Shown here: one piece after another, positions 1-64,000 of the stretch
Layout: each line of letters opens with the position of its first letter
How positions within the stretch are numbered: the first letter of the stretch is position 1
NCBI GenBank assembly: GCA_963735595.1
Contig: CAVTLK010000002.1
Location: 416,001-480,000, forward strand
Reading direction: 5' to 3'
From: an uncultured delta proteobacterium
Lineage (GTDB): Bacteria > Desulfobacterota > Zymogenia > Zymogenales > Zymogenaceae
Length of the DNA: 64,000 nucleotides
Notes under the pieces: model-generated
The model's input: only the letters and a program-made list of their open reading frames with translations
Told to the model about the DNA's origin: nothing
Databases searched by the model: none
Position numbers and translations under genes: made by a program

Positions 1-1047
1 AAGGTGCAGGTCAAGGCCCAGGAGCTGGCCGAGGAGCGGATCCTCGATATCCTCCTGCCGCGTGGCAAGTCCGCCGCGCCTCCGGCTAATGGGTCCGACG
101 GCGAACAGGAGGGAGCGGAGAGCACGGGGAGCACCGAGGAGACGGCCGTTGCGGAGACCGAGTCCCAGAAGAATACCCGGGAAAAACTCAAGAAACTCCT
201 CCGGGAGGGAAAACTCAACGACCGGCTGGTGGAGCTTGAGACCAGGGAAAAGAATATCCCCATGGTGGAGATATTTTCGGGCTCCGGCATGGAGGAGATG
301 GACATCAACATCAAAGACATGTTCGGAAACCTCTTCCCCAAGCGGACGAAGCGCAAAAAGGTGAAGGTCTCCGAGGCCCTGGCGATCCTCGCCCAGGAGG
401 AGGCCCAGCGTCTCGTGGACATGGATAAGGTCGTCTCCGGTGCGGTGGAGCGTGTGGAGATATCGGGGATCATCTTTATCGACGAGATCGATAAGATCGC
501 CGGCCGGGAAACCTCCCACGGGCCGGACGTATCCCGAGAAGGGGTGCAGCGCGATATCTTGCCCATCGTCGAGGGGTCGAGCGTCAATACGAAATACGGC
601 ATCGTGAAGACCGATCATATCCTGTTTATCGCCGCGGGGGCTTTTCACGTCTCAAAACCCTCCGACCTGATACCCGAGCTCCAGGGGAGATTTCCGCTCA
701 GGGTAGAGCTTGAACCGCTTAACAAGGAACACTTCGTGCGAATCCTCACCGAGCCGAAGAACGCCCTCATTACCCAGTACCGGGCGCTCATGAAGACCGA
801 GTCGATCGACCTGGATTTCTCCGAGGACGCAATCCGGGAAATCGCGGAGATGGCGGCGCTGGTCAACAGCAGGAGCGAAAATATCGGGGCCCGGCGGCTG
901 CATACGATCATGGAGCGGCTGCTGGACGAGATATCGTTTACCGCACCGGAGCTTACGACCAAGGCCATCTCGATCGACAAAGGCTACGTCCAGGAGCGCC
1001 TCAAGGACGTCATCGAGGACCAGGACCTGAGCCGATTTGTCCTGTAA
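1..1047 (+). CDS. hslU: ATP-dependent protease ATPase subunit HslU (5'-truncated by window)
   Basis: [63 protein letters not shown] and C-terminal DLSRFVL are HslU signatures. Confidence 0.97.
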
Positions 1048-1184
1048 TACCCGGACGGGCCGGCGGGCCGTGACGGCCCTCTCACACCAGCCAGGCATCG
1101 GGTGTGGCGGGCGGCTATACGACTACGGGGCCTGCGCAGGGCACGGGGGCCGCGTGGATAGATACACTCCGATTAACCATGTGA

Positions 1185-2140
<956 letters not shown>

Positions 2141-2235
2141 TCACCGGGGTGTCGATGGGATTCGGGCGGCGCGGACGACGAGCCTGCGCCTTCCGGTTAT
2201 TGCACGGTTTCCAAACCGACAAGAGATCACGTACG

Positions 2236-3434
2236 ATGAAACCGACCGATTACTCGCACCTGATGAACACCTACGCCCCCGTGCCCGTGGAACTGGTAAG
2301 GGGCCAGGGGGCATACGTCTGGGATTCTTCCGGCAACAGATACCTCGATTTTACCGCGGGCATCGCGGTAACGAACCTCGGCCACTGCCCGCCCCGGGTG
2401 GTCGACGCGATCAAAGAACAGGTGGAGACCCTCATTCACGTCTCCAACCTCTACCGGATCCCCGGGCAGGCCGAGCTCTCCCGGATGTTATGCGAGCACT
2501 CGTTTGCCGAGAAGGTCTTCTTCTGTAATTCCGGCACGGAGGCCATGGAGGCGGCCATCAAGCTGGCCCGGAGAAACGGGATTCAGAAGAAGGGTCCCGA
2601 CTGCCATCGTATCGTCACGTTTGAGGGCTCGTTTCACGGCCGGACCTTCGGCGCAATGACCGCCACCGGCCAAGGCAGAATCCATGACGGCTTCGGGCCG
2701 CTCGTTCCAGGTTTTCGTGCACGTCGCCTACGGCGATCTCTCGGCCGCCGCGTCGGCGGTCGACGAGCGGACCTGTGCGGTTATCGTCGAGCCGATCCAG
2801 GGGGAGAGCGGCGTTGTCGTCCCGCCTCCCGAGTTCCTCCCGGGCCTCCGGGAGATCTGCGACCGGAAGGGGTGTCTCCTCATCTTCGACGAGATCCAGA
2901 CCGGTATGGGCCGCTGCGGGACGCTGTTTGCCTACGAGAGGGCCGGGGTCGTGCCGGACGTCATGACGCTGGCGAAGGGCCTTGCCTCCGGCCTGCCGAT
3001 GGGGGCGTGTCTTGCCGGCCCGCGTGCGCCGAGGTTTTCACTCCCGGTTCCCACGCGTCCACCTTCGGCGGCAACCCGCTCGCGGTCGCGGCGGCGACGG
3101 CCACGCCTCAAAGCGACCATCGAGGACGGGGTGTGTGAAAATTGTCGGGAAGCGGGCAACTATTTTATGGAAAAACTTGAAAAACTTTCGGAAAAATATG
3201 ATAGTATTCGACAGGTGCGGGGAAGGGGACTCATGATCGGCGTAGAGGTGACCGGTAGACGGGAAGGAAATCGTCGAGCAGATGAGAGACAGGCGCATCC
3301 TCGTCAACCTCACCGCCGAGCGGGTCCTTCGCTTCATACCGCCGCTTATTATCGGGCGACCACCACGTGGACGAGGTAATCGCCGACACTGTCGGACGTC
3401 CTTTCCGGAGATTGCCAGGAGGAATGCACAGTGA
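2236..3434 (+). CDS. argD: Acetylornithine aminotransferase (frameshifted; end approximate)
   Basis: [62 protein letters not shown] and [11 protein letters not shown] across frames; lies in the arg operon. Confidence 0.92.
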
Positions 3435-4372
3435 CCAAGGACTTCCTGAGAATATCACACCTGACGCCGGACGAGGGGTGGGAGATAATCGAGCGGGCAA
3501 AGGACATCAAGACCCGCTATCTGAACCGGATCACCTATACTCCCATGAAGGGCAGGAGCCTCGCGATGATCTTCGAAAAGCCCTCCACCAGGACGCGGGT
3601 TTCGTTCGAGGTGGGGATCTACCAGCTTGGGGGGAATCGGGCTTTACCTGTCGGCGAACGATCTGCAGATCTCCCGGGGAGAGACGGTGGCCGACACCGC
3701 CCGGACGCTCTCGGGTTACGTCGATATGATCATGATCAGGGCGTTTTCCCAGGCCATGGTCGAGGAGCTGGCCCATTATGCGTCTATCCCGGTGATCAAC
3801 GGGCTCACGGACCTGCTTCATCCCTGCCAGGTGATGAGCGACGTATACACCGTCGCCGAGGGGCGGGGGGGCAGCCTCGAAGGACCTAACCGTTGTCTAC
3901 ATCGGCGACGGCAACAACCTGGCCAACTCGTGGATCAACGCGGCGGCGCTCTTCGGGTTCGGCCTCACGCTGGCCTGCCCGAAGGAGCTCATGCCCGATA
4001 GCAGAGATATTCAACACGGGCAAGAAGAAGCTCGGCGACAAGCTGCAGGTCGTCCACGACCCGTTCGAGGCAATGGAGGGGGCGGATATTATCTATACCG
4101 ATACATGGGTGAGCATGGGCCAGGACGCCGAAAGGAAGAAAAAGCTCGACCTCTTGAAGGGATATCAGGTCAACGATGAGCTGGTATCCGCGGCCCCGGC
4201 CGGCGTGAAGGTGATGCACTGCCTGCCCGCCCACCGGGGGGAGGAGATCACCGATGCCGTCATGGACGGTAAAAACTCCATCGTATTTCTGCAGGCGCAC
4301 AACCGCCTTCATGTTCAAAAAGCGATTATGGATATTCTGAGCGAAAGGATGGACAAAATCGGTGAAAAGTAA
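3431..4372 (+). CDS. argF: Ornithine carbamoyltransferase (frameshifted)
   Basis: [37 protein letters not shown] and [13 protein letters not shown]. Confidence 0.94.
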
Positions 4373-5570
4373 CGTAAAGAAAGTCGTGGTGGCCTATTCC
4401 GGGGGGCTGGATACCTCGGTTATTCTCAGCTGGATCAAAGAGAATTACGGCGCCGAGGTCATCGCCTATACGGCGGACGTGGGCCAGGGCGTCCAGGAAA
4501 CGGACGGCCTTACGGAAAAGGCAATCGCCACCGGAGCCGACAAGGTGTACGTGGAAGATCTCAAGGAAGAATTCGTGAAAGATTTCGTCTTTCCGATGCT
4601 CAGGGCGAACGCCATCTACGAGGGGACGTATCTCCTCGGCACGTCGATCGCCCGGCCCCTGATCGCCAAGCGCCAGATCGAGATCGCCCGAAAAGAGGGC
4701 GCCGACTCCGTCTGCCACGGCTGCACCGGCAAGGGCAACGACCAGGTACGTTTCGAGATCGCCTACCTCACGCTGGAGCCCCATATTAACATCATCTCCC
4801 CCTGGAGGGAATGGGAGTTCACCTCGCGCAAGTCGCTCATCGATTACGCCCGCGAGCGCAAAATCCCCATCACGGTGACGGCCGAGAAACCCTACAGCAC
4901 CGATCGCAACCTCTTTCATATGAGCTTCGAGGGAGGCATCCTCGAGGACCCCTGGGCGGCCCCCCCATCAGACATGTTCATGCTGAGCACGTCACCCCAG
5001 GATGCCCCGGATAGAGTCACCACCGTCGAAATTGAGTACGACCGGGGAAACCCGGTGGCGATCGGCGGCAAGAAGATGTCGGCCGCCGAGATACTGATCT
5101 ACCTCAATAAGGTCGGCGGAGAAAACGGAATCGGCAGGGTGGACATGGTGGAGAACCGCTACGTCGGCATCAAGTCCCGCGGGGTCTACGAAACCCCGGG
5201 CGGCACGATCCTCCATGCGGCCCACCGGGCGGTGGAATCGATCACCATGGACCGGGAGGTAATGTACCTCCGGGACGGGATGATCCCGGCCTATACCCGC
5301 ATGGTTTACTTCGGATACTGGTTTTCCCCGGAGCGCGAGATGCTCCAGAAGGCCATCGACGAGTCCCAGAAGAACGTCTCGGGCCACGTACGGCTCGATC
5401 TCTATAAAGGCAACGTCGTCGTCTCCGGCCGGAAATCGGACCAGACGCTCTATCACGGGGGATTTGCCACCTTTGATGAGGACGAGGTCTACTCCCAGCG
5501 GGACGCCACCGGCTTTATCCGGCTCAATGCCCTGAGGCTTCGAATCAAGGCCCTCATGGGCATCGAATGA
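4362..5570 (+). CDS. argG: Argininosuccinate synthase
   Basis: [35 protein letters not shown] and [12 protein letters not shown]; intact ORF. Confidence 0.98.
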
Positions 5571-5596
5571 CGACCGTATAGTAAGGACACGCCGTC

Positions 5597-6982
5597 ATGA
5601 AGAAACCGTGGGCAGGCAGGTTCAGGGCCACGACCGATAAAAGGGTCGAGGAGTTCACCGCCTCCGTCGCCTTTGACCGGCAGCTTGCAGCATACGACAT
5701 CGCCGGCAGCATCGCCCACGCGCGGACGCTGGCGCGGGCGGGGGTGCTGACGGCCGACGAGGCCGACCGCCTTGAGCGGACCCTCACCCAGATCGGCGCC
5801 GAGATCGAGGCCGGCACCTTTACGTTCCGGGACGACCTCGAAGACGTTCACATGAACATCGAGGACGCCCTGAGGCAGCGGCTGGGGGACCTGGGAGGCA
5901 AGCTCCATACGGGACGCAGCCGCAACGATCAGGTCTCGGTCGATACGAGGCTCTTTGTCAAAGAGAGGGCCGGGCGGGCAATGGACGGGCTCAAGCGGCT
6001 CAGACTGGTTATCCTGGATCGGGCCGAACAGCACATCGGCGCGGTCATGCCCGGATATACCCACCTCCAGCCGGCCCAGCCGGTGCTGCTGTCTCACTGG
6101 CTGTTGGCCTACTGGGAGATGTTTCACCGCGACGCCGCCCGGTTTCGGGCGGCCGGAAACGCCGCCGACGTATCCCCCCTGGGCTCCGGGGCCCTGGCCG
6201 GGGTGCCCTATCCCCTTGACCGGGATTATACGGCCGGCCTCCTGGGCCTTTCCGGCCCAACGGCAAACAGCATGGATGCGGTCTCGGATCGGGATTTTAT
6301 CCTCGATTTCCTCTTTGCCGCGGCGGTCACCATGATGCACCTCTCGCGGCTCTCGGAAGAGCTGGTCATCTTCTCGACGGCCGAGTTCGGCTACGTTATC
6401 CTCCCGGACGGATACGCCACCGGATCGTCGATCATGCCGCAGAAAAAGAATCCGGATACCGCTGAGCTCGTCAGGGGAAAGAGCGGCCGGGTTTACGGCG
6501 ACCTGATCTCTCTCCTGGTCACGATGAAGGGGCTCCCGATGACCTACAACCGGGACCTCCAGGAAGATAAGGAACCGTTGTTTGACGCCGCGCGGACGGT
6601 AATCGATTGTCTCGGCGTTACCGCGGGGATGCTGGCCGAGATCACGTTTGACACCGACCGGATGAACCGGGCGCTTGCGAAGGGATTTGTCACCGCAACG
6701 GACTGTGCCGACTATCTGGTCGGCAGGGGGATGAACTTCAGGGAAGCCCACGAGACGGTTGGGCGGATTGTGGCGCAACTCGAAAAAGAGGGAAAGGGAT
6801 TTGAGAGCCTTTCCCCGGAGCGTCTCAGGGAATTCTCGGCGCTGTTTGACCGGGACGTCATCCAAATCCTCACGGTCGATTCGTCGGTTCAGGCCCGGTC
6901 CGTCTTCGGCGGGACCGCGCCCAGCCGGGTGGCCGAGATGATCGAGCGCGCAACGGCCGTCGAAAAAGAGGATACGCCATAG
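5597..6982 (+). CDS. argH: Argininosuccinate lyase
   Basis: KLHTGRSRNDQV, MPGYTHLQPAQP, GSSIMPQKKNPD and YNRDLQEDKE. Confidence 0.98.
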   Translation: MKKPWAGRFRATTDKRVEEFTASVAFDRQLAAYDIAGSIAHARTLARAGVLTADEADRLERTLTQIGAEIEAGTFTFRDDLEDVHMNIEDALRQRLGDLGGKLHTGRSRNDQVSVDTRLFVKERAGRAMDGLKRLRLVILDRAEQHIGAVMPGYTHLQPAQPVLLSHWLLAYWEMFHRDAARFRAAGNAADVSPLGSGALAGVPYPLDRDYTAGLLGLSGPTANSMDAVSDRDFILDFLFAAAVTMMHLSRLSEELVIFSTAEFGYVILPDGYATGSSIMPQKKNPDTAELVRGKSGRVYGDLISLLVTMKGLPMTYNRDLQEDKEPLFDAARTVIDCLGVTAGMLAEITFDTDRMNRALAKGFVTATDCADYLVGRGMNFREAHETVGRIVAQLEKEGKGFESLSPERLREFSALFDRDVIQILTVDSSVQARSVFGGTAPSRVAEMIERATAVEKEDTP

Positions 6983-7055
6983 CCGAAAGAGGGGCCGCTG
7001 CCTGACCGGGTGGACGGCCGGCCCGATAGTCGATATTGATAGCTATTCAAGACAG

Positions 7056-7523
7056 GTGATTACCATGAAAAAAAGTGTCTTGCTGCTTTTCATAACGGCC
7101 CTCTTCCTTGCGTCCTGCGGGCTCAAGGCCCCCCCCCTTCCCCCGGAAGCGGTGGTCCCCGAGCGGATAGAAGACCTGAAGGTAAAGATGATCGAGGGCG
7201 GCGTCACCCTTAAATGGACCGTTCCGACGACCAACACGGACGGCACGGCGCTGACCGACCTCGTGGGCTTCAAGGTCCTCAGGAAAGACGTTCCCGACGA
7301 AGACGTGGACTGTCCCCCCTGTACGGGTGAGTTCAACGAGATCGCCGACTTTACCGTTTTGGTCCCGGGAAAGGCGGTCATTTCCGAAGGAGCCGTGCTC
7401 TTTTCCGACACGTCCCTGTCGCCGTTTGTCAAGTATACCTACGTCGTGATCTCCTACAACTCGGCCGGAAACTTCAGCAGGACCTCGAATGACATGACTG
7501 TCTCGCTGACGAGGGTCAAGTGA
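7056..7523 (+). CDS. Lipoprotein (lipobox LASC followed by GLKAPPLPP; fibronectin-III-like beta domain)
   Basis: Signal peptide ending LASC; CGxKxPPLPP motif; position between argH and lysA; CxxC. Confidence 0.75.
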   Translation: MITMKKSVLLLFITALFLASCGLKAPPLPPEAVVPERIEDLKVKMIEGGVTLKWTVPTTNTDGTALTDLVGFKVLRKDVPDEDVDCPPCTGEFNEIADFTVLVPGKAVISEGAVLFSDTSLSPFVKYTYVVISYNSAGNFSRTSNDMTVSLTRVK

Positions 7524-8762
7524 ATTTCTTCACCTATCGCGGCGACGAGCTGGCGGCCGAGGATATCCCGTTAACGGAGCTTGCGCGGGAGGTAGGCACT
7601 CCCGCGTATATCTACAGCAAAAAGACCCTAGCCCACCACTTTCGGGTCTTCGATGACGCGTTCGGAGGGCTACCCCACCTGATCTGTTTTGCCATGAAGG
7701 CCAATTCGAACCTCTCGATCCTCAAGCTCTTCATCTCCATGGGGGCGGGGGTGGATATCGTTTCGGGTGGAGAGCTTTTTCGGGCGCTCACGGCGGGCGT
7801 CGATCCCGGAAAGGTCGTCTACTCGGGGGTCGGGAAGACCCACGAGGAGATCAGGCAGGCGCTGGCGGCAGATATCCTGATGTTTAACGTGGAGTCGTTC
7901 CAGGAGCTGGGAGTTATCGACGAGATCGCCCGGGGGATGAACAGGACGGCCAGGATCTCCGTCAGGGTAAACCCCGACGTCGACCCCAAGACCCACCCGA
8001 AGATATCAACGGGCCTCAAAATCAATAAATTCGGCATAGACATCAAAAAGGTAGTCTCGGACTATGAAGAGGCGCAGCGCCTCAAAAACATCGAGGTCGT
8101 CGGCGTCGATTGTCACATCGGCTCCCAGGTAACGGAGCTGGGCCCGTTTATCGATGCCCTCGGTAAGCTCAAGGAGCTGGTCGTGACCCTCAGGGAGCGC
8201 GGCTTTTCCATCAGGTATCTCGATTTCGGCGGGGGGCTCGGGATCACCTACAAGAACGAGGAGCCGCCCGATCCCTCGTCGTACGGACGGGCGATTGATG
8301 AGATCGCCGGTGACCTTGGGGTGACCTTCGTGTTGGAGCCGGGCAGGGTGCTGGTCGGAAACGCAGGCATCCTTTTGACCCGGGTGCTCTATACTAAAGA
8401 GGCCGAAAAGAATTTCGTTATCGTGGACGCCGGTATGAACGACCTGGCCCGGCCCGCGGTCTATGATTCGTACCATGAGGTGGTGCCGGTCATCAGGCGC
8501 GAGGGAGATGCCGTACAGGTGGACGTCGTGGGGCCCATCTGCGAATCAACGGATTATCTGGCCAAGGATCGACGCCTCGCGGGCATCGAGCGTGGCGACC
8601 TTCTGGCCGTAATGAGTGCGGGGGCCTACAGTTTCTCGATGTCCTCCAACTACAACTCCCGCCCACGGGCGGCCGAAGTGATGGTGGACGGATCGTCATA
8701 TCGAGATCATCCGGCAGCGGGAGCGGTACGAGGACCTGATCCGCGGCGAGACTACGGCCTGA
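7520..8762 (+). CDS. lysA: Diaminopimelate decarboxylase (C-terminal frameshift near 8700)
   Basis: FAMKANSN, DIVSGGEL, HIGSQ, EPGRVLV, VVGPICESTD and GAYSFSMSSNYNSRPR; the natural end IIRQRERYEDLIRGE is in the shifted frame. Confidence 0.96.
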
Positions 8763-8826
8763 TTATATTTACTGTACGACGAAACCGGGGCAGAAAACCT
8801 GTGTCAAAAGACACAGAGGATGACGT

Positions 8827-9657
8827 ATGAAGGAAATTGAATTCTATAAGATGTCCGGGGCGGGCAATGACTTCATCCTCGTGGATAACCGGACCGGAGT
8901 CTTCGATTTCCCGGACGTGGGATCGGCCGTCCGCAGGCTATGCCGCCGAGGGATGTCGGTTGGGGCAGACGGCCTTATCCTCATTGAAAAGCCTGATCGC
9001 GAGGGGATCGATTTTCGGTGGCGTTTCTTCAACGCCGACGGGTCGGACGCCTCCATGTGCGGCAACGGGGCACGCTGCGCCGCGCGCCTCTCGTTTCTGC
9101 TGGGCATATCGGGCGGCTCCGTCTCGTTTCTTACGGGGGCGGGGATCGTGCGGGGTCGGGTGGATGATTCGGGGCGGGTCGAAATCGGGATGACCGACCC
9201 CGGTCCCGCTTCCCTGGACCGGGAGATGGTTGTTAACGGCGCGGCGATCGCGTACGACTTTATCGATACGGGTGTGCCGCACGCCGTTATCACGGTCAAC
9301 GACGTGAAGCTGTTCGACCTACAGTGCCTGGGGCCGAAGATTCGCCGTCACGAGGCATTCGCCCCGGACGGCACAAACGTAAACGTCATAGACATTTCGG
9401 ATAACGGCATAATCCGAATACGGACGTACGAGCGAGGGGTTGAAGCCGAGACGATGGCCTGCGGGACGGGGGCGGTGGCGGCGGCGGTGACCGCCTCTTT
9501 AAGAAAGAGCGTCATTCCTCCCGTGACCCTTGTGCCGCCTTCGGGCGCGGCGCTCGTCGTTCGATTTCGACAGACGCCGGCCGTCACCGATGTCACGCTG
9601 GAAGGCGACGCCCGGCTGATATATCGAGGAACGTTGAATCCTGAGGCATTGGATTAG
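8827..9657 (+). CDS. dapF: Diaminopimelate epimerase
   Basis: FYKMSGAGNDF, MCGNGARC, DTGVPH and RTYERGVEAETMACGTG. Confidence 0.97.
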   Translation: MKEIEFYKMSGAGNDFILVDNRTGVFDFPDVGSAVRRLCRRGMSVGADGLILIEKPDREGIDFRWRFFNADGSDASMCGNGARCAARLSFLLGISGGSVSFLTGAGIVRGRVDDSGRVEIGMTDPGPASLDREMVVNGAAIAYDFIDTGVPHAVITVNDVKLFDLQCLGPKIRRHEAFAPDGTNVNVIDISDNGIIRIRTYERGVEAETMACGTGAVAAAVTASLRKSVIPPVTLVPPSGAALVVRFRQTPAVTDVTLEGDARLIYRGTLNPEALD

Positions 9658-9669
9658 TGGAGTAGAGAC

Positions 9670-10542
9670 ATGTTTACCGGAGCCTTTACCGCCCTGGTGA
9701 CCCCCTTCAAGAAGGGGGCCGTCGATTACGATGCGCTGGCCGACTTGGTCGAATTCCAGATTACCGAGGGGATATCGGGGCTGGTGCCCTGCGGGACGAC
9801 CGGTGAATCGTCTACGCTCTCCCACGAAGAGCACCACCGGGTCGTGGAGTTCGTCGTCAAACAGGCGCGTGGGAGAGTGCCGGTCATCGCGGGAGCCGGG
9901 TCCAACTGCACGGCGGAGGCCGTGAGCCTTGCCGCCCACGCCAAACAGGCGGGCGCGGACGCCGCGCTCCTCATCACTCCCTACTATAATAAACCGACCC
10001 AGGAGGGGTTATTCCTCCACTTTGCAGAGGTGGCCCGCCAGGTAAAGATCCCCATTATCCTCTATAACGTCCCGGGCAGGACCAGCGTAAACATGCTGCC
10101 GCAGACCGTTGCGCGGCTTTCAACCATAGGCAACATCATCGGGATTAAGGAGGCCACGGGGGACCTCCGACAGATATCCGATATCATTGAGTTGGTCGGC
10201 GACGATTTTGTTATCCTTTCCGGGGACGATTTCACGACGCTGCCGATCCTCTCGGTGGGCGGCAAGGGGGTTATCTCCGTTCATTCCAACGTGGCCCCCA
10301 GGGACGTTACCGAGATGGTGACCGCCTATCTTACCGGAGACCGGGCGCGTTCAGCGAAGCTCCATTACCGGTTGCTGCCGCTGGCCCGCGCGATGTTCAT
10401 CGAGACCAGCCCCGTTCCCGCCAAGGCGGCGCTCGCGCTGATGAAGAAGATGGAGCCGGACGTGCGGCTTCCGCTGGCTCCCCTGTCGGAGGGGGGCATG
10501 GTTATCCTCAAGAAGGTGCTGAAGGACTACGGGTTACTATAG
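9670..10542 (+). CDS. dapA: 4-hydroxy-tetrahydrodipicolinate synthase
   Basis: TALVTPF, GTTGES, PYYNKPTQEG, LYNVPGRT, GIKEATG and LSGDD. Confidence 0.97.
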   Translation: MFTGAFTALVTPFKKGAVDYDALADLVEFQITEGISGLVPCGTTGESSTLSHEEHHRVVEFVVKQARGRVPVIAGAGSNCTAEAVSLAAHAKQAGADAALLITPYYNKPTQEGLFLHFAEVARQVKIPIILYNVPGRTSVNMLPQTVARLSTIGNIIGIKEATGDLRQISDIIELVGDDFVILSGDDFTTLPILSVGGKGVISVHSNVAPRDVTEMVTAYLTGDRARSAKLHYRLLPLARAMFIETSPVPAKAALALMKKMEPDVRLPLAPLSEGGMVILKKVLKDYGLL

Positions 10543-10836
10543 ACGGCCGGGAGACCGAGGCGTCCCCAGAACCGACGGCATGGCGGGGACAATCCGGGGG
10601 CGCGCACCTCGGGGAACGGCCGCACTGTCAACCGATAAAGAGCACGCACCGGTAAAGAAGCGCAGCACGGACGCAGTACCGTCCGAACCGGCTCCCTACC
10701 GTCGGAGCTTGCCCGTCACCTCGCCAAGGCCGCCCGGCCGTTATCCATGAGGCCCTTTTTCGGTATATTTTTTTGTCCTCATCGGGTATACTAATACCAG
10801 CACTATCTACTTTCATCTTCAAAGGAGAATACGGGA

Positions 10837-12666
10837 ATGCCCGCCGAGAATATCGGGAAGAAATTCTCACCCTGGTATATCGTCCTGATCATCGCCGTCG
10901 TCTATTTGGCCGCCACTTTACTGATGCAGCCCGGCACGAAGGAGATTACCTACAGCGAGTTCCGTCGATACGTGGCCGAGAAACGGGTAAAGGACATCAC
11001 GATATCCGACACCGAAATCGCCGGCACGCTCATTACCGGCAACAAGAAGAAACCGCAGGAAACGCCGTTCGTCACCATCAAGGTCGACGATCCCGACCTG
11101 GTGAAGCTCCTCAACGACAATAAGATCACGTATGCCGGCAAGGCCCAGAACACCCTCCTGCTGCAGATCCTCCTCTGGGTTCCGCTCTTCATCATCCTCG
11201 GGGTCTTCTGGTTCTATCTCATGCGAAGGTCGGGCAGGGGCCCGGACTTCATGTCGGTGGGACGATCCAAGGCCAAGATATATTCCGAGGACCAGGTAAA
11301 GATCAATTTTAAGGACGTGGCCGGAGTGGACGAGGCGATCGAGGAGCTGAGCGAGGTCATTGAGTTTCTCAAGAACCCGGAAAGGTTTCAGCGCCTCGGG
11401 GGCAAGATACCCAAGGGTATCCTCCTGGTCGGCTCTCCCGGAACCGGCAAGACACTGCTTGCCCGGGCGGTGGCGGGCGAGGCGGGCGTGCCGTTCTTTT
11501 CCATCTCCGGCTCCGAGTTCGTGGAGATGTTCGTGGGGGTGGGCGCCGCCCGGGTGCGCGACCTCTTCTCCCAGGCCCAGCTCAAGGCCCCCTGCATTAT
11601 CTTCATCGACGAGCTGGACGCGCTCGGCAAAGCGCGGGGTCTCAACCCCGCCGGCGGCCACGACGAGCGGGAACAGACGCTCAACCAGCTCCTGGTCGAA
11701 ATGGACGGGTTCGACGCCCGTAAGGGGCTTATCCTCGTGGCCGCCACCAACCGCCCGGAGATACTCGATCCGGCGCTCCTGCGCCCCGGCCGCTTTGACC
11801 GCCACGTGCTGGTGGACAAGCCCGACAAGAAGGGCCGGCTGGACATCCTGACGATCCACTGCAAGGACCTCGTCCTGGCCAAAGAGATGGACCTCGAGAA
11901 GATCGCGGCCAAGACCCCCGGCTTTGTCGGGGCCGATCTGGCCAATATCGCCAACGAGGCGGCGCTGCTGGCGGCGCGTCGCGGCAAGGACGCCGTCGAT
12001 CAGGAGGACTTCGATGAGGCCATCGAGCGGATCGTGGCCGGCCTTGAAAAGAAAAACCGGCTCATGAAGCAGGAGGAGAAGGAGCGGGTCGCGTACCACG
12101 AGGTGGGGCACGCCATCGTCGCCTCGATGCTTCCGGGCGCCGACCCGGTGGAGAAGATATCCATTGTACCACGCGGGATCACCGCCCTCGGCTATACGCT
12201 GCAGCCGCCGACGGAAGACCGGTACCTCATGACGGTGACGGAGCTGAAGGGGAAGCTCGCGATGCTCCTGGGCGGACGGGCCGCCGAGGAAATCGTATTT
12301 TCCGAGGCTTCTACCGGGGCCCACAACGACCTCATGAAGATGACCGACATCGCCCGGAGAATGGTCAAGGAATACGGGATGAGCGAAAAGATCGGGTTGG
12401 TGACCCTTGACCGCGGCCCGACCGGATACCTGGGCGTGGATATGGAGGCGCCTCCCGACTACAGCGACGATACCTCCCGGGAGATCGACAGCGAGATCAA
12501 GCGGATGGTTGACGAGGCCCATAAGATCGCCACTTCCATCCTGACCAGGGAGATCGACCGGCTGCACGGGATGGCCCGACGTCTTCTCGAAGTGGAAGTG
12601 CTGGAGGGGGACGAACTGAAACGGCTACTTGGGAAAGAACTTAAAACCGAAACCGCACCGGCGTAG
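10837..12666 (+). CDS. ftsH: ATP-dependent zinc metalloprotease FtsH
   Basis: Two N-terminal TM segments, AAA Walker [26 protein letters not shown] and the HEVGH zinc motif. Confidence 0.97.
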
Positions 12667-12728
12667 ACGCCGACGCGGGGGCGGTGAGCCAAGGGGCGGA
12701 GACAGCCGCCCCTTTTTATGTGAGCGCA

Positions 12729-14008
12729 ATGGAGTTTAATCTTACGATACAGGGACTTGCCGCGGGCGGCTGGGGGGTGGGACGCCACGACGGCAAGGTC
12801 CTCTTTGTCCCCCTCACCGCACCTGGAGACGTCATCCGGTGCGCGGTTGCCGAGGATCGGGGGCGTTTTGCCTTCGGAACGCTCGTGGAGCTGCTTTCTC
12901 CTTCACCGGCGCGGGTTGCGGCGGCCTGCCCGGTCTTCGGGCGGTGCGGCGGCTGCCAGTGGCAGCACATCGGCTACGAGCGGCAGCTTGAGGCAAAGCG
13001 GGATATCCTTGCCGATGCCCTGGAGAGGATCGGGCATCAAAAAGAGGCGGCGGTTTCCGCCGCGGTCGGCTCGCCTCGGCCGTACGGATGGCGGGCCGCG
13101 GTCGATCTGGCGTTCGATACCGGCGGCGCGGATGTACGGCTTGGTTTTTATGCCCCGCGCGGATCGGAGATCGTCCCGATTACGGGATGTCCCGTTGCCG
13201 CCGACGAGATCAATGCGCGGATCGCGCGCCTTGCCGAGGCGATCGCGGCCGCTCGCATCGGGAAGGCCGGGGAGATCAGGCTCGTGGCCGGTATCGACAA
13301 CCGGGTCGCGGGCAACCTCATACTGAAAAGATCGGCGACCGAGAGCCGTCGTCAGGCCGAGCGGCTGTGCGGGGAGGCGGGGCTTTCGGGTCTCGAGGTT
13401 ACGACGCCGCGTGGTTGCTGGTCAGTCGGGGACCCGGTCGTCACCTATCCCGGCTGGGACGGGACCGGGCAGGCAAGTCTCTTCTGCCGGGCCTCCGGAT
13501 TTGTCCAGGCAAATCCCGATGTTAACCGTGAGCTGATCAACCGCCTCATTTCATTTGACATCGCCGGCAAAGACGTCCTCGAACTATACTGCGGGATCGG
13601 CAACCTGACCGTCCCGATGGCCGCGGCGCGCGCACTGGTGACCGGCGTGGAGGCGTCCCGGACGTCCGTGGAGGACGCCGGGAAGACCGTGGAGGCGATG
13701 GGGCTTACCGACGTTAAATTCATGACCGGGAAGGTGAACGCTGTCCTCTCGGAACCGGTCGATCAGTCAGATGAGAGTGGGACGTGATCGTCCTCGATCC
13801 GCCCCGTACGGGCGCGCGGGCGGTCGTGGAGCGGATATCGGATTTCACGGTCGACGAGATCATCTATATCTCCTGCTCGCCCCCGACGCTGGCGCGGGAC
13901 CTCTCGGTCCTGACAGAGCAGGGCTGGCGGCTCGTTTCGGCCGTACCGCTGGATATGTTCCCCCAGACGTTTCACGTAGAGACGCTCTGCCGGTTGAAAA
14001 GGGTATAG
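12729..14008 (+). CDS. rlmD: 23S rRNA m5U methyltransferase, RlmD family, TRAM domain (frameshift near 13770)
   Basis: CPVFGRCGGCQWQH, GFVQAN, ELYCGIGNL, LDPPRTG, YISCSPPTLARD and DMFPQTFHVE. Confidence 0.88.
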
Positions 14009-14029
14009 GTCGGCGGGTCGGCAGCTTAC

Positions 14030-14380
14030 GTGGAGGAGGCGACCACGCGGATATGGGACGTGCCGGTCGATCAACTGTGTAAAAATCACCTGCTGGGGGA
14101 GCACCGGGAGCTCCATGCGGTCTGGAACATCATCACGCTCGGAAAGCGAGGGTACAGCACCCATCCCGAGACCAAACGATGGGTCGGGAAGCTCGCCGCT
14201 CTCCACCGCCGTCACGAAGAGGAGGTCATCGAGATAACACGGCGGGGCTGGCGGCACGAGAGCCCGCTCGACGAGGGTCTGGCGACCGGGCGGACGGTCC
14301 AAGACTCCTTTGTCACTACTATCCCGGAGCAGCGGCGTATCCTCACCGAGCGCCGCTGCGGGTGTTTTAGGGGGGAATAG
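14030..14380 (+). CDS. Pyrimidine dimer DNA glycosylase / endonuclease V (T4 DenV-like) family protein
   Basis: RIWDV..LCKNHLLGEHRELH, HPETKRW and RRGWRHESPL match the short bacterial/archaeal members of this family. Confidence 0.75.
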   Translation: MEEATTRIWDVPVDQLCKNHLLGEHRELHAVWNIITLGKRGYSTHPETKRWVGKLAALHRRHEEEVIEITRRGWRHESPLDEGLATGRTVQDSFVTTIPEQRRILTERRCGCFRGE

Positions 14381-14504
14381 TGGAAGCGGTGGGATAGATA
14401 CTCGGTCAAACAGATACGGGGCGGGGCGCGTTTTCCGCCGACTTTTATTGCCAAACGATTGCCATCTGTGGTAGAGTGAGGCCCTGTTGTAACGGGCTTT
14501 TTTT

Positions 14505-15069
14505 ATGTTCGAGATCAGGTTTCACGGACGTGGGGGACAGGGGGCGGTGACGGCCGCGGAAATCACGGCGCTAGCCGCTTTCCTCGAAGGCAAGTACCCC
14601 CAGAGCTTCCCCGCCTTCGGGCTGGAGCGCCGGGGCGCGCCGGTTGCGGCGTTTCTGCGCATCGACGACAAGAAGATCACCATCAGGCAGGCGATATACG
14701 TCCCCGATTTCATCGCCGTTATGGATGCGACGCTGCTTGGCGCCGCACCGACGCTCGCGGGTTTAAAACCGGCCGGCGGGCTGTTGGTCAATACGCCAGC
14801 AGCCGCCCGAGTCGCTGGCAATCCCCGCCGGATTTACCGTCGGGACGGTGCCGGCCGGCGACATCGCGCTCAAACACGGCCTGGGTAACAGGCTCCTTCC
14901 CCTCATCAACACGACGATCCTCGGCGCGCTGGTCAGGATGACGGGGGTCGTCTCGCTCGACTCGCTGCTTTCGGCCATCGGGCAGTCCATGACGGCGGCA
15001 CGGGCCGAGGCCAACAAGGCCGGCGCCCGCGAGGCCTATGAAACGGTGGCGATTCACGAACCATCATGA
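14505..15069 (+). CDS. porC: 2-oxoacid:ferredoxin oxidoreductase gamma subunit (frameshifted near 14810)
   Basis: [26 protein letters not shown] and INTTILGA. Confidence 0.9.
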
Positions 15070-16736
15070 CCCAGAAGATCATCCTCAAGACGCTGGCCGA
15101 CTACCCCGAGGTCCCCGTATCCGAGGGGGAGATGCTGATTAACGAGACCGGAAGCTGGCGTTTCGCATCGCCGGCCTTTTCTCCCCGGCCCTCCCCCTGC
15201 AGCCGAGCCTGCCCCCTCGAAAACGACATCCCCGGCATAATGCGGCGGTTTGCCGAGGGGGATATCGAGGGCGCGGCGGATACGTTTTACTGGGAAGACC
15301 CCTTTCCGGCATTGCTGGGCCGGGTCTGCCCCGGCTTCTGCATGGCCGACTGCAACCGGGCGCAGTTTGACGAGCGCGTCTCGATCAGGGACATCGAGCG
15401 GTTCGTCGGCGACCGTTTGTCCCGGCAGGGCCCTCCCGTCGAGGGTGAGCGGACCGGCAAATCCGTCGCGATCGTCGGCTCCGGCCCGGCGGGGCTTTCG
15501 GCGGCCTACTTTCTCGCGATAATGGGGCACGCCGTCACCATATTCGAGAAAGAACGGCATATCGGCGGTATCCCCCGGCTGGGCATCCCCGCCTACCGGC
15601 TCTCTCGGAGAGTTATCGACGCCGCGGCCTGGCGGGTGCGCACGATGGGCGTGACAATCAAGACGGGGCGTGCGATACGGCCCGAAGACCTCGCCGGCCT
15701 CTCGTCTTCTCACGACGCCCTGTTTATCGCCCCGGGCGCGCATACGTCGGCAATGATGGGGATCGCGGGTGAGGAGTTGCCCGGGGTAACCCGGGGGCTT
15801 TCCTTTCTCAGGGACGTTAACGCCGGGATCATAAAGGCTCTGAGCGGGAATTATCTCGTTGTCGGCGGCGGCAATACGGCACTGGACGCGGCGCGGGCCG
15901 TCATGCGTCTCGGCGGGCGGCCCACGGTCGTCTACCGCCGGGGCCGCGACGACATGCCCGCCTTTGCCGACGAGATCAATGAGGCGCTGGAGGAAAACGT
16001 CCCGATCGAGTATTTCAGGGCGCCGGTCAAAGTCGAGCGGGGCGAGGCCGGGAAGCTCCTGGTCACCCTGATCTCCATGAGGCCGGGCGCTCCCGATGGT
16101 TCCGGCAGGCCGCGGCCCGTGCCGATGGCCGGGTCCGAGCACGTCGTCGAGGCGACGGGCTGATTACGGCCGTCGGCGAGACGGTCGACCCGGCGCTCGT
16201 CGAAGTCGGGGGCACGGCCGCCCGCGGGCCCGATTATCATCGGCGGTGACGCGGCCGGCGGCCGCGCACCGTGGCGGATGCCGCCGCGTCGGGGAAGAGG
16301 GCCGCCATGCGGATAGACCGGATGCATTTCCGGCCAAGCGACCGACCCGGACGAGAACGCCGCCGGAGGCTTTCGGGCGCACTGGGAGAAGCGGTCGGTA
16401 GTGCCGGCCGAGCCGGTTCGCTTCGATGAGCTGAACACCGACTATTTTGAACGGATGCCGTCGGTCGCCGCGAAAAGGATCGCGCCCGATCGGAGGGTTC
16501 GGACCTTTGCCGAGGTCACCCGGACATACGGCGAAAAGGCGGCGATCGCCGAGGCCGGACGGTGTTTTGTCTGCGGGTCGTGCGCCGGGTGCGAGGTCTG
16601 CGCGACGTTCTGCCCCGATTTCTCGGTCTCGGTGCGGGACTACTCGGCGCAGATCGACTACCGCTACTGCAAGGGGTGCGGCATCTGCGTCCGGGAATGC
16701 CCCCGCGGGGTGATCGCAACCCGAACGGACGATTAG
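15066..16736 (+). CDS. GltD/NfnB-like FAD/NAD(P)-binding Fe-S oxidoreductase fused with the PFOR delta-type ferredoxin (frameshifted 16160-16400)
   Basis: N-terminal TGSWR, PCSRACP..GRVCPGFC..CNR, VAIVGSGPAGL, VVGGGNTALDAAR; C-terminal CFVCGSCAGCEVCATFCP and YCKGCGICVRECP. Confidence 0.85.
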
Positions 16737-16803
16737 CGGCGCCGTTTACCCTGTCGACGGCGGCACACGGCGGGAAAGAGTGAGAGGAGAGAAGGTATAG
16801 GCG

Positions 16804-17999
16804 ATGAAGAAACTCCTTGAGGGAAATCTTGCCGTCTCGTACGGCGTGATGCTCTCCCGGGCACAGGTGATACCGGTCTATCCCATCACCCCGCAGACCC
16901 ACATCTCGGAGGCGCTGGCCGAGATGGTGGCCGACGGGAGGCTCTCGGCCCGCTACATAAAGGTCGAGAGCGAGCACTCGGCCATGGCGGCCTGTATCGG
17001 CGCGGCCACCGCCGGCGCCCGTACGTTCACGGCAACCTCGGCCCAGGGGCTGGCCCTCATGCACGAGCTGCTCCACTGGGCCTCGGGGGCCCGGCTTCCC
17101 ATCGTCATGGCCGACGTAAACCGGACGCTGGCCGCGCCCTGGAACATCTGGAACGACCAGTCCGATTCCATGTCTCAGCGCGACACCGGCTGGCTCCAGT
17201 TCTACTGCGAGGACAACCAGGAATGCCTCGACACCGTTATTATGGCCTACCGGGTGTCCGAGCGGCTCCTGATCCCCAGCATGGTGGTGCTGGACGCCTT
17301 CATCCTCTCCCACACCCAGGAGATCGTCGACGTCCCGGACGCCGCGGCCGTGGATAAGTTCCTCCCGCCGCTCGATAATCCCTATGCCCTGGACATCGAC
17401 CGGCCGCGCGCGTATAGCCCCGTGGCGGGACCCGACCATTTTACCGAGTTCAAGTATCGGCAGTGGCGTGCCGCGAAACAGGCCGAAGACGTTATGACCG
17501 AGGTGAACGAGGAGTTTTCCCGGACCTTCGGCCGGTCGTACCCCCACGTTTCGCCCTATCGGATGGACGACGCCGAGGTTGTGATCGTGGCCTGCGGTGC
17601 GGTGTGCGGGACGATCCGGGCGGCCGTCGACGGGCTGAGGAACGAGGGGGTCCAGTGCGGGTATGGTAAAGGTCAGGACGTTTCGCCCGTTTCCGGAAAA
17701 TGACGCTTCGTGAGCTGCTGGCACCGATCGGGGCCACGGGGCGCGTTGGCGTCCTTGACAAGAGCGCCTTTCCCGGCGCGCCGTCGCCGCTTTTTACCGA
17801 GACCAGGGCCGCGCTCTACGGCCTGGCGAAATCACCGGCGCTCACGGGCCTTGTAGGGGGACTGGGAGGCAGGGATATCACGGTGGAGGTCGTCACCGAT
17901 GCCTTTCGGGGGCTCCTTTCGGGAAAGACCGATCGGGGCCCGATCTTCCTGGGCATGAAACCGGATGGAGATAAGACAGCGGATGAACACCGAACGTAA
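16804..17999 (+). CDS. porA: 2-oxoacid:ferredoxin oxidoreductase alpha subunit (frameshifted near 17660)
   Basis: YPITPQT, ESEHSAMAA, TATSAQGLALMHE, WNIWNDQSD and GGLGGRDIT. Confidence 0.9.
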
Positions 18000-19009
18000 C
18001 TATGGTCCGATAACTCCGGGGCATCTGGCCTGTCCGGGCTGCGGGGCGACGCTCGCCATGAGCTGGGTGCTCTCGGTCCTGGGGAGCCGTAGCGTCGTGG
18101 CGCTGCCGGCCTCCTGCTTTTCCATCATCAGCGGGGCCTTTCCCAATTTCCCGCTCAGGGTCAACCTTGTCCACACCGCCTTCGAGACGGCGGCCGCCAT
18201 GGCCACGGGCCTCAAGGCGGGGCTGGAGGCAACCGGAAGGCCGGACGTGCGCGTCGTGGCCTGGGCGGGAGACGGCGGGACGTTTGACATAGGGCTGCAG
18301 GCGCTCTCCGGGGCGGCCGAGCGAAACGAGGACATCCTCTACGTCTGCTACGACAACGAGGCATACATGAACACCGGAAACCAGCGCAGCTCCGCCACCC
18401 CGCTCAACGCCTGGACGACCACGACCCCGACCGGCGGAACTCGGAGAAAAAAAGGACATCCTCGCGATCATGGCGGCCCACGCGGATCCCGTACGCCGCC
18501 TCGGCCTCTATCGCCTACCCGGAGGACCTGAAGACAAAGGTCCGTCGGGCGATGAGGTTTCGGGGCACGAAATTTATTCACATCCTCTCGTCCGTGCCCC
18601 ACGGGCTGGCGGATGACCCAGGATATGACGATTACCGCGGCCAGGCTCGCGGTCACCAGCGGGCGCCTTTCCGCTGCTGGAAATAGAGGACGGCATGAGG
18701 ACTCGTCGTCTCCCAGCGGCCCGACGGGAAGATCCCGGTCGCCGAATACTGAAGATGCAGGGACGGTTCGGGCACCTGACCGACGAAATGATCGAGGCGG
18801 CCCAGCGGGCCGTCGACGAGCGGTGGAGGCGGCTTGAGGCCACGGCCGACGAAGTGCACGAGATCGGCGAGGACTTCCCGGAGAAAGGGCGGAAGAACGG
18901 GAAATCGTCCGAAAAACAGTTATCCAGTATTGAGGGGTTCCATTATGACACAACCGCACGATCGGAAGCAGGAGACGATCGATCTGCTTTCGCGCCTATC
19001 TCAGGATAG
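17965..19009 (+). CDS. porB: 2-oxoacid:ferredoxin oxidoreductase beta subunit, TPP-binding (frameshifted; end approximate)
   Basis: GHLACPGCG, AWAGDGGTFDIGLQALSG, YDNEAYMNTGNQRSSATP and QGRFGHL. Confidence 0.9.
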
Positions 19010-20284
19010 ACACCACCAACCCGCCGGGAAACGAGACGGTCGCCGCCCGTTCTTCGCGGATATATTCAAAAAAGAGGGCATCGCCCACACGATATGGGAG
19101 TCAAAGCCGGGCCGGGGCTCGATCATGGCGAGGATCCCCCGCGATCCCGGAGCAAAGACGCCGGACCCGGGCCCGCTGGCGCTCATGCACCACAGCGACG
19201 TGGTCCCGGCCGATCCGTGCCGAGTGGAGCTTTGATCCCTTCGGCGGCGAGATCAAAGACGGGTACGTCTGCGGACGCGGGACGCTGGATACCAAGGGGC
19301 TGGGGATTATGGAGCTTATGGCGTTTTTGACCGCCAAGCGCGACGGGTTTAAGCTAAAGCGCGACCTGGTCTTTCTTGCCGTTGCCGACGAGGAGATGGG
19401 CGGGGACTGGGGCATGGACTGGCTCGTCAAGAACCACTACGACCAGATCAAGGCGAGCTTCGTCATCAACGAGGGCGGGATCGGGGTATCGGACCTCATC
19501 GGCGGCAAGAACCTCCACATGGTTGCCACCGGCGAAAAGGGTCTCTGCTGGCTTGAGCTTACCCGCACCGGCCCCCCGGGCACGGCTCCACCCCCCACGG
19601 ACAGAACTCGCTCGAACTGCTGAACCTGGCGCTCACCCGGCTCTTGACCGCCCCGATTCCCTACGAGGTGAAGCCGGCGGTCGCCGAATATTTCAGGAAC
19701 CTGGCGCGGGGGTGGGATTTCCTCAAGCCCTTCGGGGACGACGGACGACCCGAGACGCTGATACGGCTCCTGACCGAAACCGGGCTCATCACCAACCCGC
19801 AGCTTTCGGCGATGCTCAAGAATACGATCAGCCTCAACGTCATGAACGCGGGTGACAAGACAAACTCCATCCCCGGCCGGTCGGTCGCGCATCTGGACAC
19901 GCGCCTCTTGCCCGGACGAGGACATGGAGTCGTTCGTGGCGTGGATACGAAAGACGCTGGCCGACGACGAGATCCAGGTCAAGTACCTGCATACGTCGCG
20001 CGCCAACGAATCGCCCTTCGACACCGAGGAGTACCGGATTATCACCGAGGTCATGGAGCATCACTGCCCGGGATCGGTGGTCACGCCGTCGCTGTTGACG
20101 GGCGGCTCGGACTCTCGCTTCTACCGCGACAAGGGGGTGCCGACCTACGGGATCTTCCCGGCGGTCGTCCCGATGGCCGACGTGACGGGGATGATCCACG
20201 GGGTGGACGAAAAGGTCTCCGTAGACAACATGATCACGGGGACCCGAGATAGTCACGGATATGGTCAAGAGACTCTGCACGTAA
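18945..20284 (+). CDS. M20/M25/M40 family metallo-hydrolase (multiple frameshifts)
   Basis: DTTNPPG, HHSDVVPAD, GRGTLDTKG, ADEEMGG, INEGG, GGSDSRFYR and MIHGVDEK. Confidence 0.85.
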
Positions 20285-20307
20285 CTGCTGAAGAAAGGGA
20301 GGATGCC

Positions 20308-21252
20308 ATGAAGATACGGGAAGTCGATAAGGTAGAGATTACGACCCTTCAGGATAACTATATCGATTTGCTCATGCGGGACAACTCCGACGTCGTTTCA
20401 GGGCGATGCCGCTCAAGGACATGGAGGTCAAGAACTCGGTTCTGGCCGAGCACGGGTTTTCGGCGCTCGTTAGCGTAAGCGCGGGCGACGCGGTCCGGAG
20501 CATCCTCTTTGATTTCGGATTTTCGGCCCACGGGGCGGCCTTCAACGCCCGGGCGCTGAACCTGGACCTTTCGGACGTGGAGGCCACGGTCCTTTCGCAC
20601 GGCCACCTCGACCACGTGGGCGGCATTGCCGAGCTTTCCGGGCTCATCGGGAAAAAGGGGACACCGCTCGTCCTCCACCCGGAGGCGTTCAGGAACCCGC
20701 GCTATATTAAATTCTCTGAGGAGTTCAAAGTAAAGTTCCCGCCGCTGACGCGCAAGCAGGTGACGGACGCGGGCCTTACGGCGACAGAGACAACCACACC
20801 CTACGGCCTGCTCGACGACGCGGTCCTTTTTCTCGGCGAAGTCCCGAGAAAGACCGATTTCGAGACGGGGGCGCCCAACTTCTTCTACGAGAAGGACGGA
20901 AACGAAACGTGGGACGACCTGGCCGACGACTCGGCAATCGTCATGAACGTGCGCGGACAAGGGGCTCGTGGTCATCTCGGGATGCGCCCACTCGGGCATT
21001 GTCAATACCGTCACCTACGCCCGGCAGGCGACGGGGGTCGATACGGTGTTTGCCATTATGGGCGGCTTTCACCTCTCCGGCCCGGGGATGGAACCTCTCG
21101 TCGAAAAGACGACGAAGGGCCTGAGGCAATTCAAACCGGCCTACGTCATCCCGACCCACTGCACCGGCAGGTACGCAATCGGGGCGATTGAGCGCGAGAT
21201 GCCGAACAGCTTTATCCTCAACATGGTCGGGACCAAGCTGACCTTCAGTTAG
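20308..21252 (+). CDS. MBL-fold metallo-hydrolase (frameshifted)
   Basis: AEHGFSALV, LSHGHLDHVGG, SGCAHSGIVN, MGGFHL and PTHCTG. Confidence 0.85.
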
Positions 21253-21296
21253 GCGGCGGACAGCTTTTCAGATTAGATAGTTTAAGGAGACATCAG

Positions 21297-21593
21297 ATGA
21301 TTATTACCGCCCGTCTCAAGGCAAAAGTGGGCAGTGAACATAGAATGGAACAGCTCCTTACCGACATGGTAAAAAAGGTCGCGACGGAGCCCGGCGCGCT
21401 GGCCTACACGGTCCACCGCTCGGCGGCCGACCCGACGGTCTTCCTGATCTACGAGAAGTATACCGACGGGAAGGCGTTTGAATTTCACGCGAAGTCACCG
21501 CACTTCGCCGAGCTCAGCGGCTCTATGGGGGAAATCCTCGACGGGGCGCCGGACATCCAGGCATGGGAAGAGGTCGCGGTGATCAAGCGGTAG
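21297..21593 (+). CDS. Antibiotic biosynthesis monooxygenase (ABM) / putative quinol monooxygenase
   Basis: EPGALAYTVHRS..DPTVFLIYEKY..AFEFHAKSPHF. Confidence 0.85.
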   Translation: MIITARLKAKVGSEHRMEQLLTDMVKKVATEPGALAYTVHRSAADPTVFLIYEKYTDGKAFEFHAKSPHFAELSGSMGEILDGAPDIQAWEEVAVIKR

Positions 21594-21676
21594 GTTGGTA
21601 CGGCGGACCTATCGGTGACGAAAACGGTAAGGGCCGCATATGTGCGGCCCTTTTTTAAGGGATCGGCGAATTTCCG

Positions 21677-22138
21677 CTATCGTGCAGCGAAACGGGCGCG
21701 GCATGCCGTGCCTCGCGGATATAGAGAGACGTTCCTACTGCCGTGCGAACCGGAAGACGAGAAACGTCCCGAAGCCCACGCACCAGAGGTTGATGAAGGC
21801 GTTGAGCACGGTATCGAGCGCCGAGACCCGAGTACATCCCGTTCTGGATATTGAATGAAAAATCGATGACGCCGAGGAATATCAGTGCCCCCCGCCGCGA
21901 CCAGTGAAAGCGACCGGCCGAGCGGTTTGCCGCGCAGCAAATAAATAGCCGACACAATCAGGGTTAACGCCAGGACCGAGTCCGGCGGCGGAAACGAATG
22001 CTCGAACACGAAATAGCCGTCCGGCGGGTTTGCCGGCGCCAGACCCACCGTGAAAAAGCCGACCCAGAAGAGGATGATGCCGAGGCCGGTGATTATCTCG
22101 AGAACCGCGACTGTTTGTTCGGATAGTCCTTTTCCCAT
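21677..22138 (-). CDS. Small membrane protein (frameshifted; end uncertain)
   Basis: Several hydrophobic helices (GLGIILFWVGFF, FEHSFPPPD, ALIFLGVIDFSFN in the shifted frame); co-oriented with the upstream SDR. Confidence 0.6.
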   Translation of the reverse strand: MGKGLSEQTVAVLEIITGLGIILFWVGFFTVGLAPANPPDGYFVFEHSFPPPDSVLALTLIVSAIYLLRGKPLGRSLSLVAAGGTDIPRRHRFFIQYPERDVLGSRRSIPCSTPSSTSGAWASGRFSSSGSHGSRNVSLYPRGTACRARFAAR

Positions 22139-22170
22139 ACGTACCCTCCCGCGTGTATACAGATAAAAGC

Positions 22171-22992
22171 CTATCGGTTCTTCTGCACCTTCCTCACCGT
22201 CCCGTCCACCACCCACCGCACGACGCCCGGGATGAACCGCTGGGCAAGCACCGTGAACTTACCGTCAAACCCCGGCAGGATGATAAACTTCCCTTTCTCC
22301 ATTCCGCTGATCATCGCGGCGGCCACCGCCTCCGGGGTCATGAGCTTCGCCTTGGCGGTGAGGGCCTTCGTCTCCGGGGGCTTGGTCAGGTTTTCGACGA
22401 CCAGCCCCGGCGTGTCGGTATCCGGCGGGCACAGGACGAAGAGCTCTATCCCGTATCCGGCCAGCTCGCAGCGGAGCGCCTCCGAAAAGCCGAGGACGGC
22501 AAACTTGCTCGCGTTGTAGTCGGTGTAGCCGAAAACGCCGACGTAACCCGCGATCGACGACGTGTTGACGATCGCCCCGCAGCCCCGCGCCTTCATCGCC
22601 GGCAGGAGCGCCGCGATGGTGTTTCGCGTGCCGTAGAGGTTGATCTTCATCGTCTCGTCAAACTGCTCGTAGCCCATCTCCACGAAGATCCGGGGGGTCG
22701 CCTGGCCGGCGCAGTTGACGAGGACGGTCGGCGTCCCGAATTCCTTGAGCGCCCGCTTCATGACCCGGTCGACCTCTTTGTGATCGGCGACATCCATCGA
22801 ATAGGAGGCAAAACGCTGCCCGGCCGATTTCGCCCGGCCGGCGACGCGCTTTTCCGCATATTTAAGCCGCTCCCCGTTGCGGGCAAAGATGGAGACGTGC
22901 GCCCCCCGCTCGGCGAAGAGCTTGGCGGCGGCAAAGCCGATCCCCATGGACCCGCCGACGACGTAAATGATCTCATTATTGAAGTCTTTCAT
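22171..22992 (-). CDS. SDR family oxidoreductase (3-dehydrosphinganine reductase-like subgroup)
   Basis: GGSMGIG, LVNCAG, YNASKF catalytic motif, and CPPDTDTPG..EN..KP.ET typical of KDSR-like SDRs. Confidence 0.88.
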   Translation of the reverse strand: MKDFNNEIIYVVGGSMGIGFAAAKLFAERGAHVSIFARNGERLKYAEKRVAGRAKSAGQRFASYSMDVADHKEVDRVMKRALKEFGTPTVLVNCAGQATPRIFVEMGYEQFDETMKINLYGTRNTIAALLPAMKARGCGAIVNTSSIAGYVGVFGYTDYNASKFAVLGFSEALRCELAGYGIELFVLCPPDTDTPGLVVENLTKPPETKALTAKAKLMTPEAVAAAMISGMEKGKFIILPGFDGKFTVLAQRFIPGVVRWVVDGTVRKVQKNR

Positions 22993-23049
22993 ATAACTGT
23001 CCTTTCCCTTGGCATGCTACACGCAAAGGAAATCCTCCCACACAGCTGC

Positions 23050-24028
23050 TTATCGCTTGATCTTTCCCGGAAGGATGAAGGGGTACGGCCGCATGAGGAT
23101 GCGTGTCTTCAGGAACCGGTCGATCCTGCGGAAGGCGAGCCACAGACGCCAGATCCAGGCATCCTCCTTGTAATAGGAGGCGACCTCTTTTTCCGTTATC
23201 GGTTCAACGGCAAGCTCCTTTGCCTCGGTCTTAAAAAAGTCGTTAACGACGGCCACGAGCCCCGGTATCAGCTCGGGGCGCTGCTCCTTGTAGAAATTGG
23301 CCACCAGGTCAACGGCAACCAGGTGAAAGCTGTAGTACCGGGTCATCACGTCGGCCAGGAACAGCCAGCGGATGAGCCAGACCAAGAAACGACGGGGCCG
23401 CCCTCAGGAAGAGCTCCGGGTCGAGCTGCTCGGTCCCCTTCTTCTTGATGAAACGGCGTGCTCGTGTCAAAATAGACGAGCCGTGTCTTGTCGGTGACCT
23501 TCGGGTTTTTCGGGTCAAAGCCCGACGATCGACCAGTTCGATATCTGGCCGTCGATGCCGATCTCGATGCCGGTCTTTTTCGCGTTGAAGACCCAGACCT
23601 TTTTGAGCTCCCTCAATACGAGCCTGACCAGGAGCGTGACCTGCGTCCGGGCTGACCGTGTGAATGGCGCGGTTGCCGATGGATTCGGCCAGGAGCCGTT
23701 TCTGGACGTCAAACATCACGAGGCGCCCTTTGTTCGTCTCGATGACGGCCGCATCGAAATCGGGCAGCTCGAGACCTACCCGATTTGTAAGGATTTCGTT
23801 ATAATCGTTGTAGATCGTTTCGTAGCGCGCAACTTCCTGCCGGGTCAAAAAGATCGGCATCCGCTTATAGGCAAGGTCGCGGTGGCCTTCTTTCCCTACC
23901 GCAAATACCGTGGACATCTCCCCGTATCCCAGGACCTCGGCCGGGATTGTGCTCCTGTCGGGATGGCGCGGGTCAAGCCCCTCCTCGAAGGCGGCCAGGA
24001 GCTTCTTGTCGATCGAAAGACTCTTCAT
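23050..24028 (-). CDS. Uncharacterised kinase-like protein (possibly DUF6206 family; frameshifted)
   Basis: Reconstructed over three frames: VLGYGEMSTVF, AYKRMP, IDGQISNW, VYFDTSTP, DLVANFYKE and YPFILPGKIKR. Confidence 0.65.
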
Positions 24029-24069
24029 ATGAATGACTCCGTATAATGGTAGTAATTCTTGGTGCTCGT

Positions 24070-24663
24070 TTAAGGAGACAGACTCCTTCGTGTCTTTGCC
24101 TCTTCGTGGGGTATTCGTAGATCGGGCGTACCGAGGAATTCACCACAAAGACACGAAGGCACGAAGATGGAAACGAGCCCCTTATTACTTTCCTTTGTGT
24201 CTTTCGTGCCTTTGTGGTGAATACCCCTTTCCCGACCCCATAAATTAGCGGCCGCGCCGACGATACAGGAATATGGCGGTTGGCGGCCGCGGCTCATATC
24301 ACCTTCCTGCTCCCGCTCGGCACGCCTGCCGCCGAAGACGTGGATAGTCCGCGTGCCGGCGACGAACTCCCCGGCGTGGGGTGCGCCCTTCGGGATATGG
24401 TACTCCTGCCCGGGGAGGACCGGTGTCTTCCCCCCGTCGATGATCAGGGTGTAACACCCCTGGATTACGATAAAATACTCGTCGAAATCGTGGGTATGCT
24501 CGCCCGATACGCCGTCTTGCCGGCATTCCCAGAACGCCGCCTGGCTCCCATCAGCGCCGTCAAAGACGTACCCCTCCACGCCTGTGCTCTGGGACGCGGC
24601 GCTCACTGCGTTGGCCGGGTTTTTCATGAAATCGGGGAATCGACGAACGATACTCATTGTCAT
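24070..24663 (-). CDS. Cupin domain protein (the ORF tail runs through the repeat; true end probably near 24290)
   Basis: HTHDFDEYFIVIQG and IPKGAPHAG cupin motifs. Confidence 0.75.
   Translation of the reverse strand: MTMSIVRRFPDFMKNPANAVSAASQSTGVEGYVFDGADGSQAAFWECRQDGVSGEHTHDFDEYFIVIQGCYTLIIDGGKTPVLPGQEYHIPKGAPHAGEFVAGTRTIHVFGGRRAEREQEGDMSRGRQPPYSCIVGAAANLWGRERGIHHKGTKDTKESNKGLVSIFVPSCLCGEFLGTPDLRIPHEEAKTRRSLSP
24085..24222. repeat. Intergenic palindromic repeats of the CACCACAAAGACACGAAG type (three partial copies, one inverted pair)
   Basis: attcaccacaaagacacgaaggcacgaag (24138-24166) pairs imperfectly with ctttgtgtctttcgtgcctttgtggtgaat (24193-24222); a third copy lies at 24085-24109. 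Confidence 0.7.
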
Positions 24664-24694
24664 CCCGATAATGAGAATGCGGTATGACCGCCCG

Positions 24695-25963
24695 CTACTG
24701 CGCTAATCCCAGCATCTTCTTGGCGTCCCCGAGGGCGGCGTCCAGCCGGTCGAGGATCTCTTCGGCTTCCTTCTGGGTCGTGATGAGCGGCGGCAGGAGC
24801 TGGCTTACCCGTTTGTCGTTATTGGCGTAGACCGAGAGGATTCCGTTATTGTAGCAGGTCAGCGACATCGCCGGGCCGCAGTACTCGTTGACCATCTCGA
24901 TGCCCATCATCAGGCCTAATTGTCTGAGCCCGACGAGTATTTCGGGGTGTTTCTTTTTGAGGCCGACGAAGCCCTTCTCGAAGATTGCGGCCATGTCGCG
25001 GACGTTTTTGAGAAAGGCCGGCCCGGACGATATTTCGAGGACCTTCAGGGCCACGGGGCAGCCCACCTCGGCCCCGCCGTAGGTGGAGACGTGGATGAAG
25101 GGGTCGGTATCCAGGAAGAACTGCTCGTATTTTTCCCTGAACATCGTGGCGGCAATCGGGAAGATCCCGCCGGAGAGTCCCTTGGCGATGATCATGATAT
25201 CCGGCTCAACGCCGAAGTGCTCGACCCCCCAGAGCTTTCCGGTGCGGCCGAGGCCCGTCTGGACCTCGTCCATGATCAGGACGACGTCCTTTTTGGTACA
25301 GATATCCCTGACCTGCGGGAAATAGTCGTCGTCGGGGATCGGCATCCCGAGGGTCGCCGGCACCGTCTCGACGATGACCGCCGCGGTCTGGGCGTCGATT
25401 TCCTTTTCGAGGGCTTCGCTGTCCCCGAAGGGGACCTGAGAAAAGCCGGGGGGCATCGGCCCGAAGGGGGCGCGGTATTTTTCGTCGCCGGCGGCCAGCG
25501 CCAGCCCCGTGTGCCCATGGTATCCTCCCCGGGCGCTGACGACGCGGGGGCGTTTCGTGTATCCCCGGGCCAGCTTGATGGCAAAATCCGCCGCCTCGCC
25601 CCCGCCGGAAGCAAAGCAGGTCCGCGTCAGCTCGGGGCCGGGGGCAAGCTCGGCCAGCCGCTTTCCGAGCATGGCCCGGGCCTCGCTGATGAGGTGCCCG
25701 TTGCCGATGTCAAGCTCTCCCATCGCCTCCGTCAGCGTCTTGATGATCTCGGGGTTGCGGTGGCCAAGGTTATAGACCCCTCCGTTGCAGTGGCAGTTGA
25801 TGATCCGCTTTTCGCCCGCCACGTCCCAGACGTAGATCCCCTCCCGCTTTCCGAAGACGAAGTCCATACCCATCTGTTTGAAGAAGGCGGCCTTGCCGGA
25901 GTTGACGTGCTCCGCGAAGAGGTCGATGATGGTCTGCTTGGGGGACTGTCCGATGAATTTCAT
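24695..25963 (-). CDS. Class III PLP-dependent aminotransferase
   Basis: GGGEAADFAIKLAR, YHGHTG, DEVQTGLGRTG, AKGLSGG and HVSTYGG. Confidence 0.93.
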   Translation of the reverse strand: MKFIGQSPKQTIIDLFAEHVNSGKAAFFKQMGMDFVFGKREGIYVWDVAGEKRIINCHCNGGVYNLGHRNPEIIKTLTEAMGELDIGNGHLISEARAMLGKRLAELAPGPELTRTCFASGGGEAADFAIKLARGYTKRPRVVSARGGYHGHTGLALAAGDEKYRAPFGPMPPGFSQVPFGDSEALEKEIDAQTAAVIVETVPATLGMPIPDDDYFPQVRDICTKKDVVLIMDEVQTGLGRTGKLWGVEHFGVEPDIMIIAKGLSGGIFPIAATMFREKYEQFFLDTDPFIHVSTYGGAEVGCPVALKVLEISSGPAFLKNVRDMAAIFEKGFVGLKKKHPEILVGLRQLGLMMGIEMVNEYCGPAMSLTCYNNGILSVYANNDKRVSQLLPPLITTQKEAEEILDRLDAALGDAKKMLGLAQ

Positions 25964-26219
25964 GGAAGGCCTCTCCGTAGAGGGTGGAGACGAAGCGACG
26001 CGCCGGTGACCGTATTCCGTACCGTATCACCGGCCGTTTTTAGTGTCAAGCGGAATGTAGGGAAATAGGCCGGGCGGTATATGTGAAGGGGGCGTATATA
26101 GATACAGTTCGGTATCGTCGGCGGGCCGATTTCTACGGATTTTATTATTATTTTTTCCTTGTAATTACCATCAATATGGTTATATTATAAGTAGATTACT
26201 TTGTTTTCGAGGTAGTGTT

Positions 26220-26609
26220 GTGCCGATCTACGAATATTCATGCACAAAATGCGGGAAGACCATCGAGGCGATGCAGAAGATGTCCGACCCGCCGCTGAAG
26301 AAATGTCCCCAGTGCGGGGGGGCGCTTGCCAAGATGATATCCAGCACGAGCTTCGTCCTCAAGGGGACCGGCTGGTACGCCACCGACTACGCCAAGAAGG
26401 GTAACGGCTCGGGCAACGGGTCGGGCAACGGGAAGCGCACCGACCATAAAGATCATGGGGACCACGGCAAAGACGTCGACATAAGAAAGGACACTTCGTC
26501 GCCCGAGAAGACCGCCGAGGCCAAGGCCGAGAAGACTGTGGAGAAGGCCGCCGAGAAGGCTACGGAGAAGGCCGCCGAGAAGGCAGCGAAGTCCGGTTCG
26601 GAGGTTTAG
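26220..26609 (+). CDS. FmdB family zinc-ribbon protein with a low-complexity EKAA tail
   Basis: [31 protein letters not shown]. Confidence 0.9.
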
Positions 26610-26638
26610 TCCCTCCCTCACCGGTATCCGTCTATTCC

Positions 26639-26666
26639 CCCCGTTTCGGAAGAAACGGGGTTTTTG
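26639..26666 (+). terminator. Rho-independent terminator
   Basis: ccccgtttc-ggaa-gaaacgggg followed by ttttt. Confidence 0.8.
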
Positions 26667-26754
26667 TTTAAAGTCAGCCGTTGCGCAGACTTACGAAGGG
26701 TCCCGCACTCTATATCCCGTCCGCGGAAAAAAGCACGCCCCATAAAAATTCTCC

Positions 26755-26791
26755 TTGCTTTTTAAAAAAACTGAATGTATATTCATTCAGT
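26755..26791 (+). promoter_or_regulatory. Sigma70-like promoter with an overlapping palindromic operator (FadR/YsiA-like box)
   Basis: TTGCTT-17 nt-TATATT; the palindrome ACTGAATG-TATATT-CATTCAGT (26770-26791) covers the -10 element. Confidence 0.75.
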
Positions 26792-26907
26792 ATTTTGATG
26801 GATTGATGAGAGTAGATGATATGCCATGTGTTTTCAGTTAGTTATCATCACTCACCTAACGGCAAGATATCCCAAAATAAGCTATCGAAAATAATAAGGA
26901 GGAAGCA

Positions 26908-28098
26908 ATGGCTCAAAAATTACGGGATGTTGTTATGGTGGACGGTATCCGGACCCCCTTCGGCAGGGCCGGGGAGAAGGGCTTTTTCTGGCTGACCCGC
27001 GCCGACGACCTGGTCACCAAGGTCATCGACGAACTGCTTCACCGCAACCCGCAGATCAAACCGGATATGGTCGACGAAAATATCTGGGGCGCCTCCACGC
27101 AGACGGGAGACCAGGGGATCACCATGGGCAGGACGACGGTACTCACGTCCAACCTCGACGTCTCGACGGCCGGCTGCTCGGTGGACCGTATGTGCGCGGG
27201 CGGTATGACGGCGCTGACCTACGGCGCCGGCCAGATCGCGATGGGCGCGGCCGACTGCATCATCACCGGCGGCGTTGAGCACATGGGGCACCACCCGATG
27301 GGCGCAGGGGCTGACCCCAACCCGCGGCTCTTCCAGGAGAACATCGTCACGGTTGACGACATTAACATGGGAAAGACGGCGGAGAACCTGCACGACATGT
27401 TCCCGGATATCAAGAAAGAGACGTGCGACGAGTACGCCATCTTCTGCCAGCAGAAGGCCAAGAAGGCGCTGGATTCGGGCATGATCGGCAAGATGATAGT
27501 CCCCATGACGGTTTACACCAAGGACGGCTGGACCCGGGCGGATTACGACATGCAGCCCCGGCCCGAGACGACCATGCAGGGCCTGGCCGAGCTCAAGACC
27601 CCGTTCCGCGAGGGCGGCCGGGTTACGGCCGGTAACTCGTCGGGCCTCAACGACGGCGCGGCCGGCGCTATCCTGATGTCGGCGGACCTCGCAAAAGAAC
27701 TGGGCTTAAAACCCGTCATCAAGATCTTCGGCTGGGCGTTTGCCGGTGTACCGCCCAAGATCATGGGATACGGGCCCGTCCCCTCCACGAAGAAGGCGCT
27801 GAAGAATTACAACATGAAATTCGAGGACTTCGGCCTCATCGAGCTCAACGAAGCCTTCGCCGTTCAGGCGATCGCCTTCATGAACGAGTTTGGATTGAAG
27901 GTCGTGGACGACCCGAGGATGAACATCTATGGCGGCGCGATCGCCTTCGGGCATCCGCTGGCCTCCTCCGGAATCCGGCTGATGATACATCTGATGCACG
28001 CATTCCAGGAAAGGAAGAACGTCAAGTACGGCATGACAACGATGTGCGTCGGTCTCGGGCAGGGCGGGACGGTTTTCTGCGAAAACCTCCTGGCCTAA
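26908..28098 (+). CDS. fadA: Acetyl-CoA C-acyltransferase (thiolase)
   Basis: RTPFG, DRMCAGG, TAGNSSGLNDGAA, ELNEAFA, GGAIAFGHPL and MCVGLGQG. Confidence 0.93.
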   Translation: MAQKLRDVVMVDGIRTPFGRAGEKGFFWLTRADDLVTKVIDELLHRNPQIKPDMVDENIWGASTQTGDQGITMGRTTVLTSNLDVSTAGCSVDRMCAGGMTALTYGAGQIAMGAADCIITGGVEHMGHHPMGAGADPNPRLFQENIVTVDDINMGKTAENLHDMFPDIKKETCDEYAIFCQQKAKKALDSGMIGKMIVPMTVYTKDGWTRADYDMQPRPETTMQGLAELKTPFREGGRVTAGNSSGLNDGAAGAILMSADLAKELGLKPVIKIFGWAFAGVPPKIMGYGPVPSTKKALKNYNMKFEDFGLIELNEAFAVQAIAFMNEFGLKVVDDPRMNIYGGAIAFGHPLASSGIRLMIHLMHAFQERKNVKYGMTTMCVGLGQGGTVFCENLLA

Positions 28099-28135
28099 TT
28101 CCTCTTAATAATGCTGACATTCTGGAGGTAATAAA

Positions 28136-30180
28136 ATGGCCTATCAAGAATTAGTCACGAAATTCAACGTGACCTTCAATAAATCCCGGGCGGGGAAGGT
28201 CGCCGTCGTCACTATGGACAACGGCGAGAACTACACCAAGCCCAATACCTTTGGCTACGGCGGCCTGACCTCTCTATCGGAAGCGATCGACAAGGTAAAC
28301 GCGGAAAAGGACGTCAAGGGAATGATGCTCGTGGGCAAGCCCTTCATCTTCGCGGTCGGCGCGGACCTGGACGGCACCGCGGACATCACAGACCGCTGAC
28401 GACGGATACAAGATCGGCAAGGCCGGCCACGACGCCATGAAGAAGATCTACGACCTGAAGATCCCGACGCTGGCGGCCATAAACGGCGCGATCATGGGCG
28501 GCGGTATGGAGATCGCCCTCTACTGCAAGTACCGCAGTGTGTCGGACGCGGTCGGCATCGCCGCGCTGCCGGAATGCTTCCTGGGCCTGGTCCCCGGATG
28601 GGGCGGCACGCAGCTCCTCCCGAAGCTGATCGGACCGGAAAAGGCGATCGAGATCATCATCACCAACCCGCTCAACCGCAACAAGATGATCAAGGCCAAG
28701 GATATGCTGGAATTGGGCATCGCCGACAAGATGTTCCCCAACGGCGAGTTTTACGATATGTCCTTTGATCTCCTGGTCGACATCATCGACGGCAAGGTCA
28801 AGATCGACCGCAAACCGGTAGACTGGTCGAAGCTCGATGATCTCTATAACGACGACCAAGGCGTTCATCGACGGAAACGTACACGGAGCGGCCATCGCCC
28901 CGTACAAGGCGCTCGAACTCATCAAGGGCGCCAAGGACTGGGACCTCAACAAGGGATTTGACGAGGAGAGCAAGGCCCTCGGGGAGCTGATCATCAGCGA
29001 CCAGTGCCGCGCCGGCGTCTACAGCTTTGACCTGGTACAGCGCCGCGCCAAGAAACCGGTCGGCGTGCCGGAAGTCCCGCCCGCAAAGATCGTAAAGATC
29101 GGCGTCATCGGCGCCGGCCTCATGGGCGCGCAGATCGCCACGCTCTTCCTGCAGCGCTACGAGTGCCCGATCGTCATGAAAGACATCAAGCAGGAGTTCG
29201 TCGACAAGGGCCTCAAGTACGTCCACGACCAGGTGGATAAGCTCGTCAAGAAGGGAAAGGTCAACGAGGGCAAGGGGATCTGGCTGAAATCGCTGGTCAG
29301 GGTACGCTGGACTACAAGGACTTTGCCGACTGCAACTACATCATCGAGGCGGTCCTCGAAGAGATGCCCCTCAAGAAAAAGGTCTTTGCCGAGGTTGAGG
29401 CGCACATCAAGCCCGAGACGATTCTGGCCACCAACACCTCGTCGCTTTCCATCACCGAGATGGCAAAAGACCTGAAAAATCCGGAGCGCGTGGTCGGCTT
29501 CCACTTCTTCAACCCCGTCGCGGTGATGCCGCTGCTCGAGATCGTCAAGGGCGGCAAGACCAACGATCGTGACCCTTGCCACCGCGTTTGCGATGGGTAA
29601 GAAGATCAAGAAGACCTCGGTTCTCGTCAAAGACTCCGCGGCCTTCCTGGTCAACCGGCTCCTCATGCGCTGGATGGGCGAGATCATAAAGGTCGTCGAC
29701 GAAGGCAAGAACTCGTTCAAGGAGATCGACGAATACTGCGTGACCCTCGGTTTCCCGATGACCCCGTTCGCCCTGCTGGCGCTCGTGGGACCCGCCGTGG
29801 GCCTGCACGTAGCCGAGACGCTCAATAGGGCCTTCGGCGACCGCTTCTACATCTCCCCCGGATTTAAGAAACTGGTCGAGCTCAAGAAACCGGGTATCTA
29901 CGATTGGAACGGCAACGAGGATCCGGACGTAGTGGCCAACTGGCCGCGCGGCTCAAAGACCTTCACCCAGCAGGAGGTCATTGACCGCTTCCTGACGGGG
30001 GTGACAGAAGAGTGCCGCATGATCCTGGACGAGGGCGTTGTCAGTAACGCAAAGGATATCGATACCTGCATGATCATGGGTGCGGGCTGGCCCTTCTTCA
30101 TGGGCGGCATCACCAAGTACCTCGATCAGAAGGGATACTCCAAGAAGGTGACGGGAAAACTGCTGGCCAAAGACGAGTAG
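28136..30180 (+). CDS. fadB: Enoyl-CoA hydratase / 3-hydroxyacyl-CoA dehydrogenase multifunctional subunit (multiple frameshifts)
   Basis: FAVGADL, GGGMEIAL, LPECFLGLVPGWGG, GVIGAGLMG, ATNTSSLSI, GFHFFNPV and GAGWPF. Confidence 0.88.
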
Positions 30181-30202
30181 GCAGACCGTCAATAGCGATG
30201 AT

Positions 30203-30232
30203 AAAGGGGCGCGTAACAGCGCCCCTTTTTTT
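30203..30232 (+). terminator. Rho-independent terminator after fadAB
   Basis: aaaggggcgc-gtaaca-gcgccccttt followed by tttt. Confidence 0.85.
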
Positions 30233-30300
30233 CCGGCGTGCATCTATACTGAATAAGGCTAACGGGCGGGTCCCGGCCGACGATGCCGCGTGGGGATCTC

Positions 30301-30573
30301 ATGAGGATACACAAGGTCTGCTACATCCAGCTCGTCGAAAACCCGATGATACACATCATGACCGACGAGCTTGATATCGGAAAGTACTATTACTTCAACC
30401 TGCGCACGGCCCGGTGGAACTTCGACGAGATCCCCCCGGAACTGATCGGAAAGGCCGAAGAGTTTCTGGGTGTCGATACGTTCGACGAACTGATTGCGTT
30501 TCGGGGACAGAAGCTCTCGCCGGAGGCCGAAACCGCCCGGGACGAGCTGACCGACGTATATCCGCAGCCATGA
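30301..30573 (+). CDS. Hypothetical protein
   Basis: About 90-aa ORF with coding-like codon usage; no family recognised. Confidence 0.5.
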   Translation: MRIHKVCYIQLVENPMIHIMTDELDIGKYYYFNLRTARWNFDEIPPELIGKAEEFLGVDTFDELIAFRGQKLSPEAETARDELTDVYPQP

Positions 30574-30684
30574 TCCGGGCGACGCGGGCGGGCCGCAATA
30601 GCAACGGCGACGGCGGGAGCGCGTAGTCCGATTGTATCCCCGTGGGGATCTGGCCGGGCAACTACCGCTCGTGAGCTTTAAGGC

Positions 30685-31212
30685 TATGAAATCTGATACC
30701 GAACAATCCCCGGTAACGGGGAATCGCAGCAAGGGGCGCCCTGCCAGGGTGTGGGCATTCGTGTGGGTGGGGATCGGTATCCTGGCGTTCCTTGCGGCCG
30801 GCTTTTTCCTGACTACTACAATTCTCTTTCGTTCCGCCTATACCGAGCCGAAACAGGAGGAGGCGCGAAACGATCCTTACCGACCTCTTTGAGTCCGAGA
30901 TGAGCTACTTCGCCCGACACCACTGCTTTTCGGCGGATGCCGGCCGCCTCGGGTTTGACCCGGATACGTCCCGACGCTACGAATGGGCGATCATCGCGGC
31001 GGACTGCACGTCATTTCGTCGCCCGGGCCTGGGCCAACCTCGACGACGATCCACAACTCGATATCTGGGAGATCACCGACGGCGACGCCTTCCGTCCCCT
31101 TCACGTCTTTGACGATAAAAAGGACATCGGCTACCGCATCGAGCCCCGCTCGACGGAGCGCTGGCGCCCGGTCGACGGGTATTTCAAGCCGCCGGTAAGC
31201 GATGAGCGGTAG
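30685..31212 (+). CDS. Type IV pilin-like protein (frameshifted twice)
   Basis: TM helix, then KQEEAR..EMSYF..LGFDP..RYEW..F(V)ARAWANLDDDPQLDIWEI, resembling the deltaproteobacterial PilA body. Confidence 0.55.
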
Positions 31213-31270
31213 GGAAGGGCGAGGAAATGTCCCGTCGGGGCGTCCTTTATATCGAATTACCCTCGCTCTC

Positions 31271-31475
31271 CGTCATTGCGGGGAGGCCGTCAGGCCTCAG
31301 CGCGGCAATCCCCGTACTGTGACCGTGAACCCCAACTCGTCATTGCGAGAAGGCGTTAGCCGACGAAGCAATCTCCTCGCCGCCGGAGGCCCCGCCTCAA
31401 TAAGGAAGAAACAACCGCAGGGAAACCGGACGGGAGGATGAGATCGCTTCGGTCATTTCACTCCCCCGCGATGTC
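31271..31475. repeat. REP-like palindromic elements (GTCATTGCG...GCAATC type)
   Basis: cgtcattgcg..gcaatc at 31271 and 31338, and an inverted partner gagatcgcttcg..cgcgatg at 31440-31475, between convergent genes. Confidence 0.65.
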
Positions 31476-31493
31476 AGCGGGATAGATACTCAG

Positions 31494-32253
31494 TTATTTC
31501 GTCCTATCCGGTTTTTCATCCGCTACCCGATAATAGAAAACCGTAACCGCAATAATCGCCGCGATCGTGATGAGCTGATAGGTCGTGAGCGTCCCGAAGA
31601 ACCACGCCCGCTCCGGGGCCCCTCGGAAGGGGTCGATGATCGAGCGGGAGGTGACGTACATCAGGACGAACAGGAGGATCAGCTCACCCCGGAAGGCGGC
31701 CGTCTTCCGGCGGATCAAGAGCGTTACGACGATGACGAGGTTTGCGACAAGGTAGTAGACCTGGGTCGGGTGGAGCGGGATATTGAGCGGCGCGGCCTTC
31801 GATTCGGTAAAGACGATCCGCCCAGGGCAGTTCGGTGGGGGCGCCCCAGCAGCAGCCGGCCATGAGACAGCCGACGCGTCCGACGGCCACGATCAGGGCC
31901 AGCGCCGGGGCGGCCGTGTCGAGCCACTGCCAGGGATCGAGCCTTCTTTTACGAAACAGGATCAGCGCCACGATCAGCGCCCCAAAGAGAGCCCCCTGGA
32001 ACGACCAGCCGGAGGCGATGGGGGAGGGATGCCGGATGAACTGTGCCCAGTTGGTCAGGATGAACAGGAGCTTTGCCCCGACCAGGGCCGACGGCAGCAT
32101 CCAGAGGATGATATCGACACCCGTCCACGCCGAAAGGCCGTCGCGACGGGCCAGGACGAGGAAGAGGACCACGCCGGCAAGGTAACCCGCCGTTATGAAA
32201 AAGCCGTACGACCAGACGATGTGGCCGTCGATGGTAAAGAGGATGGGATGCAT
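31494..32253 (-). CDS. lgt: Prolipoprotein diacylglyceryl transferase (frameshifted near 31820 and 31720)
   Basis: MHPILF..SYG, GAKL, GRVGCLMAGCCWG.PT.LPW, HPTQVY and R.IIDPFRG. Confidence 0.85.
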
Positions 32254-32436
32254 AACTAATAGCTGCTACCTGATATCGTACGGGATGACACTGGCAGGCA
32301 AGAATCGCTATTGACTCGTGCAATTTCGAGGGTGGCACTGAGAAGCGAAGCTTGTCAGTGATCCGAACTATTCCCAACAGCGGGAACGAACCTTCCGGTT
32401 GTACGAGGCACGCGATGGTACGGAGGATCGGGTGCA

Positions 32437-34526
32437 TTATGGCTTCTTGCCGGTTACCCGCGTTTTGCCCCCGGCGTGATTTGCACTGAGTGCCGACTTT
32501 ACGGCCTTTGCGATCGATTCTACGTCGATACGGTCCATGCAGTGGTTGGGTCCCATGGGGCAGGGCGTTCCGTAGATGCCGCTCCTTGTTTCCGTCAGGC
32601 ATCCGTCCGGGTTCTGGCAGATCCGGTGGCCGACGAGGGTTGTCTGGCCCGGCCAGCCGTAGGTGGCGGGGTCTGTCGCCCCCCAGAGGGTTACGGCGGG
32701 CGTGCCGACCAGCCGGGCGATGTGGACAAAGAGGTTATCGGTCGTGACGATCAGGTCGAACCGGGCCGCCAGCCCGATTGCCTCCCTGACGGTGGTGACG
32801 CCCAGGAGGCTGTAGGCCCCGCGGATATACCGGTCGCGCGCGGCGCCCGCCTGGGCGACGAAGATTCCCTCGGCGGAGAGGCGTTTGACCAGCTCTTCCC
32901 ACTGGGCGATGACATGTCTTTGCGGGGCGAGAGCGACCAGGGGCAGATCAGGACGTTTTTATCGGAAAGGGGGATGCTGTTGATGAGCAGCTCGTCGATC
33001 GACCGGCTCAAACGGCACGAAGAGGCGTTCGGCGGCCGGCATCGGGACGCCGAGCATCTCGGCAAGAATCTTGAAGGGGCGGCCGTTCGGTCCGCCGAAG
33101 TCCGGGGTGATCCCAGTAGGCGGTCCCGACGACGGCCGATCCGGGCGGCGGGTTGCCGATCCGTTCGACGGCGGGGTGGCCCTTGAGGATCTCGCCGTAG
33201 GTGGTTCGGGTGACCAGAGAGAAACGCCGCCGCGGGTCCTGATCGACGGCGGCCTTCAGGACGCCCGAAAGGATGATCGTGTCACCGTAGCCGCCGAAGG
33301 GGCTGATCCAGAGGGGACGGTTCTTGGGCGGCGCCCTGAACGGGACGACCGTCGCTGGCCGGCGGGACGGGAGGCTCGGGGACGCTTCGGTCCGTGCGGT
33401 CCGGGGACGCCGCCGGGCCGTCCGGCTCGAAGCGGACGCCGGTGATCGGCTCGAAGTACTTCTCGATGAACCCCTTCTTGTAGGCGCACAGGGGCGATTT
33501 TCTCATCCAGTCGCCGGTCTCGGCGTAGCTGTCCAGCGGGCAGCCGCCGTGGCAGACAGTCCAGAGGCGGCACCCCTTGCACTCACCCTGTTCGAGGTGC
33601 AGCTGGCGGGCGCGATACATCTCCTTTTGGGGGTCTTTGAGGACGCGTGTCTATCGAATTTTCGTGGATGTGGCCGTAGTCCAGCAGGCCCCAGTCCGAC
33701 GAGCGGCCGCACTGAGAATACCGGCCGGCGGGTCCCACGGACATGTGGGTATCGGCGCACATCCCCGACTCGGCGCATTCCAGGCCGCCCTTTCTCTCGA
33801 TGATCGCCTCCACAAACGACATGAAGGGACGAATCCTCGGGAAGCGATCCCGGCGCTCCCACCAGACCGGAAAAATCGCCCCGAGGAACTCCACGAATTC
33901 TTCCGGGGTTATCGCAAGCTTGGCGACCTTGCGCTTGAAGGAGTAGATCGAGTTGAACTTGACGGAGCCGGTTTTGTTGAGGTTGGTCAGAAAGTAGAAG
34001 AGGTCAAGGGGGGCGTCCAGAGAGAGCTTCGTGACGACGTAGATCATCCCCCAATTGATGTCGTTTTCCTCCAGAAGGCCCAGCGCGTCCATGAAACGCC
34101 GGTTATAGGCCGCCGAGTCGATAGTGCTGCCCAGACCCCGGACGTCGGGGATCGGGTCGTAGCTCGTGCTGACGCCGTTGATGCCGAGCGTCCGAAAGAC
34201 CTCGATATATTCCGGCGACAGCAGGGTAATGTTGGTCTGGATATCGTGGGAGATGCGGTCCTTTCGTGCCGGGGCAGTGCCGTTGTTCGAATTCATGGGC
34301 CTTCAGGAAATAGTCGGGCCCCAGCAGCAGCGGCTCGCCGCCGTGCCAGATGATCTGGAACCGCTCGTCCGGGCGATCGGCGAGGTATTCATTGACCCGA
34401 ACAAAGAACCGCTCCAGGGTCTCCAGCGGCAGCCGTGACGCCCTTTTCGCGGTCTTTCCTGACCACGTCGCAGTAGGCGCAGTTGCCGTTGCACGCCTCG
34501 GTCGGTTTAAATATGACGGTGGTCAT
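32437..34526 (-). CDS. Radical SAM/SPASM peptide maturase with a C-terminal glycosyltransferase family 9 domain (reconstructed over frameshifts)
   Basis: RBS gaaaggag and ATG 34526: MTTVIFKPTEACNGNCAYC; WHGGEPLL, IQTN; SPASM CAESGMC..SQCGR..CKGCRLWTVCHGGCP..LC; then WISPFGGYGDTIILS, DLIVTTDNLFVHIA..GTPAVTLWGATDP..CMDRIDV. Confidence 0.8.
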
Positions 34527-35390
34527 GTCGCTCCTTTCTCGGTTCATCGCGCCGTTTGTCGAGGTCATCCAGGAGCGCGATCATCTCGACGGAGAAGGCC
34601 GCGCATCCCGTCCTGTCCGTCCCGTTTCGATCGAATTTCCCCAGGCAGACCTTCCATCCCGGGCAGCGCGAGCAGGGGTGATATGCGAGAAACAGGCGCC
34701 GGCGCACGTCGATCCGCTCCCGGTACGTCTCGGAATCGATAACTGTCGTCCAGCCGCTCGATATCGTTCTCGATGAAGCTTTCGTCGAGAAGTTCCCGGC
34801 GCGAGAGGGCGATGCGGCCGTCCGGGTCCAGGTGGAGGAAGTCCTTGGGGTCGTCGAAGAAGACCGGGCCCCACTCGATCCATCCGTCTGACTGGTAACG
34901 CCCCGCAATGGTCGAAAAGGGCTCGATCGGGCCGTGGGGTACGGCTGTCGACCAGGGAATAAGTCATGAGGTCGGCCAAGCCTTCCCAATCGACGGGTCC
35001 CGCGATCCCCGAAGACCGCCGCACATCGGATGTTGACCGACGAAAGAATCCTGAGGGCGGTGAGATTCCCGGGATCGTCGGCCGAAAGGTAAATCATGGG
35101 GTTCAGATCCCGAACCGTTCGCAGCCGCCGGGACGAGGCCGCGGAACTGCGCCATCTTCGGGGCAAAGACGGCAAGCTTGATGCCCGGCCCAGGCGTCGT
35201 CGAAGGGGACTTCGTCCAGGGGGATGCGAGAATCCAGGATGACCATCGAAAGCCGGTTGGCCGATGACCTCACGCACTCGGCGGCCCTGACGACGTCTGA
35301 CGGCTCATCGACCCGTACCGCCAGGACACGCTCGGATAAGTCGGCGATCAGCGTCTCGCTAAACGGCAATACAAGGTTTGGAAAGCCCAC
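34507..35390 (-). CDS. Uncharacterised partner protein with a SPASM-like Cys cluster and no visible CxxxCxxC (frameshifted)
   Basis: Overlaps both flanking rSAM genes; C-terminal HPCSRCPGWKVCLGKF..GC. Confidence 0.6.
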
Positions 35391-36393
35391 GTTCTATCTC
35401 CTGGAGCCGAACCGGCGCCTCGCCGACAAAGCGGTTCATGACCTGGCAGGCCCCGCCGCCCGCACACCGGCCCTCTTCCCGATGGATACAACCGTCACAC
35501 TCTTCGTAAATCCCGGCGGTCTCGGAGCGGACGCGGTCGAAGAGCCCCTGGTAGAAGTCGTGTACTTCCTTCATCGAGTTGAACTCGAAGAGGGAGCCGC
35601 TTGTGAAATCCCGAGAGCGGAAAGCATGCATAGACGTTCAGATCGGGGGTTAGGTCGATGGCCGGCCCGCAGCCGAATTTGAATTTCGCCGACTGGCGCA
35701 TAAGCCAGCCGAGCTGTTCGTCGGTAAACCCGCAGAGCGGGAAACCGCAGTCCAGACCCCGGCTTGATATCGAACCGATCCAGCGCCGGCCGAAATGAAT
35801 AGAGGCGGTCGATAACCGTCCGCACGTCGTCGGGTTTAATGATAGACGCTCTCAACTCCCGGCATCGGCGAGGCCAGGCCCAGCCGGATATGCCGGTGCA
35901 TGCCGTATCGCGCAATCAGGTCAAAGAGGAACCCGATGTCAAAATCGGTTCGATAGATGTTGAAGCCCGGCGTGCACCACGGCCCCATGAGGGAAAGGAA
36001 CTTCGCGATGCGCGTGCCCTCCTGCTTGGGGGCCGGGGTCTGATCGGGATTATTGAGGTTTACGACGAAGCTCAGCCGCGCGGGCGGCACCGCCGACAGG
36101 TGATCGGCCAGCTCCCTGAGACGCGCATCGGCCATAATGCCGCTGGTAAACACCGTTACGTGGAACTTGCGCTCGATAAGGAAGAGCACCATATCGACGA
36201 ACTCCGGGTGGAGGGTCGGCTCGCCGCCGAGCAGCGAAAGGCGATCCTGATCGGACGCGGCCAGAAAATCGGCAAGGTAGATCAGGTTTTCCCAGTTGAC
36301 AATGTCGCCCGAGGGGGACCCCTCCATCTCCCGCTTGGCAAAGCAGTAGGGGCAGGAACGGACGCAGCGGGATGTCATCAGGAGGTTGGTCAC
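35359..36393 (-). CDS. Radical SAM protein with a C-terminal SPASM/twitch-like region (frameshifted)
   Basis: RBS gaggag and GTG; CVRSCPYC, LLGGEPTLHP, DCGFPLC, GCGPAIDL..ACFPLS and CDGCIHREEGRCAGG. Confidence 0.85.
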
Positions 36394-36520
36394 GATTGCT
36401 CCTCGAACGGTAATAATGAGGAGAGGCGGTTATCGCATCGTACGGCGGACGTGGGCCCGAGTCTAACGGTCAAATCGCTCCACCGGAAAGGAGGGGTGAT
36501 ATACAAACAGCACTTCTTTT

Positions 36521-36883
36521 TTAGTTGTGCCAAATTATATTGCCGTAATTTTCGGAGTAATCGTAATAGTTCTGGTAATCGGAGTAGTTGTAATAATCGG
36601 AGTAGTTGTAATAATCAGAATAATTATAGTAGTATGCTGAATATTCGGTGTACATGTTTGAATAGTTGTAGTACGAATAGTTGTAATAGGAGTTACTGTA
36701 GCCGTTCACATACCCGCCGGTACACTCGTCCTGCCCCTGGGTAACGACTCCGGCGACGCCAAGGGTGCCGACCAGGGCGATCCCCTTGGCCATGCGCTTC
36801 ATCGCCTCCCGCCGGGTAAGCGTTTCCTTGTTTGTGGTGTCGATCTCTTGAGTTTTCTTCTTTGTCTTCTTTTCGTCGTTCAT
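36521..36883 (-). CDS. Putative RiPP precursor 1: twin-arginine-like leader plus Tyr-x-Asn/Asp repeat core (120 aa)
   Basis: RBS ggagaagac; TLTRREAMK, a hydrophobic stretch, QGQDEC, then about 25 Tyr in YYN/YSD/YSN triplets; directly upstream of the rSAM genes. Confidence 0.8.
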   Translation of the reverse strand: MNDEKKTKKKTQEIDTTNKETLTRREAMKRMAKGIALVGTLGVAGVVTQGQDECTGGYVNGYSNSYYNYSYYNYSNMYTEYSAYYYNYSDYYNYSDYYNYSDYQNYYDYSENYGNIIWHN

Positions 36884-37041
36884 CGTCTTCTCCTTGCAGA
36901 GCCGTCTTATCGTAAAGAGGAAGGCATGACAGGTCGAGGGTGGTGAATACTCAACGTGTCGCTCCGCCGGGACTTATATTACATGTAAGCTTCTTATCTT
37001 CCTGACTCCTGCAAGCCCGTCTTGCATACCGTTACTGTCAT

Positions 37042-37070
37042 AGTTTATTACCAGTCATGATGTGAGTCAA
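37042..37070 (-). promoter_or_regulatory. Putative sigma70 promoter for precursor 1 and the maturase genes
   Basis: TTGACT-17 nt-TAAACT on the minus strand. Confidence 0.5.
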
Positions 37071-37132
37071 GCAAATTGGTAAGTATCTTTAGTATAATAG
37101 TCGGAATTAAGGCCTGTCCCAGCAAAAAATAT

Positions 37133-37156
37133 AAAGGGGCCCGTTCAGGCCCCTTT
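37133..37156 (-). terminator. Terminator after precursor 2
   Basis: aaaggggcc-loop-ggccccttt hairpin followed on the minus strand by an AT/T-rich tract. Confidence 0.7.
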
Positions 37157-37177
37157 GGCTTGTCTATGTAACCCCGG

Positions 37178-37540
37178 TTACCAGGGGTGATAGTTGAAGT
37201 ACCCGCCGCCATGATTGTAATAATTGTAGTAGTCGCTGTAGTTGTAGTAGTCGCTGTACGTGTTGTAGTAATTATAGTACCCGTTGCTATAATTATAGTA
37301 CGCGTTCGAATAATCATAGTAGCCGGCATTGGAGTAGTTGTAGTAGCCCGGAGGGACCAGATTCACGTACCCGCCGGAGCATTCGTCCTGCCCCTGGGTA
37401 ACGACCCCGGCGACGCCGAGCGTGCCGACCAGGGCGATCCCCTTGGCCATGCGCTTCATCGCCTCGCGCCGGGAGAGTCTTTCGTCTTTCCTGACCTGGG
37501 CGGCCCCCGTTTCGTCTTTTTTCTTCTTCTTATCTTCCAT
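37178..37540 (-). CDS. Putative RiPP precursor 2, paralog of precursor 1 (120 aa from ATG 37540)
   Basis: Same RBS ggagaagac; identical RREAMKRMAKGIALVGTLGVAGVVTQGQDEC segment; core of 15 Y-x-N/D triplets. Confidence 0.8.
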   Translation of the reverse strand: MEDKKKKKDETGAAQVRKDERLSRREAMKRMAKGIALVGTLGVAGVVTQGQDECSGGYVNLVPPGYYNYSNAGYYDYSNAYYNYSNGYYNYYNTYSDYYNYSDYYNYYNHGGGYFNYHPW

Positions 37541-37678
37541 TGTCTTCTCCATTGATTCGGTTACCTACGAAATGTAGAGACGGCAATGTGAGAACCAGGG
37601 ATGCCGAAGTCTTACCGGGCAAGAATAATCGTTGCTGCCGTTGCTGCTTATCGACTTTACATGCTATCTCACGATATT

Positions 37679-37708
37679 ATTTTAACTATAAGTGAACTAT
37701 TCTGTCAA
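37679..37708 (-). promoter_or_regulatory. Putative sigma70 promoter for precursor 2
   Basis: TTGACA-18 nt-TAAAAT on the minus strand in an AT-rich intergenic region. Confidence 0.55.
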
Positions 37709-37847
37709 GGATTATCGGCAAAGGGATGCGTATTTTTAGGTCCTATAAAACGACGGTAGGCCCGGCTGGCGGGGTAGCGGGTGCGGCGGTCGATTGCGAT
37801 CCGACGGTGAACGGCTCTTTTTTGGCGCCGACGACTGCCGAATCTGC

Positions 37848-37876
37848 TTGACAGCGGAGGGCGTTTCGTGTTTAAT
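37848..37876 (+). promoter_or_regulatory. Putative sigma70 promoter of the lysine fermentation operon
   Basis: TTGACA-17 nt-TTTAAT upstream of kdd. Confidence 0.6.
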
Positions 37877-37951
37877 TACTACTGGCGTAGTAATAAGGAT
37901 AGTACGGGCTGTTCGTTATTCGTATAAAAGGATTTATGAGGAGCAGGCGTA

Positions 37952-38989
37952 ATGAAAAAGGGAGATAAATACGGCGCCCACCGGGTGATTGAGCCCAAGG
38001 GGGTGCTTCCCCAGGCGGCCGATAAAATCGATAACACCATGGAGATCTACGATAACGAGATCCTCGTTTCGGTCAAGACACTCAACGTTGATTCGGCCTC
38101 GTTCACGCAGATCGAAGAAGAGGCCGGTCACGATACGGGCAAGATCGGCCGGATCATCATGGACACCGTAACCCGCAGGGGCAAGCAGCACAACCCGGTC
38201 ACCGGGTCCGGGGGGATGTTCATGGGGACGATCGAACAGGTCGGCCCGGCGCTCAAAGGCACGGTTTCCATTAAGCCGGGGGATTTTATCGCGTCGCTGG
38301 TTTCCCTCTCGACGACACCGCTGGTTATCGAAAAGATCGTCGAGATCAGGCCGGACCGGGACCAGGTGGATATCATCGGCAAGGCGATCCTCTTTGAGAG
38401 CGGGATCTACGTCAAACTCCCCGAAGACATGCCGCAGTCGGTTTCGCTGGCGGTGCTTGATGTTGCCGGGGCCGCCGCCCAGACGGCGAAACTCGTCAAA
38501 CCGGGGGATACCGTATTCATCATCGGCGCCGGGGGTAAATCGGGGATGCTGTGCGCCTACGAGGCCCAGCGGCGGGCGGGCGTCACCGGCATGGTTATCG
38601 GCACCGGACACTCCGCCGAGAGCACCAGGCGGATCAGAGAACTCGGCTTTTGCGATCACGTTATCCAGGTGAACGCCACCAATCCACTGGAGGTGGAGCG
38701 CGAAGTAAGCGAACTAACCGGCGGACGGATGGCAGATGTCACCATCAATTGTGTCAATATCCCCAACACGGAGATGGGCTCCATCGTCGCCACGAAAAAC
38801 GACGGGCTTATCTATTTCTTCTCGATGGCGACGAGCTTTACCAAGGCCGCCCTGGGCGCGGAGGGTATCGGCTCGGACGCTACCATGATTATCGGCAACG
38901 GCTATACCAAGGGCCATGCCGAGATCTCTCTCAATATCCTGAGGGAATGCTCGGCGCTGAGAGAGATATTTATGAAGCTCTATGCGTGA
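37952..38989 (+). CDS. kdd: L-erythro-3,5-diaminohexanoate dehydrogenase
   Basis: KYGAHRVIEPKGVLPQAA, RGKQHNPVTGSGGM, LDVAGA, FFSMATSFTKAALGAEG and GNGYTKGHA. Confidence 0.93.
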   Translation: MKKGDKYGAHRVIEPKGVLPQAADKIDNTMEIYDNEILVSVKTLNVDSASFTQIEEEAGHDTGKIGRIIMDTVTRRGKQHNPVTGSGGMFMGTIEQVGPALKGTVSIKPGDFIASLVSLSTTPLVIEKIVEIRPDRDQVDIIGKAILFESGIYVKLPEDMPQSVSLAVLDVAGAAAQTAKLVKPGDTVFIIGAGGKSGMLCAYEAQRRAGVTGMVIGTGHSAESTRRIRELGFCDHVIQVNATNPLEVEREVSELTGGRMADVTINCVNIPNTEMGSIVATKNDGLIYFFSMATSFTKAALGAEGIGSDATMIIGNGYTKGHAEISLNILRECSALREIFMKLYA

Positions 38990-40022
38990 GACGCTGCTCG
39001 ACCTGGTCGAGAAATCGGGGGCGCGGATAATCTCGGTCGTGGGTCTGGCAAAGAACACGGGCAAGACCACGACGCTTATCTACCTCGCCGGGCGCCTCGG
39101 CGCTGAGCCCGGGGTGCTGGCCCTGACCTCCACTGGGCGTGACGGCGAGGCAATCGACGAGATCACTCGTAGAGAAAAGCCGTCCGTCACCGTACAGGAG
39201 GGGACCCTGGCGACCGTCGGCCAGCGGTCACTGGACCAGGGGCCGGGCGTATCGGTGGTGCGCGATACGCCTTACGCAACCGCCACCGGCGGGATCGTGA
39301 TCGTTCGGGCCGAGAAAACCGCCCGGGTTGTCCTCGAAGGACCGGCGACGGCCACCGAGATGGGGCGGCTGGTGACCGACCTCATCGAGAAGGACGGCGC
39401 CCGATACGTTATCATAGACGGGTCGCTGGACCGGATCGCCGCCGCGGCCCCCGGCGTCTCTGACGGGGTGATCCTTGCGGTGGGGGCGATCCTGGGGCCC
39501 GATATGGAAACGGCGGTGCGAAAGACCCGGCACGCGGTGGACCTCTTTGTGACCGGGGAAGCGCCCGTGGCCGTACCCGGTGATATCGGCGTCTCCCGGC
39601 TCTGCGCGGTAAGCGCCGACGGGGCGGATTGGGCGATACGCGAGGGATCGGTAATCACCGACCTTTCCCCGGTCATGGGGATGCTGGAAAAGGGCGCCCG
39701 GTATCTCTATGTCTCTGGAGCGCTTACCGACGAGGTGCTGGAGGCGTTTACGGAGCGCGGCCTTTTCCCGGTCGTGATCGCGCAGGACGCAACACGGCTG
39801 TTTGCGTCGGGCCGGTCACTGGCCCGCTACACCGCGGGCGGCGGCGCCGTGAGGGTTAAACGGCGCATCAGGCTCATCGCGCTGACGGTCAATCCCCATA
39901 ACCCGGAGGGGATCGATTTTGACCCCGACGATTTCCTGGCGGCGATGAGAGCGGCGATACCGGACGTGCCGGTTTTTGATATTGTGCGGGAGGAAGCGCG
40001 TGGAATCCAAACTCGGCCTTGA
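38982..40022 (+). CDS. kamB: Lysine 5,6-aminomutase reactivase subunit (KamB-like)
   Basis: VGLAKNTGKTT, LTSTGRDGE..D, IDGSLDR and TVNP; located immediately before kamD. Confidence 0.65.
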   Translation: MRETLLDLVEKSGARIISVVGLAKNTGKTTTLIYLAGRLGAEPGVLALTSTGRDGEAIDEITRREKPSVTVQEGTLATVGQRSLDQGPGVSVVRDTPYATATGGIVIVRAEKTARVVLEGPATATEMGRLVTDLIEKDGARYVIIDGSLDRIAAAAPGVSDGVILAVGAILGPDMETAVRKTRHAVDLFVTGEAPVAVPGDIGVSRLCAVSADGADWAIREGSVITDLSPVMGMLEKGARYLYVSGALTDEVLEAFTERGLFPVVIAQDATRLFASGRSLARYTAGGGAVRVKRRIRLIALTVNPHNPEGIDFDPDDFLAAMRAAIPDVPVFDIVREEARGIQTRP

Positions 40023-41538
40023 CAGGGCGATTATCGACGAATGCCGGGGCTTTGCGGAAAAGATCTCCGACGACCTCATGGGGTTTATCCGGTCTCACAC
40101 GACCGACAGCGTGGAGCGGGCGGTAACACGGCTCCTGGGGCTGGACGGGACCGACCGGATCGGCACCCCGTATCCGAACGTGCTGATGGACGCGGTCAAG
40201 CAGTCGCGCGGGCTCGGTGAGGGAGCGGCGGCGGCATCGGCCGACCTCATCGCGCACACAGGCGGGGCACTTATTGACGCCGTCAAAATGATCGCAGAAA
40301 AAAAGCTCAGACTTGCGGACGTTCCGGTGCTCGACAGAAACAGGCGGATTACGATTATTAGGCCCCTGGCCCAGGCGGGGCTTGCGAGGATCAAGGACCG
40401 TGTCGATGAGCGAAACCGCCTGAGGGCGGCCTATCCGATGAGCGGGCCCCCGCTCCTCTACGTGATTGTAGCCACCGGCAACATCCACGAGGACGTGACC
40501 CAGGCGGTCAGCGCCGTGAAGAACGGGGCCGACTGCATCGCCGTTATACGCTCAACGGCCCAGAGCCTTCTGGATTATGTCCCGTACGGCGCGACCACCG
40601 AGGGCTTCGGCGGCACCTACGCCACCCAGGAAAACTTCAGGATCATGCGCAGCGCACTGGACGAAGCGATGGTGCGGGAGGGCCGCTATATTAACCTCGT
40701 CAACTACGCCTCGGGCCTCTGCATGCCGGAGATCGCGGCTGCCGCGGCCTTCGAGCGGCTGGATATGCTGCTCAACGACTCGATGTACGGTATTATCTTT
40801 CGCAACATCAATACCTACCGCACGTTCGTCGACCAGTATTTTTCCCGGATGATCAATGCCAAGGCCGATATCATCATCAATACCGGCGAGGACAACTACC
40901 TGACCACGGCCGACGCCGTGGAGAAGGCCCATACGGTGCTGGCAAGCGATTTCCTCAACGAGTCGTTCGCGTATAAATCGGGGCTCCCGCCGCGCCTCAT
41001 GGGGCTGGGCCACGCCTTCGAGATTGACCCCTCGCTCGAGGGGGGCTTCCTGATGGAGCTCGCCCAGGCGCAGATGATCAGGGAGATCTTCCCCGAGGCC
41101 CCCATCAAGTATATGCCCCCCACCAAACACGTGACCGGGAACGTATTCCAGACGCACCTCGTGGACATGATGTTTAACGTCTGCTCCGTGATGACCGGCC
41201 AATCCATCCACCTGCTGGGCATGCTGACCGAGGCTATTCATACCCCGTTTGTCGGCGACCGGTACCTGTCCCTATCGGGGGCGCGCTACGCCAAGAACAA
41301 TATGCGCGGGATCGGCGACGAAATCACGTTTGCGCCGGACGGGTTCATCCGGAGGCGGGCGCGGGAGGTCCTCGGCAAGGCCCACGTAATGCTGGCCGAG
41401 ATCGTCGATATCGGGCTGGTGGAGGCGCTGGCCCGGGGGATGTTTGCTGATATCCACCGGGACCCCAAGGGGGGCAAGGGGATCGACGGCGTGGCCGAAA
41501 AGGGCGAGAACTATTACAACCCGTTTGCCGAGGCATGA
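40000..41538 (+). CDS. kamD: Lysine 5,6-aminomutase alpha subunit
   Basis: YVIVATGNIHEDV, AVIRSTAQSLLDYVPYGATTEGFGGTYATQENFRIMR and NYASGLCMPEIA. Confidence 0.95.
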   Translation: MESKLGLDRAIIDECRGFAEKISDDLMGFIRSHTTDSVERAVTRLLGLDGTDRIGTPYPNVLMDAVKQSRGLGEGAAAASADLIAHTGGALIDAVKMIAEKKLRLADVPVLDRNRRITIIRPLAQAGLARIKDRVDERNRLRAAYPMSGPPLLYVIVATGNIHEDVTQAVSAVKNGADCIAVIRSTAQSLLDYVPYGATTEGFGGTYATQENFRIMRSALDEAMVREGRYINLVNYASGLCMPEIAAAAAFERLDMLLNDSMYGIIFRNINTYRTFVDQYFSRMINAKADIIINTGEDNYLTTADAVEKAHTVLASDFLNESFAYKSGLPPRLMGLGHAFEIDPSLEGGFLMELAQAQMIREIFPEAPIKYMPPTKHVTGNVFQTHLVDMMFNVCSVMTGQSIHLLGMLTEAIHTPFVGDRYLSLSGARYAKNNMRGIGDEITFAPDGFIRRRAREVLGKAHVMLAEIVDIGLVEALARGMFADIHRDPKGGKGIDGVAEKGENYYNPFAEA

Positions 41539-41539
41539 A

Positions 41540-42298
41540 ATGACGGCGCAGGTAAAGAAAGGAATCGTAAAACCGTACGGCGACGCCATGGGGGACGGCG
41601 CCGTGCAGGTCTCGTTCACCCTTCCGGGCGTCTCCGGTGAGATAGCCGAGGAGGCCGCCCGCCGCCTGGCCGGCGAGATGGGTATAGACGACCCGTTCGT
41701 GAGTAACTGCGACGACATCGGTTCCGGGATGACCTTTATCGTCCTCTACGGGAGGCTCCGGCACTCGGTCGACATCACCCGGATCAAGGGGTTTGACCGG
41801 GCCGCCGAAAAGATACCGAACATGAAGGTCATCGACCATATGATCGAAGAGCGGCTGGGCCGCGCGATCACGGCGGTCGGGGCGTGCATCGAGAGCGACG
41901 CCCATACCGTCGGGATCGACGCTATCATGAACATGAAGGGCTATGCCGGGGATTACGGGCTGGAGCGGTATAAGAACTTCCGGGCGATCAACATGGGCGC
42001 CCAGGTAAGCGCCGAGGAGGTCGTGCGAGAGGCGGTCCGGGAAAAGGCCGACGCCATCCTCGTCTCCCAGGTGGTGACCCAGAAGGAGGTCCACGTCAGG
42101 AATCTCACCCGACTGGTGGACCTGCTGGAGGCCGAGCACGTGCGCGATCGCGTTATCCTCATCGTCGGGGGGCCGCGGATCACCCGGGAGCTTGCAAAGG
42201 AGCTCGGCTTTGACGGCGGATTCGGCCGGGGTACGCTGCCGTCGCACGTGGCCTGGTTTATCCTGAACAGGCTCATCGAAAAGGAGGGCAGGGCATGA
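41540..42298 (+). CDS. kamE: Lysine 5,6-aminomutase beta subunit (B12-binding)
   Basis: KPYGD..GDG.VQVSFTLP, DAHTVGIDAIMNMKG and LVSQVVTQK. Confidence 0.95.
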   Translation: MTAQVKKGIVKPYGDAMGDGAVQVSFTLPGVSGEIAEEAARRLAGEMGIDDPFVSNCDDIGSGMTFIVLYGRLRHSVDITRIKGFDRAAEKIPNMKVIDHMIEERLGRAITAVGACIESDAHTVGIDAIMNMKGYAGDYGLERYKNFRAINMGAQVSAEEVVREAVREKADAILVSQVVTQKEVHVRNLTRLVDLLEAEHVRDRVILIVGGPRITRELAKELGFDGGFGRGTLPSHVAWFILNRLIEKEGRA

Positions 42299-43419
42299 AG
42301 ACAACCCCCAGCGCATTGGAGCGTTTTTACGTCCAGTGGGAGTTTGCGGTCGGAACCAATATCAGCGCCTCGTGCGGCGCCGAGACCACGACGGCGGAAC
42401 TCCTTGCGATGGCGGGGAAAGACGAGAGGGAGAAATACCTCTCGCTGGGGCTCGGGTACCGGGAGAACAAGGGCGACGCTCAGCTCAGGGATTTAATCGC
42501 CGCCGAGTACAAGAACCTTTCCGCCGATGATATACAGCTCGCCTGCGGGGGCTCGGAGGCCATCTTCCTGTTGATGCATACCGAGCTTAATCCGGGAGAC
42601 CGGATCATAGCCGAGGCGCCGCTCTACCAGACGCTCTTTCAGATAGCCGAGGATCACGACGTTGAAGTGGAGTGGCTCCCCCTCCTTGAATCGGAGGATT
42701 ACGTGCCGGACCCGGGACGCCTCGCCGACCTGCTCAAGAAAAAGCCGGCGCAGATGGTCGTCATCAATCATCCCCACAGCCCCACCGGATCGATCCTGAC
42801 CGAAGGGCTGCTTGCCGAGATCGTGGGGATCTGCGACCGATACGGTGCGCTCCTGGTCTCCGACGAGGTCTATTGGGGGGCCTTTTATGACGAGGCGGAC
42901 GTTGTCCCCCATGCTGCCGATCTCGCCGAAAACGTCATGACCATCGGCGACATGACCAAGCCCTACGGGCTGGGGGGGCTCAGGATCGGGTGGCTCGCCT
43001 CCCGGAGGAACGATATCCTGGAGGAGGCCTCGGCCCTCAAGGACTACACGACGATGTGTGCGGCGGGCCCGTCCGAGCACCTGGCGATACTGGCCCTCAC
43101 GCACAAAGAAGCGATCCTTGAACGCAACGTCGGGATTGCCGCCGAGAACATCGCGCTGTTCGACGATATCCTAAAGGACTCCGGTGGAAGGCTCTCCTGG
43201 GTGAGGCCGAGGGGCGGATACACGGGGTTTGTCTCGCTCAACGTGCCGGGGATGACAACGCGGGATCTCGCGCTGGGCCTCATCAAGGAAAAGGATGTCC
43301 TCATCCTGCCGGGTGACGTCTTCGGGGACGGCGGCAAGTTCCGGATCGGGGTGGGGACAAAGCGGGACGAGTTCGCCCGCGGAACCGTGGCCCTGGCGGA
43401 TTTCGTGTCGCGCCTGTAA
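42295..43419 (+). CDS. Class I/II PLP-dependent aminotransferase
   Basis: INHPHSPTG, SDEVY and MTKPYGLGGLRIGW. Confidence 0.88.
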   Translation: MKTTPSALERFYVQWEFAVGTNISASCGAETTTAELLAMAGKDEREKYLSLGLGYRENKGDAQLRDLIAAEYKNLSADDIQLACGGSEAIFLLMHTELNPGDRIIAEAPLYQTLFQIAEDHDVEVEWLPLLESEDYVPDPGRLADLLKKKPAQMVVINHPHSPTGSILTEGLLAEIVGICDRYGALLVSDEVYWGAFYDEADVVPHAADLAENVMTIGDMTKPYGLGGLRIGWLASRRNDILEEASALKDYTTMCAAGPSEHLAILALTHKEAILERNVGIAAENIALFDDILKDSGGRLSWVRPRGGYTGFVSLNVPGMTTRDLALGLIKEKDVLILPGDVFGDGGKFRIGVGTKRDEFARGTVALADFVSRL

Positions 43420-43507
43420 GGGCCGGCGCCCGAGGTGGCGCGACGCACTTTTTGACAGCACTTGCGCCGGCCGGCGGCGATGGTGTATGATGCATAGTCG
43501 GCAATAA

Positions 43508-43930
43508 ATGGATTTTCATATGACGGTTACGTATACGGGTATTGAATCGACGATCCGCCTCAGGATGAGCAGCGCCGACGCCCATTACGGCGGCGGGCTG
43601 GTTGACGGGGCCGGGATACTGGCGCTCTTCGGCGACGTGGCCACGGAGCTGCTTATCCGGCTCGACGGCGACGAGGGGCTCTTCCTGCGCTACGACGAGG
43701 TCGAGTTCATCGCCCCGGTATACGAGGGGGACTACATCGAGGCGACAGGCACGATAACGAAGGTCGGCGGCACCTCGCGGACGATTGAATTTTGCGCCCG
43801 CAAGGTGGTGGCCGCACGGCGGGACGTCGGCGCTTCGGCGGCCGATTTCCTGCCCGAGCCGGTGATCGTTACCCGGGCCAAGGGCGTCTGCGTTACTCCG
43901 AAAGGGCTTCAGCGGACGATAAAGACATAA
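43508..43930 (+). CDS. kal: 3-aminobutyryl-CoA ammonia-lyase (hotdog fold)
   Basis: [37 protein letters not shown]. Confidence 0.9.
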
Positions 43931-43945
43931 CGGGAGGTTTTACCG

Positions 43946-45327
43946 ATGGCCTACATGAACTATGAGCTGGTTTCAAAAAAGACCGAACGGATCACGACCA
44001 AGTTCCGTAAGATAGCGACCGATATCCCCGTGCCGGAGTCGATACCGATACTCAAGGAGCTGAGAAAATACGAGCCGATCTCCATGAGCGGCCAGCCTTT
44101 GGTCGTGTGGGATAACGCTGAGAACTTCACGGTGAGGGACCGCTGGGGCAATAAGTGGATCGACTTTTCATCCGGTGTGCTCGTGGCCAACTGCGGGCAC
44201 CTCCCGCCGGAGATGAAGCGGGCGCTGGTGGACCAGATCAACTCGGGCATGATCCACTCCTACTGCTTCCCCAACGAGCCGCGGGCACAGCTCGTCAAGA
44301 AGATGATCGAGATCGCCCCGAAAGGGATGAACAAGGTCTTTCTGCTGACCACCGGCGCCGAAGCCACGGAAAACGCCATCAAGCTGGCCAAGACGTGGGG
44401 AATGCGCACCGCGGGGCCGAACAAGAACGTGATCGTAACCTTTACCGGGTCTTTTCACGGCCGCACCCTCGGGTCGCAGCTGGCAGGCGGCATCCCGGCC
44501 CTGAAAGAGTGGATCGGCAGGCTCGACCCCACGTTTGTCAACGTCCCGTTCCCGGACGGGTATCGATTCGAGGATACGAGTTTTGACGTCTTCGAGAAGA
44601 GCCTCAAGGATCAGGGAATCAGCAAGGATCGGGTCTGCGGCGTGATGATGGAATCCTACCAGGGCGGCATCGCCGGGTTTTACCCCGAGCAGTACGTCAA
44701 AAAGCTGCGGAAATGGTGCGAAGGCGCCGGTGCGCTGTTGATCGACGACGAGGTGCAGGCAGGCTTCGGGAGATCGGGAAAGCTCTTTTCCATCGAACAC
44801 TACGGCGTCGTTCCCGATATCATCTGCTGCGGCAAGGGGATGAGCGGGGGGCTGCCGATATCGGCGGTCATCGGCAACTCGAAATTCATGGATATCTACG
44901 GGCCGGGGGAGATGACCTCAACCCACAGCGGCAACCCGCTGACCTGCCGGGCGGCGCTCACGAGCATCGAGCTGCTCCAGAAGAACAAGCTTGTCGAAAA
45001 CGCCGCAAAGATGGGCAAAATCCTTCATGACGAGCTCAATAAGCTTAAAGACGAGCATCCGATATCATCGGCCGGGTCCAGGGCAAGGGACTGCTGGCGG
45101 CGATGCTCTTTGTCAAGAAAGGGACCAAGGAGCCGGACCACCCGCTGGCTTTCGCCGTGGTGGAAAGGTGTATCCAGACGGGCGTTATGCTCTACGCGCC
45201 CCTGGGCCCGGGCGGCGGCACCGTAAAGGTCAACCCGCCGTTGACTATCACGCCGGAGCCGCTGATGGAGGGGATCTCGGTGATCGCCGAGGCGATCCGG
45301 GCGGCGCGAAAGGAATTGAAGAGGTAA
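43946..45327 (+). CDS. Class III aminotransferase (frameshift near 45060)
   Basis: DFSSGVLVANCGH, TGAEATENAIK, FHGRTLG, DEVQAGFGRSG and GKGMSGG. Confidence 0.9.
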
Positions 45328-45570
45328 CACCGGGATGGGGAATATGCCCACGGGCGGAACCCGTATGCCATGAACGTCTGGTTTATCAAGATGCTGAGTC
45401 TTTTGCGGATCGGGACCGGCGGATACAAGTCCGGGGCCTATAAACCGGATTGATGCCGCTCGCGCGCGGATAGGCACTTCGTACGCGGACGAGGGCGCCG
45501 AGGACCGCGGGGGCGTTTTCTCGGCGGGCCACGGCTACCGGCCTTTTACCTATGATGAACGGACAAACCC

Positions 45571-46853
45571 ATGAGAAACTATAAAGACATAGAATTATTC
45601 AAGGACGCCACCGAAAAGGAGTGGGGCGACTGGCGCTGGCACGTCAAGAACCGCATCACCACCGTCGAGGCCCTCAAGAAGGTCATCAACCTGACTGCGG
45701 AGGAGGAGGAGGGGATCAGGACGACGCTGGCGCGCTTTCGCATGGCCATTTCCCCCTACTACGCCTCCCTGATGGATCCCGACGACGGCTGCTGCCCCAT
45801 TCGTAAGCAGGCCAGTGCCCACGATCAGCGAGACATGTAAGGCGCCGGAGGACCTCGAAGACCCGCTGAGCGAGGACGAGGACTCCCCGGTGGCGGGCCT
45901 CACGCACCGCTACCCCGACCGGGTCCTCTTCCAGGTCACCGACCAGTGCACCATGTACTGCCGGCACTGCACGCGGCGGCGCATGGTCGGCGTCAACGAC
46001 AGGATGCGCAGTCAAAGACCGAGCTTTCGGCCGATATCGACTACATCCGGGAGACGCCGGAGGTCAGGGACGTGCTCCTCTCGGGCGGCGATCCGCTCAC
46101 GCTGGTCGACGACCAGATCGAGTGGATCATCGCCGAGCTCCGGAAGATCCCCCACGTGGAGATCATCCGCATCGGCTCCCGGACGCCGGTGGTGCTGCCC
46201 CAGCGTATCACCCCCGAGCTGGTCGATATGCTCACCAAGTACCACCCGATCTGGTTCAACACCCACTTCAACCATCCCGAACGAGATCACGGAGGAATCG
46301 GCCCGGGCCTGCGACCTGTCTGACCCGCGGGGGCATCCCCGTCGGCAACCAGTCGGTGCTGCTGCGCGGCGTCAACGACTGCATCCACGTCATGAAGGCG
46401 CTCGTCCACGGTCTCATGAAGATCCGGGTGCGGCCCTACTACCTGTACCAGTGCGACCTCTCGGTGGGCATCGAGCACTTCCGCACCTCGGTGGGCAAGG
46501 GCATCGAGATCATTGAGCGGCTGCGCGGCCACACGTCCGGCCTGGCGATCCCCACCTTCGTGGTGGACGCCCCGGGCGGCGGCGGCAAGATCCCGGTCAT
46601 GCCCCAGTACATGATATCCCGCAGCGACCACAAGATCATCTTCCGCAACTACGAGGGATTCATATCTTCGTACACGGAACCGGTGATAGACCACGAGGAA
46701 TGCCCGGTCTGCAAGCAGATGCGAGCGAAAGGGGGTCAAGAGCATCGGCATCGAAAAGCTCTTCACCGGCGAGGCATCATCGCTGCGGCCCACGGACTCC
46801 GTGCGCGGACAAGCGCAAGAAGAGCCAGTTCCACGCATAAAGAGATTCCGTAA
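45571..46853 (+). CDS. kamA: Lysine 2,3-aminomutase (radical SAM; several frameshifts)
   Basis: [45 protein letters not shown] and [12 protein letters not shown]. Confidence 0.95.
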
Positions 46854-46897
46854 ACCACTCGTTTTGCCGGAGCGGTTCAACCGCCACGATTCAGATG

Positions 46898-46938
46898 ATG
46901 CCGCGGTGGAGGGGTAACCTCCACCGCGGCATTTCTTT
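46898..46938 (+). terminator. Terminator between convergent kamA and lysC
   Basis: 15-bp stem atgccgcggtggagg / cctccaccgcggcat followed by ttcttt. Confidence 0.8.
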
Positions 46939-46993
46939 GATCACAATGGTTACGTGCGGACGGCCGCAAGACCGCCGACGAAGGCTGGCCGGG

Positions 46994-48215
46994 TTACTTA
47001 CCGGCGATGAAGGCGTCGTGACAGACCCGCACCGCCTCGTCGATCGCCGCCCGATCGACCAGCGCGCTGATGCGGAAGCGCGAGGTGTGCACGTCGTGCA
47101 CCGGGATGCCCCGATCGCTCAATAGAGAGATGGTCTTTTTCACGTTTTGGCCGGTATTGTTGATTCCCTCACCGACCAGTGACAGCGCCCCCCACTCCTC
47201 GAAGAAGAGTGATCCGTTTCGGGAAACGGGAGGCAAGCCTTTCCTTCATGCCCCGATAGCCATGGACGTTCTCCAGCGACAGGATGAAACTAAACGAAAA
47301 TCCTTGTCCGCCGTAGGTCTTGAGGTCGAACTGCTTGTAGTCGGCCGCCTCGTCATCCAGGAAGTCCATGAGCCCCGTGATCTCCTCCCGGGAAAAAAGG
47401 TCGTCGGAGACTACGTAGGTCAATCTCCCGCTCGAAGACCACCGCCCGGACAAGGCCCGGTGCGCGCCTCCTCGTAAAAATCGCCCACTACGGTGCCGCT
47501 GCCCGTCCCGAAGGTGGAGACCGAACGGATGGTGATGCCGGCCCGCTTCGCGTACTCGACGGCGGTCGTGTTGAGGACCCGGGCCCCGGCCGCGGCCATT
47601 TCCTGCATCTCGTCAAAAGAGAGCCGATCGATCTTCCTGGCATCGGCCACGATCCGGGGGTCGGTCGAGAGGACCCCGTCCACGTCCGAGCAGATTTCGA
47701 GGTACTCGGCGCCCAGGGCGGCCGCCAGCGCCACCGCCGTCGTGTCCGACCCGCCGCGGCCGAGCGTCGTCACCTCGTTTTCGATGCTGACGCCCTGGTA
47801 GCCCGCCACGATGGCAATCAGGCCCGACGTGGAGCGCCTCCACGATCCGTCGGGGCCGTACCTCCACGATCCGGGCGTTGGAGTGGCGGGTGTCGGTGAT
47901 GATGCCGCTCTGGGACCCGGTAAAGGATTTCGCGGGGTGGCCCATCTCGTTGAGCGCCATGGACAGCAGCGTCATCGAGATGCGCTCCCCCACCGACAGC
48001 AGCATATCGAGCTCCCGGGCCGTGGGGGTGGCGACCATCTCTTTTGCCAGCGAGAGGAGCCGGTCGGTGGTGTCGCCCATCGCGCTGACCACCACGACGA
48101 CGCGCTTGTTGCGCTCTTTCTCGGCGATGATTCGCTGCGCGACCCGCTTGAGCTTATCGGGGTCGGCCACGGATGAGCCGCCGTATTTATGGACGACGAT
48201 GGGAAGCTCGCTCAT
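46994..48215 (-). CDS. lysC: Aspartate kinase (frameshifted)
   Basis: [46 protein letters not shown] and an ACT-like C-terminus. Confidence 0.92.
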
Positions 48216-48479
48216 GACTGCGGTTCCCCCATGATCCGCGGTTGAGAGAAGCGGGCCGGGTTACCGCCCGGCATTTTTAACTGTCGCATGCGTGAGATTA
48301 CCTCCCGTATCGTTTCGTGATCGCCTGACGGCGTATCGGGGACAACCCGTATCCCTTTTCGGGCCGGGATCGGGCTATTTCCCGCCCGGCCATAAAGACG
48401 GCATAAAATACGGCAGGCGGACCCTTTCCTCTTGCCTCACCGGCCGGCGCAGCATCGGCCCGCCGCGGCCGCCTTTCGT

Positions 48480-50087
48480 CTACTGACCGACGGTTTGCTT
48501 CTGCAGCATCTCGTTCTTTTTTTCGTACATCTTGTCGTCGGCCGAGGTAATGAGGCCGTCGATCGAGATATCGTCCTGAAGGTCGGCGATACCGTAGGTA
48601 ATCGTTACGCCCCTTGTCTTTTCGGTGACCTTGATGCTGATACGCTTAACGATATTTTCGGCCATTACCGGGTCGGCATAGGGGAGGATCAGGGCAAATT
48701 CGTCCCCGCCGTAGCGAAAGCCGCCGTCCACTCCGTTCCTGATCGAGCGAAGCGTAATATCGCCTATTGTCCGGAGAATCTGGTCTCCCTTGAGGTGTCC
48801 GTGCAGGTCATTATAGCGCTTGAAACCATCCACGTCAAAGATTGCCAGGCACAGCGGATGGCGGGACCGTCGCGCCCGATCCACTTCTTCCCTGATCTTT
48901 TCCGTAAAGTGACGCTGGTTGAAAAGCCCCGTGAGGTTATCGGTGATGGAAAGGCGTATCAATTCCCGTTCCATCTTTTTTCTATCCGTGATTTCTTCGT
49001 TATAGAGCGCCAAACGGGTCACCGCGCCTTCGGAGTCGAGAACCGGATAGATCCTGATGTCAAAGCAGCGGCCGTCCACCTCTTCTTCGAACCGTTCGGG
49101 TTCCCGCGTGCGTACGGCCGCTTCCGCCCCGTTTTTTATCCCGGCCGAAAGGCCGGGCGTCAGCAGACCGTATATACTTTTGTCGATGAGATCCGACGGG
49201 GTGCTCCCGAAATCGGCCGCCGCGCGGTTGTTGAGCGCGATGATATTTCCGTCGGTTGACAGGAGAACCGCCCTGTTTGTCGTGACGTTCAGGAGCGTCC
49301 GCTGCGTTTCCTGGTTCTGTTTGAGATCACGGAACAGGACCGCGTAGGGCTCCGTAAGCGTCGAGCGAACGACCGCGCGGTACATATAGTAGAAGGAGGC
49401 GATCTTTAACAGGTGGCCGACCGTATTGGCCGGTCGATACGGGTCCGTGTAAAGGGTAAAGAACAGCTCGGAGCCTACGGCGGCACTGATTGAGAAATTC
49501 AGAGAACTAAGCACATTCGCGTCAAAGAACCGGCGCTTATTCATCAATAAGAAGATCGAGGCCAGAAGGAGCAGGCAGATCACATACTCGGCTGATTTCT
49601 TGAACGTCGTCAGCCCCACCCCGTCCACGAAGCAGACCGGGAAGACCCCCCATACGAATATCGATCCGAGCAGCAGCGCGGTAACGGCAAAGTAAACGGT
49701 AAATACGATCCGGGCCGGGATTTTTCTCGTGATGAAAAAGGGCGCAACAACCATAGTGGCCGCCTGCATCGAACGGGCGGCAATCCAGAGCTGGGTGGGA
49801 GTGTCCGTCCCGTAGCCGGGGATTACGCCCATCCCTTCGTAGGTGAGCATATGGATAAGGTCAAGGAAACCCACGAAGAGGACGGCTATGCCTATCAGCA
49901 GGAAATAGGTGCTTTCCTCGATCTTGCGGGTGTTCCAGAAGATAACGAATACGGTCCACGCGACGACAATGCTGAACAGCTCGGCCAGGACGTGGAACAG
50001 GAGGTAGGTGTCCCGGCTCATCAAATAGAGCCCGACGGCCGCCGCCGCTCCCAGGACAACCCGTATGGGCATGTTACGGTCTTTCAT
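48480..50087 (-). CDS. Diguanylate cyclase with a MASE3 membrane sensor and PAS domain
   Basis: YLLFHVLAELFS, TQLWIAAR and GHLLK (MASE3); DNLTGLFN, FKRYND.HGH.KGD and RYGGDEF. Confidence 0.92.
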   Translation of the reverse strand: MKDRNMPIRVVLGAAAAVGLYLMSRDTYLLFHVLAELFSIVVAWTVFVIFWNTRKIEESTYFLLIGIAVLFVGFLDLIHMLTYEGMGVIPGYGTDTPTQLWIAARSMQAATMVVAPFFITRKIPARIVFTVYFAVTALLLGSIFVWGVFPVCFVDGVGLTTFKKSAEYVICLLLLASIFLLMNKRRFFDANVLSSLNFSISAAVGSELFFTLYTDPYRPANTVGHLLKIASFYYMYRAVVRSTLTEPYAVLFRDLKQNQETQRTLLNVTTNRAVLLSTDGNIIALNNRAAADFGSTPSDLIDKSIYGLLTPGLSAGIKNGAEAAVRTREPERFEEEVDGRCFDIRIYPVLDSEGAVTRLALYNEEITDRKKMERELIRLSITDNLTGLFNQRHFTEKIREEVDRARRSRHPLCLAIFDVDGFKRYNDLHGHLKGDQILRTIGDITLRSIRNGVDGGFRYGGDEFALILPYADPVMAENIVKRISIKVTEKTRGVTITYGIADLQDDISIDGLITSADDKMYEKKNEMLQKQTVGQ

Positions 50088-50381
50088 CTATCGTCCGATC
50101 GGCGCCGTTTGTGGGGGCCGATCTTGTCAAAAGTGAAAATATCACTACAAATTATAGCAGGAATTATCCGAAAATCAAAAGAAATAGCCCCGGGCAAGGG
50201 GCCGCGGGTAGGTGCCCAGGACCGATGGTGATCCGGTGATGAGAGGACCGGTTTCGTATGGCAGGCCGCACGTTAGTCGGAGACCTGAAGAAAGGGCCGG
50301 GCTTTCGAGCGCTGTTAGCATCGATGTGCGGAAACCAACGTAACCCGGTAATGAGCAAGGAGGAACAGGGGCAGCATCCAG

Positions 50382-50728
50382 CTACCCCGCCAGTCTGTCG
50401 CCGAGCTTCTTGCCCCCCAGCACGTGCATGTGGAGGTGCCAGATGATCTGGCCGCCCTCGGGGCCGTTGTTGATCACCGTGCGGAATCCCCGGTGGTCGA
50501 TGCCCTTTATCCTGGCGACCTCGAAGGCGCCGCGGTACATGTCTCCATGATCGACATCTTGCCGTTCCTGTACATGGCGTTGAGATCGTCGACGTGCTCC
50601 TTGGGGACCACCACCACGTGGACGGGCGCCTGGGGGTTGATGTCCTCGAAACAGAAGACCGTGTCGTCCTCATAGACGATCGTGGAGGGTTGCTCTTTGG
50701 CGACCAGCTTGCAGAAGAGACATCCCAT
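50382..50728 (-). CDS. HIT domain protein (frameshifted)
   Basis: MGCLFCK, DINPQAPVH..VPKEH, GGQIIWHLHMHVLGG. Confidence 0.88.
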
Positions 50729-50933
50729 ACGCCGTACCTCTCTTCCTGGGGTAATAAGTGAAAGCAAATTATACCGTTTTGGCCGCCCGAATGCAAGGCC
50801 GACGATCATATTCGTTGAAAAAGAGGTGCATCGGTGATATAAATAGAAAATTCCTGTCGCTTCTTCAGAACAATTATCGAAAATCGTTGTCACTATCGAT
50901 ATCCACGCCAATCGTGCATATGGGAGGTTTGTC

Positions 50934-53222
50934 GTGAAAAAGGCAATCATCCTTTTCTTGTATTGTGCTCGCGTAATTTTAAGTCGCGGCCGTATCCGCC
51001 CGGTCCGAACAGGGGCTGCCCGATCTTCCGGGCGGCGCCGTTACGATCCCCTGGTCGGACTTCAAGGAACTTATTAAGGAGCTGATCGCCCCGCCCCCGG
51101 TTGCCCCGGTCGCCCCCGCGCCCCCCGCCGACTATTCGGTAAGTTCGGCGAAATACGCCGGGAGGCTCGAGGGCGACAGCGCCGTATTTTCGGCGTCGTT
51201 TGCGGTCACGGTCCTGGCCGAGAAGAAATGGGTGACGGTGCCGCTTCTCTCCAGCGAGGCCGCGATTTCCGACGTCACGATGGACGGCGTTCCCGTAACC
51301 CTCTCGGTCACAAACGGCATGTATTCCATCATTACCGATAAGCCGGGTGCGCATGCCGTTTCGCTGAAGTTCTTCGTTCCCGCCGATACCGGCGCCGGAA
51401 GGAACTCCCTGCGATATCCCCCTGCCGGAGGTCCCGTCTTCCACCCTTACGTTTTCGGTGCCCAGGCCGGGGCTCGATATACAGATCACTCCCGCCCATT
51501 TCAGGAAGGTTACCGCCTCCGGCGGCGGCACCATGCTCGAAGCCGTGCTTCCGATCACCAGCAGGGCCGCCATTTCGTGGAGCCCCGCGGTACGCGAAGA
51601 GGTCTCCGGCACGCTCAGGGTCCAGGCACAGGTCAACACCATCATCTCGGTGGGCGAGGGGATCGTGAAGGGAGTCACCGACGGTCAGCCTACGACGTCT
51701 CACACGGCAGTCTCTCGTCGTTTTCGATCGTGGTCCCGTCGGCATCGAGATATTGGACGTCTCGGGAGACGCGGTTCGCGATTGGAAGGCGGATCCCGCA
51801 CGGCGACACCTCGACGATCTGATAAACGCCGGGATTTGCGGTCTCCGGCCCGACCAGCATCGTGATCCTCTACGAGCAGAACATGGGGGGAACTACCGCC
51901 GATATCGACGTGCCGCAGATCCAGGTGAACGACGTAGTCCGGGAGTTCGGCTATCTTGCGGTTACCGCCTCGACCAAGGTGGGAATCGAGGAGATATCCT
52001 CGGCCAACCTGGCCGGTTTGGACAGCCACCGAGCTTCCGCCCGATCTCGTCTCCGCGTCGGACAACCCGATTCTCTTTTCCTACAAATATCTCAAGCACC
52101 CCTACGCCCTCAAGCTCTCGGTCGTGACCTACGAGGATATCCCGAGCCTCACCACGGTGGTGACAAAGGCCGACCTTGCCTCTCTGTTGACGGTCCGGGG
52201 CGATCTGGTAACCAGGGCTGTTTTCGAGGTCAAGAACAACGTCAAGCAGTTCATGCGGCTCACACTGCCGGAACATTCTACCCTCTGGAGCGCCTACGTT
52301 TCCGACAGGCCGGTCAAGCCGTCGCTGGACAAGGACGGGGCGATCCTCATCCCCCTTGACCGTTCCGCCCGAACGGACACGGCGCTAACCTCCTTTACGG
52401 TGGAGGTCGTCTATATAACCGGGACCACGCCGCTGGGAAGGCTGTTCGGCAGGCGCGAGTTTACCGCTCCCATAATCGACATACAGACCGACGCACAGGC
52501 GTGGACGGTGTATCTCCCCGAGCGGTATTCCTACCGGAACATCGGAAACGACATGGAGGTCGAGCGCACCCGCCCCCGTCATGTACGGGGCAGACATGGA
52601 AGTCAACGCGCCGGCATCGATTCCCCAGGAAGAGATGGACGCGGCCGATGAGATGTACCGGGGCGCCGTCGAGAAGAAGGAGCTCCAGTCACAGCTCTAC
52701 ATGGAGAAGAACATCTACGCAGAGGGGCTGTCGGCCATAGGCGGCACGACCGGTATGAAGGGTGTGCTGCCGGTAAAGCTCGACATCCCGTTTTCGGGCC
52801 GCGAGATGAGCTTTACCAAGGCAATCGTCAGGCCCGGCGAGCGCTCAACGGTGCGGATCAGATATGAGGGGAAGGGGGTTTCGGGCCTGCTCTTCTACAT
52901 CGTGATGGCGCTGTGCGCGGTCATATTCGTCTGCCTGATCATCGCCGCGCGGCGGTCCGTGGAGGCTCGGCGGCTTGTCGTTGATCAAAGGCTCGCGGCG
53001 CTGCTCGGGGCGGCGCTGGTAATCCTCATCCTGGTCGCCGTTTTACTGATCAGTGGACACCGGCGCGGTCTGGGGGGGCTCGGCGTCGCCATTATCATCG
53101 GCGGCGGTCTGTTTGCCCGGGACCTGGCTGAAAAAATCAGGGAGATTACACGGCGCGCAAAGGCTCAACGGACCAACAGGGAAAAGCAAAGTCCTGCTAC
53201 GGAAAAGAAACATGAGAAGTAG
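50934..53222 (+). CDS. Large secreted / membrane-anchored beta-rich protein of unknown function (multiple frameshifts)
   Basis: Signal-like N-terminus, VTIPWSDFKEL, VKNNVKQFMRLTLPE..LWSA and C-terminal TM helices. Confidence 0.65.
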
Positions 53223-55200
53223 GGTCCTCCCGGCGCTGTTGATTCTTTTTCTTGTCGTCTCGGTGCAACAGGTTCGCGCCGAAACGGGTACGCTCCCGTC
53301 GATGCCCGATACGAAGATCACCGTGCCGTGGGATTGGTTCATTACGGTGCTGAGGGAGTTGGGCGATACGCCTCTCCCGCCGCCGATCCCACCGCCGGCC
53401 GATGTTGTGATCGGCAGGGCGACCTATACGATGAATCTTTCCTCCGGAAGGCTGGAGTCTTCGGTAACTATCGAGGCGATGACCTTCGGGGACGGCTGGC
53501 ACGAGCTGTTTGTCGCCGGGCGGGATACGCCCCTGGTCTCGGTTACCGTCGACGGGAACGATGCGGTGACGCTCGTCCGGCCGGACGGCGTGTGGGTGGC
53601 GCTGCCGGCGGCGGGCAGGCGGACGATCCGCGCCGTCGTCGTCAGTGACGCGCCCGAGACCCCGGGCCCCATACGGTAACGATATCGGGTCCCGACGCGG
53701 CGGTCCGGGGGGTCGACCTGACCTATCCGCGAGGCTTTGCCGACGTGGGGGTCGGCGGGGTGGTTATTTCCTCGGCGCCGGGGAGGATCTCATCGGTGCT
53801 TTCGGGCGGCGGCGGCATTACGCTTTCCTACACGGCGGCCGCCGCAGAAGGGCCCACGGTTCCCGGAAAGACGGCGAGCGGTCCTCCGGAGATAATCGCC
53901 GAAGTCGTGTCGGTGATGGATGTCCAGGAGGAAGCGGTGGTCCTCAAGACCCGTATCGCCTGCGAGGTACGCAACGCACCCGTGCGGTCGTTTCGGGTGA
54001 AGTCTCCCGAAGGGCTTTGACCTCCTGGACGTAACGGGAGACGGGATCGCGTCATGGAAGACGTCGGAAGATCACTCGGAACTTACCGTTACCGTCGGAT
54101 ACGACGTCGTCGGCGGCTACGTGCTTCAGCTTACGTTCGAAGGGCCTAAGATAGAAACGGCCGATGTCCTCCCATTTCCAAAGGTGATGCCTGTCGGTGT
54201 GGAACGGGCGACGGGGTTTCTCGCGGTCGTCTCGGGCGGCGGGTTTGAGGTTACGGAAAAGGAGACCAATCTTCTCACCCCCAGGGATCCCTCGGAGCTT
54301 CCGGAGGCGATCCTTTCCCTTTCGGCGCTGCCGCCCATCCTTGCCTACCGGTTTACCGATCCGGGTTTCTCCCTCTCGGTAGCGGTCGGAAAAGGGAAGG
54401 ACCTATCGGCGCTTTCGGCCTACGTCGATTCGGCCAATTCGGTCGTTCTGGTGACGGCCGACGGCAAGATGGTCGTGAGGACGAACTACTTCGTCCGCAA
54501 CAGGAGCCTCCAGTTCCTCAGGATAACCCTTCCGGCCGGGTCGGTCTTCTGGTCGGCGACGGTACGGGGGACTCCGGCGCGGACGGCGGCCGACCGTGAA
54601 GGGATCGTCATGATACCGCTGCCGATGGGCGCGGTCAGCGCGGCGGAGCCCTTTGTCGTCTCGGTCGTTATCTTCGTACCGGTGCCGCGGATGCGGTGGG
54701 CCGGACGGCTCGGGCTGGGACTGCCGAGCCTCGAGATCCCAACGGGAGAGGTGATGGCCACCTTCTACCTCCCGGATGACGCATCGTACCTGTCTTTCGG
54801 CGGGGACATGGAGGCAATCGAATATTTCACGGAGGTGCTTGCCCCGGACGCGACGGAATCGTTTATGTCCGATAACCTGCGTCTCAGGAAGACGGTCTAC
54901 GAACGGCAGGATGACCTCGAAAAGGCCATCAATAAACAGCAGCAGATGCCGGAGAGTGGTGACACGGGATTGCCGCCGGCGCCCGAGGGTTTCGACCTGC
55001 CGCTGAGGGGAAAGGAATTCCGCTTCGTGAAGCTGATCGCGATGGGGGAGAAAACCGGCGTGCGCGCCACCTACGTCGACCGGAGCCTGCTTGTCATTGT
55101 TATAGTCCTTGCGGTGGTATTAGCCGGGGCGTTTATCCTCCGGTACCGGCGTGTGCTGTGGAATATCGTTAGCGGGCTCAGGGATAAAGGTAAACGCTGA
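53212..55200 (+). CDS. Paralog of the upstream large envelope protein (frameshifted)
   Basis: Signal peptide, ITVPWDWF, VRNRSLQFLRITLPAGSVFWSA and a C-terminal TM helix. Confidence 0.65.
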
Positions 55201-55322
55201 ATGACCCGTCGGTCGGCCCGGGTAATCGATCTTATGTCTTTGTGCGGCCGCCGTCGAGTTCCAGCAGTGCCGGGGTGAGGGTACTGTGGAGCGTGAAGGG
55301 GGGGCGAAATACAGCGGCACTA

Positions 55323-56924
55323 TCAGATCGGGCCGGGAGCTTCGTCGTCAGTGTCGGGCCTCTCTCGGCAATACTTATCCACCAGCACGTACTTCGTTAC
55401 CTTACCGACCCTGTTGCGGGGCAGCATAGTCGAAAAGATGATTCGCTGCGGTATCTCGTTGGCCGTAACCCTCTCGCGACACCATTCGATCAATGCCTCC
55501 TTCGAGATGCTTTTACGCGGGTCTCGAACCACCACCGCGACGACCGCCTGGCCCAGGGTATCGTCAGGCAGTCCAATGACCGCCACGTCAAGGACCCCCT
55601 CGCAAGACGCGAGGACCTCCTCCACGCCCAGCGCGAAAACCGTCTTGCCCGCGCTTACGATCATATCCTCCCGCCTGCCCATGAAGTAGAGGAAATCGTC
55701 TTCATCCAGACGGCCCCAGTCGCCCGTGTAGAACCAGCCGTCCCGGTACGAATCCGCGTTCCGTTGCTCGTCCTTGAAATATCCAGCGGTAACGCTAACC
55801 CCGCGGCAGACGATCTGGCCGATCTCGCCGGCCGGCACATCCTTTCCATCCCCGTCCACAATGCGCAGGTCCGTCCCGAAGTACCGGGTTCCTACGGAAG
55901 CGGGATTGATCCGTTTATCTTCCGGCCCCATGAGCGTGATAACACCCGCCTCATGCATGCCGTAGAACTCATAAATGTTGGGGCAGATGCGCTCCATCAC
56001 CTCATGCTGCAGGGCGACGGGAAACGGGCTGTTAGAAAAGGATATGCCCCTGAGTGACGACAGATCATATCGATCAAGATCCGGAATCCTAAGAATGAGG
56101 GATGCTAAAGGCGGTGACCAGTTGGTAATGGTGACGCGCTCATCCTGGATGATCCTCAGCATTCCGGCGAGGTCCGTAATTTCCGGCTGGAGAAAGACGT
56201 TGCGCGCTCCGGTCAGGAAGCCGGCCCCGTACCAGACGAGCCCTCCCCTGCCGTAGAGGGGAAAGACGGTCAGGATCACGTCATCGCTTGTGACGTCATG
56301 GGTCGTCGTAAAAAAACCCAGCCCAAAAAGGCCGTTGCCGTGAGTCAGCGGGAAGACCTTCCGGGGGCCGGTCGTGCGCGAGGTGGTATCTATGCACTGG
56401 ATATCGTCCGAATCGACCTCGATGAAGGGAAGATCGGCATGGGATTCCGCGATCAACTCCTCGTAGGGGAGCGCGTAGCCGGCTTCACGTTTCCCGATGC
56501 AGATAAAGGTCGTGACGCCGGGGAGGCTCTTCTTGACTTCCTCGGCTGTCGTGGCATATATATCCTCAAACAGGAGGACCCGAGCCCCGACGAATCCGAG
56601 ATACTCGACGATATCCGGGGGACTGAACCCCCATTGAAGAGGAACCGCAACCGCCCCGATCTTGACGAGGGCCCCGTATATCTCTCCGGCCTCCGCCCGG
56701 TTTCTGCATTGAAAGGCGCAGTGATCCCCTTTCTTCACTCCCCGGCCTATCAGGGCGACTGCCAGCCGGTTCGTCCGCTCCTCGACGTGCCGGAACGTGA
56801 ACCGCCGGCCTGTCATGGAGCAGAAGACGGCCTCGCGATCGCGGAAGCGTGCGGCCGCCGTTTTAATGAGGGTTGCCTGGGTTATCTGTGATGCCCGAGC
56901 GGATGATCGGCCGGTTTCGCTCAT
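55323..56924 (-). CDS. AMP-binding enzyme (acyl-CoA synthetase / ligase family)
   Basis: TTSRTTGPRK (variant P-loop), EFYGMHEAG, GWFYTGDWG and LPRNRVGKV. Confidence 0.88.
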   Translation of the reverse strand: MSETGRSSARASQITQATLIKTAAARFRDREAVFCSMTGRRFTFRHVEERTNRLAVALIGRGVKKGDHCAFQCRNRAEAGEIYGALVKIGAVAVPLQWGFSPPDIVEYLGFVGARVLLFEDIYATTAEEVKKSLPGVTTFICIGKREAGYALPYEELIAESHADLPFIEVDSDDIQCIDTTSRTTGPRKVFPLTHGNGLFGLGFFTTTHDVTSDDVILTVFPLYGRGGLVWYGAGFLTGARNVFLQPEITDLAGMLRIIQDERVTITNWSPPLASLILRIPDLDRYDLSSLRGISFSNSPFPVALQHEVMERICPNIYEFYGMHEAGVITLMGPEDKRINPASVGTRYFGTDLRIVDGDGKDVPAGEIGQIVCRGVSVTAGYFKDEQRNADSYRDGWFYTGDWGRLDEDDFLYFMGRREDMIVSAGKTVFALGVEEVLASCEGVLDVAVIGLPDDTLGQAVVAVVVRDPRKSISKEALIEWCRERVTANEIPQRIIFSTMLPRNRVGKVTKYVLVDKYCRERPDTDDEAPGPI

Positions 56925-56926
56925 CG

Positions 56927-57361
56927 TCAAGGTTTCTCCTTCTGAACTGGTGCGAATAAGCGCGCGCGGGCCGACCGAACGCAACGTGCGATCTTCCCCT
57001 TGATGATACCTGCAGTCATGTTAGCCCGGGAGAGGAGGGCCGTCAACTTCCCGCGATGTGGGCGGATCAACCCCCGGGCGGCGCGGGAGACCATGACTAC
57101 CCTGGGTATGCCGCCGGTCGGCAGCTGGACGGGCGGATCGGGATAGGTAAGGCTGTCTCCCTTGCTGGTGATCCGGGGAGGGGCCTGACTCCTGTCGATT
57201 TTGACGATCCGATGCACAACATACTCGTTTTCCCGGCCGATGCAGACGATGTCGCCCGGCGCGCAATCGTCCGGGGCGGCGATCTCGAGGATCAGGGTAT
57301 CGCCCGGGCGGAGCGCAGGATACATGCTGTACCCCCGGAATGTGATCCGTCTATAGTCCAT
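56927..57361 (-). CDS. S24/S26 family peptidase
   Basis: GYSMYPALRPGD, VVHRIV and SKGDS (Ser/His-type S26-like). Confidence 0.8.
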   Translation of the reverse strand: MDYRRITFRGYSMYPALRPGDTLILEIAAPDDCAPGDIVCIGRENEYVVHRIVKIDRSQAPPRITSKGDSLTYPDPPVQLPTGGIPRVVMVSRAARGLIRPHRGKLTALLSRANMTAGIIKGKIARCVRSARARLFAPVQKEKP

Positions 57362-57421
57362 TTGCGTCTGTAGTCTATCTCGTGTCTATTGGCGACACGC
57401 GACGGTCGAGCGCGACCGGGC

Positions 57422-57676
57422 CTACGGCGATTTCCCGTAGTTGCAGTTCTGCGCGGTATTACCATTGCGGCAGTTTTGCGGCGTGGCCGAGTTGCCCTGG
57501 GCGCATGAGACGGTCGCCGCGGTACCGGTGTTACAGTCGCTCGTTGCCTGGCTGCCCGTTCCGCACTGACCCGTCGCGGTCGGTCCCGTGACGCACCGCG
57601 TCGCGCCTACTGCCTGGGTATAGTCCACCTGCAGATCGATGATCTTCGGCGGCTCATACGGCTTTTTTTGTTTCAT
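57422..57676 (-). CDS. Putative RiPP precursor with six CxxG repeats (SynChlorMet-type)
   Basis: Leader KKPYEPPKI (YxxP), then Cys about every 10 residues in a CxxGxxA(T) pattern. Confidence 0.8.
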   Translation of the reverse strand: MKQKKPYEPPKIIDLQVDYTQAVGATRCVTGPTATGQCGTGSQATSDCNTGTAATVSCAQGNSATPQNCRNGNTAQNCNYGKSP

Positions 57677-58637
57677 CGGCTATTCCCCTGAAAAAAGGTT
57701 TGGGGTCAAAATCCCGGGCAAAAACGAGGGTCGAGACGGGATGTCTCCGACAAAGCTCTCCGGCGAGATTGAAGGCCCTGGCCGCCGGCTTATGACCCAT
57801 GAACCGAAAGAAATGGATGTGATTGGAAAGCAGCATCGACAACGCCCGGCCCGGCGACAGATCGGCGATCCGGTTTTCCGATCCCTTTTCGAGAAACAGG
57901 ATGCGCGTGAGGGGAGCCGGGCCTGCGGGCTTATGAACCGGGTCTACCTGAGAAAAGGGGGTCGGGAAGAGGGAAGATGTCCCGCCGTTTTGCGAACACC
58001 ACGACCCGTCGTCCGAGAGTACCAGTCCGGGATCAACCGCGCGGGCGATCGTACTTTTGCCCGCACCGGAATTTCCGACAAAGAGATAGCCGTCGCCATC
58101 CAGGACCAGGGATGCGGCATGGAGCATAAGTGCCCCGTAATCCGGGGCGCACAGGGCCAGAACTCCCTGAAGCACGGGTGTCAAAGACGACTCCCTGTCC
58201 CAATCTTCTTCGACTTTTACAAGGGCGTCTGCCCGCCCGAGCCGGTGATCCACCGCCACGATAAAGCCGGCGCGCGGGATTACCGAGACGTCTCCCGCAC
58301 CAAACGCGGCCAACAGCGGCAGCGATACGGTTCCGGGCCGTATCGGCAATCTACGGCCGGTCGTGCGCCCGTAGGTTACCCCGGTGAACGGAAACCTCCG
58401 CTCTAATGCCTGGGCGATATGCTGTATCCGCGCGAGGTCTTCGGGCGTCAATATCTCATCCCAGGATGACCCGGAGACCTGCATTACCGACAGGCTGATT
58501 GAGACCCGGTTTCTTTTCCTCCCCGCGAAACGGGAGATCGGATCGTCCGGCCTGTGGCCGATGCTCATCGTCGGCTCGCCCTCCCTGTGATTGGCGATGG
58601 TTATATCCACCGAGACCCCTCCGACCGTGACGATCAT
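57654..58637 (-). CDS. HPr-kinase-related P-loop protein (ScmC-like)
   Basis: LHAASL, GNSGAGKSTIA, VLSDD and PTPF. Confidence 0.75.
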   Translation of the reverse strand: MIVTVGGVSVDITIANHREGEPTMSIGHRPDDPISRFAGRKRNRVSISLSVMQVSGSSWDEILTPEDLARIQHIAQALERRFPFTGVTYGRTTGRRLPIRPGTVSLPLLAAFGAGDVSVIPRAGFIVAVDHRLGRADALVKVEEDWDRESSLTPVLQGVLALCAPDYGALMLHAASLVLDGDGYLFVGNSGAGKSTIARAVDPGLVLSDDGSWCSQNGGTSSLFPTPFSQVDPVHKPAGPAPLTRILFLEKGSENRIADLSPGRALSMLLSNHIHFFRFMGHKPAARAFNLAGELCRRHPVSTLVFARDFDPKPFFRGIADETKKAV

Positions 58638-59722
58638 CGATCCACCATCCTTCCGGGCGGGAAAAGACCTTTATTGTAGGCCTCCTCGCACATCCAATGG
58701 GACGCAGCAACGCTTCCCGACAGGACAAAAGCGTCCGCCCGGCAGGAGCCGAGGCAGATCCCCGCCATAACGCACCGACCGCAGATTCCTTCCATTCGGT
58801 GTGGGACGACCTCCCGGAGCCGTTTAAGTACGGGGCTTTTCCCCCAGATCTCCGCCAGATCGTCGGTCCGGATATTGCCCATGACCAGATCCGGTTCCTC
58901 CCGGCCGATACCGCAGATCGAAATACCCCCGTCGGAAAGGATGCCGATAATGTTCAGCACGCGGCACTGGGAGTTTCTTCTGTCGAACAGGTGACCGATC
59001 GGCTTGAGGGCCGAGGGAATAGTGAAGAAAGTCTCAATGCCGTTACGGTCCGAGAGGTCCCTCTCCACCCACTCGGAGAGGGCCAGCAATTCTTCTACCT
59101 GCAGGGTCTCACCCCGATCCGTCAGCGCGCCGCCCCTGCCGACGGGATTGACGGGATTGATTTTCACCGAAGGCGTACCGATCCGCCGCGCCAGGTCAAC
59201 GACCCCCTCAATATCGGCGGCGTTTTCACGAACCAGGCTCATAATGAGCTGGACGGAAATGCCCTCGGCAGTGAGTAGTTCTGCGCCCGAGACGGCGTCG
59301 TCAAACGCGCCATTGACGCCCCGGAAGGAGTCGTGAAAGGAGGGGCGGTGGCTGTCAAGGCTGACGCTGAGAGAGGTTACCCCGTGTTTCTTTAGGAAAG
59401 CGGCGGTCTCGCGGTCGATCAGTGTCCCATTGGTCTCCACAAAAATCGTGAGGCCGCTGCCGGAAGCCAATTCGACGATCTCGAATATATTTCGGTTCAG
59501 GAAGGGCTCCCCGCCGGTGATCTTCACATGGGAGAGGCCCAGGGGCGTCGCCTTATCGATCACCTTGCGCACGTCGGCGGCCGTGAGGGAGTCTTTGGCC
59601 GTCTCGTCACGGGCGGCGAAGGTCGGGGATATCCAGCAGTGGGCGCATCGGAGGTTGCACTCGCCCGAGAGGTACAGGTATGCGTGGATAAGAGGATACG
59701 CGGATGTCCTATCGGCTCGCAT
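58634..59722 (-). CDS. scmF: Radical SAM/SPASM protein, SynChlorMet ScmF-like
   Basis: YPLIHAYLYLSGECNLRCAHCWI, VKITGGEP, ICGIG and EGICGRCVMAGICLGSCRA..CEEAYNKGLFP. Confidence 0.82.
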   Translation of the reverse strand: MRADRTSAYPLIHAYLYLSGECNLRCAHCWISPTFAARDETAKDSLTAADVRKVIDKATPLGLSHVKITGGEPFLNRNIFEIVELASGSGLTIFVETNGTLIDRETAAFLKKHGVTSLSVSLDSHRPSFHDSFRGVNGAFDDAVSGAELLTAEGISVQLIMSLVRENAADIEGVVDLARRIGTPSVKINPVNPVGRGGALTDRGETLQVEELLALSEWVERDLSDRNGIETFFTIPSALKPIGHLFDRRNSQCRVLNIIGILSDGGISICGIGREEPDLVMGNIRTDDLAEIWGKSPVLKRLREVVPHRMEGICGRCVMAGICLGSCRADAFVLSGSVAASHWMCEEAYNKGLFPPGRMVDR

Positions 59723-60854
59723 AAGACCCCTCCTCTTCGCGAAGCTTGAGACAGCAGGACGGGTCCCGGGCAAGCGTTGAGCCGCAGGCGGAAAAGGCCG
59801 ATGCGGCGCACCCCGCCGTGCAGTAAGGGGCATATCTGCAGTCCGTGCAGGTGGGAAGGCTCGTGATCGGGGTAACGAAGCGCCTGCGAAATTCCCGGAA
59901 TACCGCCGATTTGCTCCATATCGTGTCAAGGTCCGTCTCGAGGATGTTGCCAGCCACGAGCTCGGTGAGGCGATCGCAGGGAGTTGCGTGCCCGTCCGGC
60001 CGGATGGCGCATTCGGTGCGCAACGCACCGCATCCCGAAAGGCAGTTTATGCCCCCATCGTTTGGGGCCTCGCCTTCGGCACTGACCGAGCGGATGCCGG
60101 CAAAGATGTCATCTATCTGGAGGAAAGTGCCCGAGACGGAGGGATAGGTCTCCTTCAACTCCCGGAGGGACGCGGTGACCTCGCGCCGTTCTTCAGCTGA
60201 GAGATCGAGCTCGCCCCGATTGTCGTGGCCACGGCCGAGCGTGATGAGGTCATTGAATTTCACCCCCCGGATGCCGAGCTCCTCGGCCAACCTTGCCACC
60301 TCTTCCAGCCGCCGGAAGTTCAGGCGGGTCACGGTGCAATAAGCCGAGATTCGGCCAATTCGTTCGATGAGATAGTCCAGGCCCCGGACCGTCTCATAAA
60401 AGGCCCCGGGTCCGCGCAGCGCGTCGTGAACTTCCTCCGACCCGCCGTCAAGGCTCACCATGATATCCGAGAGCTTGGCCCCGTACTTTTGAAGGCGCCG
60501 TGCCGCCCCGTCGTCGATGAGGGCGGCGTTCGTGTTGAGGGAAAAACGGATCGGCTTTTGCGAGAGATGATCAAGGATCGTGAAGATATCCTCCCGTACG
60601 AAGGGCTCCCCGCCGCTGATCTTGACGCGGAACACCTTAAGATAGGCGATATGATCGATAAATGAAAGCCATTGAGGGGTCGTAAGATCCGGCCCGTAGG
60701 CATGATCCTTCCCGTAAACGGCGCAGTGGAGGCAGGACAGGTTGCATCGGGACGTAATGGAGATAAAGACGGACAGCGGCGCCCGCGGTATCTTCGGGGG
60801 GATGGGGGATATATCTCTGACCCGGTTGCGGCCGGCTGCGCTATCTGTGGTCAC
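59709..60854 (-). CDS. scmE: Radical SAM/SPASM protein, SynChlorMet ScmE-like
   Basis: ITSRCNLSCLHC, ISGGEPF, LSGCG..AIRPDG..PC and CTDCRYAPYCTAGC. Confidence 0.8.
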   Translation of the reverse strand: MTTDSAAGRNRVRDISPIPPKIPRAPLSVFISITSRCNLSCLHCAVYGKDHAYGPDLTTPQWLSFIDHIAYLKVFRVKISGGEPFVREDIFTILDHLSQKPIRFSLNTNAALIDDGAARRLQKYGAKLSDIMVSLDGGSEEVHDALRGPGAFYETVRGLDYLIERIGRISAYCTVTRLNFRRLEEVARLAEELGIRGVKFNDLITLGRGHDNRGELDLSAEERREVTASLRELKETYPSVSGTFLQIDDIFAGIRSVSAEGEAPNDGGINCLSGCGALRTECAIRPDGHATPCDRLTELVAGNILETDLDTIWSKSAVFREFRRRFVTPITSLPTCTDCRYAPYCTAGCAASAFSACGSTLARDPSCCLKLREEEGSYASR

Positions 60855-60908
60855 GATTTTGTCTCCCGCGTTTGTTTTTCCATGTCAGGATACGTTTTCC
60901 GGGTTACC

Positions 60909-61526
60909 TCAGACGCCGATTAGTCCCCGAGTCACCAACCCCTCGATGAACGCCTCTACGTCGCGGCCGATCCGTTCCGGCTCGACCTGGGAGAACTCGG
61001 ACGCCACGGTATTAATGATATCGGCAAGAGTCCTTTTCCCGTCTATCTGGCTGATCACTATGAGCCCGGTTTCGTTGACTGCCGAAAGCTCGTCGGTAAC
61101 CGGGTCGAATATAAAGGCTCCGTCGTCTTCTTGCCGGATGACGGTCTCCCGTTTGATTCTGGGTATGAACGAGCGGTCAGGCGCCATGGCAATGACTCCC
61201 TTTTTAAGCAGTTCACGATAGATCTTTTTTACGTCCCGAGTAACGACTTTCGTTTTCTTATCGAAGTCCCAGGCGACCATCCGGGCGATCCATTCGAGGT
61301 TTAGTGTGCCGTTGGTAAGTCGAATGACCGCCGCGGCCGTGTGGTTGAGGGGATAGACGCTCCGGCTCTCAATATTAAAGAGGACAATCTCGTCCCGCGT
61401 GCATTCGCATACAAGGATTCTATCGACGAGCTGGAAGACACTCCTCTCCGAGAACCTGACTTGCCGCTCGTAGACACGCCGCATGAAAGAGAGACAGTAA
61501 GAGAGTATTCTGCCGACAACTGCCAT
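60909..61526 (-). CDS. Tandem PqqD / RiPP recognition element protein
   Basis: Two repeats of the PqqD pattern: LF..S...LN.TA...G...RDV..LLKKGVI and IFDP.T....NETG..I..IDGKRT..RDV..L..RGLI. Confidence 0.78.
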   Translation of the reverse strand: MAVVGRILSYCLSFMRRVYERQVRFSERSVFQLVDRILVCECTRDEIVLFNIESRSVYPLNHTAAAVIRLTNGTLNLEWIARMVAWDFDKKTKVVTRDVKKIYRELLKKGVIAMAPDRSFIPRIKRETVIRQEDDGAFIFDPVTDELSAVNETGLIVISQIDGKRTLADIINTVASEFSQVEPERIGRDVEAFIEGLVTRGLIGV

Positions 61527-62788
61527 TATCGACGACCGGTAAAGAAGACGCGAAATCCCGATCTAACCAGGTGAAGCAAGCGCGCCCGGTAAACTCCCGG
61601 AATGTCGTGGGGATTAATGCCCATCTCATGAGCGATGATATTCCGGTGTGGCAACGCCATCCCCTTAAAGTAATAAAACTTTTTTCGATTGCTGTCAATG
61701 GTAAATCCGAGCAGTATGTCCCCGAAGAAGAGGTAATCGGTGCGCCTGACGGCTGCCCCGATGAGCCGTCCGATCGGACGAGGTGGGCGATAATCGTCCG
61801 GGAGGGGGATACTCCCGGGATACCCGAAGATTTCCCGGATTGACCAGAGATGATAATTCAGCACGGGTAGAAGCCGGTGTCGGAGGGCGATGTCAATCAG
61901 GCTGTCTGAGAACGAGGGACGGCTGTTCTTGATGAGCAGCACCCCGGCATCCATGAACCAGAAATCCATGATGTAGGAGTGGGTGAGGGCGTGCAGTGCC
62001 GTCATAATCAGGGTGTGTCGTGGGTCCGGGGAGCGATAAGGAACACCGTTAATCTCCCGTTGTTCGGAACCGGCAAATATCTCATCTGATTCAATCCGGG
62101 GAAGGTGGGCGCTCGCCGGATTCCTGATATCCCCCACGAACCCGAAGTGAACGTCGATAATCAGTCCCCCCCGGGACCAGGTGCCGGAGTGTTCGCCTCC
62201 GTTGGGACGATACCCCATGTCCGAAAGAATCCCTGTCAGACCCGGGTAATCCTGCCGCCTGACAAGGAAGTCGGCGTCGGTAACGGGCCGGATGGCATTG
62301 TCGTGATAGCAGACAGTGATGAGGTCGTGTCCCTTGAAGAGCACTATGTCAATATTTTTTTCACCGCACCTGGAAAGTATCAGTCCAAGTTCCTTCCTCA
62401 TGGCCGCCGTCGCCATGGCAGTTCGCGCGAGAGCTAGTCGCGCCTTTTCCTTTTCCCTCTCTTCAAGGGCGCCCGAAAGACCCCACCGCGTGAGGGCGCC
62501 CATAACGGCTCCCAGGGAACCTTTCGCTGCGGCAAACGGGATAAGGTCTGGCGGCAGACGATCCGGCAGGTCGCGGGGAGTCACGGGATCTCGGCCGAGC
62601 ATCGTCTCCCATACGAGCCGAATAGCCCTGGCGGTGATCTCCCGGGAATCCGCCGACAGGCGGACACCTTCCGGCCTCTCCCCGGCCGCCCCGCTCAGCC
62701 GGGGAACGCCAAGGGTCGGGAGCAGGCCGAGTCCTGTCTTTTCCCGACAATGTGGTTGTCGTGTCATCATTACCGTCCCGGGCCGCAT
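61526..62788 (-). CDS. Nucleotidyltransferase family protein
   Basis: VLFKG..L..Y...RPVTDADFLV, IDVH and ALH motifs. Confidence 0.78.
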   Translation of the reverse strand: MRPGTVMMTRQPHCREKTGLGLLPTLGVPRLSGAAGERPEGVRLSADSREITARAIRLVWETMLGRDPVTPRDLPDRLPPDLIPFAAAKGSLGAVMGALTRWGLSGALEEREKEKARLALARTAMATAAMRKELGLILSRCGEKNIDIVLFKGHDLITVCYHDNAIRPVTDADFLVRRQDYPGLTGILSDMGYRPNGGEHSGTWSRGGLIIDVHFGFVGDIRNPASAHLPRIESDEIFAGSEQREINGVPYRSPDPRHTLIMTALHALTHSYIMDFWFMDAGVLLIKNSRPSFSDSLIDIALRHRLLPVLNYHLWSIREIFGYPGSIPLPDDYRPPRPIGRLIGAAVRRTDYLFFGDILLGFTIDSNRKKFYYFKGMALPHRNIIAHEMGINPHDIPGVYRARLLHLVRSGFRVFFTGRR

Positions 62789-63954
62789 ATCAGACTGAAC
62801 GTCTCATTATATACTGTGTCTCGGCCGAAGCGCAAGAGCGCGGTTTCTCTCGCCTTGATCCCGAGCCGTCTTCTGAGGGACTTATCCGAGATGACCGACC
62901 CCAGCTTGAGGGCCAGGTCGTCCGGGTCCGCCGGAGCAAAGAGGAGGCCGTTTTCACCGTCCCGGATCACCTCCGGGATTCCCGTAATCGAGGGGACGAC
63001 AACGGCAAGTCCCGTGGCCATCGCCTCGAGCATCGAAACGGGCAATCCCTCCGATCCGCTTGCCATCACGAAGACGTCGGAGGCGGCAAGCCGATCCCTG
63101 AGGTCTTCGCCCAGCAGGACACCCGTAAAACTGATTCGGTCATCGAGGCCGAGCTCGGCTACCTGCCGTTTGAGGGGAAGATCCAACTCACCGCCGCCCA
63201 CTATCGTCAAGGTAAAATCGACTTTCCGACGCCGGAGGAGCTGCGCGGCCTGGATAATGCGGCTGTGCCCCTTTATCGGATGGAGCCTGCCCACCGTGAT
63301 CAATCTGGTCGCGCCGGCCGGCCGCTCCTTCTTCGGTTCCGGTCGGAAGAAATCCGTATCCACCGGTGAGGGGATCACCCGGATACTGTCTTTCGGGCCG
63401 CCGGCAAGAGAGGCGGTTCGTGACTTGTTATATTCGGTAGGGGTGATAACGAAGGCCGCGTCCGTTATTAACTGCTGCGCGTCGGCCGGGGGAAAAAGGA
63501 GAAGATCCGAACCGTGGACCGTAAGGGTGTAGGGAATTCCAAGCAGGATCGAGCAAGCCCTCGCTCGCGAGGCCGCCGGTGAGAGGGTGTGGGCATGGAT
63601 GCGGCTTATAGCAACCCTATTGAGGAAATGGGCCGCCTCTAGTGACTTGAGGACGAATCTTATCCCCAATAGCTGCCGGTAATCCGAGAAGATGCGCGCC
63701 GTCCTTGCCGGGCTCATCAGGGAAAAACAGGCAAGGGCCCTGATCCATCCCGGGGACGCGAGGGAAAAACTGGTGTAGTTATACCCCGGGTATGCGGTGA
63801 CCGCCTCGGGGAGGTCGTCCGTGTCGGTATCCCAGAGGGGCAGAAGGTATACCTCGTGTCCCCGCGTCCTCAGATGCTCAACCTCGTGATAAATAAAGGT
63901 CGAGAGATTCGAGGGGAGCGATTTAACGAAATAGACAAGCCTCACGGTCGTCAC
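62770..63954 (-). CDS. Glycosyltransferase family 4
   Basis: HAH, TVHGSD, VGRLHPIKG and EGLPVSMLEAMATG. Confidence 0.9.
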   Translation of the reverse strand: MTTVRLVYFVKSLPSNLSTFIYHEVEHLRTRGHEVYLLPLWDTDTDDLPEAVTAYPGYNYTSFSLASPGWIRALACFSLMSPARTARIFSDYRQLLGIRFVLKSLEAAHFLNRVAISRIHAHTLSPAASRARACSILLGIPYTLTVHGSDLLLFPPADAQQLITDAAFVITPTEYNKSRTASLAGGPKDSIRVIPSPVDTDFFRPEPKKERPAGATRLITVGRLHPIKGHSRIIQAAQLLRRRKVDFTLTIVGGGELDLPLKRQVAELGLDDRISFTGVLLGEDLRDRLAASDVFVMASGSEGLPVSMLEAMATGLAVVVPSITGIPEVIRDGENGLLFAPADPDDLALKLGSVISDKSLRRRLGIKARETALLRFGRDTVYNETFSLICGPGR

Positions 63955-64000
63955 CGCTCCAAGGCCGGTGATAGGGCCTGTTCGAGTTGGTGCAACGAAA

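Follow-up and report, generated by a model that had tools for sequence, protein, structure and literature searches.

A widespread and apparently undescribed radical SAM cassette with Tyr-repeat precursors, and a candidate envelope-bound peptide product

Genes and features of the locus

Within the window (the whole stretch of DNA that was analysed, 64,000 nucleotides from an uncultured bacterium of the family Zymogenaceae), six co-oriented minus-strand genes run from position 37552 down to 31494, in agreement with a preliminary description made from the letters of the sequence. They encode two Tyr-rich peptides (A1 and A2), three maturase proteins and a paralogue of Lgt:

37679..37708, minus strand: sigma-70-type promoter-like site at the operon head (11/12 matches, 18-nt spacer; consensus match only)
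37178..37552, minus strand: precursor A1, 124 aa (from ORF translation)
37133..37156, minus strand: terminator-like hairpin 3' of A1, 10 pairs (consensus match only)
37070-37042, minus strand: weaker promoter-like site beyond the A1 hairpin (consensus match only)
36521..36883, minus strand: precursor A2, 120 aa (from ORF translation)
35359..36393, minus strand: rSAM1, 343 aa in relatives; CxxxCxxC and seven invariant further Cys, SPASM-like
34507..35390, minus strand: pseudo-rSAM partner, about 290 aa, no SAM-cluster motif
32437..34526, minus strand: rSAM2/SPASM fused to GT9, about 695 aa in relatives
32254..32436, minus strand: extra spacer of about 184 nt, opening with a duplicate of the 5' end of lgt
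31494..32253, minus strand: lgt, a cassette-linked third Lgt paralogue, about 255 aa

The three maturase reading frames overlap one another, as described earlier, by 32 nt (rSAM1 and partner) and 20 nt (partner and rSAM2-GT9), and the motifs CVRSCPYC, CNGNCAYC, WHGGEPLL and IQTN are present in the translation. The spacer is missing from the closest relative, where lgt overlaps the GT9 stop, and from the contigs of three runs. No dedicated protease and no exporter were found in the cassette.

Precursor peptides

The two peptides, taken at first to be twins of 120 residues, do share a leader and a Tyr-rich repeat core; A1 is the longer, at 124. Neither matches a Pfam or NCBIfam family, and a search of the ESM Atlas with A1 gave weak, unnamed matches only. 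The core of A1 holds 15 non-overlapping Tyr-x-Asn/Asp triplets and that of A2 holds 14, with Tyr at -2 from 22 of 23 Asn, all 7 Asp and none of 14 Ser; 29 of the 30 Asn/Asp thus have Tyr two residues upstream, which supports the triceptide-like register proposed at the outset. This repeat is far above chance in the window and represents, in its genus, a broader pattern, Tyr-x-(Asn/Asp/Ser/Arg). Homologous cores show a wide spread of lengths, charges and copy numbers, some being nearly pure Tyr/Ser, and fusions to an S74 chaperone tail also occur. Asn-x-Ser sequons, which N-glycosylation might use, number three in A1 and five in A2. A third precursor stands by itself on contig C5.

Absent from the preliminary description was the character of the leader, a twin-arginine-like signal that includes a hydrophobic stretch and closes with a Cys (Cys58 of A1, within QDEC; Cys54 of A2, after the same leader). 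Its motif, RR-x-A-[LMI]-K-R-[IM]-A, is conserved; of 79 leaders, 75 and 76 have Arg at the two twin-arginine sites, where the detector would have accepted Lys or Gln as well. The order of twin arginine and hydrophobic region is that of a Tat signal, and tatC is present. However, the usual Tat consensus carries Phe at a site where 79 of 79 leaders have Ala, and the Tat model TIGR01409 matched three of seven Tyr precursors at 12-15 bits, all under its cut-off of 16.7, with no match to the two precursors of the window at E 0.01.

The Cys raises a similar issue, since QDEC is acidic and departs from the lipobox consensus [LV][ASTVI][GAS]C (PMC8689077). The Cys is conserved in 11 of 12 precursors of the window's family, in which the box is of this atypical acidic kind. 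Outside that family, precursor Cys mostly follow a small residue (a lipobox-like Cys after Gly/Ala/Ser in 21 of 67), and Cys is missing from 43 of the 67 non-family precursors and from 4 family precursors.

Maturase enzymes and related systems

No maturase, as scored from three intact relatives, rises above any curated NCBIfam cut-off, and the cluster matches no curated family. In rSAM2, which carries the WHGGEP motif (the His of HGGEP being invariant) and eight SPASM Cys, the top matches are aromatic cross-linkers, all far below threshold. DynA (134-142 bits, cut-off 450) and DarE (98-114 bits, cut-off 650) score best; darobactin and dynobactin, however, come from single short cores, whereas this cassette pairs long repeat cores with a three-enzyme set. 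The XyeB, GrrM, FxsB, YhhB and AmcB families score 39-85 bits where their cut-offs stand at 310-450 (for rSAM2, GrrM gives 73-82 of 310 and FxsB 58-83 of 370), and the His-Xaa-Ser equivalogues also stay below theirs (HxsB no higher than 57 of 370 bits, HxsC 18 of 268). The closest solved structure by sequence is anSME (123 bits, versus 70 for ChlB), which has the same 8-Cys SPASM set; its family model TIGR03942 nonetheless gives 124-131 of 349 bits, rSAM2 has His for Gln before GGEP, and the cassette is without a sulfatase. Beyond its first 100 residues, rSAM1 shows no likeness to characterised maturases.

The partner, previously credited with a SPASM-like Cys cluster only, is in fact a whole rSAM/SPASM-fold protein, combining a partial TIM barrel with a SPASM fold, that lacks the CxxxCxxC motif, and across 75 sequences only four C-terminal Cys are strongly conserved. 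It is a degenerate paralogue of rSAM2; hhalign detects no homology to rSAM1, and Pfam and NCBIfam hold no family for it. A Foldseek search with its model returned no match at E<=0.001, the top rows being rSAM/SPASM proteins, and the ESM Atlas gave unnamed clusters only, plus one with 17% SPASM. Pseudo-rSAMs beside rSAMs have been noted before (PMC10352776).

Scores for the GT9 domain (PF01075, cut-off 22) are modest overall, at 22-41 bits: 40.9 in the window, and 31.4 and 22.1 in two relatives. The small shift in core composition that goes with GT9 presence (median Ser 0.17 with the domain and 0.10 without) was set aside, the loci being non-independent and some of them incomplete.

The nearest known parallels are the triceptide and cyclophane enzymes (XyeB, GrrM/OscB, FxsB, YxdB, YhhB, ChlB), in which an HGGEP rSAM/SPASM protein also stands beside a leader-plus-core peptide with aromatic-X-X motifs, likewise with no stand-alone RRE, and for which Tyr-x-Asp and Tyr-x-Arg links are known. 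Unlike them, the present cassette pairs cores of about 15 motifs each with a second rSAM, a pseudo-rSAM and a GT9 domain; its leader resembles an export signal with a lipid-type Cys, and it has no dedicated protease or transporter. The Cys-Xaa-Xaa-Xaa repeat system (TIGR04114-TIGR04119) and the GG-Bacteroidales pseudo-rSAM system also combine a repeat-rich precursor with an rSAM and a partner; their maturase and pseudo-rSAM models, however, do not match the partner described here, and the cores of the window are Tyr-based.

Distribution of the cassette

Searches recovered 1506 rSAM1 homologues (E<=1e-20) and 464 partner representatives (E<=0.001), from hosts that are sediment, soil and gut anaerobes. 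Among 56 well-flanked homologous loci in more than 10 phyla, the enzyme trio is present at all 56, a Tyr-rich precursor with the same leader at 55, and GT9 at 39. The co-occurrence that had been named as the evidence to look for is therefore repeated many times over, and close homologues without a Tyr-repeat peptide, which would have spoken against the proposal, come down to a single well-flanked locus (L112). A distant rSAM1 homologue on a Chlorohelix plasmid (32% identity) has no Tyr-repeat peptide or partner nearby, and thus bounds the family. Of the gene set first proposed, a conserved RiPP-like cassette stands, with GT9 as an optional member; lgt is not a core part, being found at 4 of 80 loci, all in the window's bacterial family.

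The gene set is real, widespread and apparently undescribed: no description of the cassette was found in the literature searched, a coverage that stopped short of the triceptide and rSAM-RiPP atlases, Haft and Basu 2011, and the network supplement of PMC11499958. The family could stand as an unnamed cluster in published networks such as that supplement.

Proposed maturation and alternative readings

The best reading of these sequences is that the product would be a poly-cyclophane, glycosylated, Tat-exported and lipid-anchored envelope peptide. As an overall explanation, that the operon matures small exported proteins of Tyr-x-x repeats is about evenly balanced between right and wrong, and its parts differ in strength. 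The Tyr-repeat peptides are very probably the substrates of the maturases, which would bind the conserved leader helix in the cytoplasm. There, rSAM2 and its SAM-less paralogue would, with reasonable probability, join the Tyr ring to the beta-carbon two residues on, making up to ~15 three-residue cyclophanes per chain; rSAM1 would contribute a putative second radical modification, and GT9 could, with comparable confidence, place a sugar (plausibly heptose) on core hydroxyls. The rigid product would likely exit through Tat via the same leader, because it could not be threaded unfolded, and no dedicated protease or exporter would therefore be needed. The earlier expectation of export without such factors is retained, with its ‘general pathway’ refined to Tat as the likelier route. 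Within the window's family, the extra Lgt would finally add diacylglycerol to the Cys of the acidic lipobox and so anchor the product in the envelope, a step for which the balance is slightly favourable.

The best explanation would accordingly be an envelope-bound, cross-linked glyco-lipopeptide, and not a freely released antibiotic. Counting against parts of it are the scores of rSAM2, below every cut-off and closer to anSME than to ChlB; for Tat, the few and sub-threshold TIGR01409 matches and the uniform replacement of Phe by Ala; for glycosylation, the modest GT9 scores; and for lipidation, the off-consensus QDEC, two altered Lgt sites (His103 and Glu243), the ordinary-looking box in the peptide of genome G004, and the many precursors without Cys.

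A lesser possibility, though one to be taken seriously, is that the same cassette acts on the same substrates by other chemistry (Tyr-Tyr or aryl-ether links, L-to-D epimerisation, Cys thioether formation, or anSME-like oxidation of Ser/Cys), the period-3 pattern then reflecting a beta-strand or solenoid fold instead of cyclophane motifs. The resemblance of rSAM2 to anSME with all eight SPASM Cys kept, the divergence of rSAM1 and the cores of nearly pure Tyr/Ser lean this way, as does the spacing of the repeats, where Tyr at +3 from Tyr (0.62 vs 0.45) is as enriched as Asn at +2 (0.45 vs 0.19 in shuffles). Strict Asn/Asp at +2, with Gly excluded there (z -7), instead fits a beta-carbon acceptor, and the ranking of aromatic cross-linkers at the head of the NCBIfam matches, together with the invariant HGGEP His, favours cyclophane formation.

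A novel product class may also be envisaged, if doubtfully: a rod-like, glycosylated Tyr-cyclophane polymer, Tat-exported, lipid-anchored on the envelope and in some cases joined into trimers by an S74 chaperone tail, made by anaerobes of more than 10 phyla, with a dedicated acidic-lipobox Lgt as a RiPP tailoring enzyme in the window's family. Such a class would differ both from the small-molecule RiPPs that cells release and from ordinary lipoproteins. More immediately, the cassette represents a large radical SAM peptide-maturation family that has no name so far. Three of its enzymes lend themselves to direct tests: a putative cyclophane synthase that would work processively on tyrosines at ~15 sites, a second radical SAM enzyme and a pseudo-enzyme. 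Were the anchoring true, RiPP chemistry would be tied to the lipoprotein pathway through an Lgt that follows another substrate rule, and lipoprotein predictors would be missing acidic lipoboxes.

The cassette-linked Lgt

The cassette Lgt scores 142-169 bits against PF01790, over the cut-off, and derives from the lspA-linked lgt of the window's family; the genome holds two other Lgts. Most head-group residues are kept (Tyr26, Arg143, Tyr235, Arg239 and Arg246 in six of seven cassette Lgts), whereas the His103 site and Glu243 are changed in all seven, Glu243 being lost and His103 replaced by Gln, Ala, Leu or Thr. Replacing this His by Gln, as in the cassette Lgt, inactivates the E. coli enzyme; lspA-linked Lgts are themselves variable here (Tyr, Ser, His, Gln, Leu, Phe). 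What sets this third copy apart from an ordinary Lgt is its tie to a peptide cassette and a candidate substrate whose lipobox is acidic and off consensus; the correlation of that lipobox with lgt rests on one lineage. In G004, a cassette-type Lgt adjoins an unrelated Cys-repeat peptide with an RR leader and an ordinary-looking lipobox; peptides there match TIGR04117 weakly, and a search of 13 genomes, G004 among them, gave no TIGR04115 at E<=1e-20. When metagenomes were scanned with the cassette Lgt, most matches were housekeeping Lgts of the lspA-linked kind; only 2 of 80 belonged to the cassette clade, each on a short contig.

It is unlikely that this lgt is no tailoring enzyme at all, but a non-catalytic membrane partner or passenger, with signal peptidase I cutting and the product released. 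The altered His103 and Glu243 sites would suit such a role, as would the two further Lgts, the absence of lgt from 76 of 80 loci, and a non-canonical box whose preceding TQG could serve as a signal peptidase I site. Tailoring is favoured by the retention of the gene behind the cassette in 7/7 relatives (overlapping the GT9 stop in the closest), by purifying selection similar to that on the lspA-linked copy, by the conserved family Cys, and by the link to another RR-leader repeat peptide in G004.

Duplicated essential genes within biosynthetic clusters often mark the product's target. The extra lgt, with its altered active-site residues, might by that logic be a self-resistance copy protecting against a released antimicrobial that blocks lipoprotein maturation, and the best family matches of rSAM2, DynA and DarE, do make envelope-targeting antibiotics (PMC11002830). 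This is very improbable: the same paralogue adjoins an unrelated Cys-repeat peptide in G004, the cores vary widely, lgt is missing from the non-family loci, where protection would be needed just as much, and the cassette is without protease or exporter.

Broken reading frames

In the window assembly, single-base indels interrupt all four enzyme genes (three in rSAM1, five in the partner, several in rSAM2-GT9 and one frame change in lgt), and intact enzyme genes are present in relatives. The extra letter is missing at the listed places in the relatives' contigs from four runs (12 of 66 rows listed), and the broken frames are assembly indels. Real frameshifts in a decaying operon, suggested by a tally of ~17 indels over the 4.9 kb that the enzyme genes span, where some flanking genes have none that can be traced to the window, are most improbable given that comparison with the closest relative shows 1-nt indels in 11/11 regions, at 0.9-3.0 per kb, in both assemblies and clumped, that a neighbouring 680-aa gene is broken too, and that a piece of rSAM1 differs from the closest relative with a dN of 0.002 and a dS of 0.13.

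The cassette and its distribution

The preliminary description had noted six co-oriented minus-strand genes, and that set is present in the window: two precursors (A1, 124 aa; A2, 120 aa) with near-identical leaders and Tyr-rich cores, the radical SAM enzyme rSAM1, a partner with an rSAM/SPASM fold lacking the SAM-cluster motif, rSAM2 fused to GT9, and lgt. They are flanked by what their translations suggest to be fatty-acid oxidation and lysine fermentation genes. The order recurs in relatives' loci, with 1-5 precursors and mostly intact genes; rSAM1 was found at 60-100% identity in seven of nine genomes of the same family (one member, L049, is titled Candidatus Zymogenus), and the locus of G009 is distributed over two contigs. 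The cassette is real and conserved. Outside the family, the same search of 51 other genomes of the phylum returned weak generic matches only.

Scanning GTDB genomes with an rSAM1 alignment gave 131 candidate stretches; 94 of these were confirmed, and the best 80 of the 94 (41-100% identity) were kept. Their titles include Desulfobacterota, Nitrospirota, Nitrospinota, Acidobacteriota, Bacteroidota, Chlorobiaceae, Ignavibacteria, Spirochaetota, Gemmatimonadota, Planctomycetota, Verrucomicrobiota, Fibrobacterota, Elusimicrobiota, Polyangia and one Thorarchaeota bin, and they hold the partner in 78, rSAM2 in 76, GT9 in 51 and lgt in 4. In the 56 loci with at least 1.5 kb on each side (24 shorter loci being excluded from this count), partner and rSAM2 are always present, GT9 occurs in 39 and a precursor was detected in 53. 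The expected co-occurrence of the rSAM genes with Tyr-repeat precursors was borne out further when two of the three misses were resolved on inspection (L118, and L053, on the opposite strand), leaving L112 as the sole well-flanked locus where inspection found none. The case for these peptides as substrates of the cassette enzymes is strong. Protein searches returned 1506 rSAM1 homologues (E<=1e-20) and 464 partner representatives.

The Thorarchaeota bin (L121) carries a complete cassette, reflecting either gene transfer into an archaeon or a binning error. Five loci (L062, L064, L065, L066, L080) have two rSAM2 paralogues, and L096:4039-6966 holds a second trio in tandem in which rSAM1, too, has no SAM motif. 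A Candidatus Chlorohelix plasmid encodes a distant homologue of rSAM1 (L236:7001-8032); its neighbours include other rSAMs and a protein with an RR signal, but no Tyr-repeat peptide.

Core repeats and proposed chemistry

In the window cores (15 non-overlapping triplets in A1, 14 in A2), Tyr stands at -2 for 22/23 Asn, 7/7 Asp and 0/14 Ser; across 78 cores it does so for 497/613 Asn and 137/162 Asp, and the position +2 from Tyr also takes Ser and Arg but avoids Gly. We infer a scheme in which rSAM2 and its pseudo-paralogue partner would form cyclophanes between Tyr(i) and C-beta(i+2), rSAM1 would perform a second radical step, GT9 would glycosylate, and lipid anchoring would follow Tat export; an alternative radical chemistry is the rival to the cyclophanes. 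The proposed mechanism, which is directly testable, would resemble that of triceptide systems, although the cassette belongs to none of the described maturase families tested. It is apparently undescribed: no account was found in the literature searched, which covered the chemistry journals in part.

Two loci of one genus (L020:3952-4900, L021:9976-11001) have strongly cationic Tyr-x-Arg cores in place of Tyr-x-Asn/Asp, and some precursors carry a charged His/Asp/Glu/Arg-rich tail after the Tyr core (L018:4235-5893; L017, as L047:5709-6032). C-terminal fusions exceeded the cut-off in three of 15 proteins scanned, two to the Peptidase_S74 chaperone domain, an aid to trimeric fibre folding, and one to Lcl_C.

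Precursors fused to Peptidase_S74 or Lcl_C
L095:10902-11666
L100:8604-9350
L122:5615-6583

The leader

The consensus of 79 precursors is [ST]-R-R-[ED]-A-[LIM]-K-R-[IM]-A followed by a hydrophobic stretch, the detector tolerating Lys or Gln at Arg and Phe at Ala. This leader looks like a Tat signal in sequence; the match to the Tat model is weak, and tatC is present in the genome. Because the Ala is invariant and is followed by the K-R-[IM]-A extension, the leader may double as an enzyme-binding helix. Across the whole genome the detector matched the two window precursors only, missing an orphan of the same leader family:

G000:C5:553545-553987 (L023:7545-7988), minus strand, orphan third precursor far from the cassette

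Orphan precursors also occur in G002, G003 and G005, all relatives; two orphans lack the Cys.

That Cys, at the end of the hydrophobic stretch, is found in 11 of the 12 family precursors among those 79, always preceded by Glu or Gln, and in 24 of the 67 non-family precursors, 21 of them after Gly, Ala or Ser.

The cassette Lgt

Family genomes mostly encode three Lgts: canonical, lspA-linked and cassette. In an approximate tree (incomplete rows <180 aa excluded), the cassette Lgts form a single clade (support 0.995) nested in the family's lspA-linked group (0.92). Their dN/dS of 0.15-0.18 indicates purifying selection (lspA-linked, 0.18-0.19; canonical, 0.10-0.14).

The relative G004 (94% complete, no rSAM1 match) encodes a cassette-type Lgt immediately behind two peptides:

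L150:3-356 and 561-1025, RR-leader Cys-repeat peptides directly upstream of the cassette-type Lgt

These match TIGR04117 (one peptide) and TIGR04114 weakly, and their maturases are absent from that short contig. The simplest reading, drawn from a single lineage, is that the cassette Lgt is dedicated to repeat peptides that are exported. One rival is that it is a passenger or has no catalytic role. Most head-group residues are retained, with the His103 and Glu243 sites altered, and His103Gln inactivates E. coli Lgt according to PMC8689077. Since the His103 site varies freely among lspA-linked Lgts too, the cassette copies may be either active or inactive. A self-resistance copy is a further rival to specialisation for repeat peptides.

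Frame breaks, repeats and a second cluster

Single-base indels interrupt all four enzyme genes in the window assembly, as a decaying operon might show, but these breaks are assembly errors, because contigs of four public runs lack the surplus letter wherever a break is listed and 1-nt indels (0.9-3.0 per kb) separate the window from its closest relative in 11/11 regions compared. In G002, rSAM2-GT9 is continuous with lgt in a single 949-aa frame (L017:5150-7999), which may be an assembly error or a genuine fusion of all three. In the window, lgt lies between short dispersed repeats: a 184-nt additional spacer (32254-32436) opens by duplicating the 5' end of lgt, and the downstream element (31200-31500) has many genome copies at 70-90%.

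Another peptide-maturation-like cluster, resembling a SynChlorMet cassette, lies on the minus strand (window 56927-62788); of its ScmF-like (355 bits against a cut-off of 400), ScmE-like (218 against 400), PqqD-family and signal-peptidase-like members, PqqD alone exceeds its cut-off, the remainder falling below.

Follow-up and report, generated by a model that had tools for sequence, protein, structure and literature searches.

What are the two small tyrosine-rich proteins encoded at this locus, and what does the spacing of their aromatic residues say about their fate? The window, by which we mean the whole stretch of 64,000 nucleotides that was analysed, comes from an uncultured delta proteobacterium and contains these precursor features:

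37178-37540, minus strand: precursor 2 (P2) open reading frame, 120 aa
37379..37540, minus strand: P2 leader, with a charged N-terminus, a twin-arginine motif, a hydrophobic stretch and a conserved Cys54
37181..37378, minus strand: P2 core, 66 aa, 15 Y-x-N/D triplets
36521-36883, minus strand: precursor 1 (P1) open reading frame, 120 aa
36722..36883, minus strand: P1 leader, matching that of P2 at 91 of 99 nt between the twin arginines and the cysteine
36524..36721, minus strand: P1 core, 66 aa, 14 Y-x-N/D triplets and a final WHN
37679..37708, minus strand: sigma70-like promoter candidate upstream of P2, 11 of 12 consensus positions (consensus match only)
37133..37156, minus strand: terminator-like hairpin after P2 (consensus match only)

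Each 66-residue core begins after Cys54 and holds 24-25 tyrosines, with triplets making up 45 of the 66 residues. Every N or D of the P2 core (15 of 15) and all but one of those in P1 (15 of 16) have an aromatic residue two positions before them; composition-preserving shuffles of the two cores gave means of 5.3 and 5.6 motifs and reached 15 in 0 of 100,000 trials. Repeating the parse of P2 returned exactly the 15 triplets listed in an earlier note on this DNA, and P1, for which the note had given about 14 together with YTE, YSA and YSE variants, yielded 14 Y-x-N/D triplets plus the WHN, with all three variants present. The note had also described a strict three-residue periodicity. Here the i/i+2 register is real and the period is not: junctions between triplets are spacer-free in 8 of 14 cases per core (the longest contiguous runs being 8 triplets in P1 and 5 in P2) and the remaining junctions span 1-7 residues. 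Because these spacers reset the phase, motif starts occupy all three phases modulo 3, lag-3 identity is 0.24-0.27, and what is constant is the register. The net charges of the two cores are -3 and -6.

Slippage is one way in which such sequences might arise; the repeats would then be low-complexity tracts, and the small proteins would have no link to the enzymes encoded nearby. There are recent exact unit duplications in some homologs (G006, L064), and one paralog is an orphan on another contig, as slippage would allow. The earlier note had argued instead that the spacers differ while the triplet is kept, as expected from selection, and our data bear this out: (i) in P1 and P2 identical triplets are written with different synonymous codons, serine being drawn from both codon families; (ii) from the twin arginines to the cysteine the P1 and P2 leaders are identical at 91 of 99 nt, compared with 126 of 214 aligned bases in the cores; and (iii) on collecting homologs, as the note had proposed, we found the i/i+2 register kept, with an aromatic residue at -2 of 523 of 589 N/D. 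The last figure comes from a protein search that returned 37 homologs, of which one frameshifted record was dropped and 36 were analysed. Furthermore, the register is conserved across phyla despite different spacers, and a precursor adjoins the enzyme triad described below in 58 of 80 loci. Slippage is thus largely refuted and, in our judgement, scarcely credible.

Cores of the 36 close homologs hold 7-19 triplets, with a median of 14.5. The triplet's middle position varies freely (Y, S, N, V, A, G, T and others). Of 481 triplet junctions, 259 lack a spacer. A genome search found precursor matches in 8 of 9 same-family genomes and in 0 of 51 other same-phylum genomes searched; several paralogs per genome are seen, with up to 7 matches in G005, and one genus of the family has Y-x-R next to Y-x-N. 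A third paralog, of 147 aa and with the same leader, lies at G000:C5:553544-553987 (L001:9545-9988) on the minus strand, far from any rSAM gene; G002 and G003 have orphans at a comparable site. An unrelated open reading frame near position 67689 of G000:C3 (plus strand) ends in a Tyr/Asp/Arg-rich repeat tail.

The register extends beyond the family. In 54 distant cores, which include kin and are not independent, the fraction found two residues after an aromatic is 0.78 for N, 0.85 for D and 0.62 for S, compared with 0.42-0.44 in shuffled cores; G, A, T, I and L are depleted at this position, and V and P are not. Cores fall into N/D only, Ser only and mixed sub-types, the largest motif counts being 34 N/D (L093) and 50 Ser (L051), and three fit the register poorly (L047, L069, L105). 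Long charged tails rich in His, Glu, Arg and Asp follow a shorter Tyr core in some paralogs (P0034, P0035 and P0037; L024:5734-6189 and 7033-7392). Among viral contigs, 20 pattern matches were found and 0 confirmed.

What, then, acts on this motif? The precursors lead an operon in which they are followed by rSAM1, protein X, an rSAM2-GT9 fusion and an Lgt paralog:

35359..36393, minus strand: rSAM1, a radical SAM protein with CxxxCxxC and SPASM-like cysteines and no assignable family; three 1-nt insertions in the assembly
34507..35390, minus strand: protein X, a pseudo-rSAM with an rSAM/SPASM fold and no CxxxCxxC; five 1-nt insertions in the assembly
32437..34526, minus strand: rSAM2/SPASM-GT9 glycosyltransferase fusion with a WHGGE motif; frameshifted; best matches DynA, anSME and DarE
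32238..32423, minus strand: extra 184-bp stretch between the GT9 stop codon and lgt, containing a duplicated lgt start; skipped by contigs of four other runs
31494..32253, minus strand: third, divergent Lgt paralog (prolipoprotein diacylglyceryl transferase); one frameshift here

A search of genomes with rSAM1 yielded 94 relatives; 80 loci were kept. By record titles these cover 12 bacterial phyla, including Desulfobacterota, Bacteroidota and Spirochaetota, plus a single archaeal bin, every record being metagenome-assembled or uncultured; the archaeal case (L109) is a complete cassette with precursor on a contig titled Thorarchaeota archaeon, where misbinning is possible. X lies beside rSAM1 in 78 of the 80 loci and rSAM2 is present in 75, the absent cases being contig ends. 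GT9 is found in 49 loci (fused in 13), and Lgt in 4, all of them from the family of the window. Precursors were screened by leader motif and tyrosine density, not by the triplet; the strict screen recovered 66 precursors in the 58 loci mentioned above and a looser one added 7 loci. A profile search for X in G001, G004 and G009 (fragmented genomes, 88-94% complete) gave no match. The motif would mark the substrate of a widespread, undescribed rSAM system, and P1 and P2 are very likely substrates of the adjacent cassette. We found no description of this family in open-access papers; the sequence networks of Sugiyama et al. 2022 may list it.

With regard to genomic context, a lysine fermentation gene cluster (kdd and neighbours, 37952-46853) runs divergently from the precursors, and the same neighbourhood occurs in G001, G002, G003 and G005. 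Several Ser-type clusters carry a second rSAM2-like gene (L050:12895-14007, L052:12015-13121, L053:9084-9821, L054:11965-12807). A defence-island context was considered and rejected: PADLOC on 78 neighbours and 4 system proteins gave mostly generic-domain matches, and Pfam on 89 neighbours gave one HipA, one PIN and one integrase, with no clear defence-island signal.

In the window all four enzyme genes (rSAM1, X, rSAM2-GT9 and Lgt) carry frameshifts, mostly through single-base insertions. Contigs of four other runs (12 of 73 matches listed) and relatives lack these insertions; frames for cassette enzymes are open in G002, G005, G006, G007 and G008, the rSAM2-GT9 of relatives is a single open reading frame of ~700 aa, and rSAM1 differs from its G003 counterpart by 38 synonymous, 2 non-synonymous and 0 nonsense changes. 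Assembly error is the likelier explanation. Frameshifts are also present at 28136-30180 (fadB-like), 43946-45324 (class III aminotransferase) and 45562-46812 (kamA), a pointer to assembly indels across the window. It is also possible that the copy in this strain is dead or decaying, because all four of its enzyme genes are broken, and more densely than housekeeping genes, of which 3 of 9 are broken.

No cassette enzyme passed any NCBIfam family cut-off. rSAM2 has CxxxCxxC and a SPASM match, and DynA is its top or second match (132-142 bits, cut-off 450); the model for the anaerobic sulfatase maturase (anSME) follows at 124-134 bits and DarE at 119 bits at best (cut-off 650), with DarW, AmcB, YhhB, GrrM and FxsB also among the top models. 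Against the five 3-CyFE models compared (XyeB, GrrM, FxsB, AmcB and YhhB) it scored 39-89 bits (cut-offs 310-450). Its relatives of solved structure are anSME and the cyclophane synthase ChlB. Since anSME scores similarly and no cut-off is passed, this placement leaves the chemistry unfixed. The earlier note had matched the triplet to the substrate logic of cyclophane-forming rSAMs; a DynA/DarE/triceptide-like rSAM/SPASM gene is indeed present in the operon, but it scores equally on anSME and under every cut-off. For rSAM1 the matches, to several families, are confined to the N-terminal barrel.

X has 137 relatives, and among the matches listed (120) all names given were 'hypothetical protein'. 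Its structure model from 44 sequences reached pLDDT 95 (an earlier one from 5 sequences, pLDDT 64), with ChlB as the best match (Z 13.5, rmsd 4.1, 270 aligned) ahead of 5wgg (Z 12.5), anSME (12.3) and TigE (12.0), and Foldseek agreed on an rSAM/SPASM fold, with a modest E of 0.004. We call X a pseudo-rSAM because it matches this fold and lacks CxxxCxxC; three C-terminal cysteines are invariant. Profile comparison connected X to rSAM2 through the C-terminal Cys stretch alone and gave no match to rSAM1.

We favor the possibility that this cassette makes aromatic cross-links from i to i+2, which we regard as probable, with rSAM2 the likelier catalyst. rSAM2 would abstract the beta-hydrogen of Asn or Asp and couple the Cbeta to the Tyr ring two residues upstream, and by acting repeatedly along the core it would form triceptide-type rings, up to 15 per chain. 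X may serve as a non-catalytic substrate-binding or scaffold partner, rSAM1 may make a second modification, and GT9 would optionally add a sugar, heptose being likeliest. Precedent comes from the triceptides, where Asn, Asp and Ser are reported as third residues of characterized members and YxdB is reported to act on Tyr-x-Asp and to link Tyr-C3 to Asp-Cbeta (PMC11002830).

Counting against rings, an i/i+2 pattern is also given by one face of a beta-strand. The precursor could be modified and exported with no aryl-Cbeta ring. It might undergo epimerisation or desaturation, acquire an ether or Tyr-Tyr link, or receive a one-carbon change of the HXS type, and the register would then reflect substrate recognition or the beta-strand face of a Tyr/Asn-ladder fibre. 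Peptidase_S74 is a chaperone domain of trimeric fibres, and its fusion to some precursors suggests such a fibre; rSAM2 is equally close to anSME and DynA, and rSAM1 has no assigned family. In addition, HxsA has aromatic-x-Ser repeats (five H-x-S) and two rSAMs, yet it is reported to carry a single +8 Da change and not a -2 Da ring (PMC13128918), so we are cautious about assuming rings here. What this explanation leaves unaccounted for is that the third position is restricted to N, D and S, with Gly and Thr/Ile depleted and the middle residue free, as Cbeta cross-linking needs, that rSAM2 and X are both ChlB-like, and that rSAM2 is far from HxsB (37-59 bits, cut-off 370). We think a chemistry other than an aryl-Cbeta ring rather unlikely.

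A further possibility is that the same rings are made and the core is then cut into many small diffusible cyclophane peptides, as in a multi-core triceptide. Characterized triceptides are reported to be proteolytically matured before the first ring (PMC12912966), and the short repeated units and several paralogs per genome (up to the 7 matches of G005) would fit. This is difficult to reconcile with the 259 of 481 junctions that lack a spacer, or with the 89 neighbours scanned (of 249 listed), among which there was no recurrent peptidase or exporter family, though a protease encoded elsewhere in the genome could act; moreover, the lipoboxes, the Tat genes and the domains fused at the C-terminus suggest that the product is retained at full length. 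We consider a cut core improbable.

To return to cross-linking by rSAM2, one possible handle on its specificity is column 194: all 15 Ser-type loci have L/I there, and all 15 N/D-type loci have Y/T/R. We treat it as a lead only, because on the tree the switch occurs independently just two or three times and a column of rSAM1 tells Ser-type from N/D-type almost as well.

The earlier note had also seen potential Ser/Asn glycosylation sites in the repeated N-Y-S, of which there are 5 in P1 and 3 in P2. The proposal finds no support for Asn: the transferase is a GT9, and 23 of 47 GT9-linked cores have no N-x-S/T sequon, the mean being 2.3 sequons per core without GT9 and 1.7 with it. Nor do we claim Ser as the GT9 acceptor; its fraction is 0.18 with GT9 and 0.07 without, but nearest-neighbour pairs differ little. 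L039 and L040 have GT9 with Ser at only 1-5% of the core. In L084 an RfaE-like adenylyltransferase gene follows GT9, and G000 encodes RfaE.

Where would the product go? The leader consists of a twin-Arg motif and a hydrophobic stretch followed by a processing site that varies as in signal peptides: 14 of 66 leaders terminate in a lipobox-type Cys, the pattern having matched 18 before hand filtering took out four, and an Ala-x-Ala-like site closes many of the others. RR is present in 62 of 66 leaders, a count that is circular because the precursor screen used the RR motif. The leaders matched the TAT model only below its cut-off, and the canonical Tat motif has Phe where the leader here has Ala. 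The leader nevertheless looks like a true Tat signal. In the spirochaete loci L092, L099 and L104 the precursor is directly followed by tatA and tatC, in L084 tatC lies 0.7 kb after GT9, and in 3 of these 4 genomes the cluster tatC is the sole TatC match; G000 has a TatC of its own. We consider it very likely that the precursor is exported by Tat, and the product probably stays in the cell envelope. After tatA-tatC comes a long protein with a TatB-like N-terminus (L092:13092-14726, L099:13212-14912, L104:13228-14859), with a weak TatB match in L099 and a radical SAM domain in L092 and L099. Three precursors have C-terminal fusions, two to Peptidase_S74 and one to Lcl_C (L083:12902-13669, L088:8604-9353, L110:7615-8586); PKD-domain proteins follow the Peptidase_S74-fused ones.

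The extra Lgt raises the question of a lipid anchor. Genome G000 carries lgt in three copies. In all 8 own-family genomes with a visible 3' end the third lies after GT9; it is fused to GT9 in G002, and in G006, where the cluster occupies another neighbourhood, it is found there too. Lipobox and Tat comparisons here use the canonical consensus; by this measure the window precursors have no canonical lipobox directly after the hydrophobic region, and the conserved Cys54 is preceded by a polar Gln-Asp-Glu stretch. Y26, H103, R143, N146, G154 and R239 are reported as essential residues of Lgt, with N146C reported in natural Lgts and mixed results for H103Q (PMC13251419); in an alignment of the cluster Lgt from five relatives, Y26, R143, G154 and R239 are kept, Cys stands at N146, and the place of H103 is taken by Q, A or L. 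A dedicated lipidation step would be plausible, and the extra Lgt of this lineage may anchor the chain at Cys54, though we lean slightly against that. G004, which yielded no Y-x-N cluster, has a related third Lgt behind two CXXX-repeat precursors (L118:3-1028 and 1344-2099, G004:C277), the complete one having an RR leader. This suggests that the third-Lgt clade may serve several rSAM-target classes.

Taken together, we favor on balance, and with modest confidence, triceptide-type stapling by the rSAM cassette followed by Tat export to the envelope. What we observe is the i/i+2 register, an operon that is conserved, the folds of its enzymes, a signal-like leader and, in some clusters, tat genes; from there we infer every chemical step. 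The modified, rigid chain would need Tat because Tat carries folded cargo; it would remain in the envelope, possibly lipid-anchored in this lineage, as a rigid polyaromatic envelope or surface element. A bolder version, which is tentative and strikes us as rather unlikely in its entirety, is a new class of envelope polymer: Tat-exported, lipid-anchored and sugar-decorated chains of 15-50 Tyr cyclophanes, made by a three-protein maturase that includes a pseudo-enzyme and served by their own Tat translocase or their own Lgt (with a non-canonical lipobox), forming a rigid structure of the surface or periplasm, perhaps a phage barrier like that of HXS, in a dozen mostly uncultured phyla. If this were true, cyclophane stapling would build long rigid envelope proteins, beyond small antibiotics, and RiPP chemistry, Tat export, lipidation and glycosylation would be joined in a single pathway. 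The natural variants (Y-x-N/D only, Y-x-S only, Y-x-R and mixed) lend themselves to mapping the choice of third residue, and rSAM2 is a candidate processive multi-ring enzyme for peptide engineering.

How does the cassette compare with known systems? The CXXX-repeat rSAM target system (TIGR04114-04119) shares a weak leader match (TIGR04117, E 0.024) and, in G004, the related third Lgt behind its precursors, but the core here has no Cys repeats, and rSAM1, rSAM2 and X all fall under the cut-offs of the CXXX maturase models. The darobactin/dynobactin maturases (DarE, DynA, DarW) are linked to rSAM2 by the DynA match; scores are far under the cut-offs of 450-650, however, the core is long and multi-repeat rather than one short core of fused rings, and there is no Dar-type transporter among the neighbours scanned.

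The triceptides/3-CyFEs (XyeB, GrrM/OscB, FxsB/ChlB, YxdB, YhhB, AmcB) are alike in the aromatic-X-X motif, in N, D or S as the third residue in the members described, and in a ChlB-related rSAM/SPASM maturase encoded with the precursor (75 of 80 loci here). They differ in that no cut-off of the named maturases compared is reached here, that the precursors described have 1-3 motifs against 7-19 per close homolog, and that the present cassette adds a second rSAM, a pseudo-rSAM, GT9, Lgt and an export-type leader.

In function, the nearest analogue is the HXS system (HxsA-D), described as a periplasmic antiphage effector (PMC13128918). As reported there, two rSAMs and an accessory protein accompany an exported aromatic-x-Ser repeat protein of the envelope; here two rSAM genes, a signal-like leader and, in four loci, tat genes would fit a similar design. 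The proteins themselves are distant: HxsB models gave 16-59 bits (cut-off 370) and HxsC 18 (cut-off 268), there was no HxsD match, and the repeats are His-x-Ser there and Tyr-x-Asn/Asp here, with one distant precursor hitting HxsA4 at 22 bits (cut-off 55). The HXS repeats are described as basic and DNA-binding, whereas the cores here are often acidic. HXS is also reported to be 99.7% Pseudomonadota, whereas the present cassette occurs in Desulfobacterota, Bacteroidota, Spirochaetota and others. If the proposed reading is right, the family would offer a direct test of HXS-like envelope effectors beyond Proteobacteria.
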